Positions 1-64,000 of a stretch of 64,000 bases of DNA are shown in pieces. Location of the stretch: the NCBI GenBank assembly GCA_043101845.1, contig JBICHN010000011.1:913678-977677 (forward strand), written 5' to 3'. This DNA is from Phycisphaerales bacterium (GTDB taxonomy: Bacteria; Planctomycetota; Phycisphaerae; Phycisphaerales; UBA5793). The translations under genes were made by a program, and so were the position numbers. Under the pieces are notes generated by a model, which was not told where the DNA came from, searched no databases, and was given only the letters and a program-made list of their open reading frames with translations. How positions within the stretch are numbered: the first letter of the stretch is position 1; each line of letters opens with the position of its first letter.

Positions 1-8646: not shown

Positions 8647-9541
8647 GGCGCTCTCCATGCGGCGCGCCCTGAACGATCCATCGCCTCGGGGCCCCGGTCG
8701 ACAGAGGAATTCCTCGGCTCCGCCGCAACTCCACCGTCCATCCGGGAGCGCGGGGCGCCTCGATTGACGCCGATGACCAGTCGGCCGGCGACGCGGGGCG
8801 CACGACCCATCGTGTCGTTGCGGTCGAGATCTCGCGTGACTCCGTAGGCGGGCGCGCGAGCAGACCCAGCGATCGTCCCGCCTCCGCAGCGAGTTGCAGT
8901 CGACGCGTCGCGGCCGCGTCAAGACCCGAGCCGTCCGCGATGACCCCGCGCACCGCAGGGCAGCGCAACGCGAGATCAATCGCCCACACCCGGCTCGCTT
9001 CATCGGGCGGTTCAAGAAAGATCGAGCGACGGAGCAGTTCGCTCTCCGGAGAAACGGGAGACGCTTCATCGCGCGTTCGGGCGAGGGGCCAGACCGATGG
9101 ACGGACGCGAGCGCCGATCCACACGATCCAGCCATCCGTCGCGTCCATATCGTTCTCGATCGATTCGCCCGCTCGGATGGCGCCGGGCTCGAGAAGCCGC
9201 CAGGCGAAGTGCGTCAGAATCGCCAGAGGCGGGAACCAGCGGCGCTCGCGCGAGCGAAAGCGACCGGAGCTTTTCCGCGTGTCCGTTTCGTCCGAGAACT
9301 CGTCGGGAAGAACGCCGAACCAGTCGGCGATCCATTCATGAATCGCGCCAAGCGCGAGCCCCGCCGCAGCGGAGACGCCGCCCCCAAGCGTGGCGTCCAC
9401 GCTGGGCCATCCGGTAGACAGCGCCGGCGCCGGAGCGTCTCGGGATTCCGAACTTCGACGACCGCGCTCCTCGACTTCACGAATGAGTCCGGTGAGCTGG
9501 TCGAGAGTCGCGCGGCGGGGCTGAAAGGTGTTGGTTCCCAT
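8546..9541 (-). CDS. imuA: ImuA, RecA/SulA-like protein
   Basis: LSTGWPSVDATLGGG...GLALGAIHEW, LALRCPAVRGVIAD, RRLQLAAEAG; ATG 9541 follows SD-like GAAGGA; first gene of the cassette. Confidence 0.8.
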   Translation of the reverse strand: MGTNTFQPRRATLDQLTGLIREVEERGRRSSESRDAPAPALSTGWPSVDATLGGGVSAAAGLALGAIHEWIADWFGVLPDEFSDETDTRKSSGRFRSRERRWFPPLAILTHFAWRLLEPGAIRAGESIENDMDATDGWIVWIGARVRPSVWPLARTRDEASPVSPESELLRRSIFLEPPDEASRVWAIDLALRCPAVRGVIADGSGLDAAATRRLQLAAEAGRSLGLLARPPTESREISTATTRWVVRPASPADWSSASIEAPRAPGWTVELRRSRGIPLSTGAPRRWIVQGAPHGERHGVSTTNLVAVPAHLVDRSRAATPEANARRRFA

Positions 9542-9572
9542 CGATCCTTCTTCTTCCTGCGCCACGATAGCA

Positions 9573-9598
9573 TTTTGTTCGGTTTATACCAAACAAAA
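9573..9598. promoter_or_regulatory. Palindromic operator upstream of imuA (candidate SOS/LexA-type box)
   Basis: TTTTGTTCGGT-TTAT-ACCAAACAAAA: 11-bp arms, one mismatch, AT-rich island about 30 nt upstream of the imuA start. Confidence 0.6.
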
Positions 9599-9666
9599 AC
9601 CTATCATCTGGAGAAGATGGCAAGAGTGGAGCGCTCGGCGCCGGCGTTTCGGCGCACCAGCCGCGT

Positions 9667-11724
9667 TCAGCGTTTCATTTTGCGGGTCGGCGAGTCCGTG
9701 AGACCCGGGATCTCTTCCGCGCCTTCGACCACCATCGCGGGGGACTGCTCAAAGGCGTCTCCAAGGGGCTCGAATCGTCCCCCGAGATGCCGGGCGAGAA
9801 ACGCCTCTGTGACTCCGAAGAAGGAGAGCCGGTTCTCCGGACGCGCGAAGCCGTGACCTTCGTCGGGATAGAGCACATAGGTCACTGGCACCTCGCGAGC
9901 CTGCAACGCCTTGACGATCTGGTCCGACTCCGAACGCTTCACCCGCGGATCGTTCGCGCCCTGGCCGATGAGAAGCGGCTTCGTTATGCGGTCGACGAAG
10001 TTCAGCGGCGATCGCGATTGCAGAAAGGCCCGGCCGTCTTCCGTGCGGGGATCACCGACGCGCTTCGCCCAGACCTCGAGCGTGGGCTTCCAGTAAGGAG
10101 GGATCGTGTCGAGCAGCGTCACGAGATTCGAAGGCCCGACGATGTCCACCGCGCACGCGAAAGTGTCCGGGGTGAAGGTCAGTCCGACAAGCGCCGCGTA
10201 CCCGCCGTAGCTGCCTCCCATGATGGCGATCCGCTCGGGGTCGGCGATGCGCTCTTCGATCGCCCAGTTGACGGTGTCGATGAGATCGTCGTGCATCTTC
10301 CCCGCCCACTCCCGGTCACCGGCGTTGACGAACTCTTTCCCGAAGCCGGTGGATCCACGAAAGTTGACACTGACCACGGCGTAGCCGCGATTCGCGAGCC
10401 ACTGATGCACGGGGTTGTATCCCCATGAGTCGCGCGCCCAGGGGCCGCCGTGCACGAGCAGAACGGTGGGGAGAGGGGCGAAGGGTCGTCGCTCTCGCCC
10501 GCGACAGTGATTCCGGGGAATCGTCCAGTAGACGACGAGAGGAAGACCATCGCGCGCTTCGATCACCGCGGTGCGCATGCGCGCAAGCGGTGTGTCCTCG
10601 AGCGCGGCGCGACTCGTGAAGAGAAGCCGCGCGTTCTGATCGTCGCGATCGTACAGGTAATACCGAACGGGACCGTCATCGCGGAGATACGACACGATCC
10701 AGCGACGGCCGTCGAGCGAACGGGAGCGCAGGTCGAGTTCGCCCTCATCGATCGAGTCGAGATACTCAAAGTCGGCGGTCCAGGATGGATCGATGATCGT
10801 CCATTCACTCCGCGTGTAGTCGGCCTGCGCCGCGATCGGGCTTCCGGTGAGCGGATCGCGGACCACTTCGCGGATGTCAGCTCGAGCGTTTTCCGCGAGG
10901 AGCGACACTTCATTCGTCGCAAGATCGATCGAAGTCAGCGCCGCGGTGTTTCGATCGCGACTGTCGAGCAGAAAGACCCGGCCGCCGGACCGATCGAAGC
11001 CGATGAGCCGTGTGGTGAGCGTGTCCTCCATGGGGATGATCGACCACGGCATCCAGTCGTCGCCGCTCGGCTGAACGAGTTCAATCGACCCGTCCGGTCG
11101 CATCCGCTTCGCAAAGCGGAGTCGGAACGCGTCATCCGTTTCGAAGCCGTAGAACCGATCGTTCTCGAGAACGAGCGTGCGCTCGCCCGACTCGATATCG
11201 ACGCGATAGAGATCGTGGTACTGCGGGTCACGATCGTTGAGCAGCACGAGGGCGCTGCGTGGATGGTCTGGACTCAGTTCCTGCAGGCGGGCGCTCGTCG
11301 CCTCCTCGGGGGTGAGGCGCCGCGATTCGCCCGTCTGCAGGTCGACGCGGAAGAGCCGCCAGTTTTCGTCCCCCTCCTGATCCTGGAAATAGAGAAGGTC
11401 GCGACTCGTGTACGCCCAGAAACTGACCCGAACCCCTCGGCCACGCTCCCTTGTGATCGCGCGAGCCTCATCGAGATCGTCCGCCGGCGCGACCCAGATG
11501 TTCAAGGCGCCGTCGTAGGGAGCGATCCAGCTCAGATACTCGCCATTCGGGCTGATCTGGGGCCGAACCCGGTCGGGATTGCCGAACAGGATTGATCGTG
11601 CGATGAGCGGCGGCTCGTCTCGACGCGACGGCCGCGAGGCATGGGGAGGGCCCGCGGCGACACTCGCAATGAGCGACAAAAGCGCCGCCGTTGTGGCGGT
11701 GAGTTGAATCAGCCGTCTTCGCAA
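9667..11724 (-). CDS. Secreted S9-family peptidase (prolyl oligopeptidase/dipeptidyl aminopeptidase-like)
   Basis: Signal peptide, propeller region, HGGPW, nucleophile GGSYGG, NDPRV, DEGHGF. Confidence 0.9.
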   Translation of the reverse strand: MRRRLIQLTATTAALLSLIASVAAGPPHASRPSRRDEPPLIARSILFGNPDRVRPQISPNGEYLSWIAPYDGALNIWVAPADDLDEARAITRERGRGVRVSFWAYTSRDLLYFQDQEGDENWRLFRVDLQTGESRRLTPEEATSARLQELSPDHPRSALVLLNDRDPQYHDLYRVDIESGERTLVLENDRFYGFETDDAFRLRFAKRMRPDGSIELVQPSGDDWMPWSIIPMEDTLTTRLIGFDRSGGRVFLLDSRDRNTAALTSIDLATNEVSLLAENARADIREVVRDPLTGSPIAAQADYTRSEWTIIDPSWTADFEYLDSIDEGELDLRSRSLDGRRWIVSYLRDDGPVRYYLYDRDDQNARLLFTSRAALEDTPLARMRTAVIEARDGLPLVVYWTIPRNHCRGRERRPFAPLPTVLLVHGGPWARDSWGYNPVHQWLANRGYAVVSVNFRGSTGFGKEFVNAGDREWAGKMHDDLIDTVNWAIEERIADPERIAIMGGSYGGYAALVGLTFTPDTFACAVDIVGPSNLVTLLDTIPPYWKPTLEVWAKRVGDPRTEDGRAFLQSRSPLNFVDRITKPLLIGQGANDPRVKRSESDQIVKALQAREVPVTYVLYPDEGHGFARPENRLSFFGVTEAFLARHLGGRFEPLGDAFEQSPAMVVEGAEEIPGLTDSPTRKMKR

Positions 11725-11831
11725 TGCGTCAGACCCTCGTGCGTGTCCATCAGAAAGGTCGAGTCGTCAAATCGTACCGGTGAATCATCACTTCGATGCA
11801 ACGGGACCACGAGTAGTGAGGGATCGGCGCG

Positions 11832-12566
11832 TCATTCGAAGAGACCCGTGCGAACTCGTTCGACGAGACTCGCATCGTCGTTCTGCGGCCGATTCACGCG
11901 AGTGCTCACCGGCCGCCGGTCCATGAGCTCCGAGGGATACGGGCGGAGGAGGTCATCGATCGAGTTCGAATCCTCCGACGAGTCGGTGTCGAGCCAGCGT
12001 TCGTAATGGTCCCGGTCGATGATCACCGGCATACGGTCATGGACATCGCGACAGAGTTCGTTCGCCTCGGTCGTCAGGATGGTGAACGAGTCAATCTCAG
12101 AGCCACTTCCCTTCGGATCCTGCCAGTGCTCCCAGAGGCCGGCCAGCGCAAACGGCGCTTCGTCAGCCATGTGGATGAAGACTGGCTGCTTCGGAGATTT
12201 CGTCGTGAGGCCCGCCGCGCGGGCTTCAGTGGCGCTCAGCTTCTTCCATTCATAGAAGCCGTCCGCCGGGACGAGACATCGACGCCGTTTGAACGCGTTC
12301 TTGTACGCCGGCTTGGTCGCGACTGTTTCCGAACGCGCGTTGATCATGCGATTGCCGATCGCCGGGTCCTTCGCCCAGAACGGGATGAGTCCCCAATGCA
12401 GCAGGTCGAGGCGTCGCTCGCGCGACTCTCGATCGAGACGAATCACGCCCGTCGGCTGCGTGGGCGCGATGTTGTAACGCGGAGTCAGAGCGCGAGGGAT
12501 CTCGGAGAGTTCGAAGATGTCCGCGAGAACTTCGGGCATCGTCATGAGCGCGAATCGGCCGCACAC
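11832..12566 (-). CDS. SOS response-associated peptidase (SRAP/YedK/HMCES family)
   Basis: N-terminal MCGRF (catalytic Cys2), RYNIAPTQ, WGLIPFW, INARSET, GFYEW, VHDRMPVI. Confidence 0.95.
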   Translation of the reverse strand: MCGRFALMTMPEVLADIFELSEIPRALTPRYNIAPTQPTGVIRLDRESRERRLDLLHWGLIPFWAKDPAIGNRMINARSETVATKPAYKNAFKRRRCLVPADGFYEWKKLSATEARAAGLTTKSPKQPVFIHMADEAPFALAGLWEHWQDPKGSGSEIDSFTILTTEANELCRDVHDRMPVIIDRDHYERWLDTDSSEDSNSIDDLLRPYPSELMDRRPVSTRVNRPQNDDASLVERVRTGLFE

Positions 12567-12569
12567 GGA

Positions 12570-13895
12570 TTAGTCGTCCTCTCGTTCCAGTTCGTTCAGG
12601 TCCAGTGTGTCCTGTTGCGCGGAGGATCGCAACAGGTCGGCCGGGAGGGCCATGGTCAATGCTCCCGCCGACGCGAGCGCGACGGCGGTAATGCCGAACG
12701 CGGTTCGCAAGCCAAACTCGTCCGCGAGGAACTGGGCGAGAATCGGCCCCAGCGACGAGAAGATCCAGGTTCCGCCGAGGACGATGCCGGACGCCAGGCT
12801 CGTTCGGTGTGGAAGCAACCGCTGGCTGAGCGCCAGCGTGAGCGGGACGGTCGACGCATATCCGATTCCTACCCCGATCGCGACGAGAAGCGCGACCCAG
12901 TCATTCGTGAACGGAAGCAGCCAGATGAGTGGCGCGCCGAACCAGGCGATGAGCACCATGGGCCATTTCTCACGACCGGCGCGCACGAAGCGTCCGGCGC
13001 CGAGCCCGCCGATGCCCATGCCGACGACGAGTGAGGCCTGCAGCAGCCCGTTGAGTTTGGATGCCGCGAGGTCGATCTCCGTTTCCGTGAGTCCGACCAC
13101 CATTCCGGCGCGTACGGTCGCCTCCGCCCAGCGCACGACGAGCATGAACATCATCATGTTCACGGTGAAGCGGATGACATTGCCGGCGAACAGAACTCCG
13201 ACGGCGAACCATCGCCTCCGGGATTCGGAGACGGAAAATCGGCTCGCATGGGAATGCGCATCGGTATGGCGATGCGGCGCTGAACCGATGGCGATCTGCA
13301 ACGCAAGCGCGACGCCGGCCGCGGGAAGAATCAACCCGGCGAGCGACTCGAGGCCACCGAGGGCGACGAGCTGCGGTCCCGCGATGTTGCCCACCCAGTG
13401 GCCCACCATTCCCATGACGAAGAAGATCGCGACGCCGAATGAGCGATTCGTCCGTGTGAACTGGCCCATCGTCGCAGCGCCGATCGGGTGGTAGGCGCCC
13501 ACTCCGGCCAGGGCGACGATTTGGAGCGCGAGCAACGCGGCGAACGAGTTGACAAAGGCGAAGCCTGCGATCGCGATCGACGCGACGAGAATGCCGAGCG
13601 AGGCGAAGATTCGAGTGTCGAGCCGATCGCTCAGCCAGGCGACGATTGGCTGAATGAGCCCGCTCGACATGCCGCCGGCCGTGATGAGGACGGCCCCTTG
13701 TGTCGTCGTGAGGCCACCGCGGCCCTCAATGACGGGCAGCAGCGCGATCGGAAGCACCGAGAAGAAGTCCGTGACGCCGTGAGACGCCGCGAGCGTCCAC
13801 ACGCGGCGCCGCGGCGTCGGACGCCGTTTCGCGTTCATCGTCGCCGGGGCGGCGGACGCCGAATCGCGCGGCGGAGGAGTGACGATGGTGGACAT
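12570..13895 (-). CDS. MFS transporter (Fsr-like)
   Basis: About 12 hydrophobic segments; HGVTDFF, QPIVAWLSDR, GAYHP; start placement uncertain. Confidence 0.85.
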   Translation of the reverse strand: MSTIVTPPPRDSASAAPATMNAKRRPTPRRRVWTLAASHGVTDFFSVLPIALLPVIEGRGGLTTTQGAVLITAGGMSSGLIQPIVAWLSDRLDTRIFASLGILVASIAIAGFAFVNSFAALLALQIVALAGVGAYHPIGAATMGQFTRTNRSFGVAIFFVMGMVGHWVGNIAGPQLVALGGLESLAGLILPAAGVALALQIAIGSAPHRHTDAHSHASRFSVSESRRRWFAVGVLFAGNVIRFTVNMMMFMLVVRWAEATVRAGMVVGLTETEIDLAASKLNGLLQASLVVGMGIGGLGAGRFVRAGREKWPMVLIAWFGAPLIWLLPFTNDWVALLVAIGVGIGYASTVPLTLALSQRLLPHRTSLASGIVLGGTWIFSSLGPILAQFLADEFGLRTAFGITAVALASAGALTMALPADLLRSSAQQDTLDLNELEREDD

Positions 13896-13943
13896 GAGTG
13901 CGTTCTTCCACGCCACCACGCGGACGCGGCGGATCCCCGGACG

Positions 13944-15137
13944 TTAGACCGCGACGCCGACGGCCCGGCCGCGCACGCTGTCGAGCACATTCATGAAGTT
14001 GATATACGAGTCGTACGGACTCTCGTACGGATTGAAGTACTTGTGCACATCGCCGTCCGCGAAGTATTTCGTGCACATGTAGTAGAAATGGTCGCTCGTC
14101 GTGAGCTTGCGCCAGTCTTCAATGAGACCTTCATCACCGGTCTCCTTCACGACGCCTTCGAGCCGGTAGATCTCGTGCAGCGCGTTCGTCTGCATGGCGT
14201 TGCCCAGCCATGCGGAGAGGTCACGCTCCGTGTCGGCCCACGAGATCATGTACGGCACATCGTACTCGCCATCCGGCTGGTACTTCTGCACGACCTGCGA
14301 CGGCGTCAGGAACTCATTCTGACCCGGGTTCACATCGAAGATCTTCTCGGGCAACGCGTCGAGGAAGTCGAAGATCCCGGTTTCCGCCCACTGATGCTCG
14401 CCGAAGGTCTCGTAGTCCATGAAGAGATTACATACATATCCGTTGCCGTTGATCTGATTGACCCACTGAGCGAATCGTTCGGCGCTCAGCGGCCATTCCT
14501 TCCAGCCGCGGTCGGAGAATCGGAACGCGATGTCATCACTCAGCGAGTAATTCTTCAAGAGGAGCCGCGTCGTGTCATTCGTCGGCGACCGGTAGAGGAA
14601 GTTCGGCGAACGGTACTGCAGGAGCCGATCCACCCCTTCGCACAGGACCGCGTTGTACTGTCCGAGCGTTGAGATGAAGTACGCGAGATCGTTGTTGAAG
14701 ATGAGTTCGGTGTTCCGGAAGGTGGTCGGCTTGAACCCGAACAATTCCTCCATCAATCGTCCGTGCATCGCGACTTGTTCGCGGAATTCGTCACGGCTGT
14801 AGAGGAAGCTCAACGAGTGGTAGTAGGTCTCGGCGATGAACTCGACGGCCCCGGTCTCCGCGAGTTGCCGGAAGAGATCAATAACATCCGGCGCCCATTG
14901 ACGGAACTGGTCGAGTGCGACGCCAGTAATCGAATACGCGACGCGGAAGCGGCCCTCGTGGCGACGCACGAGATCGAGAATCTTCGTCGTGGTCGGTCGG
15001 TAGCACTTGTCCGCGACCTTCCGCATGATCTCGGCGTTCTTCTGGTCATCGAAATAGTCGTGACTCGTGTCGAAGACGCTGTACCGGCGCAGTCGAAACG
15101 GCTGATGGACTTGGAAATAGAAACAGACGGAGGCCAT
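13944..15137 (-). CDS. Glycoside hydrolase family 57 (alpha-amylase-like)
   Basis: FQVHQP, ETYYHSL, FRNTEL, MDYETFGEHQW, SWAD, TSDHFYYM. Confidence 0.9.
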   Translation of the reverse strand: MASVCFYFQVHQPFRLRRYSVFDTSHDYFDDQKNAEIMRKVADKCYRPTTTKILDLVRRHEGRFRVAYSITGVALDQFRQWAPDVIDLFRQLAETGAVEFIAETYYHSLSFLYSRDEFREQVAMHGRLMEELFGFKPTTFRNTELIFNNDLAYFISTLGQYNAVLCEGVDRLLQYRSPNFLYRSPTNDTTRLLLKNYSLSDDIAFRFSDRGWKEWPLSAERFAQWVNQINGNGYVCNLFMDYETFGEHQWAETGIFDFLDALPEKIFDVNPGQNEFLTPSQVVQKYQPDGEYDVPYMISWADTERDLSAWLGNAMQTNALHEIYRLEGVVKETGDEGLIEDWRKLTTSDHFYYMCTKYFADGDVHKYFNPYESPYDSYINFMNVLDSVRGRAVGVAV

Positions 15138-15251
15138 GCGCGGCTCCCTTCCCCCTCATCGTCGGTGTCGTCACACCATAGTCTACCAGATCGTCCCGTC
15201 GCTCCGCCGTGTCGGGAGCGGGACGCGATCGGCGAAACGGCGTGAGCGCGC

Positions 15252-15257
15252 TATCGT
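15252..15257 (+). promoter_or_regulatory. -10 element, likely leaderless pyrE promoter
   Basis: TATCGT then 6 nt then ATG 15264; no SD. Confidence 0.5.
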
Positions 15258-15263
15258 GGCGCC

Positions 15264-15791
15264 ATGACACGAGACGAAATCGCCCGCCAGATCGCCGAGG
15301 TCGCCCTCCTTCGCGGAAACTTCACGCTTCGATCCGGACGAACGAGCCGGTATTACCTCGATAAGTACCTCTTCTCGACGCGTCCGGAGATTCTCGAGCC
15401 GATTGGGCGTCTGTTCGCGGAGCGGATCGATACGAATGCGGTCGATCGGCTCGCCGGCGCCGAACTCGGGGGCATCCCGCTTGTCACCGCGGCGTCGCTG
15501 GCCACCGGGCTGCCGAGCGTGTTCATCCGAAATCAGAAGAAGGGTTACGGCACGGCGAAGCGGCTCGAAGGCGCCCTTGGTCAGAACGACCGGGTGGTCA
15601 TCCTCGAGGATGTGGCGACCTCGGGAGGCCAGGCGCTCGAGGCCGCGCAGGTCATTACCGAGACGGGCGCCCGGGTCGTAAAGATCATCGCGACCATCGA
15701 TCGGGAAGAGGGCGCCCGCGAGAACATCGAGCAGGCCGGATTCTCGTTTGAGGCCCTGTTTACGAAATCGGACCTCGGCGTCGACGAGTGA
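15264..15791 (+). CDS. pyrE: Orotate phosphoribosyltransferase
   Basis: FTLRSGRTSRYYLDK and PRPP-binding VVILEDVATSGG. Confidence 0.92.
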   Translation: MTRDEIARQIAEVALLRGNFTLRSGRTSRYYLDKYLFSTRPEILEPIGRLFAERIDTNAVDRLAGAELGGIPLVTAASLATGLPSVFIRNQKKGYGTAKRLEGALGQNDRVVILEDVATSGGQALEAAQVITETGARVVKIIATIDREEGARENIEQAGFSFEALFTKSDLGVDE

Positions 15792-15797
15792 ACTCGG

Positions 15798-16562
15798 TTA
15801 TTCCCAGCTGGCGCCGCACTCTGGACATCGGCCCGGACGATTGGCGGTCGGTCCCTTGTCGTAGCCACAGTTCGGACAGTGATTCCGGTAGAAGGGTCGC
15901 CGACGCCGCCAGAGGATGGTCACAAGCGCGAGGGGGCCCATGACCCAGAGCACGATCGAGCCCGTGACCCAGAGCATGAGGAAGGTTCCGGTCTCGCAAT
16001 AGCAGTCGGCCCGTCGCCGCACAATGAGATCGAAGGGCAACGCGAGGGTCATCTCGACGACCGATCCCGCAAACAGCATCCCGATCCATCGTGCGAGAAG
16101 TGACTCGCGCGATTCACCCCGCATGCGGGCGGCAAGAAGGAACGACCAGAACACCCAACTCAGTGCGAGCGCCGCCACGACCGCGATGAAGACGCGCTCG
16201 ACGGTCGTCTCGTCGATCCAGTTGAACGCCTGAGCCACGCCGATCACGACGAGTGGGGGCCCGATCGTCAAGCAGGCGAGTCCCACGGCGAGAGCGAGAA
16301 TGCTCGTCCAGATTGGCCGACCGCCCGTCACCGCGCCCGGAGCGGCCCGCCGGATCGGCCACAGGAGCATGGCCGCGAACCCGAAGCCGATGAGCGTCGC
16401 CACTCCGCCGAATTGAAGGGACTCGATCTCGAAGAACTGCTCGAAACGGAGATCGCGGATCGAGCCTGGATCAAAGAGCACGGCGGCGAAAAGGAACGAC
16501 GCGAAGTACAAGTACATCGCGTAGACGACGAGGACCACCGCAACCATCCCGGTTCGACGCAC
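15798..16562 (-). CDS. Uncharacterised multi-pass membrane protein with C-terminal zinc ribbon
   Basis: About 6-7 TM segments, DCYCETG motif, C-terminal CPNCGYD...CPECG; TAGAAT lies 6 nt before the GTG start. Confidence 0.75.
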   Translation of the reverse strand: MRRTGMVAVVLVVYAMYLYFASFLFAAVLFDPGSIRDLRFEQFFEIESLQFGGVATLIGFGFAAMLLWPIRRAAPGAVTGGRPIWTSILALAVGLACLTIGPPLVVIGVAQAFNWIDETTVERVFIAVVAALALSWVFWSFLLAARMRGESRESLLARWIGMLFAGSVVEMTLALPFDLIVRRRADCYCETGTFLMLWVTGSIVLWVMGPLALVTILWRRRRPFYRNHCPNCGYDKGPTANRPGRCPECGASWE

Positions 16563-16607
16563 GCCGCCATTCTAACGACGGGGTCGACGCGGCGAGTCAG
16601 CGCCGGA

Positions 16608-17606
16608 TCAGATGTTCGAAAGGATCTCGGCGATCTCGCCCCGGACCACATCGATCGGTCTCGCGATCTTTGCTCCGGACGCCCGTACATGTCCGCCGCC
16701 CCCGAATCGCCGCGCGAGGGCATTGACATCGATCGCCTGCGGTCCGTCCTTCGATCGGAGGCTGAGTTTCGAAGTCGCGTTGTCCACCTCCGTGACGAGA
16801 CATACGACTTCGACCGACCCGATCGACTGGGGGATGTCGGAGAACCCGTGGGTGTCGTCGAATCCTGCGTCCGACTCGGTGAAGTCCGAACGGCGAAGCG
16901 TGAGGAGGGCCGCCCGCCCGCCACTGAGCATTTCCATCGACTCGAGAGCGCGGGCAAGGAGCTTCAATCGTCCGGGTTCATCGTTCTGTTCGATGAGGCG
17001 GTAGAGCCGGGAATGGTCGACTCCGGCGTCGCGGAGCGTGGCGGCGAGCCGAAGCGCTGAAGCGCTCGTGTTCGAGAATCGAAACCATCCGGTGTCGGTC
17101 GCGATACCAAGGTAGAGCGCTTCGGCGATCTCCGAATCGAGCGGACAGTCGAGTACCTCGATCAATGACGCGACGATTTCGGACGCGGCGGCGGCGTCGG
17201 TCCGGATGACGCGTAGGTCGGCGAGCTCCGGATCGCCCTGGATATGGTGATCGATGATGCAGACGCGATCGCGCCGATCCTCGAGCCAACGCTCAATGAG
17301 ACGGAGTTGTGACCGGGCGCCCGTGTCACTCACGATGACGAGGTCCGCGTCGTTGGGCGGCTGATTCTTCTCGGTGGCGATTCGAAACGGTGTCTCGCCC
17401 GCGGCGCTCTCAAAGACGGGGCCAACGGGGGGGAGGTACCAGATCTCGTTCTCGATCCCGAGAATCGTAAGGGCGCGGGAAAGGGCCAGCGTGGAACCGA
17501 TCGCATCGCCGTCCGGTTTGACATGCGTCGAAATCACGATCTTCTTCGCGCCGCGAATCCGCAGTGCGAGGTCGTCTACCGTGGCGTTGCCGACATACCC
17601 GCTCAT
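16608..17606 (-). CDS. nrnA: DHH/DHHA1 phosphoesterase (NrnA-like nano-RNase/pAp phosphatase)
   Basis: HVKPDGDAIGS, IDHH, TDTGWF, GGGHVRASG; directly downstream of ribF. Confidence 0.88.
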   Translation of the reverse strand: MSGYVGNATVDDLALRIRGAKKIVISTHVKPDGDAIGSTLALSRALTILGIENEIWYLPPVGPVFESAAGETPFRIATEKNQPPNDADLVIVSDTGARSQLRLIERWLEDRRDRVCIIDHHIQGDPELADLRVIRTDAAAASEIVASLIEVLDCPLDSEIAEALYLGIATDTGWFRFSNTSASALRLAATLRDAGVDHSRLYRLIEQNDEPGRLKLLARALESMEMLSGGRAALLTLRRSDFTESDAGFDDTHGFSDIPQSIGSVEVVCLVTEVDNATSKLSLRSKDGPQAIDVNALARRFGGGGHVRASGAKIARPIDVVRGEIAEILSNI

Positions 17607-17618
17607 CCAACCCTTCTC

Positions 17619-18527
17619 TCAACCAGCGAGCCCCGCGAAATCGCGGACCCGTGCAATATCACGCCGAATCTGTGCGACGACCGCCGTCGCGTTCGGGAAG
17701 CGCATTTCACCCCGCAGATACGCGAGGAACTCAATCCGTGAAGTCCAGCCATAGTGGTCGACGGGCCCGTCGTATCCAATCAGGTGCGCCTCGACGAGGC
17801 GGCGCCGCCCGCCGAAGGTCGGTTTGAACCCGACATTGATCGCCGCGGGAAACGCTCGACCGTCGGGGTCGGTCGCCCGACCGGCGAATACTCCATCGGC
17901 CGGGGGCATCGCTTCCGGCTCGACATTCACGGTCGGAATGCCCACCGTACGCCCCCGCTGATCACCTTTTCGTACTTCCCCCCGGACGCTGTACGGTCGA
18001 CCAAGCAGTCTGGCCGCGTCCGCGACCCGGGAATGGGCGAGGAGCCACCGCACCATGGTGCTCGAGACCGTGACGACCGATTGATCGAGAAGGTCGATGG
18101 TCACCGGGTCGACGACCGCTACCGAGAAGTCGTGACGGGTCCCGAGCGTTTGGAGCGTCTCGACCGTGCCCGCTCTTCCCTTGCCGAAGTGAAAATCGGG
18201 TCCCTCGACGAGCCATGCGGGCTGATATCGCCCGACGATCTGCTCGATAAAGGCTTCGGGCGTGAGGTTGAGAAGCTCGGTCGTTGGTTCGAGGCGTTCG
18301 ACCTCGTCGACGCCGAGGGCCTGCAGCGCCACGGAGCGGTCGGAGAATTCGGTCAGCCGGGGAGGGGCGAGCGCTGGACGCAGGGTGGTCATCGGGTGGG
18401 GGTCGAAGGCGAGCGCAATCACGCGGCCACGGGGGCCGGCGAGATCGCGCGCTCGACGCACGAGAGCTGCGTGCCCGAGGTGGGCGCCGTCGAAGTTCCC
18501 GATGGTGACCACGGTCGGACGGGGCAT
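17619..18527 (-). CDS. ribF: Bifunctional riboflavin kinase/FAD synthetase
   Basis: GNFDGAHLGH, GRTVGIPTVN, EAHLI; ATG 18527 lies 7 nt after TACCCT. Confidence 0.9.
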   Translation of the reverse strand: MPRPTVVTIGNFDGAHLGHAALVRRARDLAGPRGRVIALAFDPHPMTTLRPALAPPRLTEFSDRSVALQALGVDEVERLEPTTELLNLTPEAFIEQIVGRYQPAWLVEGPDFHFGKGRAGTVETLQTLGTRHDFSVAVVDPVTIDLLDQSVVTVSSTMVRWLLAHSRVADAARLLGRPYSVRGEVRKGDQRGRTVGIPTVNVEPEAMPPADGVFAGRATDPDGRAFPAAINVGFKPTFGGRRRLVEAHLIGYDGPVDHYGWTSRIEFLAYLRGEMRFPNATAVVAQIRRDIARVRDFAGLAG

Positions 18528-18607
18528 AGCGTCTAGGGTAGGGCGGTCCGTCGGGTGGGCCAAATGCCGAGTGGCGAACCGAAGTATGCCGGCCAATGAT
18601 TCCCGCC

Positions 18608-21553
18608 ATGTTGAAAACCGACATCGATCCCGCCACGATTATCGATAAGCTCGGCCAGAGCGTCATTCAGGCCGCGGAGGACTTCGTCCCGTGGTTCCTG
18701 GACCAGATGCCCGAGACTTATTTCCAGAATACAAGCGAGGAGATGCGCATGGAGCACATGCGCGCGATCCTCGCTCTTCGCGCGTCCGGCCAGGAGCCGA
18801 TGATGCGCATTCGCAGCGCGGATCGGCGTCGAATCACCTATCTGCTGCCGCGCGATTATCCCGGAATGCTCGTCAATCTGATGAAGGATTTCGGGGACGA
18901 GCTCATCCGTTCGGCGAAGCTCTATTCGTCGAAGAATCGCGAACTCGTCATCGACATCTTCGAGGTCGGACCGTCCGAGCATGTATCGCTCGACGACCCG
19001 AATGTGAAGATGAAGTACGACGAGACGCTCCGGCTCGCGCGCGAGATCGGGGCCGAGTGGACCGAGCAGTCACTTCGCGAACACTTTGGTCGGCTCGGTC
19101 ATCAGTATGTGCTCGATTGCCCACCTCGGCGGATTCTCGGACACGCCGAGTTGTACAACGAGGTTCGCCGCACGGCCGGCTCCGCGGTCCGAATCGACAA
19201 CACCCTCTATCCGAATCTCTCCCGCGTCGTGCTCGCGGTGGCGAACGCGCCGGCGAAGCGCATGCTCGTTCGGGTCGCGAAGCGGTTCGCGACGCTCGAC
19301 ATCAATGTGATCCGCGCCTACATCGACGCGATCCAGGCCGGCGAGGAAGAGTCCGTCGTCATCATCTCCGCCGTGGTCGAGGCGCCCGGGGGTGGCCAGA
19401 TCGATCCGGAGAGTCCGCTCTGGCATCGCCTCCATCGCGATCTGCATCGTCTGAAGTGGCTCGATCCTGAGACGATGGCGCTCGCGTGGGGCAATCACAA
19501 CATTGGACTCGGGTCGGCGGACATCCTCCATACCTACTGCGATCTCACCACGCAGTTGCTCGTGAAGACGAACCGATACCTCTACAGCCGCGCGCGGATT
19601 CGCGAAATCGTCGAACAGTACATGAGCATCAGCCGGGAACTCGTCGATCTCTTCCGCGCGCGATTTGATCCGGACGAGTCGCTCGACGACGCCGACTACG
19701 GCCTCCGCGAGCGCAAGATTCGCGATCGAATCGACTCTGAGCTCGAAGACGAGATGGCCCACACCGTCTTCTCGACGATGCTCATGGCGATCAGCGCGAC
19801 GCTCAAGTCGAACTTCTATGTCGTGGGGCGCTACGCCCATTCGCTTCGTCTGGCGCCTGAACTCCTCATGACCGTGGCGCCGCGCCCGGAAACGCCGTAC
19901 GGCGTCTTCTTCGTACACGGTCGCGACTTCAACGCGTTCCATGTTCGATTCCGTGACACGGCGCGAGGCGGGGTGCGCGTCGTGCGACCGGCGTCGAAGG
20001 AACAGCATATCCGCGAGACCGAGCGGCACTTCGACGAGTGTTACGACCTTGCGTACGCCCAACAGCTCAAGAACAAGGACATCCCCGAGGGTGGCGCCAA
20101 GGCGGTTATTCTCGTCGAGCCAAACCAGACGATCACCCGGTGCGTTCGCGCCTTCGCCGACGCGATGCTCGATCTGATCACTTCCGACCCGGTGACACGA
20201 AACCGAATTCGCGACCGGTACGGCAAGCCGGAATTCCTGTATTTCGGTCCGGACGAAAACATCACCCCGGATCACATCGTGTGGATCGTCGAGCGGGCCG
20301 AACAGCGGGGCTATCCGTATCCCAACGCCCTCATGAGTTCGAAGCCCGGCGCCGGGATCAATCACAAGGAATACGGCGTTACGAGCGAGGGCGTAAATGT
20401 CTTCCTCGAAGTCGCGCTCAATGCAATCGGCATCAACCCCCGCAAGCAGTCATTCACGATCAAGCTCACCGGCGGGCCGGATGGTGATGTGGCCGGCAAT
20501 GAGATGAAGATCCTCATGCGCGAGTACAGCAAGCATGTGAAGATCGTGGGGATCGCCGACGGTTTCGGGTGCGCCGAGGATCCCGAGGGACTCAATCACG
20601 ACGAACTCAAACGACTCGTCACGAACAGTCGGCCGATCGCGGACTTTGATCCGTCGAAGCTCTCCGACCGCGGGAAACTGACGCGCGTCACCGATCCGGA
20701 CGGAGTGCGGATCCGGAACGAGATGCACAACCGGGTCATCTCCGATGCGTTCGTCCCCGCAGGCGGACGCCCCGAGACGATCAATCTGAGCAACTGGCAG
20801 CGGTTCCTGACGACCGAGGGCGAACCTTCGAGCCGGCTCATCGTCGAAGGCGCCAATCTCTTCATAACGCCCGACGCCCGCCGCAAGCTGTTTGAGGCCG
20901 GGGTGCTCGTCATCAAGGATTCGTCGGCGAACAAGTGCGGCGTGATCTGCTCGAGCTACGAGATCATGGCGAGTCTCATGATCTCCGAAGAAGAGTTTCT
21001 CGAGATCAAACCGCAGTATGTCGAACAGGTGCTCGAACGGCTCCGCGCTGCAGCCGGCCTCGAAGCGGAGCTTCTCTTTGAAGAACGCCGACGCCGGCCG
21101 AACACCTCACTCGTCGATCTCGGCATTATGTTGAGCCGCGAGATCAATCGCCTCACCGACGCGATCGAGCGGGACTACGAGAAGTTCGAATCGGGTGTTC
21201 CCGAACTCGTGCGGGAAATGGTCATCGAACACATACCTCCGGTCCTCGTCGAGATTGCGGGCGACCGCGTGTGGTCTCGTCTGCCCGACGAGTATCGCAA
21301 GCAGATCGTGTGCGCGGCGCTCGCCTCACGAGTGATCTATCGCGAGGGTCTCGACTACTTCCGCGACACGCCGGATAACTCGCTCGCCGAGTTGGTTCTT
21401 GCGTACCTGTTGCGTGATGAGCGGAACCATCATCTGGTGCGGGTCGTCGAAGACTCGCCGCTCGCCGAGAAGCAGGAGATCGCCGACTTGCTCCGCATCG
21501 GCGGGACGCGAGCCGGGCTGCAGGGACGCTGGCACAAGCGCGCTCAACTGTGA
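18608..21553 (+). CDS. Large NAD-specific glutamate dehydrogenase
   Basis: HVRFRDTARGGVR, KNKDIPEGGAK, GPDENIT, KEYGVTSEGV, GGPDGDVAGN, DSSANKCGVICSSYE. Confidence 0.9.
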   Translation: MLKTDIDPATIIDKLGQSVIQAAEDFVPWFLDQMPETYFQNTSEEMRMEHMRAILALRASGQEPMMRIRSADRRRITYLLPRDYPGMLVNLMKDFGDELIRSAKLYSSKNRELVIDIFEVGPSEHVSLDDPNVKMKYDETLRLAREIGAEWTEQSLREHFGRLGHQYVLDCPPRRILGHAELYNEVRRTAGSAVRIDNTLYPNLSRVVLAVANAPAKRMLVRVAKRFATLDINVIRAYIDAIQAGEEESVVIISAVVEAPGGGQIDPESPLWHRLHRDLHRLKWLDPETMALAWGNHNIGLGSADILHTYCDLTTQLLVKTNRYLYSRARIREIVEQYMSISRELVDLFRARFDPDESLDDADYGLRERKIRDRIDSELEDEMAHTVFSTMLMAISATLKSNFYVVGRYAHSLRLAPELLMTVAPRPETPYGVFFVHGRDFNAFHVRFRDTARGGVRVVRPASKEQHIRETERHFDECYDLAYAQQLKNKDIPEGGAKAVILVEPNQTITRCVRAFADAMLDLITSDPVTRNRIRDRYGKPEFLYFGPDENITPDHIVWIVERAEQRGYPYPNALMSSKPGAGINHKEYGVTSEGVNVFLEVALNAIGINPRKQSFTIKLTGGPDGDVAGNEMKILMREYSKHVKIVGIADGFGCAEDPEGLNHDELKRLVTNSRPIADFDPSKLSDRGKLTRVTDPDGVRIRNEMHNRVISDAFVPAGGRPETINLSNWQRFLTTEGEPSSRLIVEGANLFITPDARRKLFEAGVLVIKDSSANKCGVICSSYEIMASLMISEEEFLEIKPQYVEQVLERLRAAAGLEAELLFEERRRRPNTSLVDLGIMLSREINRLTDAIERDYEKFESGVPELVREMVIEHIPPVLVEIAGDRVWSRLPDEYRKQIVCAALASRVIYREGLDYFRDTPDNSLAELVLAYLLRDERNHHLVRVVEDSPLAEKQEIADLLRIGGTRAGLQGRWHKRAQL

Positions 21554-21615
21554 ACGATCGTGGCCTCGTCGGCGCCGCGATACGATGATCGCGTTCGCCC
21601 GCATGCGGAGGTCGC

Positions 21616-24600
21616 GTGAAGCAGTCTGCGTCAACTCGTCGGTGGCAGGTGTGGATCGACACCGGCGGAACCTTCACCGATTGCATGGCGCTCGGACCGG
21701 ACGGGGGAGTTCGGCGATCCAAGGTGCTCAGCCGTGGCGCCGTGCGCGGCGTCATTCTCGAGCGTATCGGCGCCCGCATGTTTCGAATTCGAGTCGCCAC
21801 CGATCTCGCGCGAAATGCGCTCGCGGGGACTCGACTCGCGCCCCTCGAATCTTCGTTTTCGTCCGTCGAACCGCTGTTGGTCGAGTCTTCGCAGACAGAT
21901 CGAGTCACGCTCTCCTCGACCGCGCCCGCTAACCGCGTGGACGCCCTCGCCGGATTGCTCGACCATTCGGTCGAGCCGGCGGTGGAGTTCATCTCCGCCG
22001 AGCCGACGCCGCTCTTCGCCGCCCGCCTCGCGCTCGGCCTTTCACCCCTTGACCGATTGCCGCCGATCGAATTGCGGCTTGCGACCACGAAGGGCACGAA
22101 TGCCTTGCTCGAACGGCGCGGCGCCCGCGTTGCGCTGTGCATCACTGCGGGCTTCGGCGACCTGCTCGCCATCGGCGATCAGCGTCGACCGGACCTCTTC
22201 GCCCTCGACATCCGGAAACCCGCGCCGTGGTACGACTCGGTGATCGAAACGCCGGAGAGAATTGACGCATCCGGTACCGTTCTTCGCGAACTCGATGACG
22301 AGGCGCTCGCGAGGACGGCGAGAGTGGCCCTCGACGCCGGATGCCGCGTCGCCGCCGTGGCGTTGCTTCATTCCGTCGCCAACCCCGCTCACGAGATTCA
22401 GGTACGACAAGTCCTGCTTGGCCTCGGATTCGACGATGTCGTCGTGTCGCACGAAGTCGCGCCGTTCGTCCGCCTTCTCCCGCGTGCGGAAACCACCGTT
22501 GCGGATGCGTATCTCGCGCCGATCATTTCGGGCTATCTCGACGAGATCGAAGAGGCGCTCCCCAGTTCCTCGCGGCTTCTGGTCATGACGAGCGCCGGCG
22601 GAATGACGGCACGGACCGAGTATCGCGCGAAGGACAGCTTGCTCTCCGGACCGGCGGGAGGTGTCGTCGGAGCATCGCTGATCGGACGGCAATCCGGGTT
22701 CGAGCGGATCATCGCCTTCGACATGGGTGGCACGAGCACCGATGTCGCCCGAATCGATGGCGACTTTGAGTATCGATACGAGACCAAGGTGGGGGACGCG
22801 ACGATTCTCGCGCCGTCGCTCGCGATCGAGAGTGTGGCGGCCGGAGGCGGATCAGTCTGCGGTTTCGACGGAGCAGCGCTCACGGTGGGGCCGGAAAGCG
22901 CCGGCGCGTCGCCGGGGCCCGCGTGCTATGGCGCCGCGGGACCACTCACGATCACCGATGTCAATCTGCTTCTCGGTCGCCTGGCGCCCGATCGATTCGA
23001 GATCCCGATCGATCCCGCCGCCGCTCGGAGCGCCGCCGAAGAGGTCCGCACGCGAGTCGAGCGGGCGACCGGAGAATCGGTCGACCTCCATGCCATGCTT
23101 CTCGGGTGGGTCGAGATTGCGAATGAGCGCATGGCCGAGGCGATTCGCCGCATCTCGATTCGCCGAGGATACGACCCCTCGAACTATGCGCTCGTCGCGT
23201 TCGGCGGAGCGGGCGCGCAGCACGCGCTTGCCGTGGCCGAACGACTGAACATGTCGACCGTTCTCATTCCGAAAGACGCTGGCCTCCTGAGCGCCCTCGG
23301 CCTCGGCGACGCACGAATCGAGCGCTTCGCCGAGCAGGAATTTCGACGACCACTACAGGATTTTGATCCAGCCTCCTTCGCGGAAGCGGTTCGCTTCCTC
23401 GAATTGGACGCGGTGGCAGGTGTCCGCGCAGTCGTTGACGAAGTCGAGGAGATTCACATCCGACGGCGTCTCGCCCGCCTCCGGCTTGTCGGTCAGGACA
23501 GCGCCCTCGAGGTGGCGTTCGAAGAGCCTTCCAACCTGGCGGAACTGTTCGGCGCGCGGTACCGGATGATTTATGGCTACGACCCACCGCGGGGGCGTGG
23601 AATCGAACTCGAATCGCTTCGCGTGGTGGCGTCGACGCGGCCGGTCGTCCAGCCGAATCTGACCCGCACCACGAACGATCAGCCGACTCGAAGTTCGACG
23701 GGCCGAATGGTGGAGAGCCACTTCGCAAACGGACCATTCGAAACTCGCGTGTTCGATCGTGATGAGCTTCTGCGCGGCGAAGTCCTGTGCGGCCCGGCGC
23801 TCATTCTCGAGCGGCACAGCGCGACCGTCGTCGAACCGGGGTGGACGATCGGGATCGACGCGGTGGGCTCTCTGCTCGCCGAACGCTCGTCGAACGACGC
23901 GATCGAACGGGACCATGAACGAAGCGGCCTTCGACTCGAGGCCGCCGAACTCGAGTTGTTTACGAATCGCTTCATGTCCATCGCAGAGGACATGGGAGAG
24001 GCGTTGCGGCGATCGGCGCTCTCGACGAATGTGAAAGAGCGACTCGACTTCTCCTGCGCGCTGCTCGACGCCGAGGGTCGTCTCGTCGCAAACGCGCCGC
24101 ATGTTCCAGTCCATCTCGGCGCCCTCGGACTGTGCGTTCGCTCCGTCATCGAGCGGATGCCGATGGGACCCGGCGATGTCGTCGTCACGAATCATCCGGG
24201 TTTCGGCGGATCGCATCTCCCGGACATCACCCTCATCGCTCCGGTGTACGACGACGATGGCATTCGAATTGGGTTTGTCGCGAACCGAGCGCATCATGCC
24301 GAGGTCGGTGGCGTCACGCCGGGTTCGATGCCGCCGATGGCGCGGTCGCTCGCGGAAGAGGGCGTCGTGATTCCACCCTGCTGGCTCGTCCGATCCGGGA
24401 CGCCGGAGTGGGACGCGATCGAAGAGCGGTTTCGGGCCGGTCCCTTTCCGTCGCGCGCGGTGCATGACAATCTCGCCGATCTTCACGCCGCGCTCGCATC
24501 GATACAGAGGGGCGTCTCAACCCTGCGCGAACTCTGTCGAGAACACGGACGACCTTCCATCGCCAGCCACATGACCCGACTGCGTGAGCGGGCTGCGAAT

Positions 24601-25482
24601 CTGCTTCGTCAACGGTTGACCGCCTTCGGAGACCAAGACCTCGAGGCGGAGGACTGTCTGGACGACGGCGCAAAGATCGTGGTCTCGTTGCGCGTTCGGG
24701 GCGGACGCCTTGCGATCGATTTCTCTGGATCGTCCGCGGTGCACGCGGGAAATCTCAATGCGACTCGAGCCATCGTGCAGAGCGTGGTCGTCTATGTCCT
24801 TCGCGTTCTCGTCGACGAACCGCTGCCGCTCAATGATGGGCTGCTCGATCCCGTGGAACTCACCATTCCCCGGGGGCTGCTCGATCCGGTCTTTCACGAC
24901 GATCCGACCAGATGCCCGGCGGTGGTCGGTGGAAATGTCGAGACGAGCCAGCGCCTCGCAGATCTGCTCCTGCACGCGTTCGGGCTCGCGGCGGGTAGCC
25001 AGGGCACGATGAACAACACGATCTTCGGCGCCGATGAATTCGGCTACTACGAAACGATCGGCGGTGGCGCCGGAGCGGGACCAGGCTTCCACGGCGCCTC
25101 TGCGGTCCACACTCATATGACGAATACCCGAATCACGGATCCCGAGATTGTCGAGGATCGATATCCAGTGCGGCTCGATCAGTTCACGATTCGCCGGGAG
25201 AGCGGCGGGGTCGGCGCCTATCGCGGTGGCGACGGCATCATTCGGGAATTCACCTTCCTGCGCCCGTTGCGCCTCTCATTGCTGAGTCAGCGCCGAATCT
25301 TTCCGCCGAAGGGAATGGCCGGCGGCGGTCCCGGACTCACCGGCCGGCAGACGCTCTTTCGCGCGAACGGAACCGTCGAGCATCTCGCGGGAATCGATGG
25401 AAGAATGGTCGCGCCTGGCGATCGGCTTCGCATCGAGACTCCGGGTGGCGGCGGGTATGGTCCGGTCAGGGACACTCGCTGA
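21616..25482 (+). CDS. Fused hydantoinase A/B / 5-oxoprolinase
   Basis: IDTGGTFTD, DMGGTSTD, STNVKERLDFSCA, GGSHLPD, HTHMTNTRITDPE, TPGGGGYG; SD GGAGG. Confidence 0.92.
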   Translation: MKQSASTRRWQVWIDTGGTFTDCMALGPDGGVRRSKVLSRGAVRGVILERIGARMFRIRVATDLARNALAGTRLAPLESSFSSVEPLLVESSQTDRVTLSSTAPANRVDALAGLLDHSVEPAVEFISAEPTPLFAARLALGLSPLDRLPPIELRLATTKGTNALLERRGARVALCITAGFGDLLAIGDQRRPDLFALDIRKPAPWYDSVIETPERIDASGTVLRELDDEALARTARVALDAGCRVAAVALLHSVANPAHEIQVRQVLLGLGFDDVVVSHEVAPFVRLLPRAETTVADAYLAPIISGYLDEIEEALPSSSRLLVMTSAGGMTARTEYRAKDSLLSGPAGGVVGASLIGRQSGFERIIAFDMGGTSTDVARIDGDFEYRYETKVGDATILAPSLAIESVAAGGGSVCGFDGAALTVGPESAGASPGPACYGAAGPLTITDVNLLLGRLAPDRFEIPIDPAAARSAAEEVRTRVERATGESVDLHAMLLGWVEIANERMAEAIRRISIRRGYDPSNYALVAFGGAGAQHALAVAERLNMSTVLIPKDAGLLSALGLGDARIERFAEQEFRRPLQDFDPASFAEAVRFLELDAVAGVRAVVDEVEEIHIRRRLARLRLVGQDSALEVAFEEPSNLAELFGARYRMIYGYDPPRGRGIELESLRVVASTRPVVQPNLTRTTNDQPTRSSTGRMVESHFANGPFETRVFDRDELLRGEVLCGPALILERHSATVVEPGWTIGIDAVGSLLAERSSNDAIERDHERSGLRLEAAELELFTNRFMSIAEDMGEALRRSALSTNVKERLDFSCALLDAEGRLVANAPHVPVHLGALGLCVRSVIERMPMGPGDVVVTNHPGFGGSHLPDITLIAPVYDDDGIRIGFVANRAHHAEVGGVTPGSMPPMARSLAEEGVVIPPCWLVRSGTPEWDAIEERFRAGPFPSRAVHDNLADLHAALASIQRGVSTLRELCREHGRPSIASHMTRLRERAANLLRQRLTAFGDQDLEAEDCLDDGAKIVVSLRVRGGRLAIDFSGSSAVHAGNLNATRAIVQSVVVYVLRVLVDEPLPLNDGLLDPVELTIPRGLLDPVFHDDPTRCPAVVGGNVETSQRLADLLLHAFGLAAGSQGTMNNTIFGADEFGYYETIGGGAGAGPGFHGASAVHTHMTNTRITDPEIVEDRYPVRLDQFTIRRESGGVGAYRGGDGIIREFTFLRPLRLSLLSQRRIFPPKGMAGGGPGLTGRQTLFRANGTVEHLAGIDGRMVAPGDRLRIETPGGGGYGPVRDTR

Positions 25483-25549
25483 CCTACAATCGCCGACCTG
25501 TTGATTCGGTTTCGCAATTGGAGGGGCGCCGAGGACGCGCTGTTCAACC

Positions 25550-27322
25550 ATGAGCTGGGAAGCCTGGTTCACGCTCTTCGTCATCGCGCTGGTGCTCGTC
25601 GCCCTCATTCGGAATCGGGTTGGCGCCGATGTCGTGACCGTCGGCGGCGCCTCGCTGCTGCTGCTTGCGGGTGTTCTTACGCCGGAAGAGGCGCTGGCGG
25701 GCCTGTCCAATCCGGGTGTGATCACCATCGCGGTTCTCTATGTGGTCGTCGCGGGCCTGCAGGAGACGGGAGTGGTCGCGTGGATCGGCCACCGGGTGCT
25801 CGGGCGACCGCGTACCCTGACGACGGCCATGGTGCGGCTCACATTGCCCGTCGCCGTGATCAGCGCGTTCATGAACAACACGCCACTCGTGGCGATGATG
25901 GTCCCGGCGACTCTCGACTGGGCGCGGAAACTCGGTCGCAGCGCCTCGCGGTTCCTCATCCCGTTGAGCTATGCCTCGATTCTGGGCGGTACGCTTACGC
26001 TCATCGGGACGAGCACGAACCTTGTCGTGTCGGGTCTCTGGCTCAAGGAGGGATTCGAGCCGCTCGGGTTCTTTGAAATCGCGTGGCTCGGCATCCCGAG
26101 CGCGGCCATCGGTCTCACATATCTCATCCTGTTCGGAAACCGAATTCTCCCCGAGCGCACCCCGCCGGTGAGTCTGCAGGACGATCCAAGGTCGTACACC
26201 GTCGAAATGATCGTCGACGAGCGAAGTCCGATCGCCGGTCAGACGGTCGAGGCCGCTGGGCTCCGCCACTTGCCCGGCCTCTTTCTCGCGGAGATCGAAC
26301 GCGACGGCGCCCCGATGCCGGCGGTGTCACCACTCGAGGAACTTCAGGAGGGCGATCGGCTCGTCTTCGTGGGCGTCGTCGAGTCGATACTCGATCTGCA
26401 GAAGATTCGAGGGCTGACCCCGGCGCCCGAACAGGTCTTCAAGCTGAACACCCCGCGCGGTCGCCGATGCCTCGTCGAAGCGGTCGTGTCGGATACCTGC
26501 CCCCTCGTCGGTCGAACGATCCGGGCCGGGCGGTTCCGCAATCGGTACAACGCAGTCGTCATCGCCGTGGCTCGAAACGGCGAACGGGTCAAGGGCAAGA
26601 TCGGAGACATCGTTGTGCGGGTCGGCGATACGCTGCTCCTTGAAACCCATGGGTCATTCGCTGAGCAACAGCGGAATTCGCGCGACTTCTTCCTCGTCAG
26701 CGCGGTCGAGAACTCCACGCCCCCGCGGCACGAGCGCCGGTGGATCGCCATCGCGATCGTGGTTGGGATGGTCATTCTCGGCGCCGCGCAGCCGATGGGA
26801 ATCACCATCCTTCACGCGGCAATGCTCGCCGCCGGGCTCATGCTCATGTTTCGCTGCGTCACGGCGACCGTTGCGCGGCGAAGCGTTGAGTGGTCCGTGC
26901 TCATCGTCATCGCCGCCGCGCTCGCGCTCGGCGTAGCGCTCGAGGTAACGGGGCTCGCCGAGATGATCGCGCACAGCGCCGTCGCGATCGCGGGAGGCAA
27001 CCCCTGGCTCACGCTCGTGATCGTCTACGGCGTCACCATGCTGTTGACCGAGATGATCACGAACAACGCGGCGGCGGCGCTGGTGTTTCCCATTGCGCTC
27101 AACGCGGCGACGGAACTCGGCGTCGACTTTCGGCCATTCGCCTTCTCCATCATGATGGCTGCGTCGGCGAGCTTCTCGACACCAATCGGCTACCAGACGA
27201 ACCTGATGGTCATGGGACCGGGCGGATATCGATTCACGGACTACTTCCGGATCGGCGCTCCGCTCAATCTCACGATGTGGGTGACGACGGTCATTCTCGC
27301 GCCACTGATCTGGAAGTTCTGA
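25550..27322 (+). CDS. SLC13/CitMHS-family permease with TrkA-C domains
   Basis: SAFMNNTPLVAMM, GGTLTLIGTSTNL, two soluble TrkA-C-like repeats, TNNAAA, PIGYQTNLMV. Confidence 0.9.
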   Translation: MSWEAWFTLFVIALVLVALIRNRVGADVVTVGGASLLLLAGVLTPEEALAGLSNPGVITIAVLYVVVAGLQETGVVAWIGHRVLGRPRTLTTAMVRLTLPVAVISAFMNNTPLVAMMVPATLDWARKLGRSASRFLIPLSYASILGGTLTLIGTSTNLVVSGLWLKEGFEPLGFFEIAWLGIPSAAIGLTYLILFGNRILPERTPPVSLQDDPRSYTVEMIVDERSPIAGQTVEAAGLRHLPGLFLAEIERDGAPMPAVSPLEELQEGDRLVFVGVVESILDLQKIRGLTPAPEQVFKLNTPRGRRCLVEAVVSDTCPLVGRTIRAGRFRNRYNAVVIAVARNGERVKGKIGDIVVRVGDTLLLETHGSFAEQQRNSRDFFLVSAVENSTPPRHERRWIAIAIVVGMVILGAAQPMGITILHAAMLAAGLMLMFRCVTATVARRSVEWSVLIVIAAALALGVALEVTGLAEMIAHSAVAIAGGNPWLTLVIVYGVTMLLTEMITNNAAAALVFPIALNAATELGVDFRPFAFSIMMAASASFSTPIGYQTNLMVMGPGGYRFTDYFRIGAPLNLTMWVTTVILAPLIWKF

Positions 27323-27325
27323 ATC

Positions 27326-28648
27326 TCAGGCCAGATCAGGCGGGCACGGGACGGCATGCACCCCTCTGTCATGCGGGAATCCTTCGGATGGCCGCCTGGG
27401 TTCAGTGTCTCCACGGTCCACCAATTGCTTCCCGAGAACAAACTCGAAGATGGGCGTGGCCATGAGGGTGGTCACGATCGCCATGATTACCATGACGCTG
27501 AAGAGCGCCGGCCGGATGATGGCGCGTTCGAGGCCGATGTTGAGGATGATGAGCTCCATCAGGCCACGCGCGTTCATGAGGGCGCCGATGGCGATGGCTT
27601 CACGCGGGCCCTCACCACTGCGACGAGCCGTCCACCAGCACGCGATGCCCTTGCCGAAGGTCGCGGCGAGAAGGATCACGATGGCGATGAACCAGAGTGA
27701 CGCGGTATTCACGAGGCCGATGCGGGTGTTGAGGCCGGAGTACACGAAGAAGAGCGGGAGAAGAAAGTTCGTCGTGAGCGGCTCGATTTTCTGTTCGAGT
27801 GACTCCGAGAAGTGACCCCTGGGCATCGCGGCGCCGAGAATAAAGGCTCCGAACACCGCGTAGATGCCGATCGCGTCGGTGAACCATGCGGCCAGCATGA
27901 CGAGTGCAAGGACGAACGCCATGATGGGCGGCGTGAGCGCTCCCGTCCGCTCCACCACATCGCCAAGCGGCTGCATGAGCCGGCGACCAAGCGTCAAGGT
28001 AATGATCGCGTAGATCACGCCGCCGCCGATCGCAAAAATCGCGACGCTCGGCTCGCCACTGAAGCTTGCGAGGACAAGCGCGAGGACACACCACGCCGCG
28101 GCGTCGTCCATCGAGCCGGCCGCGAGCGCCAGGGCGCCATACGAGGTGTTCGAAAGGCCTCGCTCGTAAATGATGCGCGCGAGCATCGGGAAGGCCGTAA
28201 TGGACATCGCGGCGCCGAGGAAGAGCACGGCTTCGCTACGGGTGACCTCAGGAGCGAACAGCCGGTCGTCGTTGACAAGCCAGAGGGCGATAGCGCTGCC
28301 CAGCGCAAATGGCGTGATAATTCCCGCCAGTGACACGGATGCGGCGCTGTGCAGCCGCTTCCGAATCAGGTCGACTCGGAAGTCGAGTCCGACGAGAAAC
28401 ATGTAAAGAACAAGCCCGATCTGGCTCAGGCAGTAAATGACCGTAAGCGACTCTTTCGGGAACAACCAAGCGCTGACTTCCGGCGCGAGCAGTCCGAACA
28501 GCGACGGGCCAAGGGCGACCCCGGCGATCATTTCCCCGACGACCTGCGGCTGACCGAGGCGTCGGGCGAGAAACCCGACGGCCCGGCAGACGGCCAGAAT
28601 GATGGCGAGTTGCAGGAACAGGCGGACGGACAATTCAAAGTTTGTCAT
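27326..28648 (-). CDS. Cation:proton antiporter, CPA2 family
   Basis: GQPQVVGEMIAGVALGPS, SITAFPMLARII, DDAAAW, GALMNARGLMELIILNIG. Confidence 0.9.
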   Translation of the reverse strand: MTNFELSVRLFLQLAIILAVCRAVGFLARRLGQPQVVGEMIAGVALGPSLFGLLAPEVSAWLFPKESLTVIYCLSQIGLVLYMFLVGLDFRVDLIRKRLHSAASVSLAGIITPFALGSAIALWLVNDDRLFAPEVTRSEAVLFLGAAMSITAFPMLARIIYERGLSNTSYGALALAAGSMDDAAAWCVLALVLASFSGEPSVAIFAIGGGVIYAIITLTLGRRLMQPLGDVVERTGALTPPIMAFVLALVMLAAWFTDAIGIYAVFGAFILGAAMPRGHFSESLEQKIEPLTTNFLLPLFFVYSGLNTRIGLVNTASLWFIAIVILLAATFGKGIACWWTARRSGEGPREAIAIGALMNARGLMELIILNIGLERAIIRPALFSVMVIMAIVTTLMATPIFEFVLGKQLVDRGDTEPRRPSEGFPHDRGVHAVPCPPDLA

Positions 28649-28959
28649 GGTCGCGTCTCAGGACGAGTCTCGTCGCGCAACGACAACCCGACTCCGGGCC
28701 CGTACCGGCCGTGCCCGACGCGTGGGCGATCGTTCAAGACTCGTCATCGAAACTGGCGGCAAGAGAGTCGCCGCGGCGCCCGTGCGCCCTCCTCTGAGCC
28801 CGGTCTTGCGGCGTGGGTCGTCGTGCGAGCGAAGTGATCTCGCCGGCCCCGCGCTCCGGGCGCCACAATCATGCGGGCCACGCCCAGATTGTCAATACGA
28901 ATTCCCTCCGTGAACCCTCTGATTCATGCTCCAACCACCCGCCCCGGTACCATCCGGGC

Positions 28960-29379
28960 ATGAAGACCTATCGCAAAGAACTCTGGTTTAATGTCCCGGC
29001 GAGGCGAGGATTCGTGAACATCACCGGAGAGGTCGAAGAGGCGGTCCGGGAGTCCGGCGTTCGGGAGGGGCTCTGCCTTGTCAACGCCATGCACATCACC
29101 GCCAGCGTGTTCATCAATGACAATGAGTCGGGGTTACACCACGACTACGAGAAGTGGCTCGAAGGTCTCGCGCCGCACGCCCCGATCGACCAGTACCACC
29201 ACAACGACACGGGCGAAGACAACGCCGACGCCCATCTCAAAAGACAGATCATGGGCCGCGAGGTCGTCGTGGCGATTACCGACGGAGCCCTCGACTTCGG
29301 CCCCTGGGAGGCGATCTTCTACGGCGAGTTCGATGGCCGGCGGAGGAAGCGCGCCCTGATCAAGATCATCGGGGATTGA
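28960..29379 (+). CDS. yjbQ: YjbQ/UPF0047 secondary thiamine-phosphate synthase family
   Basis: [29 protein letters not shown]; TACCAT lies 6 nt before ATG 28960. Confidence 0.9.
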
Positions 29380-29384
29380 CGGCC

Positions 29385-29666
29385 TCAGGGACCGATCTGC
29401 ATTTCGACGATGGTTCCGGTCGTCGTAACAATCCAGGTCCTCCATTCGCCGTCAATCTTCCGCCCGACCATCATCGCGGTCGTCTCGTGGAAGGGCACGG
29501 CGAAGATTTCATCCGACATCCCGCCGGGCAGAGCGCCGACCTGGGCGACCGCGGCCTGATCGGGGAACAGGTTGGCGCCGCCGGCGCTTCCGATCAGATA
29601 GCCAGTCGCCAGTAGACCCGCTCCCGCGAGGCCGTACACGATTCGTTCGGTTCCGTTCTTCGACAT
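29385..29666 (-). CDS. Small hypothetical exported/membrane protein
   Basis: SD AGGAG, N-terminal hydrophobic segment, fills the gap between yjbQ and the macrodomain gene. Confidence 0.6.
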   Translation of the reverse strand: MSKNGTERIVYGLAGAGLLATGYLIGSAGGANLFPDQAAVAQVGALPGGMSDEIFAVPFHETTAMMVGRKIDGEWRTWIVTTTGTIVEMQIGP

Positions 29667-29708
29667 GAGTAGCGGCTCCTGTAAGAGATTGGCTTCGAGC
29701 GACGCTCG

Positions 29709-30284
29709 TCATTCCCTGATCTGGCGGCGCGCCTCGGACTCGAAGATTCCGGTCGCCGCTCGATCGATATGGCAAATACGCAGTTCTCGCAACGCGTTCG
29801 GGCCCTCGTGTTTGAGTGCGAGAGAGCGGACCGTTTCGACGAACACCCGGGCGCAACGGTCCATGGGAAAGCCGAAGACCCCGGCGGAGATCGTCGGAAA
29901 TGAGATCCGTCGCAGGTCGTGTCGGGCGGCGAGTTCGGTCGAGGCGCGAATTGCGGACGCCAGCTTCGCGTCTTCGTCGCCACTTCCCCAGATTGGACCG
30001 ACCGCATGGATGACATGGCGGTGGGGGAGGTCGCCCGCCGTCGTGATCGCCGCAGATCCGGTCTTCACCGGACCATGACGATGGACCCACTCGCGACTTG
30101 CCTCAACGAGCGCGGGTCCGGCCGTGCGAGCGATGACCGCCGCGACGCCTCCGCCGTGCTCGAGCCGCTCGTTCGCCGCGTTCACGATCGCGTCGACCGG
30201 CTCCTCGGTCAGATCACCGTGAATGATGCGGAAGAGCAACCCGCATGGGAACTCATACTCGTATCGAATGGTCGATTTCACCAT
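29709..30284 (-). CDS. Macro domain protein (ADP-ribose binding/hydrolase, YmdB-like)
   Basis: GDLTEEPVDAIVNAAN, HGGGVA, HAVGP, FPTISAGVFGFP. Confidence 0.9.
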   Translation of the reverse strand: MVKSTIRYEYEFPCGLLFRIIHGDLTEEPVDAIVNAANERLEHGGGVAAVIARTAGPALVEASREWVHRHGPVKTGSAAITTAGDLPHRHVIHAVGPIWGSGDEDAKLASAIRASTELAARHDLRRISFPTISAGVFGFPMDRCARVFVETVRSLALKHEGPNALRELRICHIDRAATGIFESEARRQIRE

Positions 30285-30375
30285 GCGCTTCCTCGCCGAC
30301 ATCGTACACGGGCAAGGCGGATTCCGCGCACAGGGTCGGCGCATACGATCGTCGCGCGCACTACGATCACCTTCC

Positions 30376-31236
30376 ATGCCACGACGCGGACGACGACGCA
30401 CACCGAAGCACGACTACGCCGACAAGTCTCGCGGCATCCGCCTCCAGAAGGCGCTCGCCGAGGCCGGCGTGGACTCGCGCCGTCACTGCGAGGAACTCAT
30501 CGAGGAGGGGCGCGTCGCGGTGAACGGGCAGGTCGTAAAGACCCTGCCCGCTTGGGTTGACCCGGCGGAGGATCGGATCACCGTTGATGGTCGACCGATT
30601 CGCAAGGCGCGTCGAGACGGGGCGCGGTCGGGCGAACTCCTCTATCTCATGCTCCACAAGCCGAAGAACACGGTCTGCACGAACAGCGATCCGGAAGGCC
30701 GCCGTCGCGCGATCGACCTCGTGGATCATCCGCGGAAGCCGCGTCTGTTTTGTGTCGGTCGGCTCGACGCCGATTCGACCGGCCTTCTGCTCTTTACGAA
30801 CGACGGCGAGCTGGCGAACCAGCTGACCCATCCAAGCTTTGAAGTCCATAAGAGCTACGAGGTGGTCGTCCGGGGATCGCTCGACAGCGACGCGGTGCAG
30901 AAGCTGCAGGACGGAATCTTTCTCGCTGATCGACGCAGTCGTTCGGCGAGCCGGACCGAGCCGGTGCGGCTCAAGCTCATCAAGCGCGATCGTGAACGGA
31001 CCACGATTCTCATGGAGTTGCGTGAGGGTCGCAATCGCCAGATTCGCCGCATGATGGCGAGTCTCGGGCATCCGGTGAAGAAGCTCACCCGGGTACGACT
31101 CGGGCCCCTCCGGCTCAAGGGGGTCGCGGTCGGCGAATGGAGGCCGCTCACTCCCGCGGAGATTCGGTCGCTCAAACGGGCGGCGCGAATCGGCGGGAAC
31201 AAGAAGGAAGCTTCGTCCAAGGCCTCGCGTCGCTGA
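30376..31236 (+). CDS. rRNA pseudouridine synthase (RluB/RsuA family)
   Basis: S4 domain RLQKALAEAG...RRHCEELIEEGRV, GRLDADSTGLLL, EGRNRQIRRM. Confidence 0.9.
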   Translation: MPRRGRRRTPKHDYADKSRGIRLQKALAEAGVDSRRHCEELIEEGRVAVNGQVVKTLPAWVDPAEDRITVDGRPIRKARRDGARSGELLYLMLHKPKNTVCTNSDPEGRRRAIDLVDHPRKPRLFCVGRLDADSTGLLLFTNDGELANQLTHPSFEVHKSYEVVVRGSLDSDAVQKLQDGIFLADRRSRSASRTEPVRLKLIKRDRERTTILMELREGRNRQIRRMMASLGHPVKKLTRVRLGPLRLKGVAVGEWRPLTPAEIRSLKRAARIGGNKKEASSKASRR

Positions 31237-31294
31237 CGCCTTGGTGGCCACGGAATGTGCCTTTCGCGCGCCTGTCCTCTACACTCCCCGCGCT

Positions 31295-32305
31295 ATGACG
31301 ACGACGATGATCGACACGCTCGGGGCCCTCGAATCCGACGGGCTTGCTTCACTCGACGAGGCGAATGACGCCGACGGGCTCGAGGCCTGGCGCATCGAGT
31401 ATCTCGGCACGAAGGGCCGTCTCAAGAAGGCCATGGCCGGGATGCGCGAGGTCCCGAAAGAGGAAAAGCCCGCCGTCGGACAACGGGCGAACGCGGTGAA
31501 GGAGACGCTCGAAGCAGCGTATGAGTCGAAGAAGGCGACGCTTGGCGCCGGCTCCGGAAGCGGCGCCAGGCGAAGCGGTCCGATGCTCGATGTCACGCTT
31601 CCGGGAGTCGATCTTGGTCTCGGTCGCCGCCACATTCTGAGCCGCGTGATGGACGACCTTGCCGAGGTCTTCGCGCGCATGGGCTTCCGTGTCGCGGAAG
31701 GACCGGAAGTCGAAGACGAGTGGCACAACTTCGTCGCCCTGAACATTCCCGAAGATCATCCCGCGCGTGACCCGCTCGAGAATTTCTATATCGACGGGAA
31801 GCATCTCCTGCGCACTCAGACTTCGACGGTCCAGATTCGAGCCATGGAGAACACGCCGCCACCGATTCGCGTCGTTTCGATGGGGCGCGTCTACCGGCCG
31901 GACGAGGTTGATGCGACGCACTCGTTCATGTTCCACCAGATCGAAGGTCTCTATGTGGACCGCAATGTGTCGGTCGTCGATCTGAAGACGACGCTGCTTC
32001 AGTTCGCGCACGCGTACTTCGGCGCCGAAGCCGAGGTTCGTCTTGTGCCGAGCTTCTTCCCCTTCACCGAGCCGTCCGCGGAGCTCTATATCAAGATGCA
32101 GGTGAAGGGCGAGTGGCAGTGGGTCGAGCTTGGCGGCTGCGGGATGGTCGACCCGAATGTCTTTGAAGCGGTGGGATACGACCCCGAGGAGTGGACGGGT
32201 TTCGCGTTCGGCCTCGGGATCGAACGCATCGCCATGCGCAAGTACAACATCCCCGACATCCGGTGGTTCTTCGAGAACGATCTGCGCTTTCTGCGGAAGT
32301 TCTGA
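31295..32305 (+). CDS. pheS: Phenylalanine-tRNA ligase alpha subunit
   Basis: YLGTKG, HNFVALNIPEDHPARD, LRTQTS, DATHSFMFHQIEG, FFPFTEPS, FAFGLGIERIAM. Confidence 0.97.
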   Translation: MTTTMIDTLGALESDGLASLDEANDADGLEAWRIEYLGTKGRLKKAMAGMREVPKEEKPAVGQRANAVKETLEAAYESKKATLGAGSGSGARRSGPMLDVTLPGVDLGLGRRHILSRVMDDLAEVFARMGFRVAEGPEVEDEWHNFVALNIPEDHPARDPLENFYIDGKHLLRTQTSTVQIRAMENTPPPIRVVSMGRVYRPDEVDATHSFMFHQIEGLYVDRNVSVVDLKTTLLQFAHAYFGAEAEVRLVPSFFPFTEPSAELYIKMQVKGEWQWVELGGCGMVDPNVFEAVGYDPEEWTGFAFGLGIERIAMRKYNIPDIRWFFENDLRFLRKF

Positions 32306-32312
32306 GGCGCGG

Positions 32313-33941
32313 TCAGTCGGGGGCGGCCAGCGTTCGACCCCGAAGGAGTTCGGCCGCGAGCGGCGTGAGGTACTGCCGCGCAATCCATTCAACCACCGGA
32401 ACGCAAACCGCGTCGCCAAACCCGAAGAGCGCCTTGTTCAGCGTCGTGTTGATCACGAAGTCATCGGGAGCGCCCTGGAGACGCGCGCATTCGCGCGCCG
32501 TAAGCAGCCGCACCCGGTAATGTCCGCAACCTGCTGCGAAGAGAATCTGCCGGGCGCTCCCGCCACGCGGTGTGCGAAGGCAACCTGCAATCCCATCAGT
32601 GCGCAATTCCGCCATCGATCGGCCGCGTCGTATACGCCGAAACGCGGTCGCGTATGACCATGTGGTCCCCGCGATCATTTCGTTTGCGATTTCCCGGTGC
32701 CGCTCGCTCATCTGATTGAGAAAGTACGCCGCCCGGTCTTCGTTCCACCAGTGCGGATCATCCTCCGGAAGGTCTTCCAGAATGTCATCGAGGCCGGCGT
32801 GGCGATCAGGTGGACCGGGGAGGCAGCGAAGCGACCAGTCGAGATGCTCATGCGAACGAATGAACTCGACGATGGCATCCGGACGAAGGTCATCGGATTC
32901 GAGATCGCCAGCATTGATGACCTCATCGTTCGCTTCCGACGGACGGGCGATGATGAAGAGTCGTGGTCGACTCTGCGGCGCGAATCGGTCGGCGTTCAGT
33001 GTGAACAGATCGATGGCGTAGCCGAGTTTATTCAGCGATCGAAGCGCGGCGTCAAGATCTCGTCCTCCGCGTGATCGGAGAAACCCGAGCACATTCTCGA
33101 AGAGAACAAGCGGCGGCTTCCGGTCGCCGAGTTCGTCGAGCAGGCGGGTGACCGCCCAGAACGCCCCGGAGTGGTCGCCGTCCAGTCCGCGCCGGGCGCC
33201 GGCGATCGAGAGGTCGGTGCAGGGAAATGAGGCGGTCACAAGACCCGCCGCGGGAAGGTCGGCGCCTCGCAATCCATGAATGTCACCCAAGAGGAATCCA
33301 TTATCGCCGAAGTTCCCCTCGTACATGTCGAACTTGTCGGCGTCGATGTCGTTCGCGAAGATGGTCTGCCATCCCGCCTGATCGAGCGCAAGGCGAACGA
33401 GACCGATTCCGGCGAAGAATTCGACGACGCTTCGATTCGCCAACTGGTCGTAGGCAAAGCCGGAACCGTGCGCTTCCGCACGAACGGCGTTAACGACGGA
33501 GTCGACACATCGATCGAGATCGTTCTTCAGATCGCTCTCCCACACCCGCAAAACGCGCCAGCCACGGTCGAGGAGGGTCGCGGTATTCGAGAAGTCGCGT
33601 GACCGGTTTCGTTGAATCTTGCGCCGCCAGTAGTCGGCGTTGTTGATTGATCCGACCTGCTCGTCGATCGACCGGAGACCGCGGCGCCGCCATTGATTGC
33701 CATGCCAGTAGTCGCCGTCAACAAAGACGGCGAGTCTCGGCCCGGGAAACACAATGTCCGGCTTACCCGGCAGCTTCGACTCACAGACGCGGAATCGAAG
33801 CCCCTCTTTGAAGAGAGCCGATCGAAACGCCTTTTCCGGCGCGGTATCCCGCCCGCGCACGCGCGACATGATGACGGATACTACGTCGTCGGTGCGCGGA
33901 CGCGACTTGCCGAGTGGGGTTGAAGTGGTCGACTCAGACAT
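32313..33941 (-). CDS. Fusion of Vsr very-short-patch-repair endonuclease and C5 DNA cytosine methyltransferase
   Basis: N-terminal MSRVRGRDTAPE, LPGKPD, FVDGDYWHG, KIQRNRSRD, GWRVLRVWE; then FFAGIG, SFPCTDLS, ENV, QSRPRLF, FGDAVCVP in one frame. Confidence 0.92.
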   Translation of the reverse strand: MSESTTSTPLGKSRPRTDDVVSVIMSRVRGRDTAPEKAFRSALFKEGLRFRVCESKLPGKPDIVFPGPRLAVFVDGDYWHGNQWRRRGLRSIDEQVGSINNADYWRRKIQRNRSRDFSNTATLLDRGWRVLRVWESDLKNDLDRCVDSVVNAVRAEAHGSGFAYDQLANRSVVEFFAGIGLVRLALDQAGWQTIFANDIDADKFDMYEGNFGDNGFLLGDIHGLRGADLPAAGLVTASFPCTDLSIAGARRGLDGDHSGAFWAVTRLLDELGDRKPPLVLFENVLGFLRSRGGRDLDAALRSLNKLGYAIDLFTLNADRFAPQSRPRLFIIARPSEANDEVINAGDLESDDLRPDAIVEFIRSHEHLDWSLRCLPGPPDRHAGLDDILEDLPEDDPHWWNEDRAAYFLNQMSERHREIANEMIAGTTWSYATAFRRIRRGRSMAELRTDGIAGCLRTPRGGSARQILFAAGCGHYRVRLLTARECARLQGAPDDFVINTTLNKALFGFGDAVCVPVVEWIARQYLTPLAAELLRGRTLAAPD

Positions 33942-34089
33942 CCGTGCTCTTTTCGGGCGACGGCGAAGATCGGCAACTCGTCGCATGCTACGAATCGGCG
34001 CCCGCTCGTCAACGCGTCGGGCGCCCGTTAACGAACACGGGTCGCCCCTCCGGCGACCCGCATCCATCTGAAAGTCGGGACAATTGCGC

Positions 34090-36201
34090 TCACACGGCAG
34101 GGGCCGGCGCCGCGGCGCGGTCGGGAAGCACCGTGGTGTCCGTTCGATCACCGGGCAGCGCGACTCCGTGCTCCTCACCATACCGCACGAGGCGGAAGCT
34201 GTTTCCGATCACGAACACATCCGCGAGGCCGTGCCAGACCGCCGCGAGGAAGACGGTGAATTCGCCGAGCTGACCGCTCGCCGCGAACGCGAGTCCGACA
34301 AGAGCGATGATGATCGACGCGATGATATTCTGCGTGATCACGCCGCGCGTCTTCCGCGCGAGTTCGACGAGAAACGGCAGGCGCGACAACTCGTCGTTCA
34401 TGAGCGCGACGCCGGCGGAGTTCGCTGCGATATCCGTGCCACCAAGCCCCATGGCGACGCCGACATCCGACGCCGCAAGCGACGGCCCGTCGTTGATCCC
34501 GTCGCCGACCATCATGACATGGCGACCATTTCGCGTGAGTTCCACGATCGCGGCGTGCTTCTCGTCCGGATGGCATTCGGCTTCAATGCGATCGATCCCG
34601 ACGACCTGGGCGACCCGGTTCGCGACCGGGGCACGATCGCCGGTAAACATGTGGACCTGCCGCACGCCGAGTTGACGGAGTTCGGCGATCGCTTCCGCCG
34701 CCTTCGGACGCACGCGATCTTCAAGACCCACGGCGCCAAGATAACGGCCGCCCTTCATGACATGAACGCCGGTCATGCCGCCGATCTTGTTCTCGACGGC
34801 TTCGACATCGGCGCGGGCTCCGGGATTCATCTCGAGCAGCCACTTCGCCCGGCCGGCGTAGAGTTCGCCGTCCGGTCGCTGAACCTTGACGCCCAGGCCA
34901 TGCACTTCTTCCGCGTGCCCGTCGTTCGCCACCTCGATTCGGGCCGCTTTCGCCGTTTCCATGATCGCGAGCGCGAGCGGGTGGTTCGAATGCCGCTCCG
35001 CCGCGGCGGCCGCGGCGAGTAGGTCGGCGCCCTCGACCCCCTCCGCGGGGGCCAGGCGGCTCACCGCAAACTTTCCGGTCGTGATCGTTCCGGTCTTGTC
35101 GAGCACAACGGTGTCGACGGACGCCGCCGCCTCGAGCGTGCTCGTGTTCTTGATCATGATGCCGAGACGCGCCGCCGACGCGAATGCCGCGACCATCGCG
35201 GTCGGGGACGCGAGCAGCAGGGCGCCTGGACAGGTCACGACCAGCACCGCAATCGCTTTCTCCGTCGCCGACACACCCTCGGCGCCACCGGTCTTGTCCG
35301 GCGACAGGATGAATACGGCCAGCGCGATCATGAGCACGATCCAGACATAGTGTCCGGCGACAATCTCGATGATCTGCTGCCGCGGCGTCTTGGACAGTTC
35401 GGCTTCGTTGATGAGCGTGACGACCTTGCCGATCGTCGTATCGATGCCAAGCCGCGTCACTTCCGCTTCGATGCTGCCCGTCAGATTCGTCGTCCCCGCG
35501 TAGACCGGGTCGCCGGTCTCGACTTCAACGGGCGCCGATTCGCCCGTGAGACTCGCCTGATTAATCGAGGTACGGCCGGTCACCACCGTGCCGTCGGCGG
35601 GGAAGTTTTCGCCCGGACGAACCCGGATGACCGTGCCAATTCGGACTTCTTCGAGCGGAACGATGCGTTCTTCGCCGTCGACCACGACGCGGGCGGTGTC
35701 CGGCGTCAGGTGGACGAGCTGCTCGATCGCCTTGTGGGCGCCCCACGCCGTGCGGCGAAGGATGGCGTCCATCATGAACAGAATAAAGGCGAGCGCCCCG
35801 GCCGTGACATACTCACCCGTCGCAAGCGCCGCGCTGATCGCGATCGTCACCAGGAACGAGGTCGACGGCCGGCCGCGTTGCATTTCGCGCCAGGCGCCGC
35901 GGAAAAGCGGAACCCAGAGGATCAGTGCGCCGACGACCGCGGGAATCTGGCGAATTTCGTCATCGATCCCGAGGTACTTCGCCACGAAGGTCGACAGCAC
36001 CATGGCGCCGCCAAGAAGGGCCAGAATAATGGCGCCCTCGGCGTTGCTCGAGGTATTGTGAATCTCACAACACTCCACATGCTTCATCGCATCGAGATCG
36101 TGATGCCGCGGGTGGTCATGATCGTGATGGTGATGATCATGCCCGTGGTGATGGTGGTGGCCATGATCGTCGTGGTGGCTCGCGGCGTCAGCCTGTGCCA
36201 T
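34090..36201 (-). CDS. P1B-type heavy-metal ATPase with His-rich N-terminus
   Basis: TGES, CPG at the CPx site, DKTGT, HP, GDGIND; 19 His in the first 48 aa; SD GAGGAG. Confidence 0.92.
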   Translation of the reverse strand: MAQADAASHHDDHGHHHHHGHDHHHHDHDHPRHHDLDAMKHVECCEIHNTSSNAEGAIILALLGGAMVLSTFVAKYLGIDDEIRQIPAVVGALILWVPLFRGAWREMQRGRPSTSFLVTIAISAALATGEYVTAGALAFILFMMDAILRRTAWGAHKAIEQLVHLTPDTARVVVDGEERIVPLEEVRIGTVIRVRPGENFPADGTVVTGRTSINQASLTGESAPVEVETGDPVYAGTTNLTGSIEAEVTRLGIDTTIGKVVTLINEAELSKTPRQQIIEIVAGHYVWIVLMIALAVFILSPDKTGGAEGVSATEKAIAVLVVTCPGALLLASPTAMVAAFASAARLGIMIKNTSTLEAAASVDTVVLDKTGTITTGKFAVSRLAPAEGVEGADLLAAAAAAERHSNHPLALAIMETAKAARIEVANDGHAEEVHGLGVKVQRPDGELYAGRAKWLLEMNPGARADVEAVENKIGGMTGVHVMKGGRYLGAVGLEDRVRPKAAEAIAELRQLGVRQVHMFTGDRAPVANRVAQVVGIDRIEAECHPDEKHAAIVELTRNGRHVMMVGDGINDGPSLAASDVGVAMGLGGTDIAANSAGVALMNDELSRLPFLVELARKTRGVITQNIIASIIIALVGLAFAASGQLGEFTVFLAAVWHGLADVFVIGNSFRLVRYGEEHGVALPGDRTDTTVLPDRAAAPAPAV

Positions 36202-36445
36202 GAACCCGGTCTCCTCGTCTTGGATGGGCGGGGTCGACGGTTGAAATCGTCCCTGAAATGCGGTCTACGGTAGCGGCGAGGCGAATCGGCGTCCAACGCC
36301 GAACGCGCACGCTCTCCGCTGATCTCAGATCTACGCAGGAACCAAGGCCGCGGTTCGGCGTGGCGCCGGACGCCGCCGCCGCCCGGTACCATACGATAGA
36401 GACTCACGAGACTGCGAAGCCGACGCCCGCCGGAGATGACCCGCG

Positions 36446-36739
36446 ATGCCAACTTATGTCTACCAGGAGATTCTGCCCGATGGTTCCGAGGGCGAGGTGT
36501 TCGAGGTCGTGCAGAAGATGTCCGATCCGCCCCTTGCGACCCATCCGGAAACCGGAAACGCGGTCGAGCGGATCATTCAGCCGCCGTACATTCCCGGGCA
36601 GGGCAGCGATCATCACAAGAAGAATCTGCTGAGCAACAAGAACCTCGACCGGCTCGGGTTCACGAAGTACGAGCGCGCCGGCGACGGCAAGTACGAGAAA
36701 AAGGCCGGCAAGGGCCCGAATGTGATCAGCGCCGACTGA
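36446..36739 (+). CDS. FmdB-like zinc-ribbon-family small protein lacking cysteines
   Basis: MPTYVY...FEVVQKMSDPPL..HPETG..VERII follows the FmdB pattern; SD GGAG. Confidence 0.75.
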   Translation: MPTYVYQEILPDGSEGEVFEVVQKMSDPPLATHPETGNAVERIIQPPYIPGQGSDHHKKNLLSNKNLDRLGFTKYERAGDGKYEKKAGKGPNVISAD

Positions 36740-36759
36740 TCGCGGGAGGATCGGGCTTC

Positions 36760-38052
36760 TTACCCTACTTCGCGAGTCTGGAAGAGGATGACCGCGAGGC
36801 TGAGCAACCCGGTGATGTAGATGGCGCTGTATCCAGCGAGCAACGCCATGTGCCGGAGGGGAATGATGTGTCGTTGCGTCAGCGGGTCGATGAGGATCAG
36901 GAACTGGAAGTTCGGCAGGATCGCCCAGGCGACGCGCCAACCCTGATTCACCTCGGGCGGCCCTGAGAGCAGGTAATCTCCCGCCCGCGGCACACGGCTC
37001 ACCGGACCATCACCGATCCGAACGAGTTCGGCTTCCCGCTGGTTCAGGTTGCGGACCTGAACGGCCGACCCCTCGTCCCGCCGAATCACGGTGCTCAAGC
37101 CGACCGGGTCCGCCGCAATGTCGACCTCCATCCCTTCGCGGAGATCAACTCCGCGGTCGACCTTGATCAGGTAGTAGTCCCCGTCATCGCTGAAATCATC
37201 GTCGGTGTCGCGACCGTATTCAATCTCGGTGATCGTCGCGACGGACTTCGTCTCGTAGACACGCTGTCCGAAGAGGTAGTCGCTCAGGAGCCCGGCCATG
37301 AAGACGCCGACACAGACAAAAATGGTCATGACCTGGCCGAGCCGCGCGGACGCGGCGATCGCGACCGCCGTCATCACGAGCAGCGCCATTCCGAGCGCCA
37401 CGAGGGCGAGAATCATTTGTGGATCGAGGTCGGGCGAGACCCAGTGGTTGTACTGCGCCTGAAAGAGCTGGAACTGCCAGGTCTTGTCGAAGGCGAGCAC
37501 GAGCAGCCACGCGATGATGGACAGCGGAAGCAGGGCCCCGATCGCGACGCTGTTGAACATCCAGTCGTAAAAGTAGTTTCCCCAGATCCCGAGCGCGACG
37601 GCGAGCCCGATGGCGCCGAACCCGAAGACGATGACCGGCCAGTCCCACTCGTCGCCGGCCCGCTGGAGCACCTCGTGCCGCACGGTCATCATGAACGCGA
37701 TCGAAAGAATGACGGCCGCGACGAGGATCGCCGCGGAGACGCCGAGATACTTGCCGAAGATGAAAATTGGCCTCCCCACCGGTTTGGAAACGACGGTCAG
37801 GGCGGTCTTCTTCTCGATCTCCTCGGCGAGCACGCTTGTCGCCGTAAACGCCGCGATGACGAGACCGCAGACGAATATGGTCGCCATGCCCATGTCGAGC
37901 AGAAGCTTATTGTCATCCTTGAGCGTGAAGGTGCTCAGTCCGAGGTTCATCATGAGGCCAAGCACACCGACGCCGATCATGATGATGAAAATCGGTTGCC
38001 GTATGCTTTCGATGAAGGTGTTCCGAGCGATCGCGAAGAGCTGTCCGATCAT
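36760..38052 (-). CDS. ABC-2-type permease subunit with extracytoplasmic insertion
   Basis: IARNTFIESIRQP, EEIEKKTALTVVSKPVGR..FIFGKYLG, LPNFQ, C-terminal FQTREV. Confidence 0.8.
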   Translation of the reverse strand: MIGQLFAIARNTFIESIRQPIFIIMIGVGVLGLMMNLGLSTFTLKDDNKLLLDMGMATIFVCGLVIAAFTATSVLAEEIEKKTALTVVSKPVGRPIFIFGKYLGVSAAILVAAVILSIAFMMTVRHEVLQRAGDEWDWPVIVFGFGAIGLAVALGIWGNYFYDWMFNSVAIGALLPLSIIAWLLVLAFDKTWQFQLFQAQYNHWVSPDLDPQMILALVALGMALLVMTAVAIAASARLGQVMTIFVCVGVFMAGLLSDYLFGQRVYETKSVATITEIEYGRDTDDDFSDDGDYYLIKVDRGVDLREGMEVDIAADPVGLSTVIRRDEGSAVQVRNLNQREAELVRIGDGPVSRVPRAGDYLLSGPPEVNQGWRVAWAILPNFQFLILIDPLTQRHIIPLRHMALLAGYSAIYITGLLSLAVILFQTREVG

Positions 38053-38316
38053 CGGGCGCGGCTTTCTCGGTGAGAGCGGGAGCGGGGGAGGAGACGCGTG
38101 AGGCGTCCCCGGGAGCTGCGGCGAGGAACGGCGTCGTTCCGAGTCGGTGAATCACCCGCCGCGAGCCGCGACGGACCCGCGCTTTTCTACGCGGCGGCGT
38201 GAACCTTAGAAGCGTACGCGGCGTACCGCAAGCGAGTTCGCCGGGTGTTCGGCGCCAGAGTCGATGTGGAAGCCGCCATCTTTCGCGGCTCATCTCCGCC
38301 CACAACCTTCCGTGAA

Positions 38317-38345
38317 TTGACACCTTTAAGGCCAAGGTTTATCCT
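38317..38345 (+). promoter_or_regulatory. Sigma70-type promoter for the SPFH/ABC operon
   Basis: TTGACA (38317-38322), 17 nt, TATCCT (38340-38345); 48 nt before ATG 38394. Confidence 0.65.
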
Positions 38346-38393
38346 TCCCGCCGCTCTGCAGTCCCCCGAACCAATACGAAGAGTCGCTGCCGG

Positions 38394-40526
38394 ATGAGAA
38401 CGGACCATACGACATACGCCATCGCGACGAAGGTCAGTCTGGGCGGGCTCGCCCTGCAGATCATCGCGGGGGTCATCCTCCTGGCATTCGGACTGGCTAC
38501 GAGAGATCAGGTCGCCTGGGGCGCCTCGTTCTATGTTCTCGCCGGGTCAATCGTCTGGATCACCCTTGCGATTCTCTTTCACCAGCACAAACTGGAACGC
38601 ATCGAGGCGATCGAGTCCGAGGAGATCGTCCGCGCGGGCGAGCGAGGCGGCTCGATCTTCGAGGTATCCGAAGAAGACCTTGCGGTCGCCGCCCGCCGAT
38701 TGCGGGGGATGTACCGGGTCCTCGTTCCGGTCGTCAGTCTCATCGTCGCCGCGGTCCATGTCGGTCTCGGGGTTTATCTCTACCGCTACTACTTCCAGAC
38801 ACGGTGGGTCTCTGAAGCGGCGGGCACGAGAGCGGATCTTCCGTCGCTCCAGTACGCCGAGGGGGCGGCGGCGTCGTGGGGGATCGCCATCACCGCCGGC
38901 ATCGCCGCCGTGCTCTTCATCTTCTCGCGTTATGTGAGCGGAATGAGCAAGCAGCCGGCGTGGTCGAACCTTCGCGGTGGCGCGGCGGTGAGCGTCGGAA
39001 CGGCACTGGTCGGGGCCGTCCTTGCACTTTCGTACAGTTTCGTCGTCACCGGCAACGAATTCCTCATCCATCTCGTCTCGCGCCTCCTGCCGTTTTTCAT
39101 CGGGTTCGTAGGACTCGAGATTGCGGTCAACTTCGTCCTGAACATCTACCGGCCGCGCCGCCCGGGCGAAATTCCGCGTCCGGCGTTCGACTCGCGGGTG
39201 CTCAGCCTGCTCGCGACGCCGGATTCGGTCGTCAAGTCGATCAATGACGCGATCAACTACCAGTTCGGGTTCGAGGTCACCTCGACCTGGGCGTATCAGT
39301 TGCTCGCTCGACTCGTCATTCCGCTCGTGGCGTTCCTCGTCGCCCTCATTGTTGTTCTGAACGGCGCCGCGGTAGTTGAGCCGCACGAGCAGGCGATCGT
39401 GACGCGCTTCGGCAAACGCGTCTATGCGGATCGCGTCCTTGACTCGGGCATCGTCTTCAAGTGGCCGTGGGACCAGGTCGAGAGCTACCCGGTGTACCGC
39501 ATCCACGAAGTGACCGTGGGGCACGCCGACAATGTCGAGCTGTCGGACGGGCCGCTCCTCTGGGGTGAAGCGCACACGACGGGCGCGGAAGATCTGATCA
39601 TCGTTCGGCCGACGGCGCTCCGCCGTTCCGAAAATGACGGGGACTCTGGACGAGACGAGCGAGTCGTGCGCGACTTCGCCGTGCTCAACGCCGAAGTGCC
39701 CGTGCATTACCGGATCAAGACCGGAATGGACGACGCGCCGGGCGGGGGTCAGCGTCCCGGCCTCATCAACTATGTTGAGTTCGTCGCCGGTGAGCGCAAT
39801 CGCGACGAGCTGCTCACCGCCCTCGCGACACGAATCGTGCATCGATACGCCGCGTCACTTCGGATTGATGAGATTCTCGGCGACCGCCGCGCCGACATGC
39901 CGAACGAGTTGCAGCAGCTCATCCAGGCTGAGCTCGACGCGATGCACGCCGGCCTCGAAGTCGTTTTCGTCGGAGTGGCGGGCATTCACCCGCCGGTCGG
40001 CGAGGAACTCGGGGTGGTCGAGGCGTTCGAGGAGGTTCTGAAGGCGCGCGAAGAGCGGGAAGCGTCGATCCAGGAGGCTCGCGCGGAAGCGATCAAGGCG
40101 CTCTCGGAAGTCGCGGGAGATGAACAGACCGCCCGCCGTCTCGTCGAAGAAATCGAACGCCTGGAAACGCTTCGAATTGGAAGCGACGAGTACGCGGAGC
40201 AGGAGCAGGTCGTCGCCAATCTGCTCGTCGCCGCAGGGGGAACCGCGGCGACCACGCTCTACGACGCGAAGGCGCGGCGGTGGGAGATGACGATGGGCCA
40301 GTGGGCCCGCACGATCCGTCACAACAGCCGTCTCGCACGCTTTATCGCGGCGCCCGACCTCTACATGGCGCGCGAGTACTACGGGCGTCTCGTCGAGGCG
40401 CTCGCCGCACAGAAAGTGTTCATCGTGCCTCGTGACTATCCGGTCCGGCCGAGCATCAACCTCGAGGAAGATACCACGACCGTGAATCTCGGAGTGGGCA
40501 TCGAGGACGAGCAGAACATGTTCTGA
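38394..40526 (+). CDS. Polytopic membrane protein with SPFH (HflK-like) domain
   Basis: About 7-8 N-terminal TM segments, then VEPHEQAIVTRFG...GIVFKWPW, a GIHPP motif and coiled coil. Confidence 0.8.
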   Translation: MRTDHTTYAIATKVSLGGLALQIIAGVILLAFGLATRDQVAWGASFYVLAGSIVWITLAILFHQHKLERIEAIESEEIVRAGERGGSIFEVSEEDLAVAARRLRGMYRVLVPVVSLIVAAVHVGLGVYLYRYYFQTRWVSEAAGTRADLPSLQYAEGAAASWGIAITAGIAAVLFIFSRYVSGMSKQPAWSNLRGGAAVSVGTALVGAVLALSYSFVVTGNEFLIHLVSRLLPFFIGFVGLEIAVNFVLNIYRPRRPGEIPRPAFDSRVLSLLATPDSVVKSINDAINYQFGFEVTSTWAYQLLARLVIPLVAFLVALIVVLNGAAVVEPHEQAIVTRFGKRVYADRVLDSGIVFKWPWDQVESYPVYRIHEVTVGHADNVELSDGPLLWGEAHTTGAEDLIIVRPTALRRSENDGDSGRDERVVRDFAVLNAEVPVHYRIKTGMDDAPGGGQRPGLINYVEFVAGERNRDELLTALATRIVHRYAASLRIDEILGDRRADMPNELQQLIQAELDAMHAGLEVVFVGVAGIHPPVGEELGVVEAFEEVLKAREEREASIQEARAEAIKALSEVAGDEQTARRLVEEIERLETLRIGSDEYAEQEQVVANLLVAAGGTAATTLYDAKARRWEMTMGQWARTIRHNSRLARFIAAPDLYMAREYYGRLVEALAAQKVFIVPRDYPVRPSINLEEDTTTVNLGVGIEDEQNMF

Positions 40527-40594
40527 TTTGCCCATGAAGGCCAGGCGCCGCGGGGCGCCGGCGTGAATCGCACTACGGGAATCGAGTCTGATCT

Positions 40595-41566
40595 ATGAGT
40601 CGCATCGCCCTTTACATCCTCGCCGCACTCGTGGCGATCACCTTGCTGCTCTTCACTTGCACCTACAAGGTGCGGTTCAATGAGCACGCGATCGTGACCA
40701 CCTTCGGCCGCGCTGGCGAAGGATCGCTCACGACTGACGCCGGTCTCCATTTCAAATGGCCGTACCCGGTTCAGTCCGTGCATCACTTTGATGTCCGCAC
40801 ACGAGTGCTCGAGACTCGTCTCGAGAATGTCGTGACCTCGGACAACCAGCTTGTCGCGGTGCAGGTCTTCCTGACCTGGCGCATCAGCGATCTCCCGAGG
40901 TTCTTCCGCAGTCTCGAAACGATTGAGGCCGCGGAGGACCGACTGACGAACCGGCTTCGCTCCTCACTCGGAGTGTTCTCGTCGTTCGATTTCGACGACC
41001 TCCTGAGCCCTGCGGCGTCGGAGCTCGGTTCGGTCGAACAGCGAATGCTCGAAACGCTGCAGGGTCGGAGCGGCGGCAACGAGTCCGTCGGCGAACTCTT
41101 CGGCATCGAGCCGGTGACCGTCGGCGTGAGCCGATTCATCCTGCCCGAGAACACGACCGTCGCCGTATTCGAGCGAATGAAGCAGACGCGTGAAGCGCTC
41201 GCGCAGGACGCGCGATCGTCGGGCGAGGCTTCGGCTCGCGCGATTCGCACCGAAGCCGAGCGACTTGCGAAAACGATTGAGAGTTTCGCGGAGCGCATCG
41301 CCGCGGAAATCGTGGCGCGGGGTGAGGCGGAGGCGGCCGAACTCATCAGCCGTCAGGCCGAATCGCCCGAGGCGGAGGAATTCGCGATCTTCCTCCGCAA
41401 GCTCGACGCCTTCACGGCGTCGATCAGCCGGAACACCACGATCATCCTGCCGGCGATCCCGCCGTTCGACCTCTTCCTTGGTGAGGACTCGTTCCCGGCC
41501 GCGGCGCGAACGGACGAATCAGAACCCATCCGCGAGGCCGCCCGCGCCGACGGGGGAGGGAACTGA
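40595..41566 (+). CDS. SPFH-domain protein (HflC-like)
   Basis: Single TM, VRFNEHAIVTTFG, GLHFKWPYPVQ, VVTSDNQ, VFERMKQTR, FLRKLDAF. Confidence 0.85.
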   Translation: MSRIALYILAALVAITLLLFTCTYKVRFNEHAIVTTFGRAGEGSLTTDAGLHFKWPYPVQSVHHFDVRTRVLETRLENVVTSDNQLVAVQVFLTWRISDLPRFFRSLETIEAAEDRLTNRLRSSLGVFSSFDFDDLLSPAASELGSVEQRMLETLQGRSGGNESVGELFGIEPVTVGVSRFILPENTTVAVFERMKQTREALAQDARSSGEASARAIRTEAERLAKTIESFAERIAAEIVARGEAEAAELISRQAESPEAEEFAIFLRKLDAFTASISRNTTIILPAIPPFDLFLGEDSFPAAARTDESEPIREAARADGGGN

Positions 41567-41569
41567 GCC

Positions 41570-42838
41570 ATGGCGGAGACTCCGACGCCGACCAATCCGC
41601 CACAGCCGCCGGGCCGACGGCCCGACGACGCCACGCCGGCCGCGCTCGACCCCGCGAACAAGTCGCTCATGGATGCGCTGAGGCTCAGCTTCCGCATTCT
41701 CCAGGTCGTGATGGTGCTGCTCATTCTCGTGTACCTCAAGAGTGGCTACAACATCGTGCCCGAGCAGTCGAAGGGCATTCGTCTCACTTTCGGACAGATG
41801 AGTTCGGAGACGCTCGAGCCGGGCGGCCATTTCAGCTGGCCAGCGCCGATCGGCGATTTCGTTACCGTGCGAACCGCGTCGCGCGAAGTGGAACTGCTCA
41901 ACGAGTTCTGGATCCAGCTTCGCGAGAACGAGCGCAACCGGTCATTCTCCGAAATCAGTCGAATGGCGAACGAAGGGCTGCGCCCGGGTACCGACGGCTC
42001 AATCATTACGGCGGACCACAATCTCGCGCACACGAAGTGGAAGATCACCTATCGCGTTCGCGATCCTCGGTCCTTTGTCGAGTATGTCCACGCCGACGCG
42101 GATGAAGTGGTGCTCGCCGCCGCGGAGCGCGGAGTCGTGCATGCAGCGGCCGTGATTGAACTCGACACAATCATCTCGACGCCCGATGCGATGACGCCGC
42201 AAGTCAAGTCGTACGCGCAGAATGTGCTCGATGAGATGGGCGCTGGAATTGAAGTTGAATCGGTCTCGCTTGTCGAAGCGCGCCCACCTCGCCAGGTGCT
42301 CGAAGCGTACGAGAGCGTGACGCGGGCGAACGCGGATGCGAAGCGGGCCGAGGCTGAGGCCCGCCGCGAGCGGGCGCGAATCCTGAACGATGTCGCGGGA
42401 GGCGCCTTCAACGAACTCGTCGAGCTCATTCGGGAGTATGAATCGTTGACTGAACTCGCGGCCGATGATGAGTCTCAAGCAGCGGCGGATGAGGTCCTCG
42501 CACAAATTGACGAGTTGATCCAGTCCGGTCAGGTCGCCGGACAAGTCGCCGAGCTCGTCGGGGAAGCTCAGCAGGATCGAATCGCGCTCCTCACGGAACT
42601 GCGGAACGAGTACCAGATCTTCTCTGCGCTATACGAGCAGTATCGCGCGAATCCCGAGTTGACCGTCACGGAACTCTGGAGTCGCTCCATGGAGGATGTC
42701 GCCGCCCGTGACTTCGTCCGATTCTGGCTCTCCGAAGACACGACGGAAATCGTCGAACTCAAGATCAACACTCCCGCAGATATCATTCGACAGCGGCAGC
42801 GTGAGGTGTATGAAGCAGACGGCCAGGGCGGCGGCTGA
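41570..42838 (+). CDS. SPFH-domain protein (HflK-like)
   Basis: Single TM, GIRLTFG...PGGHFSWPAPI, ITADHNL, RPPRQVLEAYESV, coiled coil. Confidence 0.85.
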   Translation: MAETPTPTNPPQPPGRRPDDATPAALDPANKSLMDALRLSFRILQVVMVLLILVYLKSGYNIVPEQSKGIRLTFGQMSSETLEPGGHFSWPAPIGDFVTVRTASREVELLNEFWIQLRENERNRSFSEISRMANEGLRPGTDGSIITADHNLAHTKWKITYRVRDPRSFVEYVHADADEVVLAAAERGVVHAAAVIELDTIISTPDAMTPQVKSYAQNVLDEMGAGIEVESVSLVEARPPRQVLEAYESVTRANADAKRAEAEARRERARILNDVAGGAFNELVELIREYESLTELAADDESQAAADEVLAQIDELIQSGQVAGQVAELVGEAQQDRIALLTELRNEYQIFSALYEQYRANPELTVTELWSRSMEDVAARDFVRFWLSEDTTEIVELKINTPADIIRQRQREVYEADGQGGG

Positions 42839-42864
42839 GCCACAACGATTGGTGAGGAGGCCCG

Positions 42865-44115
42865 TTGGTCACTCCGACGAACTCAACGAAGACTCCGGTC
42901 GTGCTCGCGCAACGCCTGACGAAGGTGTTCGGCGATTTCTGGATGCGTGACAAGGTGCGCGCCGTCGACAACCTCGACTTCGTGATCGAGCCCGGGCAGA
43001 TTTTCGGTCTCATCGGCCCGAACGGTTCAGGGAAGTCGACGACGATCAAGATGATTCTCGGCCTGCTCCACAAGACGAGCGGCCGGCTCGCCGTCTTCGG
43101 CAAGACGCCGAATGACCTGAGCGTCAAGAATCGAATCGGATACCTGCCGGAAGAGTCGTACCTCTATCCGTTTCTGAACGCTCGCGAAACCCTCGATTTC
43201 TACGGCAAGCTCTTTCGACTCGACCGCCGCACGCGGCAGCGCCGCATCGATGAACTGCTCGACATGGTGGGTCTCGACGCGGTGCAGCGGCGTCCGATCG
43301 GTCAATTCTCGAAGGGCATGCAGCGCCGCGTCGGAATCGGTCAGGCGCTGATCAATGATCCGGACTTCCTCATTCTCGATGAACCGACATCGGGTCTCGA
43401 CCCACTCGGCATCCGTCAGGTGAAGGATCTCATCCTCGATCTGGGGAAGCGCGGCAAGACGATTCTGCTCAGTTCGCACCTGCTTTCGGAGGTCGAGGAC
43501 GTCTGCGACAGCATGACGATCCTCTACGGCGGAAAGAAGCGCGCTGAAGGTACGCGAGAAGAATTGCTCCTCGCTGATGACCGCACGGTGATCGAAGTCG
43601 ATGCGCTCACCCCGGAAAAAGCGGAAGAAGTTCGACGCTTTATCGAAGATCACGAGGGCAAACGCGTGCGCAGTCTGGCGCCGGCCCGGCAAAGCCTCGA
43701 GTCGCTCTTCCTGAACATCGTCGAGGAAGCTCAACGCGAGCGGCTCGAGACGCACGGCGCCAAGGCCGGCGGTCCGACCGCGGCCTTCCTCCGCGGTCAG
43801 ACTGAGCCGTCTGAAGCGTCGGCGCCGGAAGGCGAGGCGCTTATCGACAGCCTCGTCGCCGATGAGCCCGCTTCGGCCCGGCCGGCGACGGAGGGCGCCG
43901 TGGCTGAACCGGAATCCGCAGAGCCGGCGTCCGACGAGTCAGATCAGGTGCTCGAAGATCTGCTCGCCGACGAGGAACCGGAACCTCCGACGGCGCCAAC
44001 TCCCTCGACTCCGTCCACTCCGGCGCGGCCGACCCCGGCCGACGACGATGTCGATCGTTCCGTCATTGATTCGCTCCTCGATTCGGACAACCGTCCGACG
44101 GATCCGAAGCCTTGA
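42865..44115 (+). CDS. ABC transporter ATP-binding protein with acidic Pro-rich tail
   Basis: GPNGSGKST, FSKGM signature, DEPTSGLD, SSHLL; SD GAGGAGG before TTG. Confidence 0.92.
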   Translation: MVTPTNSTKTPVVLAQRLTKVFGDFWMRDKVRAVDNLDFVIEPGQIFGLIGPNGSGKSTTIKMILGLLHKTSGRLAVFGKTPNDLSVKNRIGYLPEESYLYPFLNARETLDFYGKLFRLDRRTRQRRIDELLDMVGLDAVQRRPIGQFSKGMQRRVGIGQALINDPDFLILDEPTSGLDPLGIRQVKDLILDLGKRGKTILLSSHLLSEVEDVCDSMTILYGGKKRAEGTREELLLADDRTVIEVDALTPEKAEEVRRFIEDHEGKRVRSLAPARQSLESLFLNIVEEAQRERLETHGAKAGGPTAAFLRGQTEPSEASAPEGEALIDSLVADEPASARPATEGAVAEPESAEPASDESDQVLEDLLADEEPEPPTAPTPSTPSTPARPTPADDDVDRSVIDSLLDSDNRPTDPKP

Positions 44116-46115
44116 TCGATCGCCTCTACCAGATCATCGATCGGATGCACTGGCTTCAGCGCGGGACGAGATTCAAGCTCGTCGCGACCGCGATGGTCGT
44201 GGTCGTGAACGCGATCCTTCTCGGGCTTGCGCTGGGATCGGAAGCGTTCGTCGAGTCCCTGCCGAATCAGATCCGCAATCAACTCTGGACGAATCTGGCG
44301 CTTGAATTCGTGCTGGCTCTTGCGGTCGTCTGGCTCAACCACACGCTCACCGCGGTCGCATTCGCCGTGTTTGGCGCCGCATTCGCCGTTCCGCTTTACT
44401 TCCTCGGCCAGGAGCACTGGTCGTGGGCGATCTCGGCGATCGCCTCACTCATCGTGGCGTTTCTGCTGCTGGTGGAGCTATCGCGACTCGCGCTCGGCGG
44501 TGTCTGGGCGCCGCTCGCCGTCGCCCGGGTGTTCATCGATGAAGCATTGCGAATGAAGATCGCCGTCGTCTTCATCGGCGCGCTCATCTTCCTCGTGCCG
44601 TTCATCTCGACGCAACTCGATCCGGATGTGCGGCTGAGCTATCGCATTCAGACTTTCCTGAGTTACGGCGTCGGACTGAGTTACGCCATCCTTGCCGTAA
44701 TGACGCTCTTTCTCGCCACGGCGACGGTCGCGTTCGAACAACGCGACAAGCAGATCTACCAGATCGTCGCGAAGCCGATCAGTCGATTCGAATACCTGAT
44801 CGGAAAGTGGATCGGCGTGATGACGCTGAACCTTGTTCTGCTCGCAATCATCGGCGGCGCCGTATTCTGGTCGGTGACCTATCTCCGTACGCTCCCGGCG
44901 AAGGGCGCGTACGACCGACTCGCGGTCACCGAACAGGTTCTCACCGCACGGGTCGGTGTGAAGCCGGCGCTGCCCGATTTCCTCGAAGAGGCCCGGTTTG
45001 TCGCGAGCGAAGAGGTCCGACTCAATCCGGAGATCGAGAACACGCCGCAGAATGTCACCGAGCTCATGCAGCAGGAGGTCAAGCGACTCCGAACGGCGGC
45101 GCTCACGGTCCCGGCGGGCGATCAGAAGATGTTCACCTTTGAGAATGTCGAGCCGATCTCGCGCGAACGAACCATTACCGTCGACCAAGGCGAACCCTTC
45201 TGGCTCGGCGACGAAGTCAAGACGATCTTCGACATTCGACTGACGAGCGAAGACGGCGGCGTCGTGTACACGCCGGATCTGCACTATCGTCTCGCGCGGC
45301 GGGACAGCGAGACCGGAATCGTTTTTCCCCCGGCCGGGGAACAGAACACCGAAGGCGTCAAGCTCGTCAATGGACAGCGGGTTCGCCTCCGCTACTTCCC
45401 CGCAAGCGCCTTGACGCTTCGCTTCAAGATCAACACGGGTGAGAACCTCCAGGGCGTCGCGTTTCCGCTGACCTTCCTTGTCGAAGATGTGTATCCGCAG
45501 ATTCAGGAAGTGGCGCCGGTTCAATCGCAGACGATGTTGATTCCCGCCGGACTCGTGAACGATGACGGCACACTCTCGATTCGTATCGTGAATGGCGACC
45601 TCGATCGGGGACAGCCGAATCCGGTCACGATCTCGTTTCCGCCCGACGGGCTGGAACTCATGTATAAAACGAGCGAGTTTCCGCCGAACTACCTGCGGGC
45701 GATGATGGTCATCTGGCTCAAGCTGGGCTTCCTCGCCATGCTCGGCATCGCCGCAGCGGCCATCGCGAGCTTCCCGGTCGCGTGCCTCATGGCCTTCACG
45801 ATCTTCCTCGCCGCCGAAACGGGCGAATTTCTCACCGAGGCGCTCGAGTTCGTGAATCCGGTCGACCCGGTGACGCAGGAGATCAACTGGATTATGTGGC
45901 TCGCGGTCGCTGTGGCGAAGCCGACCTCATGGCTCCTCGGCGCCTACGCGGAGTTTCGGCCGACGGGGAACCTGATTGAAGGTCGTCTCGTATCATGGAC
46001 AACGGTCTTCCGGACGCTCGCGGTGATAACGGGGATCTGGACGGGTCTTGCCCTGCTCGCCGGGTGGATTTCATTCCGGACCCGACAGCTCGCGCTCTAT
46101 TCGGGCCACAGCTGA
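44112..46115 (+). CDS. ABC-2-type permease with large extracytoplasmic domain
   Basis: Multiple TM segments, EQRDKQIYQIVAKPISRFEYLIGKWIG; start overlaps the ATPase stop. Confidence 0.8.
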   Translation: MIDRLYQIIDRMHWLQRGTRFKLVATAMVVVVNAILLGLALGSEAFVESLPNQIRNQLWTNLALEFVLALAVVWLNHTLTAVAFAVFGAAFAVPLYFLGQEHWSWAISAIASLIVAFLLLVELSRLALGGVWAPLAVARVFIDEALRMKIAVVFIGALIFLVPFISTQLDPDVRLSYRIQTFLSYGVGLSYAILAVMTLFLATATVAFEQRDKQIYQIVAKPISRFEYLIGKWIGVMTLNLVLLAIIGGAVFWSVTYLRTLPAKGAYDRLAVTEQVLTARVGVKPALPDFLEEARFVASEEVRLNPEIENTPQNVTELMQQEVKRLRTAALTVPAGDQKMFTFENVEPISRERTITVDQGEPFWLGDEVKTIFDIRLTSEDGGVVYTPDLHYRLARRDSETGIVFPPAGEQNTEGVKLVNGQRVRLRYFPASALTLRFKINTGENLQGVAFPLTFLVEDVYPQIQEVAPVQSQTMLIPAGLVNDDGTLSIRIVNGDLDRGQPNPVTISFPPDGLELMYKTSEFPPNYLRAMMVIWLKLGFLAMLGIAAAAIASFPVACLMAFTIFLAAETGEFLTEALEFVNPVDPVTQEINWIMWLAVAVAKPTSWLLGAYAEFRPTGNLIEGRLVSWTTVFRTLAVITGIWTGLALLAGWISFRTRQLALYSGHS

Positions 46116-46167
46116 TCGCCGAACGCGGAGCGACCGTGCGTCCGCTTGTTGATTGAGGAGTGAGTCG

Positions 46168-48102
46168 ATGCGAGCTGATCGCGTCATCCAGCTTGTCGCC
46201 GCGATCCTGCTTGCCGGATGCTTCGTGGCCGCCGGGGCGCTCATGCCGTCGATCAATGCCTCGGCGTCCGACGCCCAGCTCAAGTACACGGACGAGGCGG
46301 CGGAAGGCGCGCCGCTGCCCGTCGTGATCGCCCAGTCGGTCGGTGTCCTGCGCGGCGTCATGGTGAACTACCTCTGGATCCGCGCCGACAAACTCAAGGA
46401 AGACGGCAAGTACTTCGAGGCGTACCACATCGCGAAATGGATTACCGATCTCCAGCCGCGCTTCGCCTCGGTCTGGCAGTTCCAGGCCTGGAACATGGCG
46501 TACAACATCTCCGTCGCGACGCATACCCGCGAAGAGCGATGGAACTGGGTGAACGCCGGCGTGCGCCTCCTCCGCGAGAAGGGCATTCGATACAACCCGA
46601 ACGACATGGGGCTCTACAAGGAGCTCGCGTGGACCTTCTTCCACAAGATCGGCGGCGCGACTGACGACGCCAATATGTACTACAAGCAGCAGATGGCGCA
46701 CGAGTGGCAGGGAATCCTCGGGCCGCCGGCGTACGAGGAGGATGAGCGTCTCGAAGCGATCGAAATCGTCGCCGGGGCTCCGGGACGGCTCGACGCGATT
46801 CTCGACGAATATCCAGCCGCCACTTCACTCGTCGCCGAACTCGACGCCATCGGATTCAAGCTCGATGTCAATCTGCTGCACGCGATCGAGCGGCTCCGCG
46901 CTGCGGAGTTCAGCTTTCTCGGTGAACAGCTCAATCTCGCCGAGGAGCTGCGCAACTTCGACCGGCTCGATCGCATGACGCCCGAGCAGCGAGAGCAGGT
47001 TGAACCCTACATGCTGCTCCGCCGGCTCCGCGACGAACCGCGGTACGCCGAGGTGTGGCCGGCCCTGCTCGCGCATACGCGGAAGCGGGTGCTGCTCGAC
47101 AACTACAACATGGATCCCGAATACATGCGGCTCTTCATGGAGCAGTTCGGGCCGCTCGACTGGCGTACGCCCCAGGCGCATTCAGTCTACTGGGCGGCGA
47201 TCGGCGTCGAGCGGGGCCTCGGGCGATACCAGCAGGAGTCGTTCGACCAGATCAACACCGATCGCCTGTTGTTTCACTCGCTTCAGGATCTTCGGCGCAA
47301 GGGTCGCATCTTCTACGATTACCTCACGCAGGAAATCAGTTTCGGTCCGGACCTTCGATTCACCGACTACTACCTGCAGGCCGCCGACATCGTTATCAAG
47401 AGAAACCCGTTCGGAGAGCGGGGCGGTGGGAGCGAAACCTACAAAGACGGCATGCGCAACTTTCTCATCGACGCGGTTCGCGAATACTACCTGTTCGGTG
47501 AGATCGCGAAGGCTGAAGAGCTCTATCGCCGACTGCGCACGGAGTTCGCCCAGGAAGACAAGCCGGACCGCTTCATGCGTCCTCTGCCCGAATTCATCAT
47601 GGTCGAGATGCGCGACCGGTACAGCTCGCCGGATGTGGCGCGACCGGCGATCATGAGTTTGATTGGACAGGCGTACCGCTACGGCCTGGCGCGGGAGGAT
47701 CGCGAGGCGTATTCCGAGAGCATCGCGATGGCCCGGCAGCTCTACGACTACATCGAAGAGTTCTACGCCGATTACCGTGGGCAGATTGAAACGAACGAAC
47801 GACGAATTCGCCTCAGCCCCTGGCCGGAGATGTTGCGCAACGCGTTCATCATGGTCATGACGGATGAAGCCGTTTCGCTTGAAGAGCGGGTGGCCCTTTA
47901 CAACTCAGGGCCCGTCGAGCGGCTCCGGCTCGAGACTTATGACGATCTTCTGCCGCAACTGCAGAATTCAGTGGTGCGGCGGCTCGGCTCGGTCGAGAGT
48001 TTCGACCGGTTCTTCCCGCCGCCCCCGGGGATCGAAGAGTACCGGGCCCGGCGGCAGGCGACGCCGGATGAAGAGAAGAATCTCCAGATCGAGCGGAAGT
48101 GA
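46168..48102 (+). CDS. Membrane-anchored helical (TPR-like) protein of the ABC locus
   Basis: SD GAGGAG, N-terminal TM, LWIRAD...WITDLQPRFASVWQFQAWNMAYNIS; last gene of the run. Confidence 0.8.
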   Translation: MRADRVIQLVAAILLAGCFVAAGALMPSINASASDAQLKYTDEAAEGAPLPVVIAQSVGVLRGVMVNYLWIRADKLKEDGKYFEAYHIAKWITDLQPRFASVWQFQAWNMAYNISVATHTREERWNWVNAGVRLLREKGIRYNPNDMGLYKELAWTFFHKIGGATDDANMYYKQQMAHEWQGILGPPAYEEDERLEAIEIVAGAPGRLDAILDEYPAATSLVAELDAIGFKLDVNLLHAIERLRAAEFSFLGEQLNLAEELRNFDRLDRMTPEQREQVEPYMLLRRLRDEPRYAEVWPALLAHTRKRVLLDNYNMDPEYMRLFMEQFGPLDWRTPQAHSVYWAAIGVERGLGRYQQESFDQINTDRLLFHSLQDLRRKGRIFYDYLTQEISFGPDLRFTDYYLQAADIVIKRNPFGERGGGSETYKDGMRNFLIDAVREYYLFGEIAKAEELYRRLRTEFAQEDKPDRFMRPLPEFIMVEMRDRYSSPDVARPAIMSLIGQAYRYGLAREDREAYSESIAMARQLYDYIEEFYADYRGQIETNERRIRLSPWPEMLRNAFIMVMTDEAVSLEERVALYNSGPVERLRLETYDDLLPQLQNSVVRRLGSVESFDRFFPPPPGIEEYRARRQATPDEEKNLQIERK

Positions 48103-48197
48103 CTCGCGGGCCGCTGGTTACCGAAGATCACCGGGTACGCCCCATTCGGACGGCCCCGGCTTGTTTCGCTCCGTTCGTCGACCGATACTTGTAGTGC

Positions 48198-48569
48198 ATG
48201 ACCTCGACGCCTTCCCGTACTCGCACGGTTCGACCCGCCGGCCTTCCGGCGGCGACGCTGGTCGCCCTCGCGGCGCTGGCGGTCGCGTTGTCAGCCGGGG
48301 ATACGGCGACGCAGGGTTGGCCAAGCCGTTCGCTCGCCCGGGAAACGCTCGGCGTCGAGCAACCACTTCGAATCTGGAGCGTCCGCGTCGTCCGCGCTGC
48401 GCAGCGTCTGGTGGGCGCTCAGGCCGTGGCGGCGCTCAACCCGGCTCCGACGGATGTCACGATCCGCGATCAATCCGGGCTTGATCCCGATCGAGAGGCG
48501 CTTGACCGTCCGATCGAGGCGCCTGTCCTTCTTGGACACCTCAATCTTCCGCCGCCGCTCGCCGGTTGA
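48198..48569 (+). CDS. secA upstream ORF, candidate secretion-monitor/arrest peptide
   Basis: 123 aa with a basic N-terminus, signal-like AATLVALAALAVALSA and C-terminal HLNLPPPLAG; ends 158 nt before secA. Confidence 0.65.
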   Translation: MTSTPSRTRTVRPAGLPAATLVALAALAVALSAGDTATQGWPSRSLARETLGVEQPLRIWSVRVVRAAQRLVGAQAVAALNPAPTDVTIRDQSGLDPDREALDRPIEAPVLLGHLNLPPPLAG

Positions 48570-48727
48570 TACTGAGATGTGGGCGCCCGTATGGCGTTCG
48601 ATGCTCGCCGCCCGATCACCCGTCGGGCGAGCTTGAAGGTCGAGTCATTCGCGCGGCCACCTGAATCGCGCCGGCGCCTTGCGTCGTCGCCCCCGGCACT
48701 TTCATCACGAATCACAAGAGGTTAATC

Positions 48728-51700
48728 ATGCCTGGTGTTCCCGTAGTGGGGCCATTGATGGCGAAGCTGTTCGGCACGCGAAACGAACGCCTCGTCAAGA
48801 AGTACCTCGGCCGCGTTGAAGAGATCAACGCGCTCGAGCCCGAACTGCGCAAGCTTTCCGATGCGGAGTTGCGCGCGAAGACGAGTGAATTTCAGGAGCG
48901 ATACCGGAACGGTGAGTCGGAGAACGATCTCATCGTCGAGGTCTTCGCCGTGGCTCGGGAGGTCATGGACCGCGCGGTCGGGATACGCAATATCTTCGAT
49001 CCGACGCTCGAATTCGACCCGTCCATCCTTCCCGACGATGCGCGACGCCTGTACGACGAGACGAAGGCGAAGATCGCCGAGACTCCCGACGCCGAGCCGG
49101 CGGGTGAACTCATCGGCAACACCGAGCTCGTCCCCGCGTGGAAACTCGTCGACATTCCCACCCGGCTCCACGACGCGATTCGTGAGCTCTACCCCGAATC
49201 GAAGCCGCCATTTCGATCCCGCCCGTTCGATGTGCAGCTGGTGGGCGGGATTGTGCTCGCGGACCATAAGTACGACCGCGTGCGGTCCGCGGCCCAGGCC
49301 CGGAATGTCTACTTCGGCGCCATCGCCGAAATGAAGACCGGTGAAGGTAAGACGATCGTCGCGCCCCTCGCGAGTTATCTCCACGCGATCGCGAACCGTC
49401 AGATTCATGTCGTGACGGTGAACTCCTATCTCGTTCGCCGCGACCGCTACTGGACCTTTCCCTTCTTCTACCACCTCGGCCTGACGGTGGGGTACATCGC
49501 GCCAATGCACGAGATGCCCGAACCGTTCAAGAAGGCGGCGTACCGCTGCCATGTCGTGTACGGAACCACGAGTGAATTCGGCTTTGACTACCTGCGCGAC
49601 AACATGAAGCTTCGAGTCGAGGATCAGGTGCAGAAGCGTCGCGATTTCGCGATCGTCGACGAGGTCGACTCCACCCTGATCGACGAGGCGCGGACTCCGC
49701 TCATCATTTCGGGCCCCGCGCACGAGGAGGCGCCGCGATACCATGTCGCCGACAAGCTCGCGCGACATCTCGTCGAGAAGCAGCGGCCCTGGAACGAGGC
49801 GAACAAGCGGGTGGAGACGGCCAAGATGCGCATCAAGGGCATCGAAGGCGACATCCGCAACGCGCGCGACAAATCGAAGGTTCCCCAGCTGCGCGAGGAA
49901 CTCGAGAGACTTCAGAACGAACTGCCGCAACTCGAGGACGCGCGCGATCGCCACATCAAGTACTACGACCTCGAGATGGACAAGAAACAGGTCCATCTCG
50001 AGCACGAAGGCGTCACTGAAGCCCAGAAGGTGGCGGACATCGGGTCGTTCTATGTCGGCGACAACATTGACATGCCACACCTCCTCGAGCAGGCGTTGCG
50101 CGGTCACACGGTCTACGAACGGGATCGCGACTATGTCGTCAAGGATGGTCAAGTCGTCATCGTGGACCAGTTCACCGGCCGCCTCATGGTCGGTCGTCAG
50201 TGGTCCGACGGCCTGCACCAGGCGGTCGAGGCGAAAGAGGGCGTAGAGATCAAGCCCGAAACGCAGACCATGGCGACGATCACCATCCAGAACTTCTTCA
50301 AGCTCTATGAACGCCTCAGCGGCATGACCGGCACGGCGGATACGGAGGCGCAGGAATTTCACGACATCTACCACATGGATGTCGTCGTCATCCCGACGAA
50401 TCTCCCCGTGATCCGCAACGACTTCAACGACCGCGTCTACCTGAGCGAGAAGGACAAGTGGAATGCGATCGTCGAGGAGATCAAGAATTTCCACGATCTC
50501 GGCCGTCCGGTTCTCGTCGGGACGACTTCCGTCGAGAAGTCGGAGATGCTCAGTCAGCGACTGACGAAGAAGTACGGCATTCAGCATGAAGTCCTCAACG
50601 CGAAGCAGCACGAGCGTGAAGCCCACATGATCGAAAGCGCTGGTGTGCTCGGCGCCGTCATGATCGCCACGAACATGGCCGGTCGTGGAACCGACATCAA
50701 ACTGCGTTCGGTGAATCGGGAAGACCTGATCAACCACTGGAAGCGACGGGCCCTGTGTCCGCGCCAGGTTGAGCCGTCCATGTCGGACGAGGAGATCATT
50801 CAGGCGATCTATCGCTACCTCGCGGAGAAGCGCCTCGGAATGAAGAAGGCCGAAGTCGAAGCGCTGTCGGACGAGGAAGTGCAGCGTCGCCTGCTCTCGG
50901 CCTGGGCCCTCGAGTACACCTATCTCGAGCAGAAGGCGATCGACAAGATGTCGAACGATGAGCTGCGCGAGGAACTCGACGAGGGGGGCAACTTCCTCCT
51001 GCATCGGCTTGAGATGTGGAAGTCGACCGAGGCACTCGGCGGTCTCCATGTCATCGGAACCGAGCGGCATGAGTCACGCCGGATCGACAACCAGCTTCGC
51101 GGTCGTTCGGGCCGTCAGGGCGACAATGGTTCGACGCGGTTCTTCATCAGTCTCGAAGATGACCTCATGCAGATGTTCGCCGGTGAGACGACGATGCGTG
51201 TGCTCAGCCGGCTCGGCATGAAGGAAGGCGACGCCATCGAGCATCCCATGCTCACCCGCGCCGTCGAGCGGGCGCAGCGCAAGGTCGAGGAGCGCAACTT
51301 CGAGATTCGCAAGAACATTCTCGAATACGACGAAGTGATGGATCACCAGCGACTAAGTTTCTACGGCCGTCGGCAGCGCATTCTCGAAGGTCGCGGGCTA
51401 CGCGAGATTGTGCTCGAGTACATCGAAGAGGCGATCGATGATGCGGTCGACCGCTTCATGGCGCCCGACTTCGTTTCATCATGCATCGGCGAGTGGGTGC
51501 AGACGAACCTCGATGTGTCGATCGAGCCCGACCGGCTGCGGATGAAGGATCGTGATGATCTCTTCGAACGGATCCGTCGGGACGCGAACGCCGATCAGCT
51601 TCAGGCGATTGGGGTGACGATCGGCGAGTTCATGAACGACGATACCGATCCGATCGACTGGGATGTCAAGGGTCTCGTCTCGTGGGCTCGTTCTCGTTAC

Positions 51701-52888
51701 GGCGTCGAGCTTCGCGCGAGCGAAGTCCGGGAGATGAACTCCGCCCAGGTCACCGAGATTATCGCGGAGGCGGCGCGCGAGCGGACGAGCGCGGTCGACC
51801 TCACGCCCCTCGATCAATACCTCGCCGATCATTACGGCGCGCAGGAACTCGTCGATTGGGCGAACGGCAAGTTTCTTCTCAATCTCGACCTCGAAGACAT
51901 CGTCAAGTTCGAGACGAACGACGAAGTCCGCGAGTTCCTGTTCGACAAGGCACGAGAGGCCTATCTCGATCGCGAAGTTCGGTATCCCGTCGATTACGCG
52001 ATCGACATGACGATGGCCATCATGGCGCAGGATCCCCAGGCGGCGCTCGATCAACTCGCACAGTTCGCCCGCCGAAAATATGGTCTCGACTGGGACGCGA
52101 GCTACCTGCGCATCAACACGCCTCAGCAATATCGTGAGGAACTCCTCGACGAGTCGAGAAAGTGGGCGACCGGCAGAGTTGACGAGGTGGTGGATGAGGC
52201 GCTCCGAGACTATCCCGATGATGAGTCTCTCGACGCGTGGCTTCAGGAGCGGTTCGGCATGCGTCTCCGAGACCTCGATCGAAACCGGGAAGGCGATGAG
52301 CGTCGACAGATGCTTCACCACCGGGTCGAACAATTCTCCCGCAGCGAACTCAATCAGTTCGAGCGGTTCGTGCTGCTCCAAATTCTGGATCAGTCGTGGA
52401 AGGACCACCTCTACTTCATGGATCAACTGCGAAGTTCGGTGAGCTTCCGGGCGTTTGCGCAGCAGGACCCTCGTATCGAATACCGTCGCGAAGGCCGCCG
52501 TCTCTTCGACCGGATGCACGAGACGATCCGGGACAAGGTGACCGATCTCATCTTCAAGGCGAAGCTCACGCCGAGCTACCAGCCGCGCAGCGTGTACCGA
52601 TCGGCCCGTGAAGTCGCGCCGCCGCCGCAGGACACCGGCGTACATGCGCCGACGGCGGCGGGTGGCGCTGGCGCAGCTGCGGCGACGGCCAGCGCCGACG
52701 CGTCCCCGGCGGGAGCGCGACAGCCCGAACCGTCGGCGCCGTCGGCCCCGGAGCCTGAACCGGTGGGGGCCGGCGCCCGCGCGTCGGGCTCGTCGTCTTC
52801 GTCGAGATCCGAGAGTCGATCGAAGCCGAAGGGGTCCAAGCGCACGCAGTCGCCGAAGAAGGGCAAACGGAACAAGAAGAGTCGCTGA
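48728..52888 (+). CDS. secA: Preprotein translocase ATPase SecA, enlarged (1386 aa)
   Basis: FGTRNER, EMKTGEGKT, DEVDS.LIDEARTPLIISG, GMTGTA, NMAGRGTDI, GTERHESRRIDNQLRGRSGRQGD, QQDPRIEY. Confidence 0.97.
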   Translation: MPGVPVVGPLMAKLFGTRNERLVKKYLGRVEEINALEPELRKLSDAELRAKTSEFQERYRNGESENDLIVEVFAVAREVMDRAVGIRNIFDPTLEFDPSILPDDARRLYDETKAKIAETPDAEPAGELIGNTELVPAWKLVDIPTRLHDAIRELYPESKPPFRSRPFDVQLVGGIVLADHKYDRVRSAAQARNVYFGAIAEMKTGEGKTIVAPLASYLHAIANRQIHVVTVNSYLVRRDRYWTFPFFYHLGLTVGYIAPMHEMPEPFKKAAYRCHVVYGTTSEFGFDYLRDNMKLRVEDQVQKRRDFAIVDEVDSTLIDEARTPLIISGPAHEEAPRYHVADKLARHLVEKQRPWNEANKRVETAKMRIKGIEGDIRNARDKSKVPQLREELERLQNELPQLEDARDRHIKYYDLEMDKKQVHLEHEGVTEAQKVADIGSFYVGDNIDMPHLLEQALRGHTVYERDRDYVVKDGQVVIVDQFTGRLMVGRQWSDGLHQAVEAKEGVEIKPETQTMATITIQNFFKLYERLSGMTGTADTEAQEFHDIYHMDVVVIPTNLPVIRNDFNDRVYLSEKDKWNAIVEEIKNFHDLGRPVLVGTTSVEKSEMLSQRLTKKYGIQHEVLNAKQHEREAHMIESAGVLGAVMIATNMAGRGTDIKLRSVNREDLINHWKRRALCPRQVEPSMSDEEIIQAIYRYLAEKRLGMKKAEVEALSDEEVQRRLLSAWALEYTYLEQKAIDKMSNDELREELDEGGNFLLHRLEMWKSTEALGGLHVIGTERHESRRIDNQLRGRSGRQGDNGSTRFFISLEDDLMQMFAGETTMRVLSRLGMKEGDAIEHPMLTRAVERAQRKVEERNFEIRKNILEYDEVMDHQRLSFYGRRQRILEGRGLREIVLEYIEEAIDDAVDRFMAPDFVSSCIGEWVQTNLDVSIEPDRLRMKDRDDLFERIRRDANADQLQAIGVTIGEFMNDDTDPIDWDVKGLVSWARSRYGVELRASEVREMNSAQVTEIIAEAARERTSAVDLTPLDQYLADHYGAQELVDWANGKFLLNLDLEDIVKFETNDEVREFLFDKAREAYLDREVRYPVDYAIDMTMAIMAQDPQAALDQLAQFARRKYGLDWDASYLRINTPQQYREELLDESRKWATGRVDEVVDEALRDYPDDESLDAWLQERFGMRLRDLDRNREGDERRQMLHHRVEQFSRSELNQFERFVLLQILDQSWKDHLYFMDQLRSSVSFRAFAQQDPRIEYRREGRRLFDRMHETIRDKVTDLIFKAKLTPSYQPRSVYRSAREVAPPPQDTGVHAPTAAGGAGAAAATASADASPAGARQPEPSAPSAPEPEPVGAGARASGSSSSSRSESRSKPKGSKRTQSPKKGKRNKKSR

Positions 52889-52930
52889 CGCGGTTCTCGA
52901 CGGCGTCTGCGACTCGAGACTGACGCCCGG

Positions 52931-52968
52931 GCGGCCGGCGCGCGATCAGCGCGTCGGCCGCTTATCAT
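52931..52968 (+). terminator. Probable intrinsic terminator of secA
   Basis: GCGGCCGGCGCGC-GATCA-GCGCGTCGGCCGC (13-bp stem with one G.U) followed by TTATCAT, which doubles as the lgt -10. Confidence 0.5.
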
Positions 52969-52974
52969 GCCTCC

Positions 52975-54066
52975 ATGCTTCTGCTGCTCGCCGATTATCT
53001 CCATCGACTCGACCCGTTCGCCATTCAGTTCAGCGAGTCGTTCGGCGTGCGGTGGTACGGTCTCGCGTACGCCGCAGGATTCCTTGTCGCGTATCTGCTC
53101 GGTCGCGAATTGGCGCGACGCCGACTCTTCGCCGTTCATCCGGACGCGGTAGGTGATTACCTCATGGCCGGAATCATCGGCGTGCTCGCCGGCGGCCGGC
53201 TCGGCTATGTCCTGTTCTACAACCCGAGCGCGATCTGGACTTTTTCCGACTCGTTTCCCTTCTGGGAAGTCCTCGCGGTGAATCGCGGCGGCATGGCGAG
53301 CCACGGCGGCATGATCGGTGTCATCCTCGCGGTCGTCTGGTTCGCCCGGCGTGAGCGTCTCCCCATTGCGCACATCTGGGATGTGTCAGCGCTGCTCACA
53401 CCGTTTGGACTGTTCTTCGGTCGGCTCGCCAATTTCGTGAACGGCGAGCTTCGTGGAAAGCCGGCCGGCGCCGACTTTCCGCTCGCGGTGAGGTTTCCGC
53501 AGGAGATTCGCGAAGACTGGGGAGTCGCCGAGATGCGTCGGCTCGACGAGATCGCGGGCGACGCAGGATTTACGACCACCGACTGGACCCGCACGCTCGA
53601 TCAGGCGGCGGCGGGCGATCCGATGGCCTACGACTCCTATCTCGCGATGAAGGAGCGCATCATCGATCTCCTTCAATCCGGATCGCCCGAGGTCACCGCT
53701 GCGGTCGAGCCCCTGATCACGCCGCGGCACCCATCGCAACTCTATCAGGCGCTCGCCGAAGGGATCATCCTCGCAACGGCGCTCTGGTTGATCTTCCTCG
53801 TCGCGAAGCCGAAACGATCCGGATGGATCGGAGTGGGGTTCATGCTCATCTACGGCGCCCTTCGAGTCGTGACCGAAATCTGGCGCACGCCCGATGAAGG
53901 CGTGGCTCTCGTCGCCGGACTGAGCCGCGGCCAGCAACTCAGCGCCGTCATGCTGCTGGTCGGCCTCGTCTACACCGCTTACATTCTCTGGAGGCCGAGC
54001 CCTTCACCATGGGCCGAGCCGCCGTTGAGGAGTTCGCGTGAAGCATCCATGCCGACGACATCGTGA
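52975..54066 (+). CDS. lgt: Prolipoprotein diacylglyceryl transferase
   Basis: VRWYGLAY, GGMASHGG, GRLANFVNGE, RHPSQLY; TATCAT lies 6 nt before the ATG. Confidence 0.95.
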   Translation: MLLLLADYLHRLDPFAIQFSESFGVRWYGLAYAAGFLVAYLLGRELARRRLFAVHPDAVGDYLMAGIIGVLAGGRLGYVLFYNPSAIWTFSDSFPFWEVLAVNRGGMASHGGMIGVILAVVWFARRERLPIAHIWDVSALLTPFGLFFGRLANFVNGELRGKPAGADFPLAVRFPQEIREDWGVAEMRRLDEIAGDAGFTTTDWTRTLDQAAAGDPMAYDSYLAMKERIIDLLQSGSPEVTAAVEPLITPRHPSQLYQALAEGIILATALWLIFLVAKPKRSGWIGVGFMLIYGALRVVTEIWRTPDEGVALVAGLSRGQQLSAVMLLVGLVYTAYILWRPSPSPWAEPPLRSSREASMPTTS

Positions 54067-55087
54067 CCAGTGGGTGGCGCCGGCGTCGTTGATGATTGCG
54101 GCGATCTTCTTCGTCGCGTGCGAGGATGACGCGGCAGGTCCGTCGAATCAAGAAGCGCCGCGCACGATCGATCCCCACGCGGATCATCATCATGATCAAG
54201 ACGGTCGCAGCGACGGAGAGGCCGAAATCGGCGAATCACAACGCGCCGAGCCGGGGTTTACATTCGTCAGTCATACGACGCCGGCCGACATCGCGGTTCC
54301 CGAAGGGATGGTCTATGTCCCCGGCGGGACCACGCGAATCGGCTACGAGCACGCGACGACCTACGAGCGACCGGTCTTCGAAGCGGAGGTCAAACCGTTC
54401 TTTCTTGACATCCATCCGGTGACCGTCGCCGAGTTCAGCGTCTTCGTCGCGTCGACGGGCTACGAAACCGAAGCCGAGCGCTTTGGCGACGGCGGCGTAT
54501 TTGACCCGAAGACTGGCGGATGGTCGCTCGTGAAAGGCGCCGATTGGCGCCATCCACGCGGCCCCGGGCATCCCGCGGCGCCGGACGATCATCCGGTCAC
54601 GCAGGTCTCATGGAATGACGCGGCGGCCTACGCGAAGTGGGCCGGAAGGCGACTGCCCACCGAAGTCGAATGGGAGCACGCGGCGCGAAACGCGCAGAAC
54701 GGCGGTCCGAAGTACGCCTGGGGTGACGAACTCGTCGTCGACGGCGTTTTCATGGCGAACGCATGGCAGGGTTCATTCCCATCGCAGGACTCCGGCGCCG
54801 ACGGCTATCAGTGGACCGCGCCGGTCGGCCGCACGGGGAAGTCGCCGCTCGGCCTCACGGACATGGGCGGGAATGTCTGGGAGTGGGTCGACGACTGGTT
54901 CCGCTCGTACGCCGATCGGGGGACGCCCTTTACTCCCGACGAGACGAGCGAGAAGGTTCAGCGCGGTGGCTCGTTTCTCTGCGATCCGAAGGTGTGTCAT
55001 GGCTACCGCGTCTCAGCTCGCGCGTTCTCGACGCCGGAGACGAGTCTTGCCCATGTCGGCTTTCGTTGCGCCCGCGATATCAACTGA
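54038..55087 (+). CDS. Formylglycine-generating enzyme (SUMF1) family lipoprotein
   Basis: SD GAGGAG, lipobox FFVAC, HPVTQVSWNDA, RLPTEVEWE, DMGGNVWEW, RGGSFLCDPKVCHGYR. Confidence 0.88.
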   Translation: MKHPCRRHRDQWVAPASLMIAAIFFVACEDDAAGPSNQEAPRTIDPHADHHHDQDGRSDGEAEIGESQRAEPGFTFVSHTTPADIAVPEGMVYVPGGTTRIGYEHATTYERPVFEAEVKPFFLDIHPVTVAEFSVFVASTGYETEAERFGDGGVFDPKTGGWSLVKGADWRHPRGPGHPAAPDDHPVTQVSWNDAAAYAKWAGRRLPTEVEWEHAARNAQNGGPKYAWGDELVVDGVFMANAWQGSFPSQDSGADGYQWTAPVGRTGKSPLGLTDMGGNVWEWVDDWFRSYADRGTPFTPDETSEKVQRGGSFLCDPKVCHGYRVSARAFSTPETSLAHVGFRCARDIN

Positions 55088-55164
55088 AAAGGAACCGCCG
55101 GCGAGGGCGGACCGGGGGAGACGCCGGTATCGACCGGTTCGGCAAGGGGTGGTAGGGTACAGGC

Positions 55165-56283
55165 ATGAACAAGTCCGCCGTAGAAGAGCAGAGCAAGTCC
55201 ACGAAGCGCAAATCGAAGGGTTCGAGCAAGGCTGATTCGCCGCACGATCCCGAGCGTCTTCTCGACCTCGACATCGTCCGCGCGACCGAGAACGCCGCCC
55301 TGTGCGCCTGGAAGTGGTTTGGGAAGGGCGACAAGAACAAGGCCGACTACGCGGCGTCCGACGCGATCCGTGGCATGTTCGAGCTTATCGACTGCAAGGG
55401 TCTCGTTCGGATCGGTGAAGGACGAAAGGACGATGCGCCGGGCATCTTCACCGGCGAGCAGCTTGGCACCTGGCGCGACGGATCGCCCGCCGTGGCGATC
55501 GCGCTCGATCCGGTGGATGGCACGACGCTGACGGCAAAGGGGCTGCCCGGCGCCGTCTCGGTCATTGCGGCGGCGACCTGCGAGCGTCCGGATGAGGATC
55601 CGTCCGATCTCTTCCCGGCGATTCCTTCGTACTACATGGAGAAGATCGCCTACGGCCCGCGCGTCGCGGAAGGTCCCGGCAAGATTCGCATGGACGCCCC
55701 GCTCGAGGAGAACCTCGACATCGTCGCGTTCAAGCTGAAGAAGCGCGTGCGCGACCTCGTCGCCGTCGTGCTCGATCGCCCGCGGCACCAGCACATCATC
55801 GAAACACTGCGCGAATCCGGATGCGGAATCCGACTCATCTCCGACGGAGATGTCGCCGCGGCGATTGCGCCGAGCATGCCGGATTCCGGCGTCGATCTCT
55901 ATCTCGGCATCGGCGGGAGCCCGGAGGCGGTCATCGCCGCAGCGGCGATCAAGTGCCTCGGCGGCGAGCAACTCTGCCGCATGTGGCCCCGCGATGACGC
56001 CGAGCGCGAGCGGCTGCTGACCGAAGACGGTTGCGACGAGGCCGACCTCAAACGGGTGTGGCGCGTGGGTGAGATGGCGAAGGGTGACCGCATCCTCTTC
56101 AGCGCCACCGGAATCAGCGACTCGCCACTGCTCAAAGGTATCCGGTACAACGGACAGCACTGCATCACCGAGTCGATCCTCATGCGCGCCCGCAACCGAA
56201 CCTTCCGCTTCGTCACGGCCTTCCATAATCTCGACACGAAGACCATCCGCCTCGGCAGCACGGGGGAAGAGACGCGAATCTGA
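55165..56283 (+). CDS. glpX: Fructose-1,6-bisphosphatase class II
   Basis: RIGEG, DPVDGT, LISDGDV, GIGGSPEAV; TAGGGT lies 6 nt before the ATG. Confidence 0.93.
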   Translation: MNKSAVEEQSKSTKRKSKGSSKADSPHDPERLLDLDIVRATENAALCAWKWFGKGDKNKADYAASDAIRGMFELIDCKGLVRIGEGRKDDAPGIFTGEQLGTWRDGSPAVAIALDPVDGTTLTAKGLPGAVSVIAAATCERPDEDPSDLFPAIPSYYMEKIAYGPRVAEGPGKIRMDAPLEENLDIVAFKLKKRVRDLVAVVLDRPRHQHIIETLRESGCGIRLISDGDVAAAIAPSMPDSGVDLYLGIGGSPEAVIAAAAIKCLGGEQLCRMWPRDDAERERLLTEDGCDEADLKRVWRVGEMAKGDRILFSATGISDSPLLKGIRYNGQHCITESILMRARNRTFRFVTAFHNLDTKTIRLGSTGEETRI

Positions 56284-56350
56284 GTCGCGGCAGCCTCGTG
56301 GAGGTATGTAGCAGTCGCGATTCGCGGGGAACCACCTCGGCGCGATCACA

Positions 56351-57052
56351 TCACTCCATCGACAGCCCGTCCAACGACGCGAGTCCGAGCGGCTCCTGCG
56401 TAAAGAACGGTTCCGCGGCGTCGACACCGAGACGCGAACCAAAGTAGACCGCCATGCAGTCGATCGCCTCGAGCACCTTCCGGTTCTTCTCGGGCAGAAC
56501 GAACTGAGTGTGGTAAGCCTCAATCGACGCGTGCTTCCGCTCCTCGTACCCGGTGATGTCGATGAGAAAGTTCGGATTGTGCACTTTGCGAAGGTGCATC
56601 GCGTAGTAGAAGAAGAGCCAGCGCGGATAGATCGGCGGGCCCGCCTGGGCCCATGCTTCATTGTCGACTTTGCTCAGCTTCGCCGCAAACCGCGCATCGA
56701 CGACGGCTCGGGTCACGGCAAGATGATCCGGATGGGCATCCTCGAAGTAGGGGGTGAAGACGATCTGCGCCTGATGCGCGCGAATGACGCCGGCGATCGC
56801 GTGCCGCAGTTCGAGCGTGTGCTCGACATAACGGTTCGGAAAGTCGAGCGTCCGCCGCTCGACGCCGAGAATCTCCGCGGCCCGGGCCGCTTCCTTCGCC
56901 CGGGTCTCCGGGTCGCCGTGCGGGGTCGGCTCGCCGTTCGTGATGTCGAGCAGGAGCACCCGATGTCCCTGATCGGCGAGTTTCGCGATCGTCCCGCCCA
57001 TTCCGATTTCCTGGTCGTCCGGATGCGGACCGACGACGAGGACATTGGCCAT
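56351..57052 (-). CDS. bshB1: PIG-L family deacetylase (BshB1-like)
   Basis: GPHPDDQEIGMGG, TNGEPT, RAKEAARAAEILG, HPDH. Confidence 0.85.
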   Translation of the reverse strand: MANVLVVGPHPDDQEIGMGGTIAKLADQGHRVLLLDITNGEPTPHGDPETRAKEAARAAEILGVERRTLDFPNRYVEHTLELRHAIAGVIRAHQAQIVFTPYFEDAHPDHLAVTRAVVDARFAAKLSKVDNEAWAQAGPPIYPRWLFFYYAMHLRKVHNPNFLIDITGYEERKHASIEAYHTQFVLPEKNRKVLEAIDCMAVYFGSRLGVDAAEPFFTQEPLGLASLDGLSME

Positions 57053-57231
57053 GACGCGTGCTCCCGGTTTCGAAGTCGAACGAGGGCGGCATCATAGCGA
57101 CGGTCGGGTCAAGGATGATTCGCCGCGGGGTCGATCAACCCGCCCGTAGAATCGAACCGATAGATGGGAGAACCGGAAGACGGCGGCGCTCGCGGAGCGC
57201 GAGTCGACGGGCGAAAGGGAAAGCAGGGCGG

Positions 57232-58356
57232 ATGTCGAACGATCACCAGCCAGTCAAGCGAATCGGCGTGCTGACCGGGGGCGGCGATTGCCCCGGGCTC
57301 AACGCCGTCATTCGAGCCGTGACCAAGACAGCGATCATGAAGTACGGCGTGCAGGTGTACGGCATCGAGGATGGCTTTCTCGGGCTCGTGCAGAACCGGA
57401 TTCACCCGATTTCGGCGATGGATGTGTCCAACATCCTCACGGTGGGCGGCACGATTCTCGGAACCTCGAACAAGTGCGACCCGCGTCGCTACTACATCGG
57501 CGAGAATGAGAAGGGTGAGCCCGAGTACAAGGATGTCACCGATCGCTGTCTCGACCACATCCGTCACCATCATCTCGACGCGATCATCGTCATCGGCGGC
57601 GACGGCACGATGAGCGTCGCGAAGAACTTCGTCGAGCACGGTGTGAACTGCATCGGTGTCCCGAAGACGATCGACAACGACCTTGTCGGCACGGATATCA
57701 CCTTCGGATTTCAGACGGCGGTCGAGGTCGCGACGCAGGCGCTCGATCGCATTCACACGACTGCGGCGAGCCATCATCGCGCGATGGTGGTCGAGGTCAT
57801 GGGACGCAATGCGGGTTGGATCGCACTGCACGCGGGTGTCGCGTCGGGATCGGACATCATCCTCATCCCCGAAATTCCATTCGACTACGAAGTGATCTGC
57901 GACTTCGTTCGCAACCGGTCAAAGCACGGGAAGCGGTTCTCGATTCTGTGCGTGAGCGAAGGCGCGCGGCCGAAAGGTGGCGAGCAGGTCGTGAATAAGG
58001 TCGACCCGTCAAGCCCCGATCCGATCCGTCTCGGCGGAGTCGGCAAGGTCATCGCCGACGAGGTCGAGCGCTGCACCGGGATCGAATCGCGCACCACCGT
58101 GCTCGGCCATGTCCAGCGGGGCGGCACACCGGTGCACAACGATCGTCTGCTCGCGACCCGCTTCGGGTATCACGCGGCTCAACTCGTCATGTCGGGCGCC
58201 CGGAATCGCCTCGTCGTCATGCACAACCACAAGGTCTCCGATGTGCCGATCCTCGACGCCGCGAACAAGCAGCGTACGGTGGATCCGTCAGACCCGTTGA
58301 TCGAAGCGGCGCGCGCCGTCGGGACCTGCTTCGGCGATTCAGCGGCGGACTGGTGA
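57232..58356 (+). CDS. pfkA: 6-phosphofructokinase (PfkA family)
   Basis: GGDCPGLNAVIRA, GGTILGTS, GGDGT, PKTIDND, EVMGRNAGW, LGHVQRGG. Confidence 0.95.
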   Translation: MSNDHQPVKRIGVLTGGGDCPGLNAVIRAVTKTAIMKYGVQVYGIEDGFLGLVQNRIHPISAMDVSNILTVGGTILGTSNKCDPRRYYIGENEKGEPEYKDVTDRCLDHIRHHHLDAIIVIGGDGTMSVAKNFVEHGVNCIGVPKTIDNDLVGTDITFGFQTAVEVATQALDRIHTTAASHHRAMVVEVMGRNAGWIALHAGVASGSDIILIPEIPFDYEVICDFVRNRSKHGKRFSILCVSEGARPKGGEQVVNKVDPSSPDPIRLGGVGKVIADEVERCTGIESRTTVLGHVQRGGTPVHNDRLLATRFGYHAAQLVMSGARNRLVVMHNHKVSDVPILDAANKQRTVDPSDPLIEAARAVGTCFGDSAADW

Positions 58357-58471
58357 GTTCTCCTACTTCGGTGGACGCCTTCGAATGTTGGTTGTGGGTT
58401 GACCTCCGGATTCGAAAGCCCGATGATGGCATTTTCTATGAACCTGTCATCCGGGAAACGCCGCTCTGAAG

Positions 58472-59989
58472 ATGAGGCCAGTCATGATTCGCACGACAGC
58501 CGTTCGACTTGCTCTCATACTGATCACGCTGACTTCCGCGGCGACTACCGCAGGCCAAGATTGTTTTCCCGCCCACAAGCTTCGACCTCGAGATGGGACA
58601 GGTACACAGGGATTTGGAACTGCGGTCGCTCTCACGCAGGATGGCACACTCGCCGTTGGTGCGCCAAGCGACGCCACCAAGGGATACGGATCCGGAGCCG
58701 TATATCTCTACAACGCGGCAACCGGCGCCGAGATGTTCAAGATCTATCCGTCGCAGCCCTTGAGGGGCTCGTATTTTGGCCAATCGATTGCCATCGATGG
58801 TTCTCAACTCGCCGTCGCAGCTCCGCAATATGACCATGTGGCGCCTCAAGCAGGGGCCGTGTTCGTCTTCGATGTCAATTCCGGCGCCGAACTCTTCGCA
58901 TTCAAGCCGGGAGATCTTGAATATCTCGATCGATTCGGCTCCGCCCTCGACATGGCGAATGACCGACTTATCGCTAGTAGCACAGGGGATACCGATCCGG
59001 GCACTGCCTACCTCTACGACCTTACTTCCGGTGATTTGATTCATACCCTTCTGCCGGATGCCTCTCGTGCCGGAAGCATGTTCGCTCAATCGGTCGCCAT
59101 CAACGACACGGGAATAGTTGCCGTCGGTGACTCAACCGACCGACTGAGCGACCCGACGCCTGGGGCGGTCCATCTCTACGACGGGTCGACTGGCGAGTTG
59201 ATGCAGCGAATCCTGTCGCCGCTTCCGGAGGGCGATGGGGGCTTCGGTAGTACGCTTGCGATGAACGATACATACCTCGTGGTGGGGGCCCCTTGGTCGA
59301 ATATGTATTCGATCCAGGCGGGAGCTGTGTTCGTTTACTCGATCAGCGACGGTTCTCTACAGTTCGAACTCATTCCAGACTCACGGGAAGCGTACAAGCG
59401 ATTTGGCTGGGACCTCGAAATTGTCGATGATGTGGTCTATGTCGCGGCTCCAGGGAATACCAGCATTGACGAGCGCGCGTATGCATTTGATCTCAAGACC
59501 GCAAACAGACTCAGGCGATTTCAACCGGCGTCGGCGAACATGTACGGCGACCTTGCCTATGACTTGGCCGCCGCTGGTGATCAACTTGTTCTTGGCGCCG
59601 AGCGTGAGTCTGGCTACAGCGGAGTCGCTGCAGGAAGTGCATACATTTATGATCTCACCGATTGTGCTCGTCGACTGATTCTCGATCTCGCCGATGTCAG
59701 ATGCCCTGCTCGCGGGCCGATTCAATTCAAAGTGCATGGAGGGGGCGTCGGCGAGGTCGCTCTCGTGTACTCGACCGGTGGATCCGGATCCTTCACAATT
59801 CCAAACGGCCAGACCTGCGCCGGCGTGCGTCTTGATCTGGCCGCACCGGTTCGACTTCTCACGGTCACGAGTGGTGACCCAGCGATCATTGACATTCCGT
59901 CGCTGCACCCGGGTGTTTGTGGCCATGTCATAGTGCAGGCGATTGACACTGATAACTGTCTTACATCGAATGTGATCGTGGTCGAATGA
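58472..59989 (+). CDS. Secreted FG-GAP-repeat beta-propeller protein with Cys-containing C-terminal domain
   Basis: Signal peptide; repeated FGxxxA...VGAP...GAVYxY units; lower GC than neighbours. Confidence 0.85.
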   Translation: MRPVMIRTTAVRLALILITLTSAATTAGQDCFPAHKLRPRDGTGTQGFGTAVALTQDGTLAVGAPSDATKGYGSGAVYLYNAATGAEMFKIYPSQPLRGSYFGQSIAIDGSQLAVAAPQYDHVAPQAGAVFVFDVNSGAELFAFKPGDLEYLDRFGSALDMANDRLIASSTGDTDPGTAYLYDLTSGDLIHTLLPDASRAGSMFAQSVAINDTGIVAVGDSTDRLSDPTPGAVHLYDGSTGELMQRILSPLPEGDGGFGSTLAMNDTYLVVGAPWSNMYSIQAGAVFVYSISDGSLQFELIPDSREAYKRFGWDLEIVDDVVYVAAPGNTSIDERAYAFDLKTANRLRRFQPASANMYGDLAYDLAAAGDQLVLGAERESGYSGVAAGSAYIYDLTDCARRLILDLADVRCPARGPIQFKVHGGGVGEVALVYSTGGSGSFTIPNGQTCAGVRLDLAAPVRLLTVTSGDPAIIDIPSLHPGVCGHVIVQAIDTDNCLTSNVIVVE

Positions 59990-60005
59990 CCCGGGTCCGG
60001 AAACT

Positions 60006-61643
60006 TCATTCGTAGCCAAACGCCTTGAGCAACGGGGCGAGCGCCGGCGCATTCGCTTTGAATCGCTTCGCATAGTGACGCCAGCGGCGGACTGATTTCG
60101 CAGAGACCGGTTTGACCACGGTGTCGTAGCTCGGCGTGGTCACCACGGACTCGGCAGCGCTCTCGTGAAACCGCAGCGCATGCTCACCCCACGGGAGTCC
60201 GGCGAACTCGTACAACGCCCTGGCCTCGGACTCGAACGAATTCGCGAGGTCTTCGTAGCGTTGTTCGCGCAGCGGCGCCGTGAGATCGCTGCGAATTTCG
60301 AGGTAGAGCTTCATCGTCGCCGCGTACATCTCGATGGTGGAATCCCATTCCAGAAACGCGTGATTCGTCGGGTTGAGGCGGAAGTCCTGCATGAAGGCGC
60401 TCAGACACGCGTCGCGCGGGTCGCGAATGACGACAATGATCGGCGAGCGGGGAAACAGCGCGTTGATCGTGGCGAGCTCGACGATGTTCATCGGCAGCTT
60501 GTCGACGAGCCTGCGTCCCTCAAGCGGACCGACGAGGCGCTCCGCTTCGCTGAAATAGACCTTGCGGAGGTCGCGGACTCGTCCGGCGTCGAGACGATCG
60601 AGCCGCACCACACCCTCGTCGAGCGCCTCAAATTGGTCGGCTGCGGCGTACTTGACCGCTTTGAGAATCGGCCGCTCGTCCGATGTGATGACATCCGGCG
60701 CCGCGCCGAGGATGCGCTCGATGAGTGTCGTCCCCGATCGGGGGAATCCAACGATGAAGATTGGATCTGCCGACCCGTCGGGAGTGGCTTCCGCCGTCAG
60801 TCTGGCCAACGCATCGGGATCGCGTCGATCCCGGGTGTGTTCGATATGGCGGAGGACAATGCGGTAGTCGAACGATCGCGCGCCCGGATGTCGTTTCGCC
60901 GCGCGACCGCTTCGAGTGAATGCGTCGAATGCGGCGTCGAATTCGCCGAGTCGATCGAGAGTGACGCCGTACTCATGCTCACCCTTCGAACGATGGCGAT
61001 CCGAGATCGACTCGTCCGCGAGCATTCGTTCGAGGGTCGAGCGTGACCGGTCGAGTTTGTCCTGACGACGATCAATCCTCGCCCGGATCACGAGCGCCTG
61101 CGCCGCGTCCGGTTCGATCGATAACGCGTCGTCGATTTCGCGGGAGGCGTCCTCCATACGGTTCAGTCGCTCGTGACACGATGCGATCAGGCAGCGGGCG
61201 ATGATCGATCCGGGGTCGATGCGCTTCGCGGCTTCGGCCGCTTTGATCGCCTCATCAACGCGGCCCGCGCCGAAGAGCGCGTCGGCGAAGGCGAGTCGAA
61301 ACTCAATTCGAGAAGGGTCGATCTCGATCGCCCGCGCAAGCCGCTTTACGCCCTCATCGACGAATCCGGTTCGCGCGAGCAGATCACCGAGGCCGAAGTT
61401 CGCGTCACCGGAGCGAGGTCGGGCGCGAATGGCCCGCTCGTAGAGATCGCGCGCTTCCTGCAGGCGCCCGGCGCGATGCGCCGACCGGGCTGCGGCCAGA
61501 TCGTCCTCGAAGGATGGCGACGCCGGACCGCCGGCGCCCGTGGCGGCGCCTCCACTCACCTCGTCGGCGCGCATACAGCACTTTTTGTACTTTCGACCGC
61601 TGCCGCACGGACAGGGATCATTCCGACCAGGACGCGTCGTCAT
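60006..61643 (-). CDS. SEC-C + TPR + sulfotransferase domain protein
   Basis: GRNDPCPCGSGRKYKKCC, TPR repeats, PAPS-binding FIVGFPRSGTTL, DKLPMN, RDPRDACLS. Confidence 0.92.
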   Translation of the reverse strand: MTTRPGRNDPCPCGSGRKYKKCCMRADEVSGGAATGAGGPASPSFEDDLAAARSAHRAGRLQEARDLYERAIRARPRSGDANFGLGDLLARTGFVDEGVKRLARAIEIDPSRIEFRLAFADALFGAGRVDEAIKAAEAAKRIDPGSIIARCLIASCHERLNRMEDASREIDDALSIEPDAAQALVIRARIDRRQDKLDRSRSTLERMLADESISDRHRSKGEHEYGVTLDRLGEFDAAFDAFTRSGRAAKRHPGARSFDYRIVLRHIEHTRDRRDPDALARLTAEATPDGSADPIFIVGFPRSGTTLIERILGAAPDVITSDERPILKAVKYAAADQFEALDEGVVRLDRLDAGRVRDLRKVYFSEAERLVGPLEGRRLVDKLPMNIVELATINALFPRSPIIVVIRDPRDACLSAFMQDFRLNPTNHAFLEWDSTIEMYAATMKLYLEIRSDLTAPLREQRYEDLANSFESEARALYEFAGLPWGEHALRFHESAAESVVTTPSYDTVVKPVSAKSVRRWRHYAKRFKANAPALAPLLKAFGYE

Positions 61644-61851
61644 CGGTTGCTTCGATTGCGTGTCAGATCCGAAGTCTCGCCACGACTGCACTCTAGCCGG
61701 CATGCGATGATCCCGATCGTGCGCTGACGACGCAATCTTTCTCGGACTGAGCGTTTCGCAGTCATGTCACCCCGCGTCATTGGCCGACATGAATCGCCTA
61801 CGATAGGTCGGACCCGGCACGGTCCGAGAACTCGCCAGGAGGAGGCCACGG

Positions 61852-62538
61852 GTGATGCACTTTGAGCGATCGAATGACCATGACCGGCAGGTGGAGCGAG
61901 CCGGAAGCGCCGCGCCGCCGATCCTGAATCAGGGGGTGCACTACCAGCGCACCCGCGAAATGACGATCGATGAGCTCCTGCTCGAGAATCGGGTCGTCTT
62001 CCTCATCGGCGAAATCAACTATGCGTCGGCTTCGCGGGTCATGATGCAGATGCTCTATCTGGAGAACCAGAAAAAGGGCCAGGACATCAACCTGTACATC
62101 AACAGTCACGGCGGCACCGTGGATGACACGCTCGCGATCTACGACACGATGCAGTTCCTGTCCGCCGATGTCGCGACTTATTGCATCGGGCGGGCGTACT
62201 CCGGCGCTTCCATCGTGCTCGCCGCCGGAACCCCGGGAAAGCGCTTCATGCTCCCGCATGCGAAGGTGATGATCCACCAGCCGCTCGGTGGAGTCGGTGG
62301 ACAGGCCGAGGATGTGCGCATTCAGGCCGAACAGATCATCAAGTCAAAGCGCACGCTGGCGGAGATCATTTCGCAGCACACCGGGCAATCGGTGGAGCAG
62401 GTCATCGCCGACTCCGAGCGGGACAAGTATTTCTCCGCAGCGGAGGCGAAGTCGTACGGCCTCGTGGATGAAGTGCTCGAGTTCGAGGCGCCCGGCGGGA
62501 AGAAGAAGGGCAAGAAGGAAGAGGCCGGAAAGGGCTGA
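61852..62538 (+). CDS. clpP: ATP-dependent Clp protease proteolytic subunit (paralog 1)
   Basis: YINSHGG, CIGRAYSG (Ser), MIHQP (His), DSERD (Asp); SD AGGAGGAGG. Confidence 0.93.
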   Translation: MMHFERSNDHDRQVERAGSAAPPILNQGVHYQRTREMTIDELLLENRVVFLIGEINYASASRVMMQMLYLENQKKGQDINLYINSHGGTVDDTLAIYDTMQFLSADVATYCIGRAYSGASIVLAAGTPGKRFMLPHAKVMIHQPLGGVGGQAEDVRIQAEQIIKSKRTLAEIISQHTGQSVEQVIADSERDKYFSAAEAKSYGLVDEVLEFEAPGGKKKGKKEEAGKG

Positions 62539-62601
62539 TTCACTCACCCGTCGCTTCTCGTGAACCACAGTTTGAACTTCCGGATCGAGAGGACTCGGAC
62601 C

Positions 62602-63231
62602 ATGTCGAATCTGGTGCCGATCGTCATTGAAAAGACTGGCCGCGGCGAACGGTCATACGACATCTACTCGCGGCTCCTCAAGGACCGCATCATCTTTCTG
62701 GGTGGGGGTGTCGACGACGATGTCGCGAACCTCGTCGTGGCGCAGCTCCTCTTTCTTGCGAACGAGGACCCGCGTTCCGATGTGCACTTCTACATCAACT
62801 CCCCGGGCGGCTCGGTGACGGCAGGCCTCGGGATTCTCGACACGATGAAGTATGTGCCCTGTGATGTCGCGACCTACTGCATTGGCCAGGCCGCGTCGAT
62901 GGGCGCCGTGCTCCTCGCCGGCGGGACGCAGGGCAAGCGTTACTGCCTGCCGTCGAGCCGCGTATTGCTGCACCAGCCGCTCATCGGCGGCGTCATGGAA
63001 GGCCAGGCGACCGACCTCGAGATCGAGGCCCGCGAGATGCTCCGGCTCCGCGAGATGCTCTACAAGGCCCTCTCCGGTTTCACCGGGAAGAGCTTCGAGA
63101 CGATCGAAGCCGATTGCGATCGGAACAAATGGCTCAGCGCCGACGAGTCGCTCGAGTACGGCCTCATCGATCAGATACTTGAGCAGACCTCGATGATCGG
63201 CGCGGGACAGAAGGAAGACCTCGATCACTGA
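62602..63231 (+). CDS. clpP: ATP-dependent Clp protease proteolytic subunit (paralog 2)
   Basis: LVPIVIE...[39 protein letters not shown]. Confidence 0.96.
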
Positions 63232-63304
63232 TCGAAGGGTTCAATCGAACCGGCGCGGAATTCGGCGGAATCCGGCCGTCCCCACTGTCGGGTCGAGCCG
63301 ATCG

Positions 63305-63313
63305 TGGTACACT
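63305..63313 (+). promoter_or_regulatory. Extended -10 element, likely leaderless promoter
   Basis: TG-G-TACACT then 6 nt then ATG 63320. Confidence 0.5.
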
Positions 63314-63319
63314 TCGGCC

Positions 63320-63535
63320 ATGGGTGGTCGCAGGTGGATGAAGCTCGCGCTTGCCGTCACGGTTCTGGGCTCTGGTGGCCTCTTCGGGTGTCAGAAACCG
63401 CTCTTTCCGAAGAGCGCGGATCGTACGCAGTACGACCAGTACGACCGGCTGCGAGGGCAGTATGTGCCTCCTACGAAAGAGGACTTCTACGGTCGCAGCG
63501 AGCCGGCCCTGCGGGAGCGTCTGCGCCGAAAGTGA
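63320..63535 (+). CDS. Small hypothetical lipoprotein
   Basis: Basic N-terminus, hydrophobic stretch, lipobox-like LFGC, mature CQKPLF...RTQYDQYDRLRG. Confidence 0.65.
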   Translation: MGGRRWMKLALAVTVLGSGGLFGCQKPLFPKSADRTQYDQYDRLRGQYVPPTKEDFYGRSEPALRERLRRK

Positions 63536-63699
63536 CGCCGGACCGTCCGATAGCGCGACCGGCGTTCGGCCGAACCGTACGAACGGTTGAGTCGAATGTT
63601 CATTTCCGCCGGATTTTGAAGGGAGCTTCGCGCGCGCGACGATAGAACGGATGTACGACGCCCATGATCGCAACCTCTCGCAGCGAGGGTGAACAGGGA

Positions 63700-64000
63700 A
63701 TGATGACGGCTCAGCGGATGCCCGGACGATCGACGCTCGTATGGAGCGCGTTTATCGCCTCGATGACGATCGTCGGTGGGCTTCTCGTTCTGAGCGATAC
63801 GGCCCCGGCGCCTCATGTCGGCGCCGGCTACGGGGCGATGGACGCCTCGATGTCCGTTCGAACCATGGATTCGATCTTCGACACGACCTCGAGCCTCAAT
63901 CACGAGCGCTGGACCGAAATCATCGTCTATGAGTCCGGCAGTCCCCGGGGAGACGCCGAGACGCTCGCTCGCGAAGCGCAGGCTCGTGGCCTCCGCGGCC
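63700..64000 (+). CDS. Partial membrane-anchored protein, possibly a degenerate Amidase_2/PGRP fold (runs off the window)
   Basis: Not in the ORF track; my translation MMTAQRMPGRSTLVWSAFIASMTIVGGLLVLS...RWTEIIVYESGSPRGDAETLAREAQARGLRG is open to the edge. Confidence 0.55.
   Translation, partial: MMTAQRMPGRSTLVWSAFIASMTIVGGLLVLSDTAPAPHVGAGYGAMDASMSVRTMDSIFDTTSSLNHERWTEIIVYESGSPRGDAETLAREAQARGLRG

What the first reader, a model, noticed from the sequence alone, without database searches (positions are those of the whole stretch)
48198..48727. SecM-like secretion-monitor uORF ending in LNLPPP upstream of secA
Seen: a 123-aa ORF with a signal-like N-terminus and C-terminal HLNLPPPLAG, directly upstream of secA. 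A hairpin lies at 48603-48632, and uORF 3' segments (CCTTCTTG 48527-48534, ACCTC 48538-48542) are complementary to the secA SD region (CAAGAGGT). Known: SecM, MifM, VemP and Apd/Apc peptides pair an export signal with a C-terminal arrest motif to regulate downstream sec/yidC genes, and PPP stalls ribosomes. Inference: an independently evolved SecA feedback sensor.
Basis: partly seen in the sequence, partly recalled or inferred. Interest (0 to 1): 0.72.

Follow-up and report, generated by a model that had tools for sequence, protein, structure and literature searches.

The report
Known LPPP stalling peptide before secA
The small gene in front of the protein-export motor gene secA is real and conserved, but it belongs to a ribosome-stalling "secretion monitor" family (uA_LPPP) published in 2024 for this same group of bacteria, so the find is correct and not new.

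Summary
A 123-codon ORF (48198-48569, + strand) has a signal-peptide-like N-terminus, ends in ...LLGHLNLPPPLAG-stop, and lies 158 nt upstream of secA (48728-52888).

It is a real, selected gene. All seven genomes of the sister genus carry a full-length ortholog. 28 of 30 further secA loci across the order carry an LPPP-coding uORF 100-250 nt upstream on the same strand. Substitutions between close orthologs fall mainly on third codon positions.

It is not a new sensor. Fujiwara et al. 2024 (Nat Commun 15:2711) defined the "uA_LPPP" family: signal-sequence uORFs upstream of secA with LPPP in the last 15 residues, in Phycisphaerales and two sister orders. They showed ribosome arrest for one homolog, with the second Pro in the P-site. 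Every sequence-level criterion of that family is met here.

Secretion-dependent release and secA induction remain untested for this family.

Small additions:
- A second conserved motif (A-A-R-x-L) lies about 52 residues before the stall site.
- A conserved promoter sits directly upstream of the uORF, with an almost leaderless start, and none lies in the spacer.

The parts
48161..48189 (+). Sigma-70-like promoter of the uORF-secA unit: -35 TTGTTT (48161-66), 17-nt spacer, -10 GATACT (48184-89). The uORF ATG follows 8 nt after the -10 element, so the leader is very short or absent.
   Evidence: TTGNNN-17/18-GATA[ACG]T lies upstream of the uORF in 17 of 32 related loci, in 0 of 32 spacers and in 1 of 32 uORF bodies. 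The whole genome holds only 32 copies on both strands, so about 0.0006 are expected per 150 nt. The stricter consensus scan missed it. The transcription start is inferred, not shown.
48198..48569 (+). uA_LPPP-type arrest-peptide uORF, 123 codons plus TGA
   Evidence: ORF listing. Full-length orthologs lie upstream of secA in relatives. Substitutions by codon position are 5/6/32 and 22/23/56 in two ortholog pairs. The family is described in PMC10987492.
48198..48299 (+). Signal-peptide-like N-terminus (residues 1-34): n-region with R7, R9 and R12, h-region about L16-L31, then SAG|D
   Evidence: The best 15-residue hydropathy window scores 2.31 and starts at residue 18. An equivalent segment is present in all relatives examined. 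This is a heuristic; no SignalP was available. There is no lipobox Cys and no twin-arginine motif (read from the sequence).
48387..48416 (+). Central conserved motif VVRAAQRLVG (residues 64-73). It is the local form of the family-wide hydrophobic-x-x-A-A-R-x-L motif and lies about 52 residues before the P-site proline.
   Evidence: The strict motif lies 48-61 residues before the P-site in 12 of 24 genera, against 0.29 expected (maximum 4 in 2000 shuffles). The MAFFT consensus column reads 'AAR L'. Its function is unknown. I found no mention of it in PMC10987492.
48528..48557 (+). Arrest module L111-L-G-H-L-N-L117-P118-P119-P120. The predicted stall has Pro119 (48552-54) in the P-site and Pro120 (48555-57) in the A-site.
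   Evidence: The consensus over 24 genera is L-[LI]-[ND]-L-P-P-P, followed by 1-5 residues and a stop. The stall position is inferred from the toeprint of the published homolog, where the P-site is the third codon of L110PPP.
48570..48727 (+). 158-nt untranslated spacer between the uORF stop and the secA start. It contains the GC-rich hairpin 48603-48632 and a C-over-G bias in its 3' half.
   Evidence: The spacer is 98-192 nt in relatives. The window's hairpin is real but scores z = -0.04. Across 23 genera the strongest local hairpin averages z = -1.04 (p = 1e-5), at variable positions. C/G skew is +0.18 on average, against +0.07 in the uORF. No promoter-like motif is present.
48716..48721 (+). 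secA Shine-Dalgarno AAGAGG, 6 nt before the ATG at 48728
   Evidence: Read from the sequence. SD-like words occupy the same place in relatives.
48728..52888 (+). secA (1386 aa), the presumed regulated gene
   Evidence: Pfam hits: SecA_DEAD 2e-101, P-loop_SecA 5e-76, SecA_SW 8e-51, SecA_PP_bind 7e-31.

Best explanation
The uORF is an ortholog of the published uA_LPPP family of Sec-associated translation-arrest peptides (Fujiwara et al. 2024).

Proposed mechanism:
1. The uORF and secA are transcribed together from a conserved promoter just upstream of the uORF. This is inferred from motif conservation.
2. The uORF is translated from an almost leaderless start, and its signal peptide engages the Sec pathway.
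3. At L117-P118-P119-P120 the nascent chain arrests its own ribosome, with Pro119 in the P-site and Pro120-tRNA in the A-site. This was shown for a homolog, not for this sequence.
4. When export works, the pull on the roughly 100-residue spacer releases the arrest. The ribosome terminates three codons later and secA stays at basal level.
5. When export is slow, the arrest persists and raises secA expression.

Steps 4 and 5 are inferred by analogy with SecM, VemP and MifM. They have not been shown for any uA_LPPP member.

How the stall reaches secA across the 158-nt spacer is open. I found no conserved helix linking the stall site to the secA ribosome-binding site.
For: Family definition and experiments (PMC10987492):
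- uORFs upstream of secA with .PPP in the last 15 residues (45 of 52 are LPPP).
- An N-terminal signal sequence in 50 of 52.
- Orders Phycisphaerales, UBA1161 and WQYP01.
- For one homolog, the arrested fraction was 1.0 in the B. subtilis PURE system and 0.51 in the E. coli PURE system. L110A, P111A and PPP-to-APA reduced arrest. The toeprint placed the P-site at the second Pro. The in vivo arrest index was 22.4 in B. subtilis and 1.59 in E. coli.

This locus meets every sequence criterion.

Taxonomy: a same-family relative is recorded as 'MAG: Phycisphaerales bacterium'.

Conservation:
- Full-length orthologs lie upstream of secA in all 7 genomes of the sister genus, plus three other genera of the family.
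- The LPPP word lies upstream of secA in 28 of 30 further loci of the order.
- All 36 translated frames are open.
- Only the signal, a central motif and the C-terminal module are conserved.
- Third-position substitution bias shows selection on the peptide.
- The motif is unique in the genome.
- A promoter motif lies upstream of the uORF and none lies in the spacer.
Against: - No experiment exists on this sequence or in its host, which is a sponge-metagenome MAG. No RNA runs were found.
- The tested homolog barely arrested E. coli ribosomes in vivo, and the authors suspect an EF-P effect. This genome has two EF-P-domain genes.
- LPPP is a weak polyproline context in E. coli.
- Forcing a stalled-ribosome footprint open does not expose the secA SD more than control footprints do (p = 0.32).
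- The footprint region is not a preferred partner of the SD (median rank 0.37).
- It is not a preferred partner of the whole initiation region either (median rank 0.68; in this window it is the worst of all windows).
- Whole-region folds are no more stable than shuffles (z = -0.74 and -0.31).
Confidence: 0.8

Rival explanations
1. Same arrest peptide, different output step. The ribosome stalled a few codons before the uORF stop blocks Rho loading or termination in the long untranslated spacer, as TnaC does. A prolonged stall would then raise secA transcription rather than unmask its SD.
For: - The spacer is long (98-192 nt) and untranslated in all relatives.
- It is consistently C-over-G: mean skew +0.18 overall and +0.21 in the 3' half, against +0.07 in the uORF (p = 0.0015).
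- The stall site is always 1-5 codons from the stop.
- rho is present at 651 bits, above its cut-off.
- No conserved SD-sequestering helix was found.
Against: - The skew is modest for a rut site.
- No Rho-dependent terminator can be called from sequence.
- All characterised Sec/YidC monitors (SecM, MifM, VemP, uDF_RQH) act through RBS-masking stem-loops.
- Long-range RNA predictions in 63-70% GC sequence are unreliable, so failing to find a helix is weak evidence.
Confidence: 0.2
2. The uORF encodes an ordinary small secreted protein that happens to sit before secA. Its C-terminal LPPP is a structural or processing motif with no regulatory role.
For: - It has a plausible Sec signal peptide and a length typical of small exported proteins.
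- No regulation has been shown for any uA_LPPP member.
Against: - The mature region diverges almost freely while the last ~7 residues stay fixed.
- The position before secA is kept across six families of the order.
- A homolog arrests ribosomes exactly at LPPP.
- The motif occurs nowhere else in this form in the genome.
Confidence: 0.05
3. The PPP pause reports EF-P activity or proline-tRNA supply rather than secretion. It would couple secA to translation capacity.
For: - PPP is the classical EF-P-dependent pause.
- The E. coli result for the homolog differs between the EF-P-free in vitro system and in vivo.
- Two EF-P-domain genes are present.
Against: - An invariant signal peptide and a rather constant 90-112-residue spacer are unexplained by this model.
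- Leu at -1 is the weak context for generic PPP stalling, yet it is invariant here.
- The homolog arrests strongly in B. subtilis cells, which have EF-P.
Confidence: 0.05
4. The region is not coding on the + strand. The atypical GC by codon position (0.78/0.60/0.70) reflects an antisense ORF (48291-48539, - strand) or non-coding DNA.
For: - GC3 is lower than in neighbouring genes, and the antisense frame has a more gene-like GC pattern.
- There are no Pfam hits.
Against: - The + frame is open in 36 of 36 relatives, with conserved N- and C-terminal modules.
- Substitutions between orthologs concentrate on + frame third positions: 5/6/32, with 31 synonymous against 11 non-synonymous codons.
- High GC at first positions is expected for an Ala/Leu/Pro/Arg-rich peptide.
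Confidence: 0.01

Closest known systems
uA_LPPP arrest peptides (Fujiwara, Tsuji, Yoshida, Takada & Chiba 2024, Nat Commun 15:2711, PMC10987492)
   Same: - Same gene context: a uORF directly upstream of secA.
- Same N-terminal signal sequence.
- Same LPPP within the last 15 residues, followed by a few residues and a stop.
- Same taxon (Phycisphaerales).
- Similar size: 123 aa here against 115 aa for the tested homolog.
- A long signal-to-arrest spacer, typical of Sec monitors.
   Different: Nothing at the level of the family definition.
- This instance has three residues after PPP, where the tested homolog has two.
- It has H-L-N before LPPP.
- It comes from a sponge-metagenome MAG whose run is dated 2024, so it was probably not among the 52 sequences of the paper. 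The paper's sequence tables are truncated in the held copy, so this could not be checked.
- I did not find the central A-A-R-x-L motif, the conserved promoter with its near-leaderless start, or any analysis of the spacer RNA in the paper.
SecM (E. coli secM-secA)
   Same: - A signal-sequence uORF co-transcribed with secA.
- Arrest a few codons before the stop, with Pro-tRNA in the A-site.
- Presumed feedback on SecA.
   Different: - No sequence homology (no Pfam hit).
- The arrest motif is LPPP, not FxxxxWIxxxxGIRAGP.
- The spacer is 158 nt here.
- No SD-sequestering stem overlapping the stall site could be found.
RAPP-like 'RQH' arrest peptides (ApdA, ApdP, uA_RQH; Sakiyama 2021 PMC7897499; Morici 2024 PMC10951233)
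   Same: - Proline-rich C-terminal arrest motif ending in PP.
- Upstream of Sec genes.
- Export signal at the N-terminus.
   Different: The defining R/Q/H-[AG]-P-[PG] word is absent. The residues before PP are N-L-P, with an invariant Leu. Fujiwara et al. treat LPPP as a separate, novel motif.
Generic EF-P-dependent polyproline pauses (Ude 2013; Doerfel 2013; Starosta 2014 PMC4176338)
   Same: Three consecutive prolines, with a stall that has the second Pro in the P-site.
   Different: - LPPP is a weak context for generic stalling in E. coli.
- Here the upstream L-[LI]-[ND]-L is conserved.
- In the homolog, Leu is needed for arrest on B. subtilis ribosomes and arrest persists in B. subtilis cells.
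These points indicate a nascent-chain-specific arrest.

Membership tests
uA_LPPP (Fujiwara et al. 2024) | uORF immediately upstream of secA on the same strand | tested here: met
   The uORF is at 48198-48569 and secA at 48728-52888. SecA Pfam domains were found.
uA_LPPP (Fujiwara et al. 2024) | xPPP (mostly LPPP) within the C-terminal 15 residues | tested here: met
   L117-P118-P119-P120 of 123 residues. This matches the regular expression in the authors' script.
uA_LPPP (Fujiwara et al. 2024) | Predicted N-terminal signal sequence | tested here: met
   Three Arg, a hydrophobic core (hydropathy 2.31 over 15 residues from residue 18), then SAG|D. This is a heuristic only; SignalP was not available.
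uA_LPPP (Fujiwara et al. 2024) | Host in Planctomycetota, orders Phycisphaerales, UBA1161 or WQYP01 | tested here: met
   G008, in the same GTDB family as the window's genome, is titled 'MAG: Phycisphaerales bacterium'. The evidence is indirect, because the window's own record name is withheld.
uA_LPPP (Fujiwara et al. 2024) | Orthologs with the same architecture in related genomes | tested here: met
   All 7 genomes of the sister genus (profile E-values 1e-28 to 1e-62) and three further genera of the family have it. So do 28 of 30 other secA loci of the order.
uA_LPPP (Fujiwara et al. 2024) | Ribosome arrest at LPPP (P-site = second Pro), dependent on Leu and Pro | not testable with these tools
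   Shown for one homolog only. It needs in vitro translation and toeprinting of this sequence.
Sec-monitoring substrates (functional class: SecM, VemP) | Arrest released by active export of the nascent chain | not testable with these tools
   Not shown for any uA_LPPP member. The 101-residue distance from signal to P-site is compatible with it.
Sec-monitoring substrates (functional class: SecM, VemP) | The stalled ribosome opens an RNA structure that masks the RBS of the downstream gene | tested here: inconclusive
   No conserved helix links the stall site to the RBS. SD accessibility with stalled against control footprints gives p = 0.32. Duplex rank medians are 0.37 and 0.68. In the sister genus an alifold helix pairs the arrest codons with the secA start, but with a single compensatory pair.
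Sec-monitoring substrates (functional class: SecM, VemP) | Co-transcription of monitor and target | tested here: met
   The promoter motif lies upstream of the uORF in 17 of 32 loci and in none of 32 spacers. No terminator-like site was found. This is sequence evidence only; there are no transcript data.
SecM (Pfam SecM family) | Sequence homology and the FxxxxWIxxxxGIRAGP arrest motif | tested here: not met
   No Pfam family at E <= 0.01. The motif is absent from the peptide.
RAPP-like / RQH arrest peptides | [RQH]-[AG]-P-[PG] word at the arrest site | tested here: not met
   The arrest site reads H-L-N-L-P-P-P, with no R/Q/H-[AG] before PP. The family consensus is L-[LI]-[ND]-L-PPP.

The most novel reading that the evidence does not exclude
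uA_LPPP peptides may be three-part sensors rather than a signal plus a polyproline stop. The second conserved element, hydrophobic-x-x-A-A-R-x-L, lies a fixed 51-55 residues from the peptidyl-transferase centre. That would put it at or just outside the tunnel exit of the arrested ribosome. There it could dock on the ribosome surface or on SecA/SecYEG and set how much pulling force releases the arrest. The output to secA may also not be SecM-like SD unmasking at all. It could work instead through Rho or another process acting on the long C-rich spacer of a near-leaderless transcript.
Probability: 0.2. Interest if true: 0.55.

Novelty: already known. Interest (0 to 1): 0.28.

Why it matters
For annotation, this is an unannotated but functional small gene. 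The uORF and secA should be treated as one regulatory unit in Phycisphaerales genomes.

For the field, the locus adds nothing categorically new, because the family, its motif, its taxon range and its arrest activity were published in 2024.

Three things remain open and are made more concrete here:
- How the stall is transmitted to secA over a 100-190-nt spacer that shows no conserved stall-site/RBS helix.
- What the conserved A-A-R-x-L motif about 52 residues upstream of the stall does.
- Whether the uORF is translated from a leaderless mRNA.

All three can be tested with standard reporter and in vitro translation assays.

Tried and rejected
1. Antisense or non-coding reading. I raised this after seeing atypical GC by codon position. 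The third-position substitution bias and the open, conserved + frame reject it.

2. The duplex is only -9.0 kcal/mol and is absent from the MFE and the ensemble. In the full-leader fold the SD pairs instead with 48202-05 or locally.

3. A general 'stalled ribosome opens the secA SD' model. I tested it on 33 loci with partition-function folding and forced-open footprints. The stall position is no different from control footprints (p = 0.32).

4. Duplex-rank tests of the footprint against the SD or the whole initiation region. Neither showed enrichment. For the initiation region the footprint pairs worse than average.

5. The hairpin 48603-32 as a special element. It scores z = -0.04 in this window, and there is no U-tract terminator.

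6. Consensus folding in the sister genus. It gives a helix between the arrest codons and the secA start with one compensatory synonymous pair. That is too little to accept, and the other genera do not reproduce it.

7. A search of genome contigs with the C-terminal peptide pattern returned only one confirmed relative. Scanning secA loci with the genome search worked much better.

8. A second LPPP-type monitor elsewhere in the genome (for example before secDF or yidC). None was found.

9. RNA-seq support. Only DNA (metagenome) runs hold the sequence.

10. The paper's supplementary sequence tables are truncated in the held copy. I could not check whether this exact peptide is among its 52.

Full report
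**Observation.**
It runs 48198-48569 on the + strand, starts with ATG and has 123 codons. It ends ...APVLLGHLNLPPPLAG-TGA. The next gene, from 48728, is secA. It is 1386 aa, with SecA_DEAD, P-loop_SecA, SecA_SW and SecA_PP_bind hits from 2e-101 to 7e-31. The gap between them is 158 nt. The N-terminus has three arginines, a hydrophobic core (best 15-residue hydropathy 2.31, from residue 18) and SAG|D. That is the build of a Sec signal peptide. The hairpin at 48603-48632 and the short segments complementary to the secA SD are present as described.

**Is it a gene?**
GC by codon position is atypical: 0.78/0.60/0.70, against about 0.66/0.39/0.80 in neighbouring genes. The antisense frame looked more gene-like on that measure, so I tested coding directly.
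- A search of 60 relatives gave weak but full-length matches in the same family.
- In three of them the match is a 125-126-codon ORF directly upstream of secA, ending ...SHLALPPPRA...THLALPPPLA or ...SHMALPPPLA.
- A profile of the four peptides found an ortholog in all seven genomes of the sister genus (E-values 6e-28 to 7e-62).
- Between close ortholog pairs, substitutions fall on codon positions 1/2/3 as 5/6/32 (31 synonymous against 11 non-synonymous codons) and 22/23/56.
- Amino-acid identity is highest in the signal (0.97 and 0.84) and in the last 14 residues (1.00 and 0.93), and lowest in the middle (0.87 and 0.56).

The + frame is therefore translated and under selection. The conserved ends with a free middle are the usual signature of regulatory arrest peptides.

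**Distribution.**
I fetched the secA start region from 30 more genomes of the order, covering six families.
- The word YTN-CCN-CCN-CC (Leu-Pro-Pro-Pro) lies 100-250 nt upstream of secA on the same strand in 28 of them. The background in the same loci is about 16 stray matches in roughly 190 kb of strand sequence.
- All 36 frames translated upstream of that word are open.
- Of the two loci without the word, one has MPPP at the aligned place and one is cut by a contig end. One further locus, G012, has the word but reads unclearly.
- Over 24 genera the consensus is L-[LI]-[ND]-L-P-P-P, then 1-5 residues, then a stop.
- The hydrophobic segment starts 87-124 residues before the P-site proline in most peptides (101 in this window), with a few outliers.
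- Within this genome the motif is unique. Only two stop-to-stop ORFs of at least 50 aa end with [LIMV]x[LM]PPP in their last 15 residues, and only this one has a hydrophobic N-terminal segment.

**What it is.**
The family is already published. Fujiwara, Tsuji, Yoshida, Takada and Chiba (Nat Commun 2024, 15:2711; PMC10987492) screened about 30,000 genomes for uORFs before secA, secDF and yidC. They named a cluster 'uA_LPPP':
- The members are uORFs of secA with LPPP (45 of 52; xPPP in the rest) within the last 15 residues.
- 50 of 52 have a predicted signal sequence.

The authors tested one 115-residue homolog:
- It arrested B. subtilis ribosomes completely in vitro (arrested fraction 1.0) and E. 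coli ribosomes partly (0.51).
- L110A, P111A and PPP-to-APA lowered arrest.
- Toeprinting put the second proline in the P-site.
- The in vivo arrest index was 22.4 in B. subtilis and 1.59 in E. coli. The authors suspect that the E. coli in vitro arrest reflects the lack of EF-P.

One same-family relative of the window's genome is recorded as 'MAG: Phycisphaerales bacterium'. Every sequence-level criterion of the family is met here (see the membership table). A full-text search found no later paper on uA_LPPP.

**What is and is not known about the mechanism.**
The paper showed arrest-dependent induction of the downstream gene only for a different family, uDF_RQH_Enterobacterales. For uA_LPPP, neither export-dependent release nor secA induction has been tested.

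Plain polyproline stalling is also not the whole story:
- In E. coli, LPPP is among the weakest xPPP contexts and is over-represented in normal proteins (Starosta et al. 2014, PMC4176338).
- This genome has two EF-P-domain genes.
- The invariant Leu and the conserved L-[LI]-[ND] before it are therefore likely to be part of a specific nascent-chain arrest. This fits the Leu-to-Ala effect seen on B. subtilis ribosomes.

**RNA switch.**
- In this window the region 48500-48745 folds no better than shuffles (z = -0.74). The spacer alone gives z = -0.31.
- The SD is about 60% unpaired in the fold of the uORF's 3' end plus spacer and about 37% unpaired in the full-leader fold. It pairs locally or with the 5' end of the transcript, not with 48527-48542.
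- Across 33 loci, forcing open a 30-nt footprint around the predicted P-site raises SD accessibility slightly (0.45 to 0.49). Control footprints elsewhere in the uORF do the same (0.48; p = 0.32).
- The footprint region is not a preferred duplex partner of the SD (median rank 0.37 over 23 genera).
- It is not a preferred partner of the whole initiation region either (median rank 0.68). In this window every other segment pairs better.
- In the sister genus, RNAalifold proposes a helix between the arrest-site codons and the secA start codon. It has one compensatory pair made of two synonymous changes. That is not enough, and the other genera do not reproduce it.
- The spacers do tend to hold one strong local hairpin (mean z = -1.04 over 23 genera, p = 1e-5), but at varying positions. 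The window's own hairpin scores z = -0.04.
- The spacers are consistently richer in C than in G (mean skew +0.18, against +0.07 in the uORF), and rho is present.

A TnaC-like Rho mechanism therefore remains a live alternative for the output step. I give it about 0.2.

**Small additions.**
1. A second conserved peptide motif, hydrophobic-x-x-A-A-R-x-L, lies 48-61 (mostly 51-55) residues before the P-site in 12 of 24 genera. Shuffles give 0.29 on average, with a maximum of 4 in 2000. The family alignment has a consensus column 'AAR L'. In this window it reads VVRAAQRLVG (residues 64-73). The paper's logos cover only 29 residues before the P-site, and I found no mention of this motif.
2. A sigma-70-like promoter, TTGNNN-17/18-GATA[ACG]T, lies just upstream of the uORF in 17 of 32 loci and in none of the spacers. 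The whole genome has only 32 copies. In this window it is TTGTTT (48161-66), 17 nt, then GATACT (48184-89). The start codon follows the -10 element by 6-15 nt in many lineages and by 8 nt here. The uORF therefore probably has little or no leader and no SD. This supports co-transcription of the uORF and secA. No transcript data exist for this sponge-metagenome MAG.

**Verdict.**
- The functional reading, a SecM-like secretion monitor that evolved independently, is right in kind. Its claim of novelty and its specific RNA mechanism are not supported.
- The object is an ortholog of the published uA_LPPP family, so it is already known.
- I put family membership at about 0.93.
- I put the full feedback model (secretion-released arrest that raises SecA) at about 0.7.
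- Overall confidence in the best explanation is 0.8.

Noticed in passing
window 48161-48198; related loci L022-L060: A conserved promoter-like motif, TTGNNN-17/18-GATA[ACG]T, lies directly upstream of the uORF in 17 of 32 loci of the order. None lies in the uORF-secA spacers, and the whole genome has only 32 copies. The start codon follows 6-15 nt after the -10 element in many lineages (8 nt here), which suggests a leaderless or near-leaderless uORF.
   Followed up: partly
window 48387-48416 (residues 64-73, VVRAAQRLVG): A second conserved peptide motif (hydrophobic-x-x-A-A-R-x-L) sits a fixed ~51-55 residues before the stall-site proline. It occurs in 12 of 24 genera, against 0.29 expected by shuffling. 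Its function is unknown, and I found no mention of it in the 2024 paper.
   Followed up: partly
L022-L029 (sister genus), alignment A5 columns 12-35 with 174-188: RNAalifold pairs the L-A-L-P...A-stop codons of the uORF with the secA start codon and codons 2-5. One pair changes U-A to G-C through two synonymous Pro-codon changes (G008). This may be a lineage-specific stall-sensitive helix. It was not seen in the window's genus.
   Followed up: partly
window 48570-48727 and the equivalent spacers of 33 loci: The spacers between the uORF and secA are consistently C-rich relative to G (mean skew +0.18 overall, +0.21 in the 3' half). They hold one stronger-than-shuffled hairpin at variable positions. 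rho is present in the genome.
   Followed up: partly
L039 (G018), L050 (G012), L048 (G023): These are the exceptions. G018 has I-D-M-P-P-P (MPPP) at the aligned place. In G012 the LPPP word lies in an Arg-rich frame without a hydrophobic segment, so its uORF is unclear. G023 is cut by a contig end 129 nt upstream of secA.
   Followed up: no
window 52600-52888 (SecA residues ~1290-1386): SecA is very long here (1386 aa; 1266-1573 aa in relatives). It ends in a low-complexity Ala/Pro/Ser tract followed by a Lys/Arg-rich tail. I saw no Cys/His zinc-finger-like C-terminus in the translation.
   Followed up: no
window 52975-54066: lgt (prolipoprotein diacylglyceryl transferase, Pfam LGT 8e-58) follows secA on the same strand after an 86-nt gap.
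   Followed up: no
window 46153-48102: The 649-aa ORF that ends 95 nt before the uORF has no Pfam hit at E <= 0.01.
   Followed up: no
whole window: The only public run holding the sequence completely is a 2024 sponge-metagenome DNA run. The genome is therefore a MAG, and no RNA data were found.
   Followed up: no
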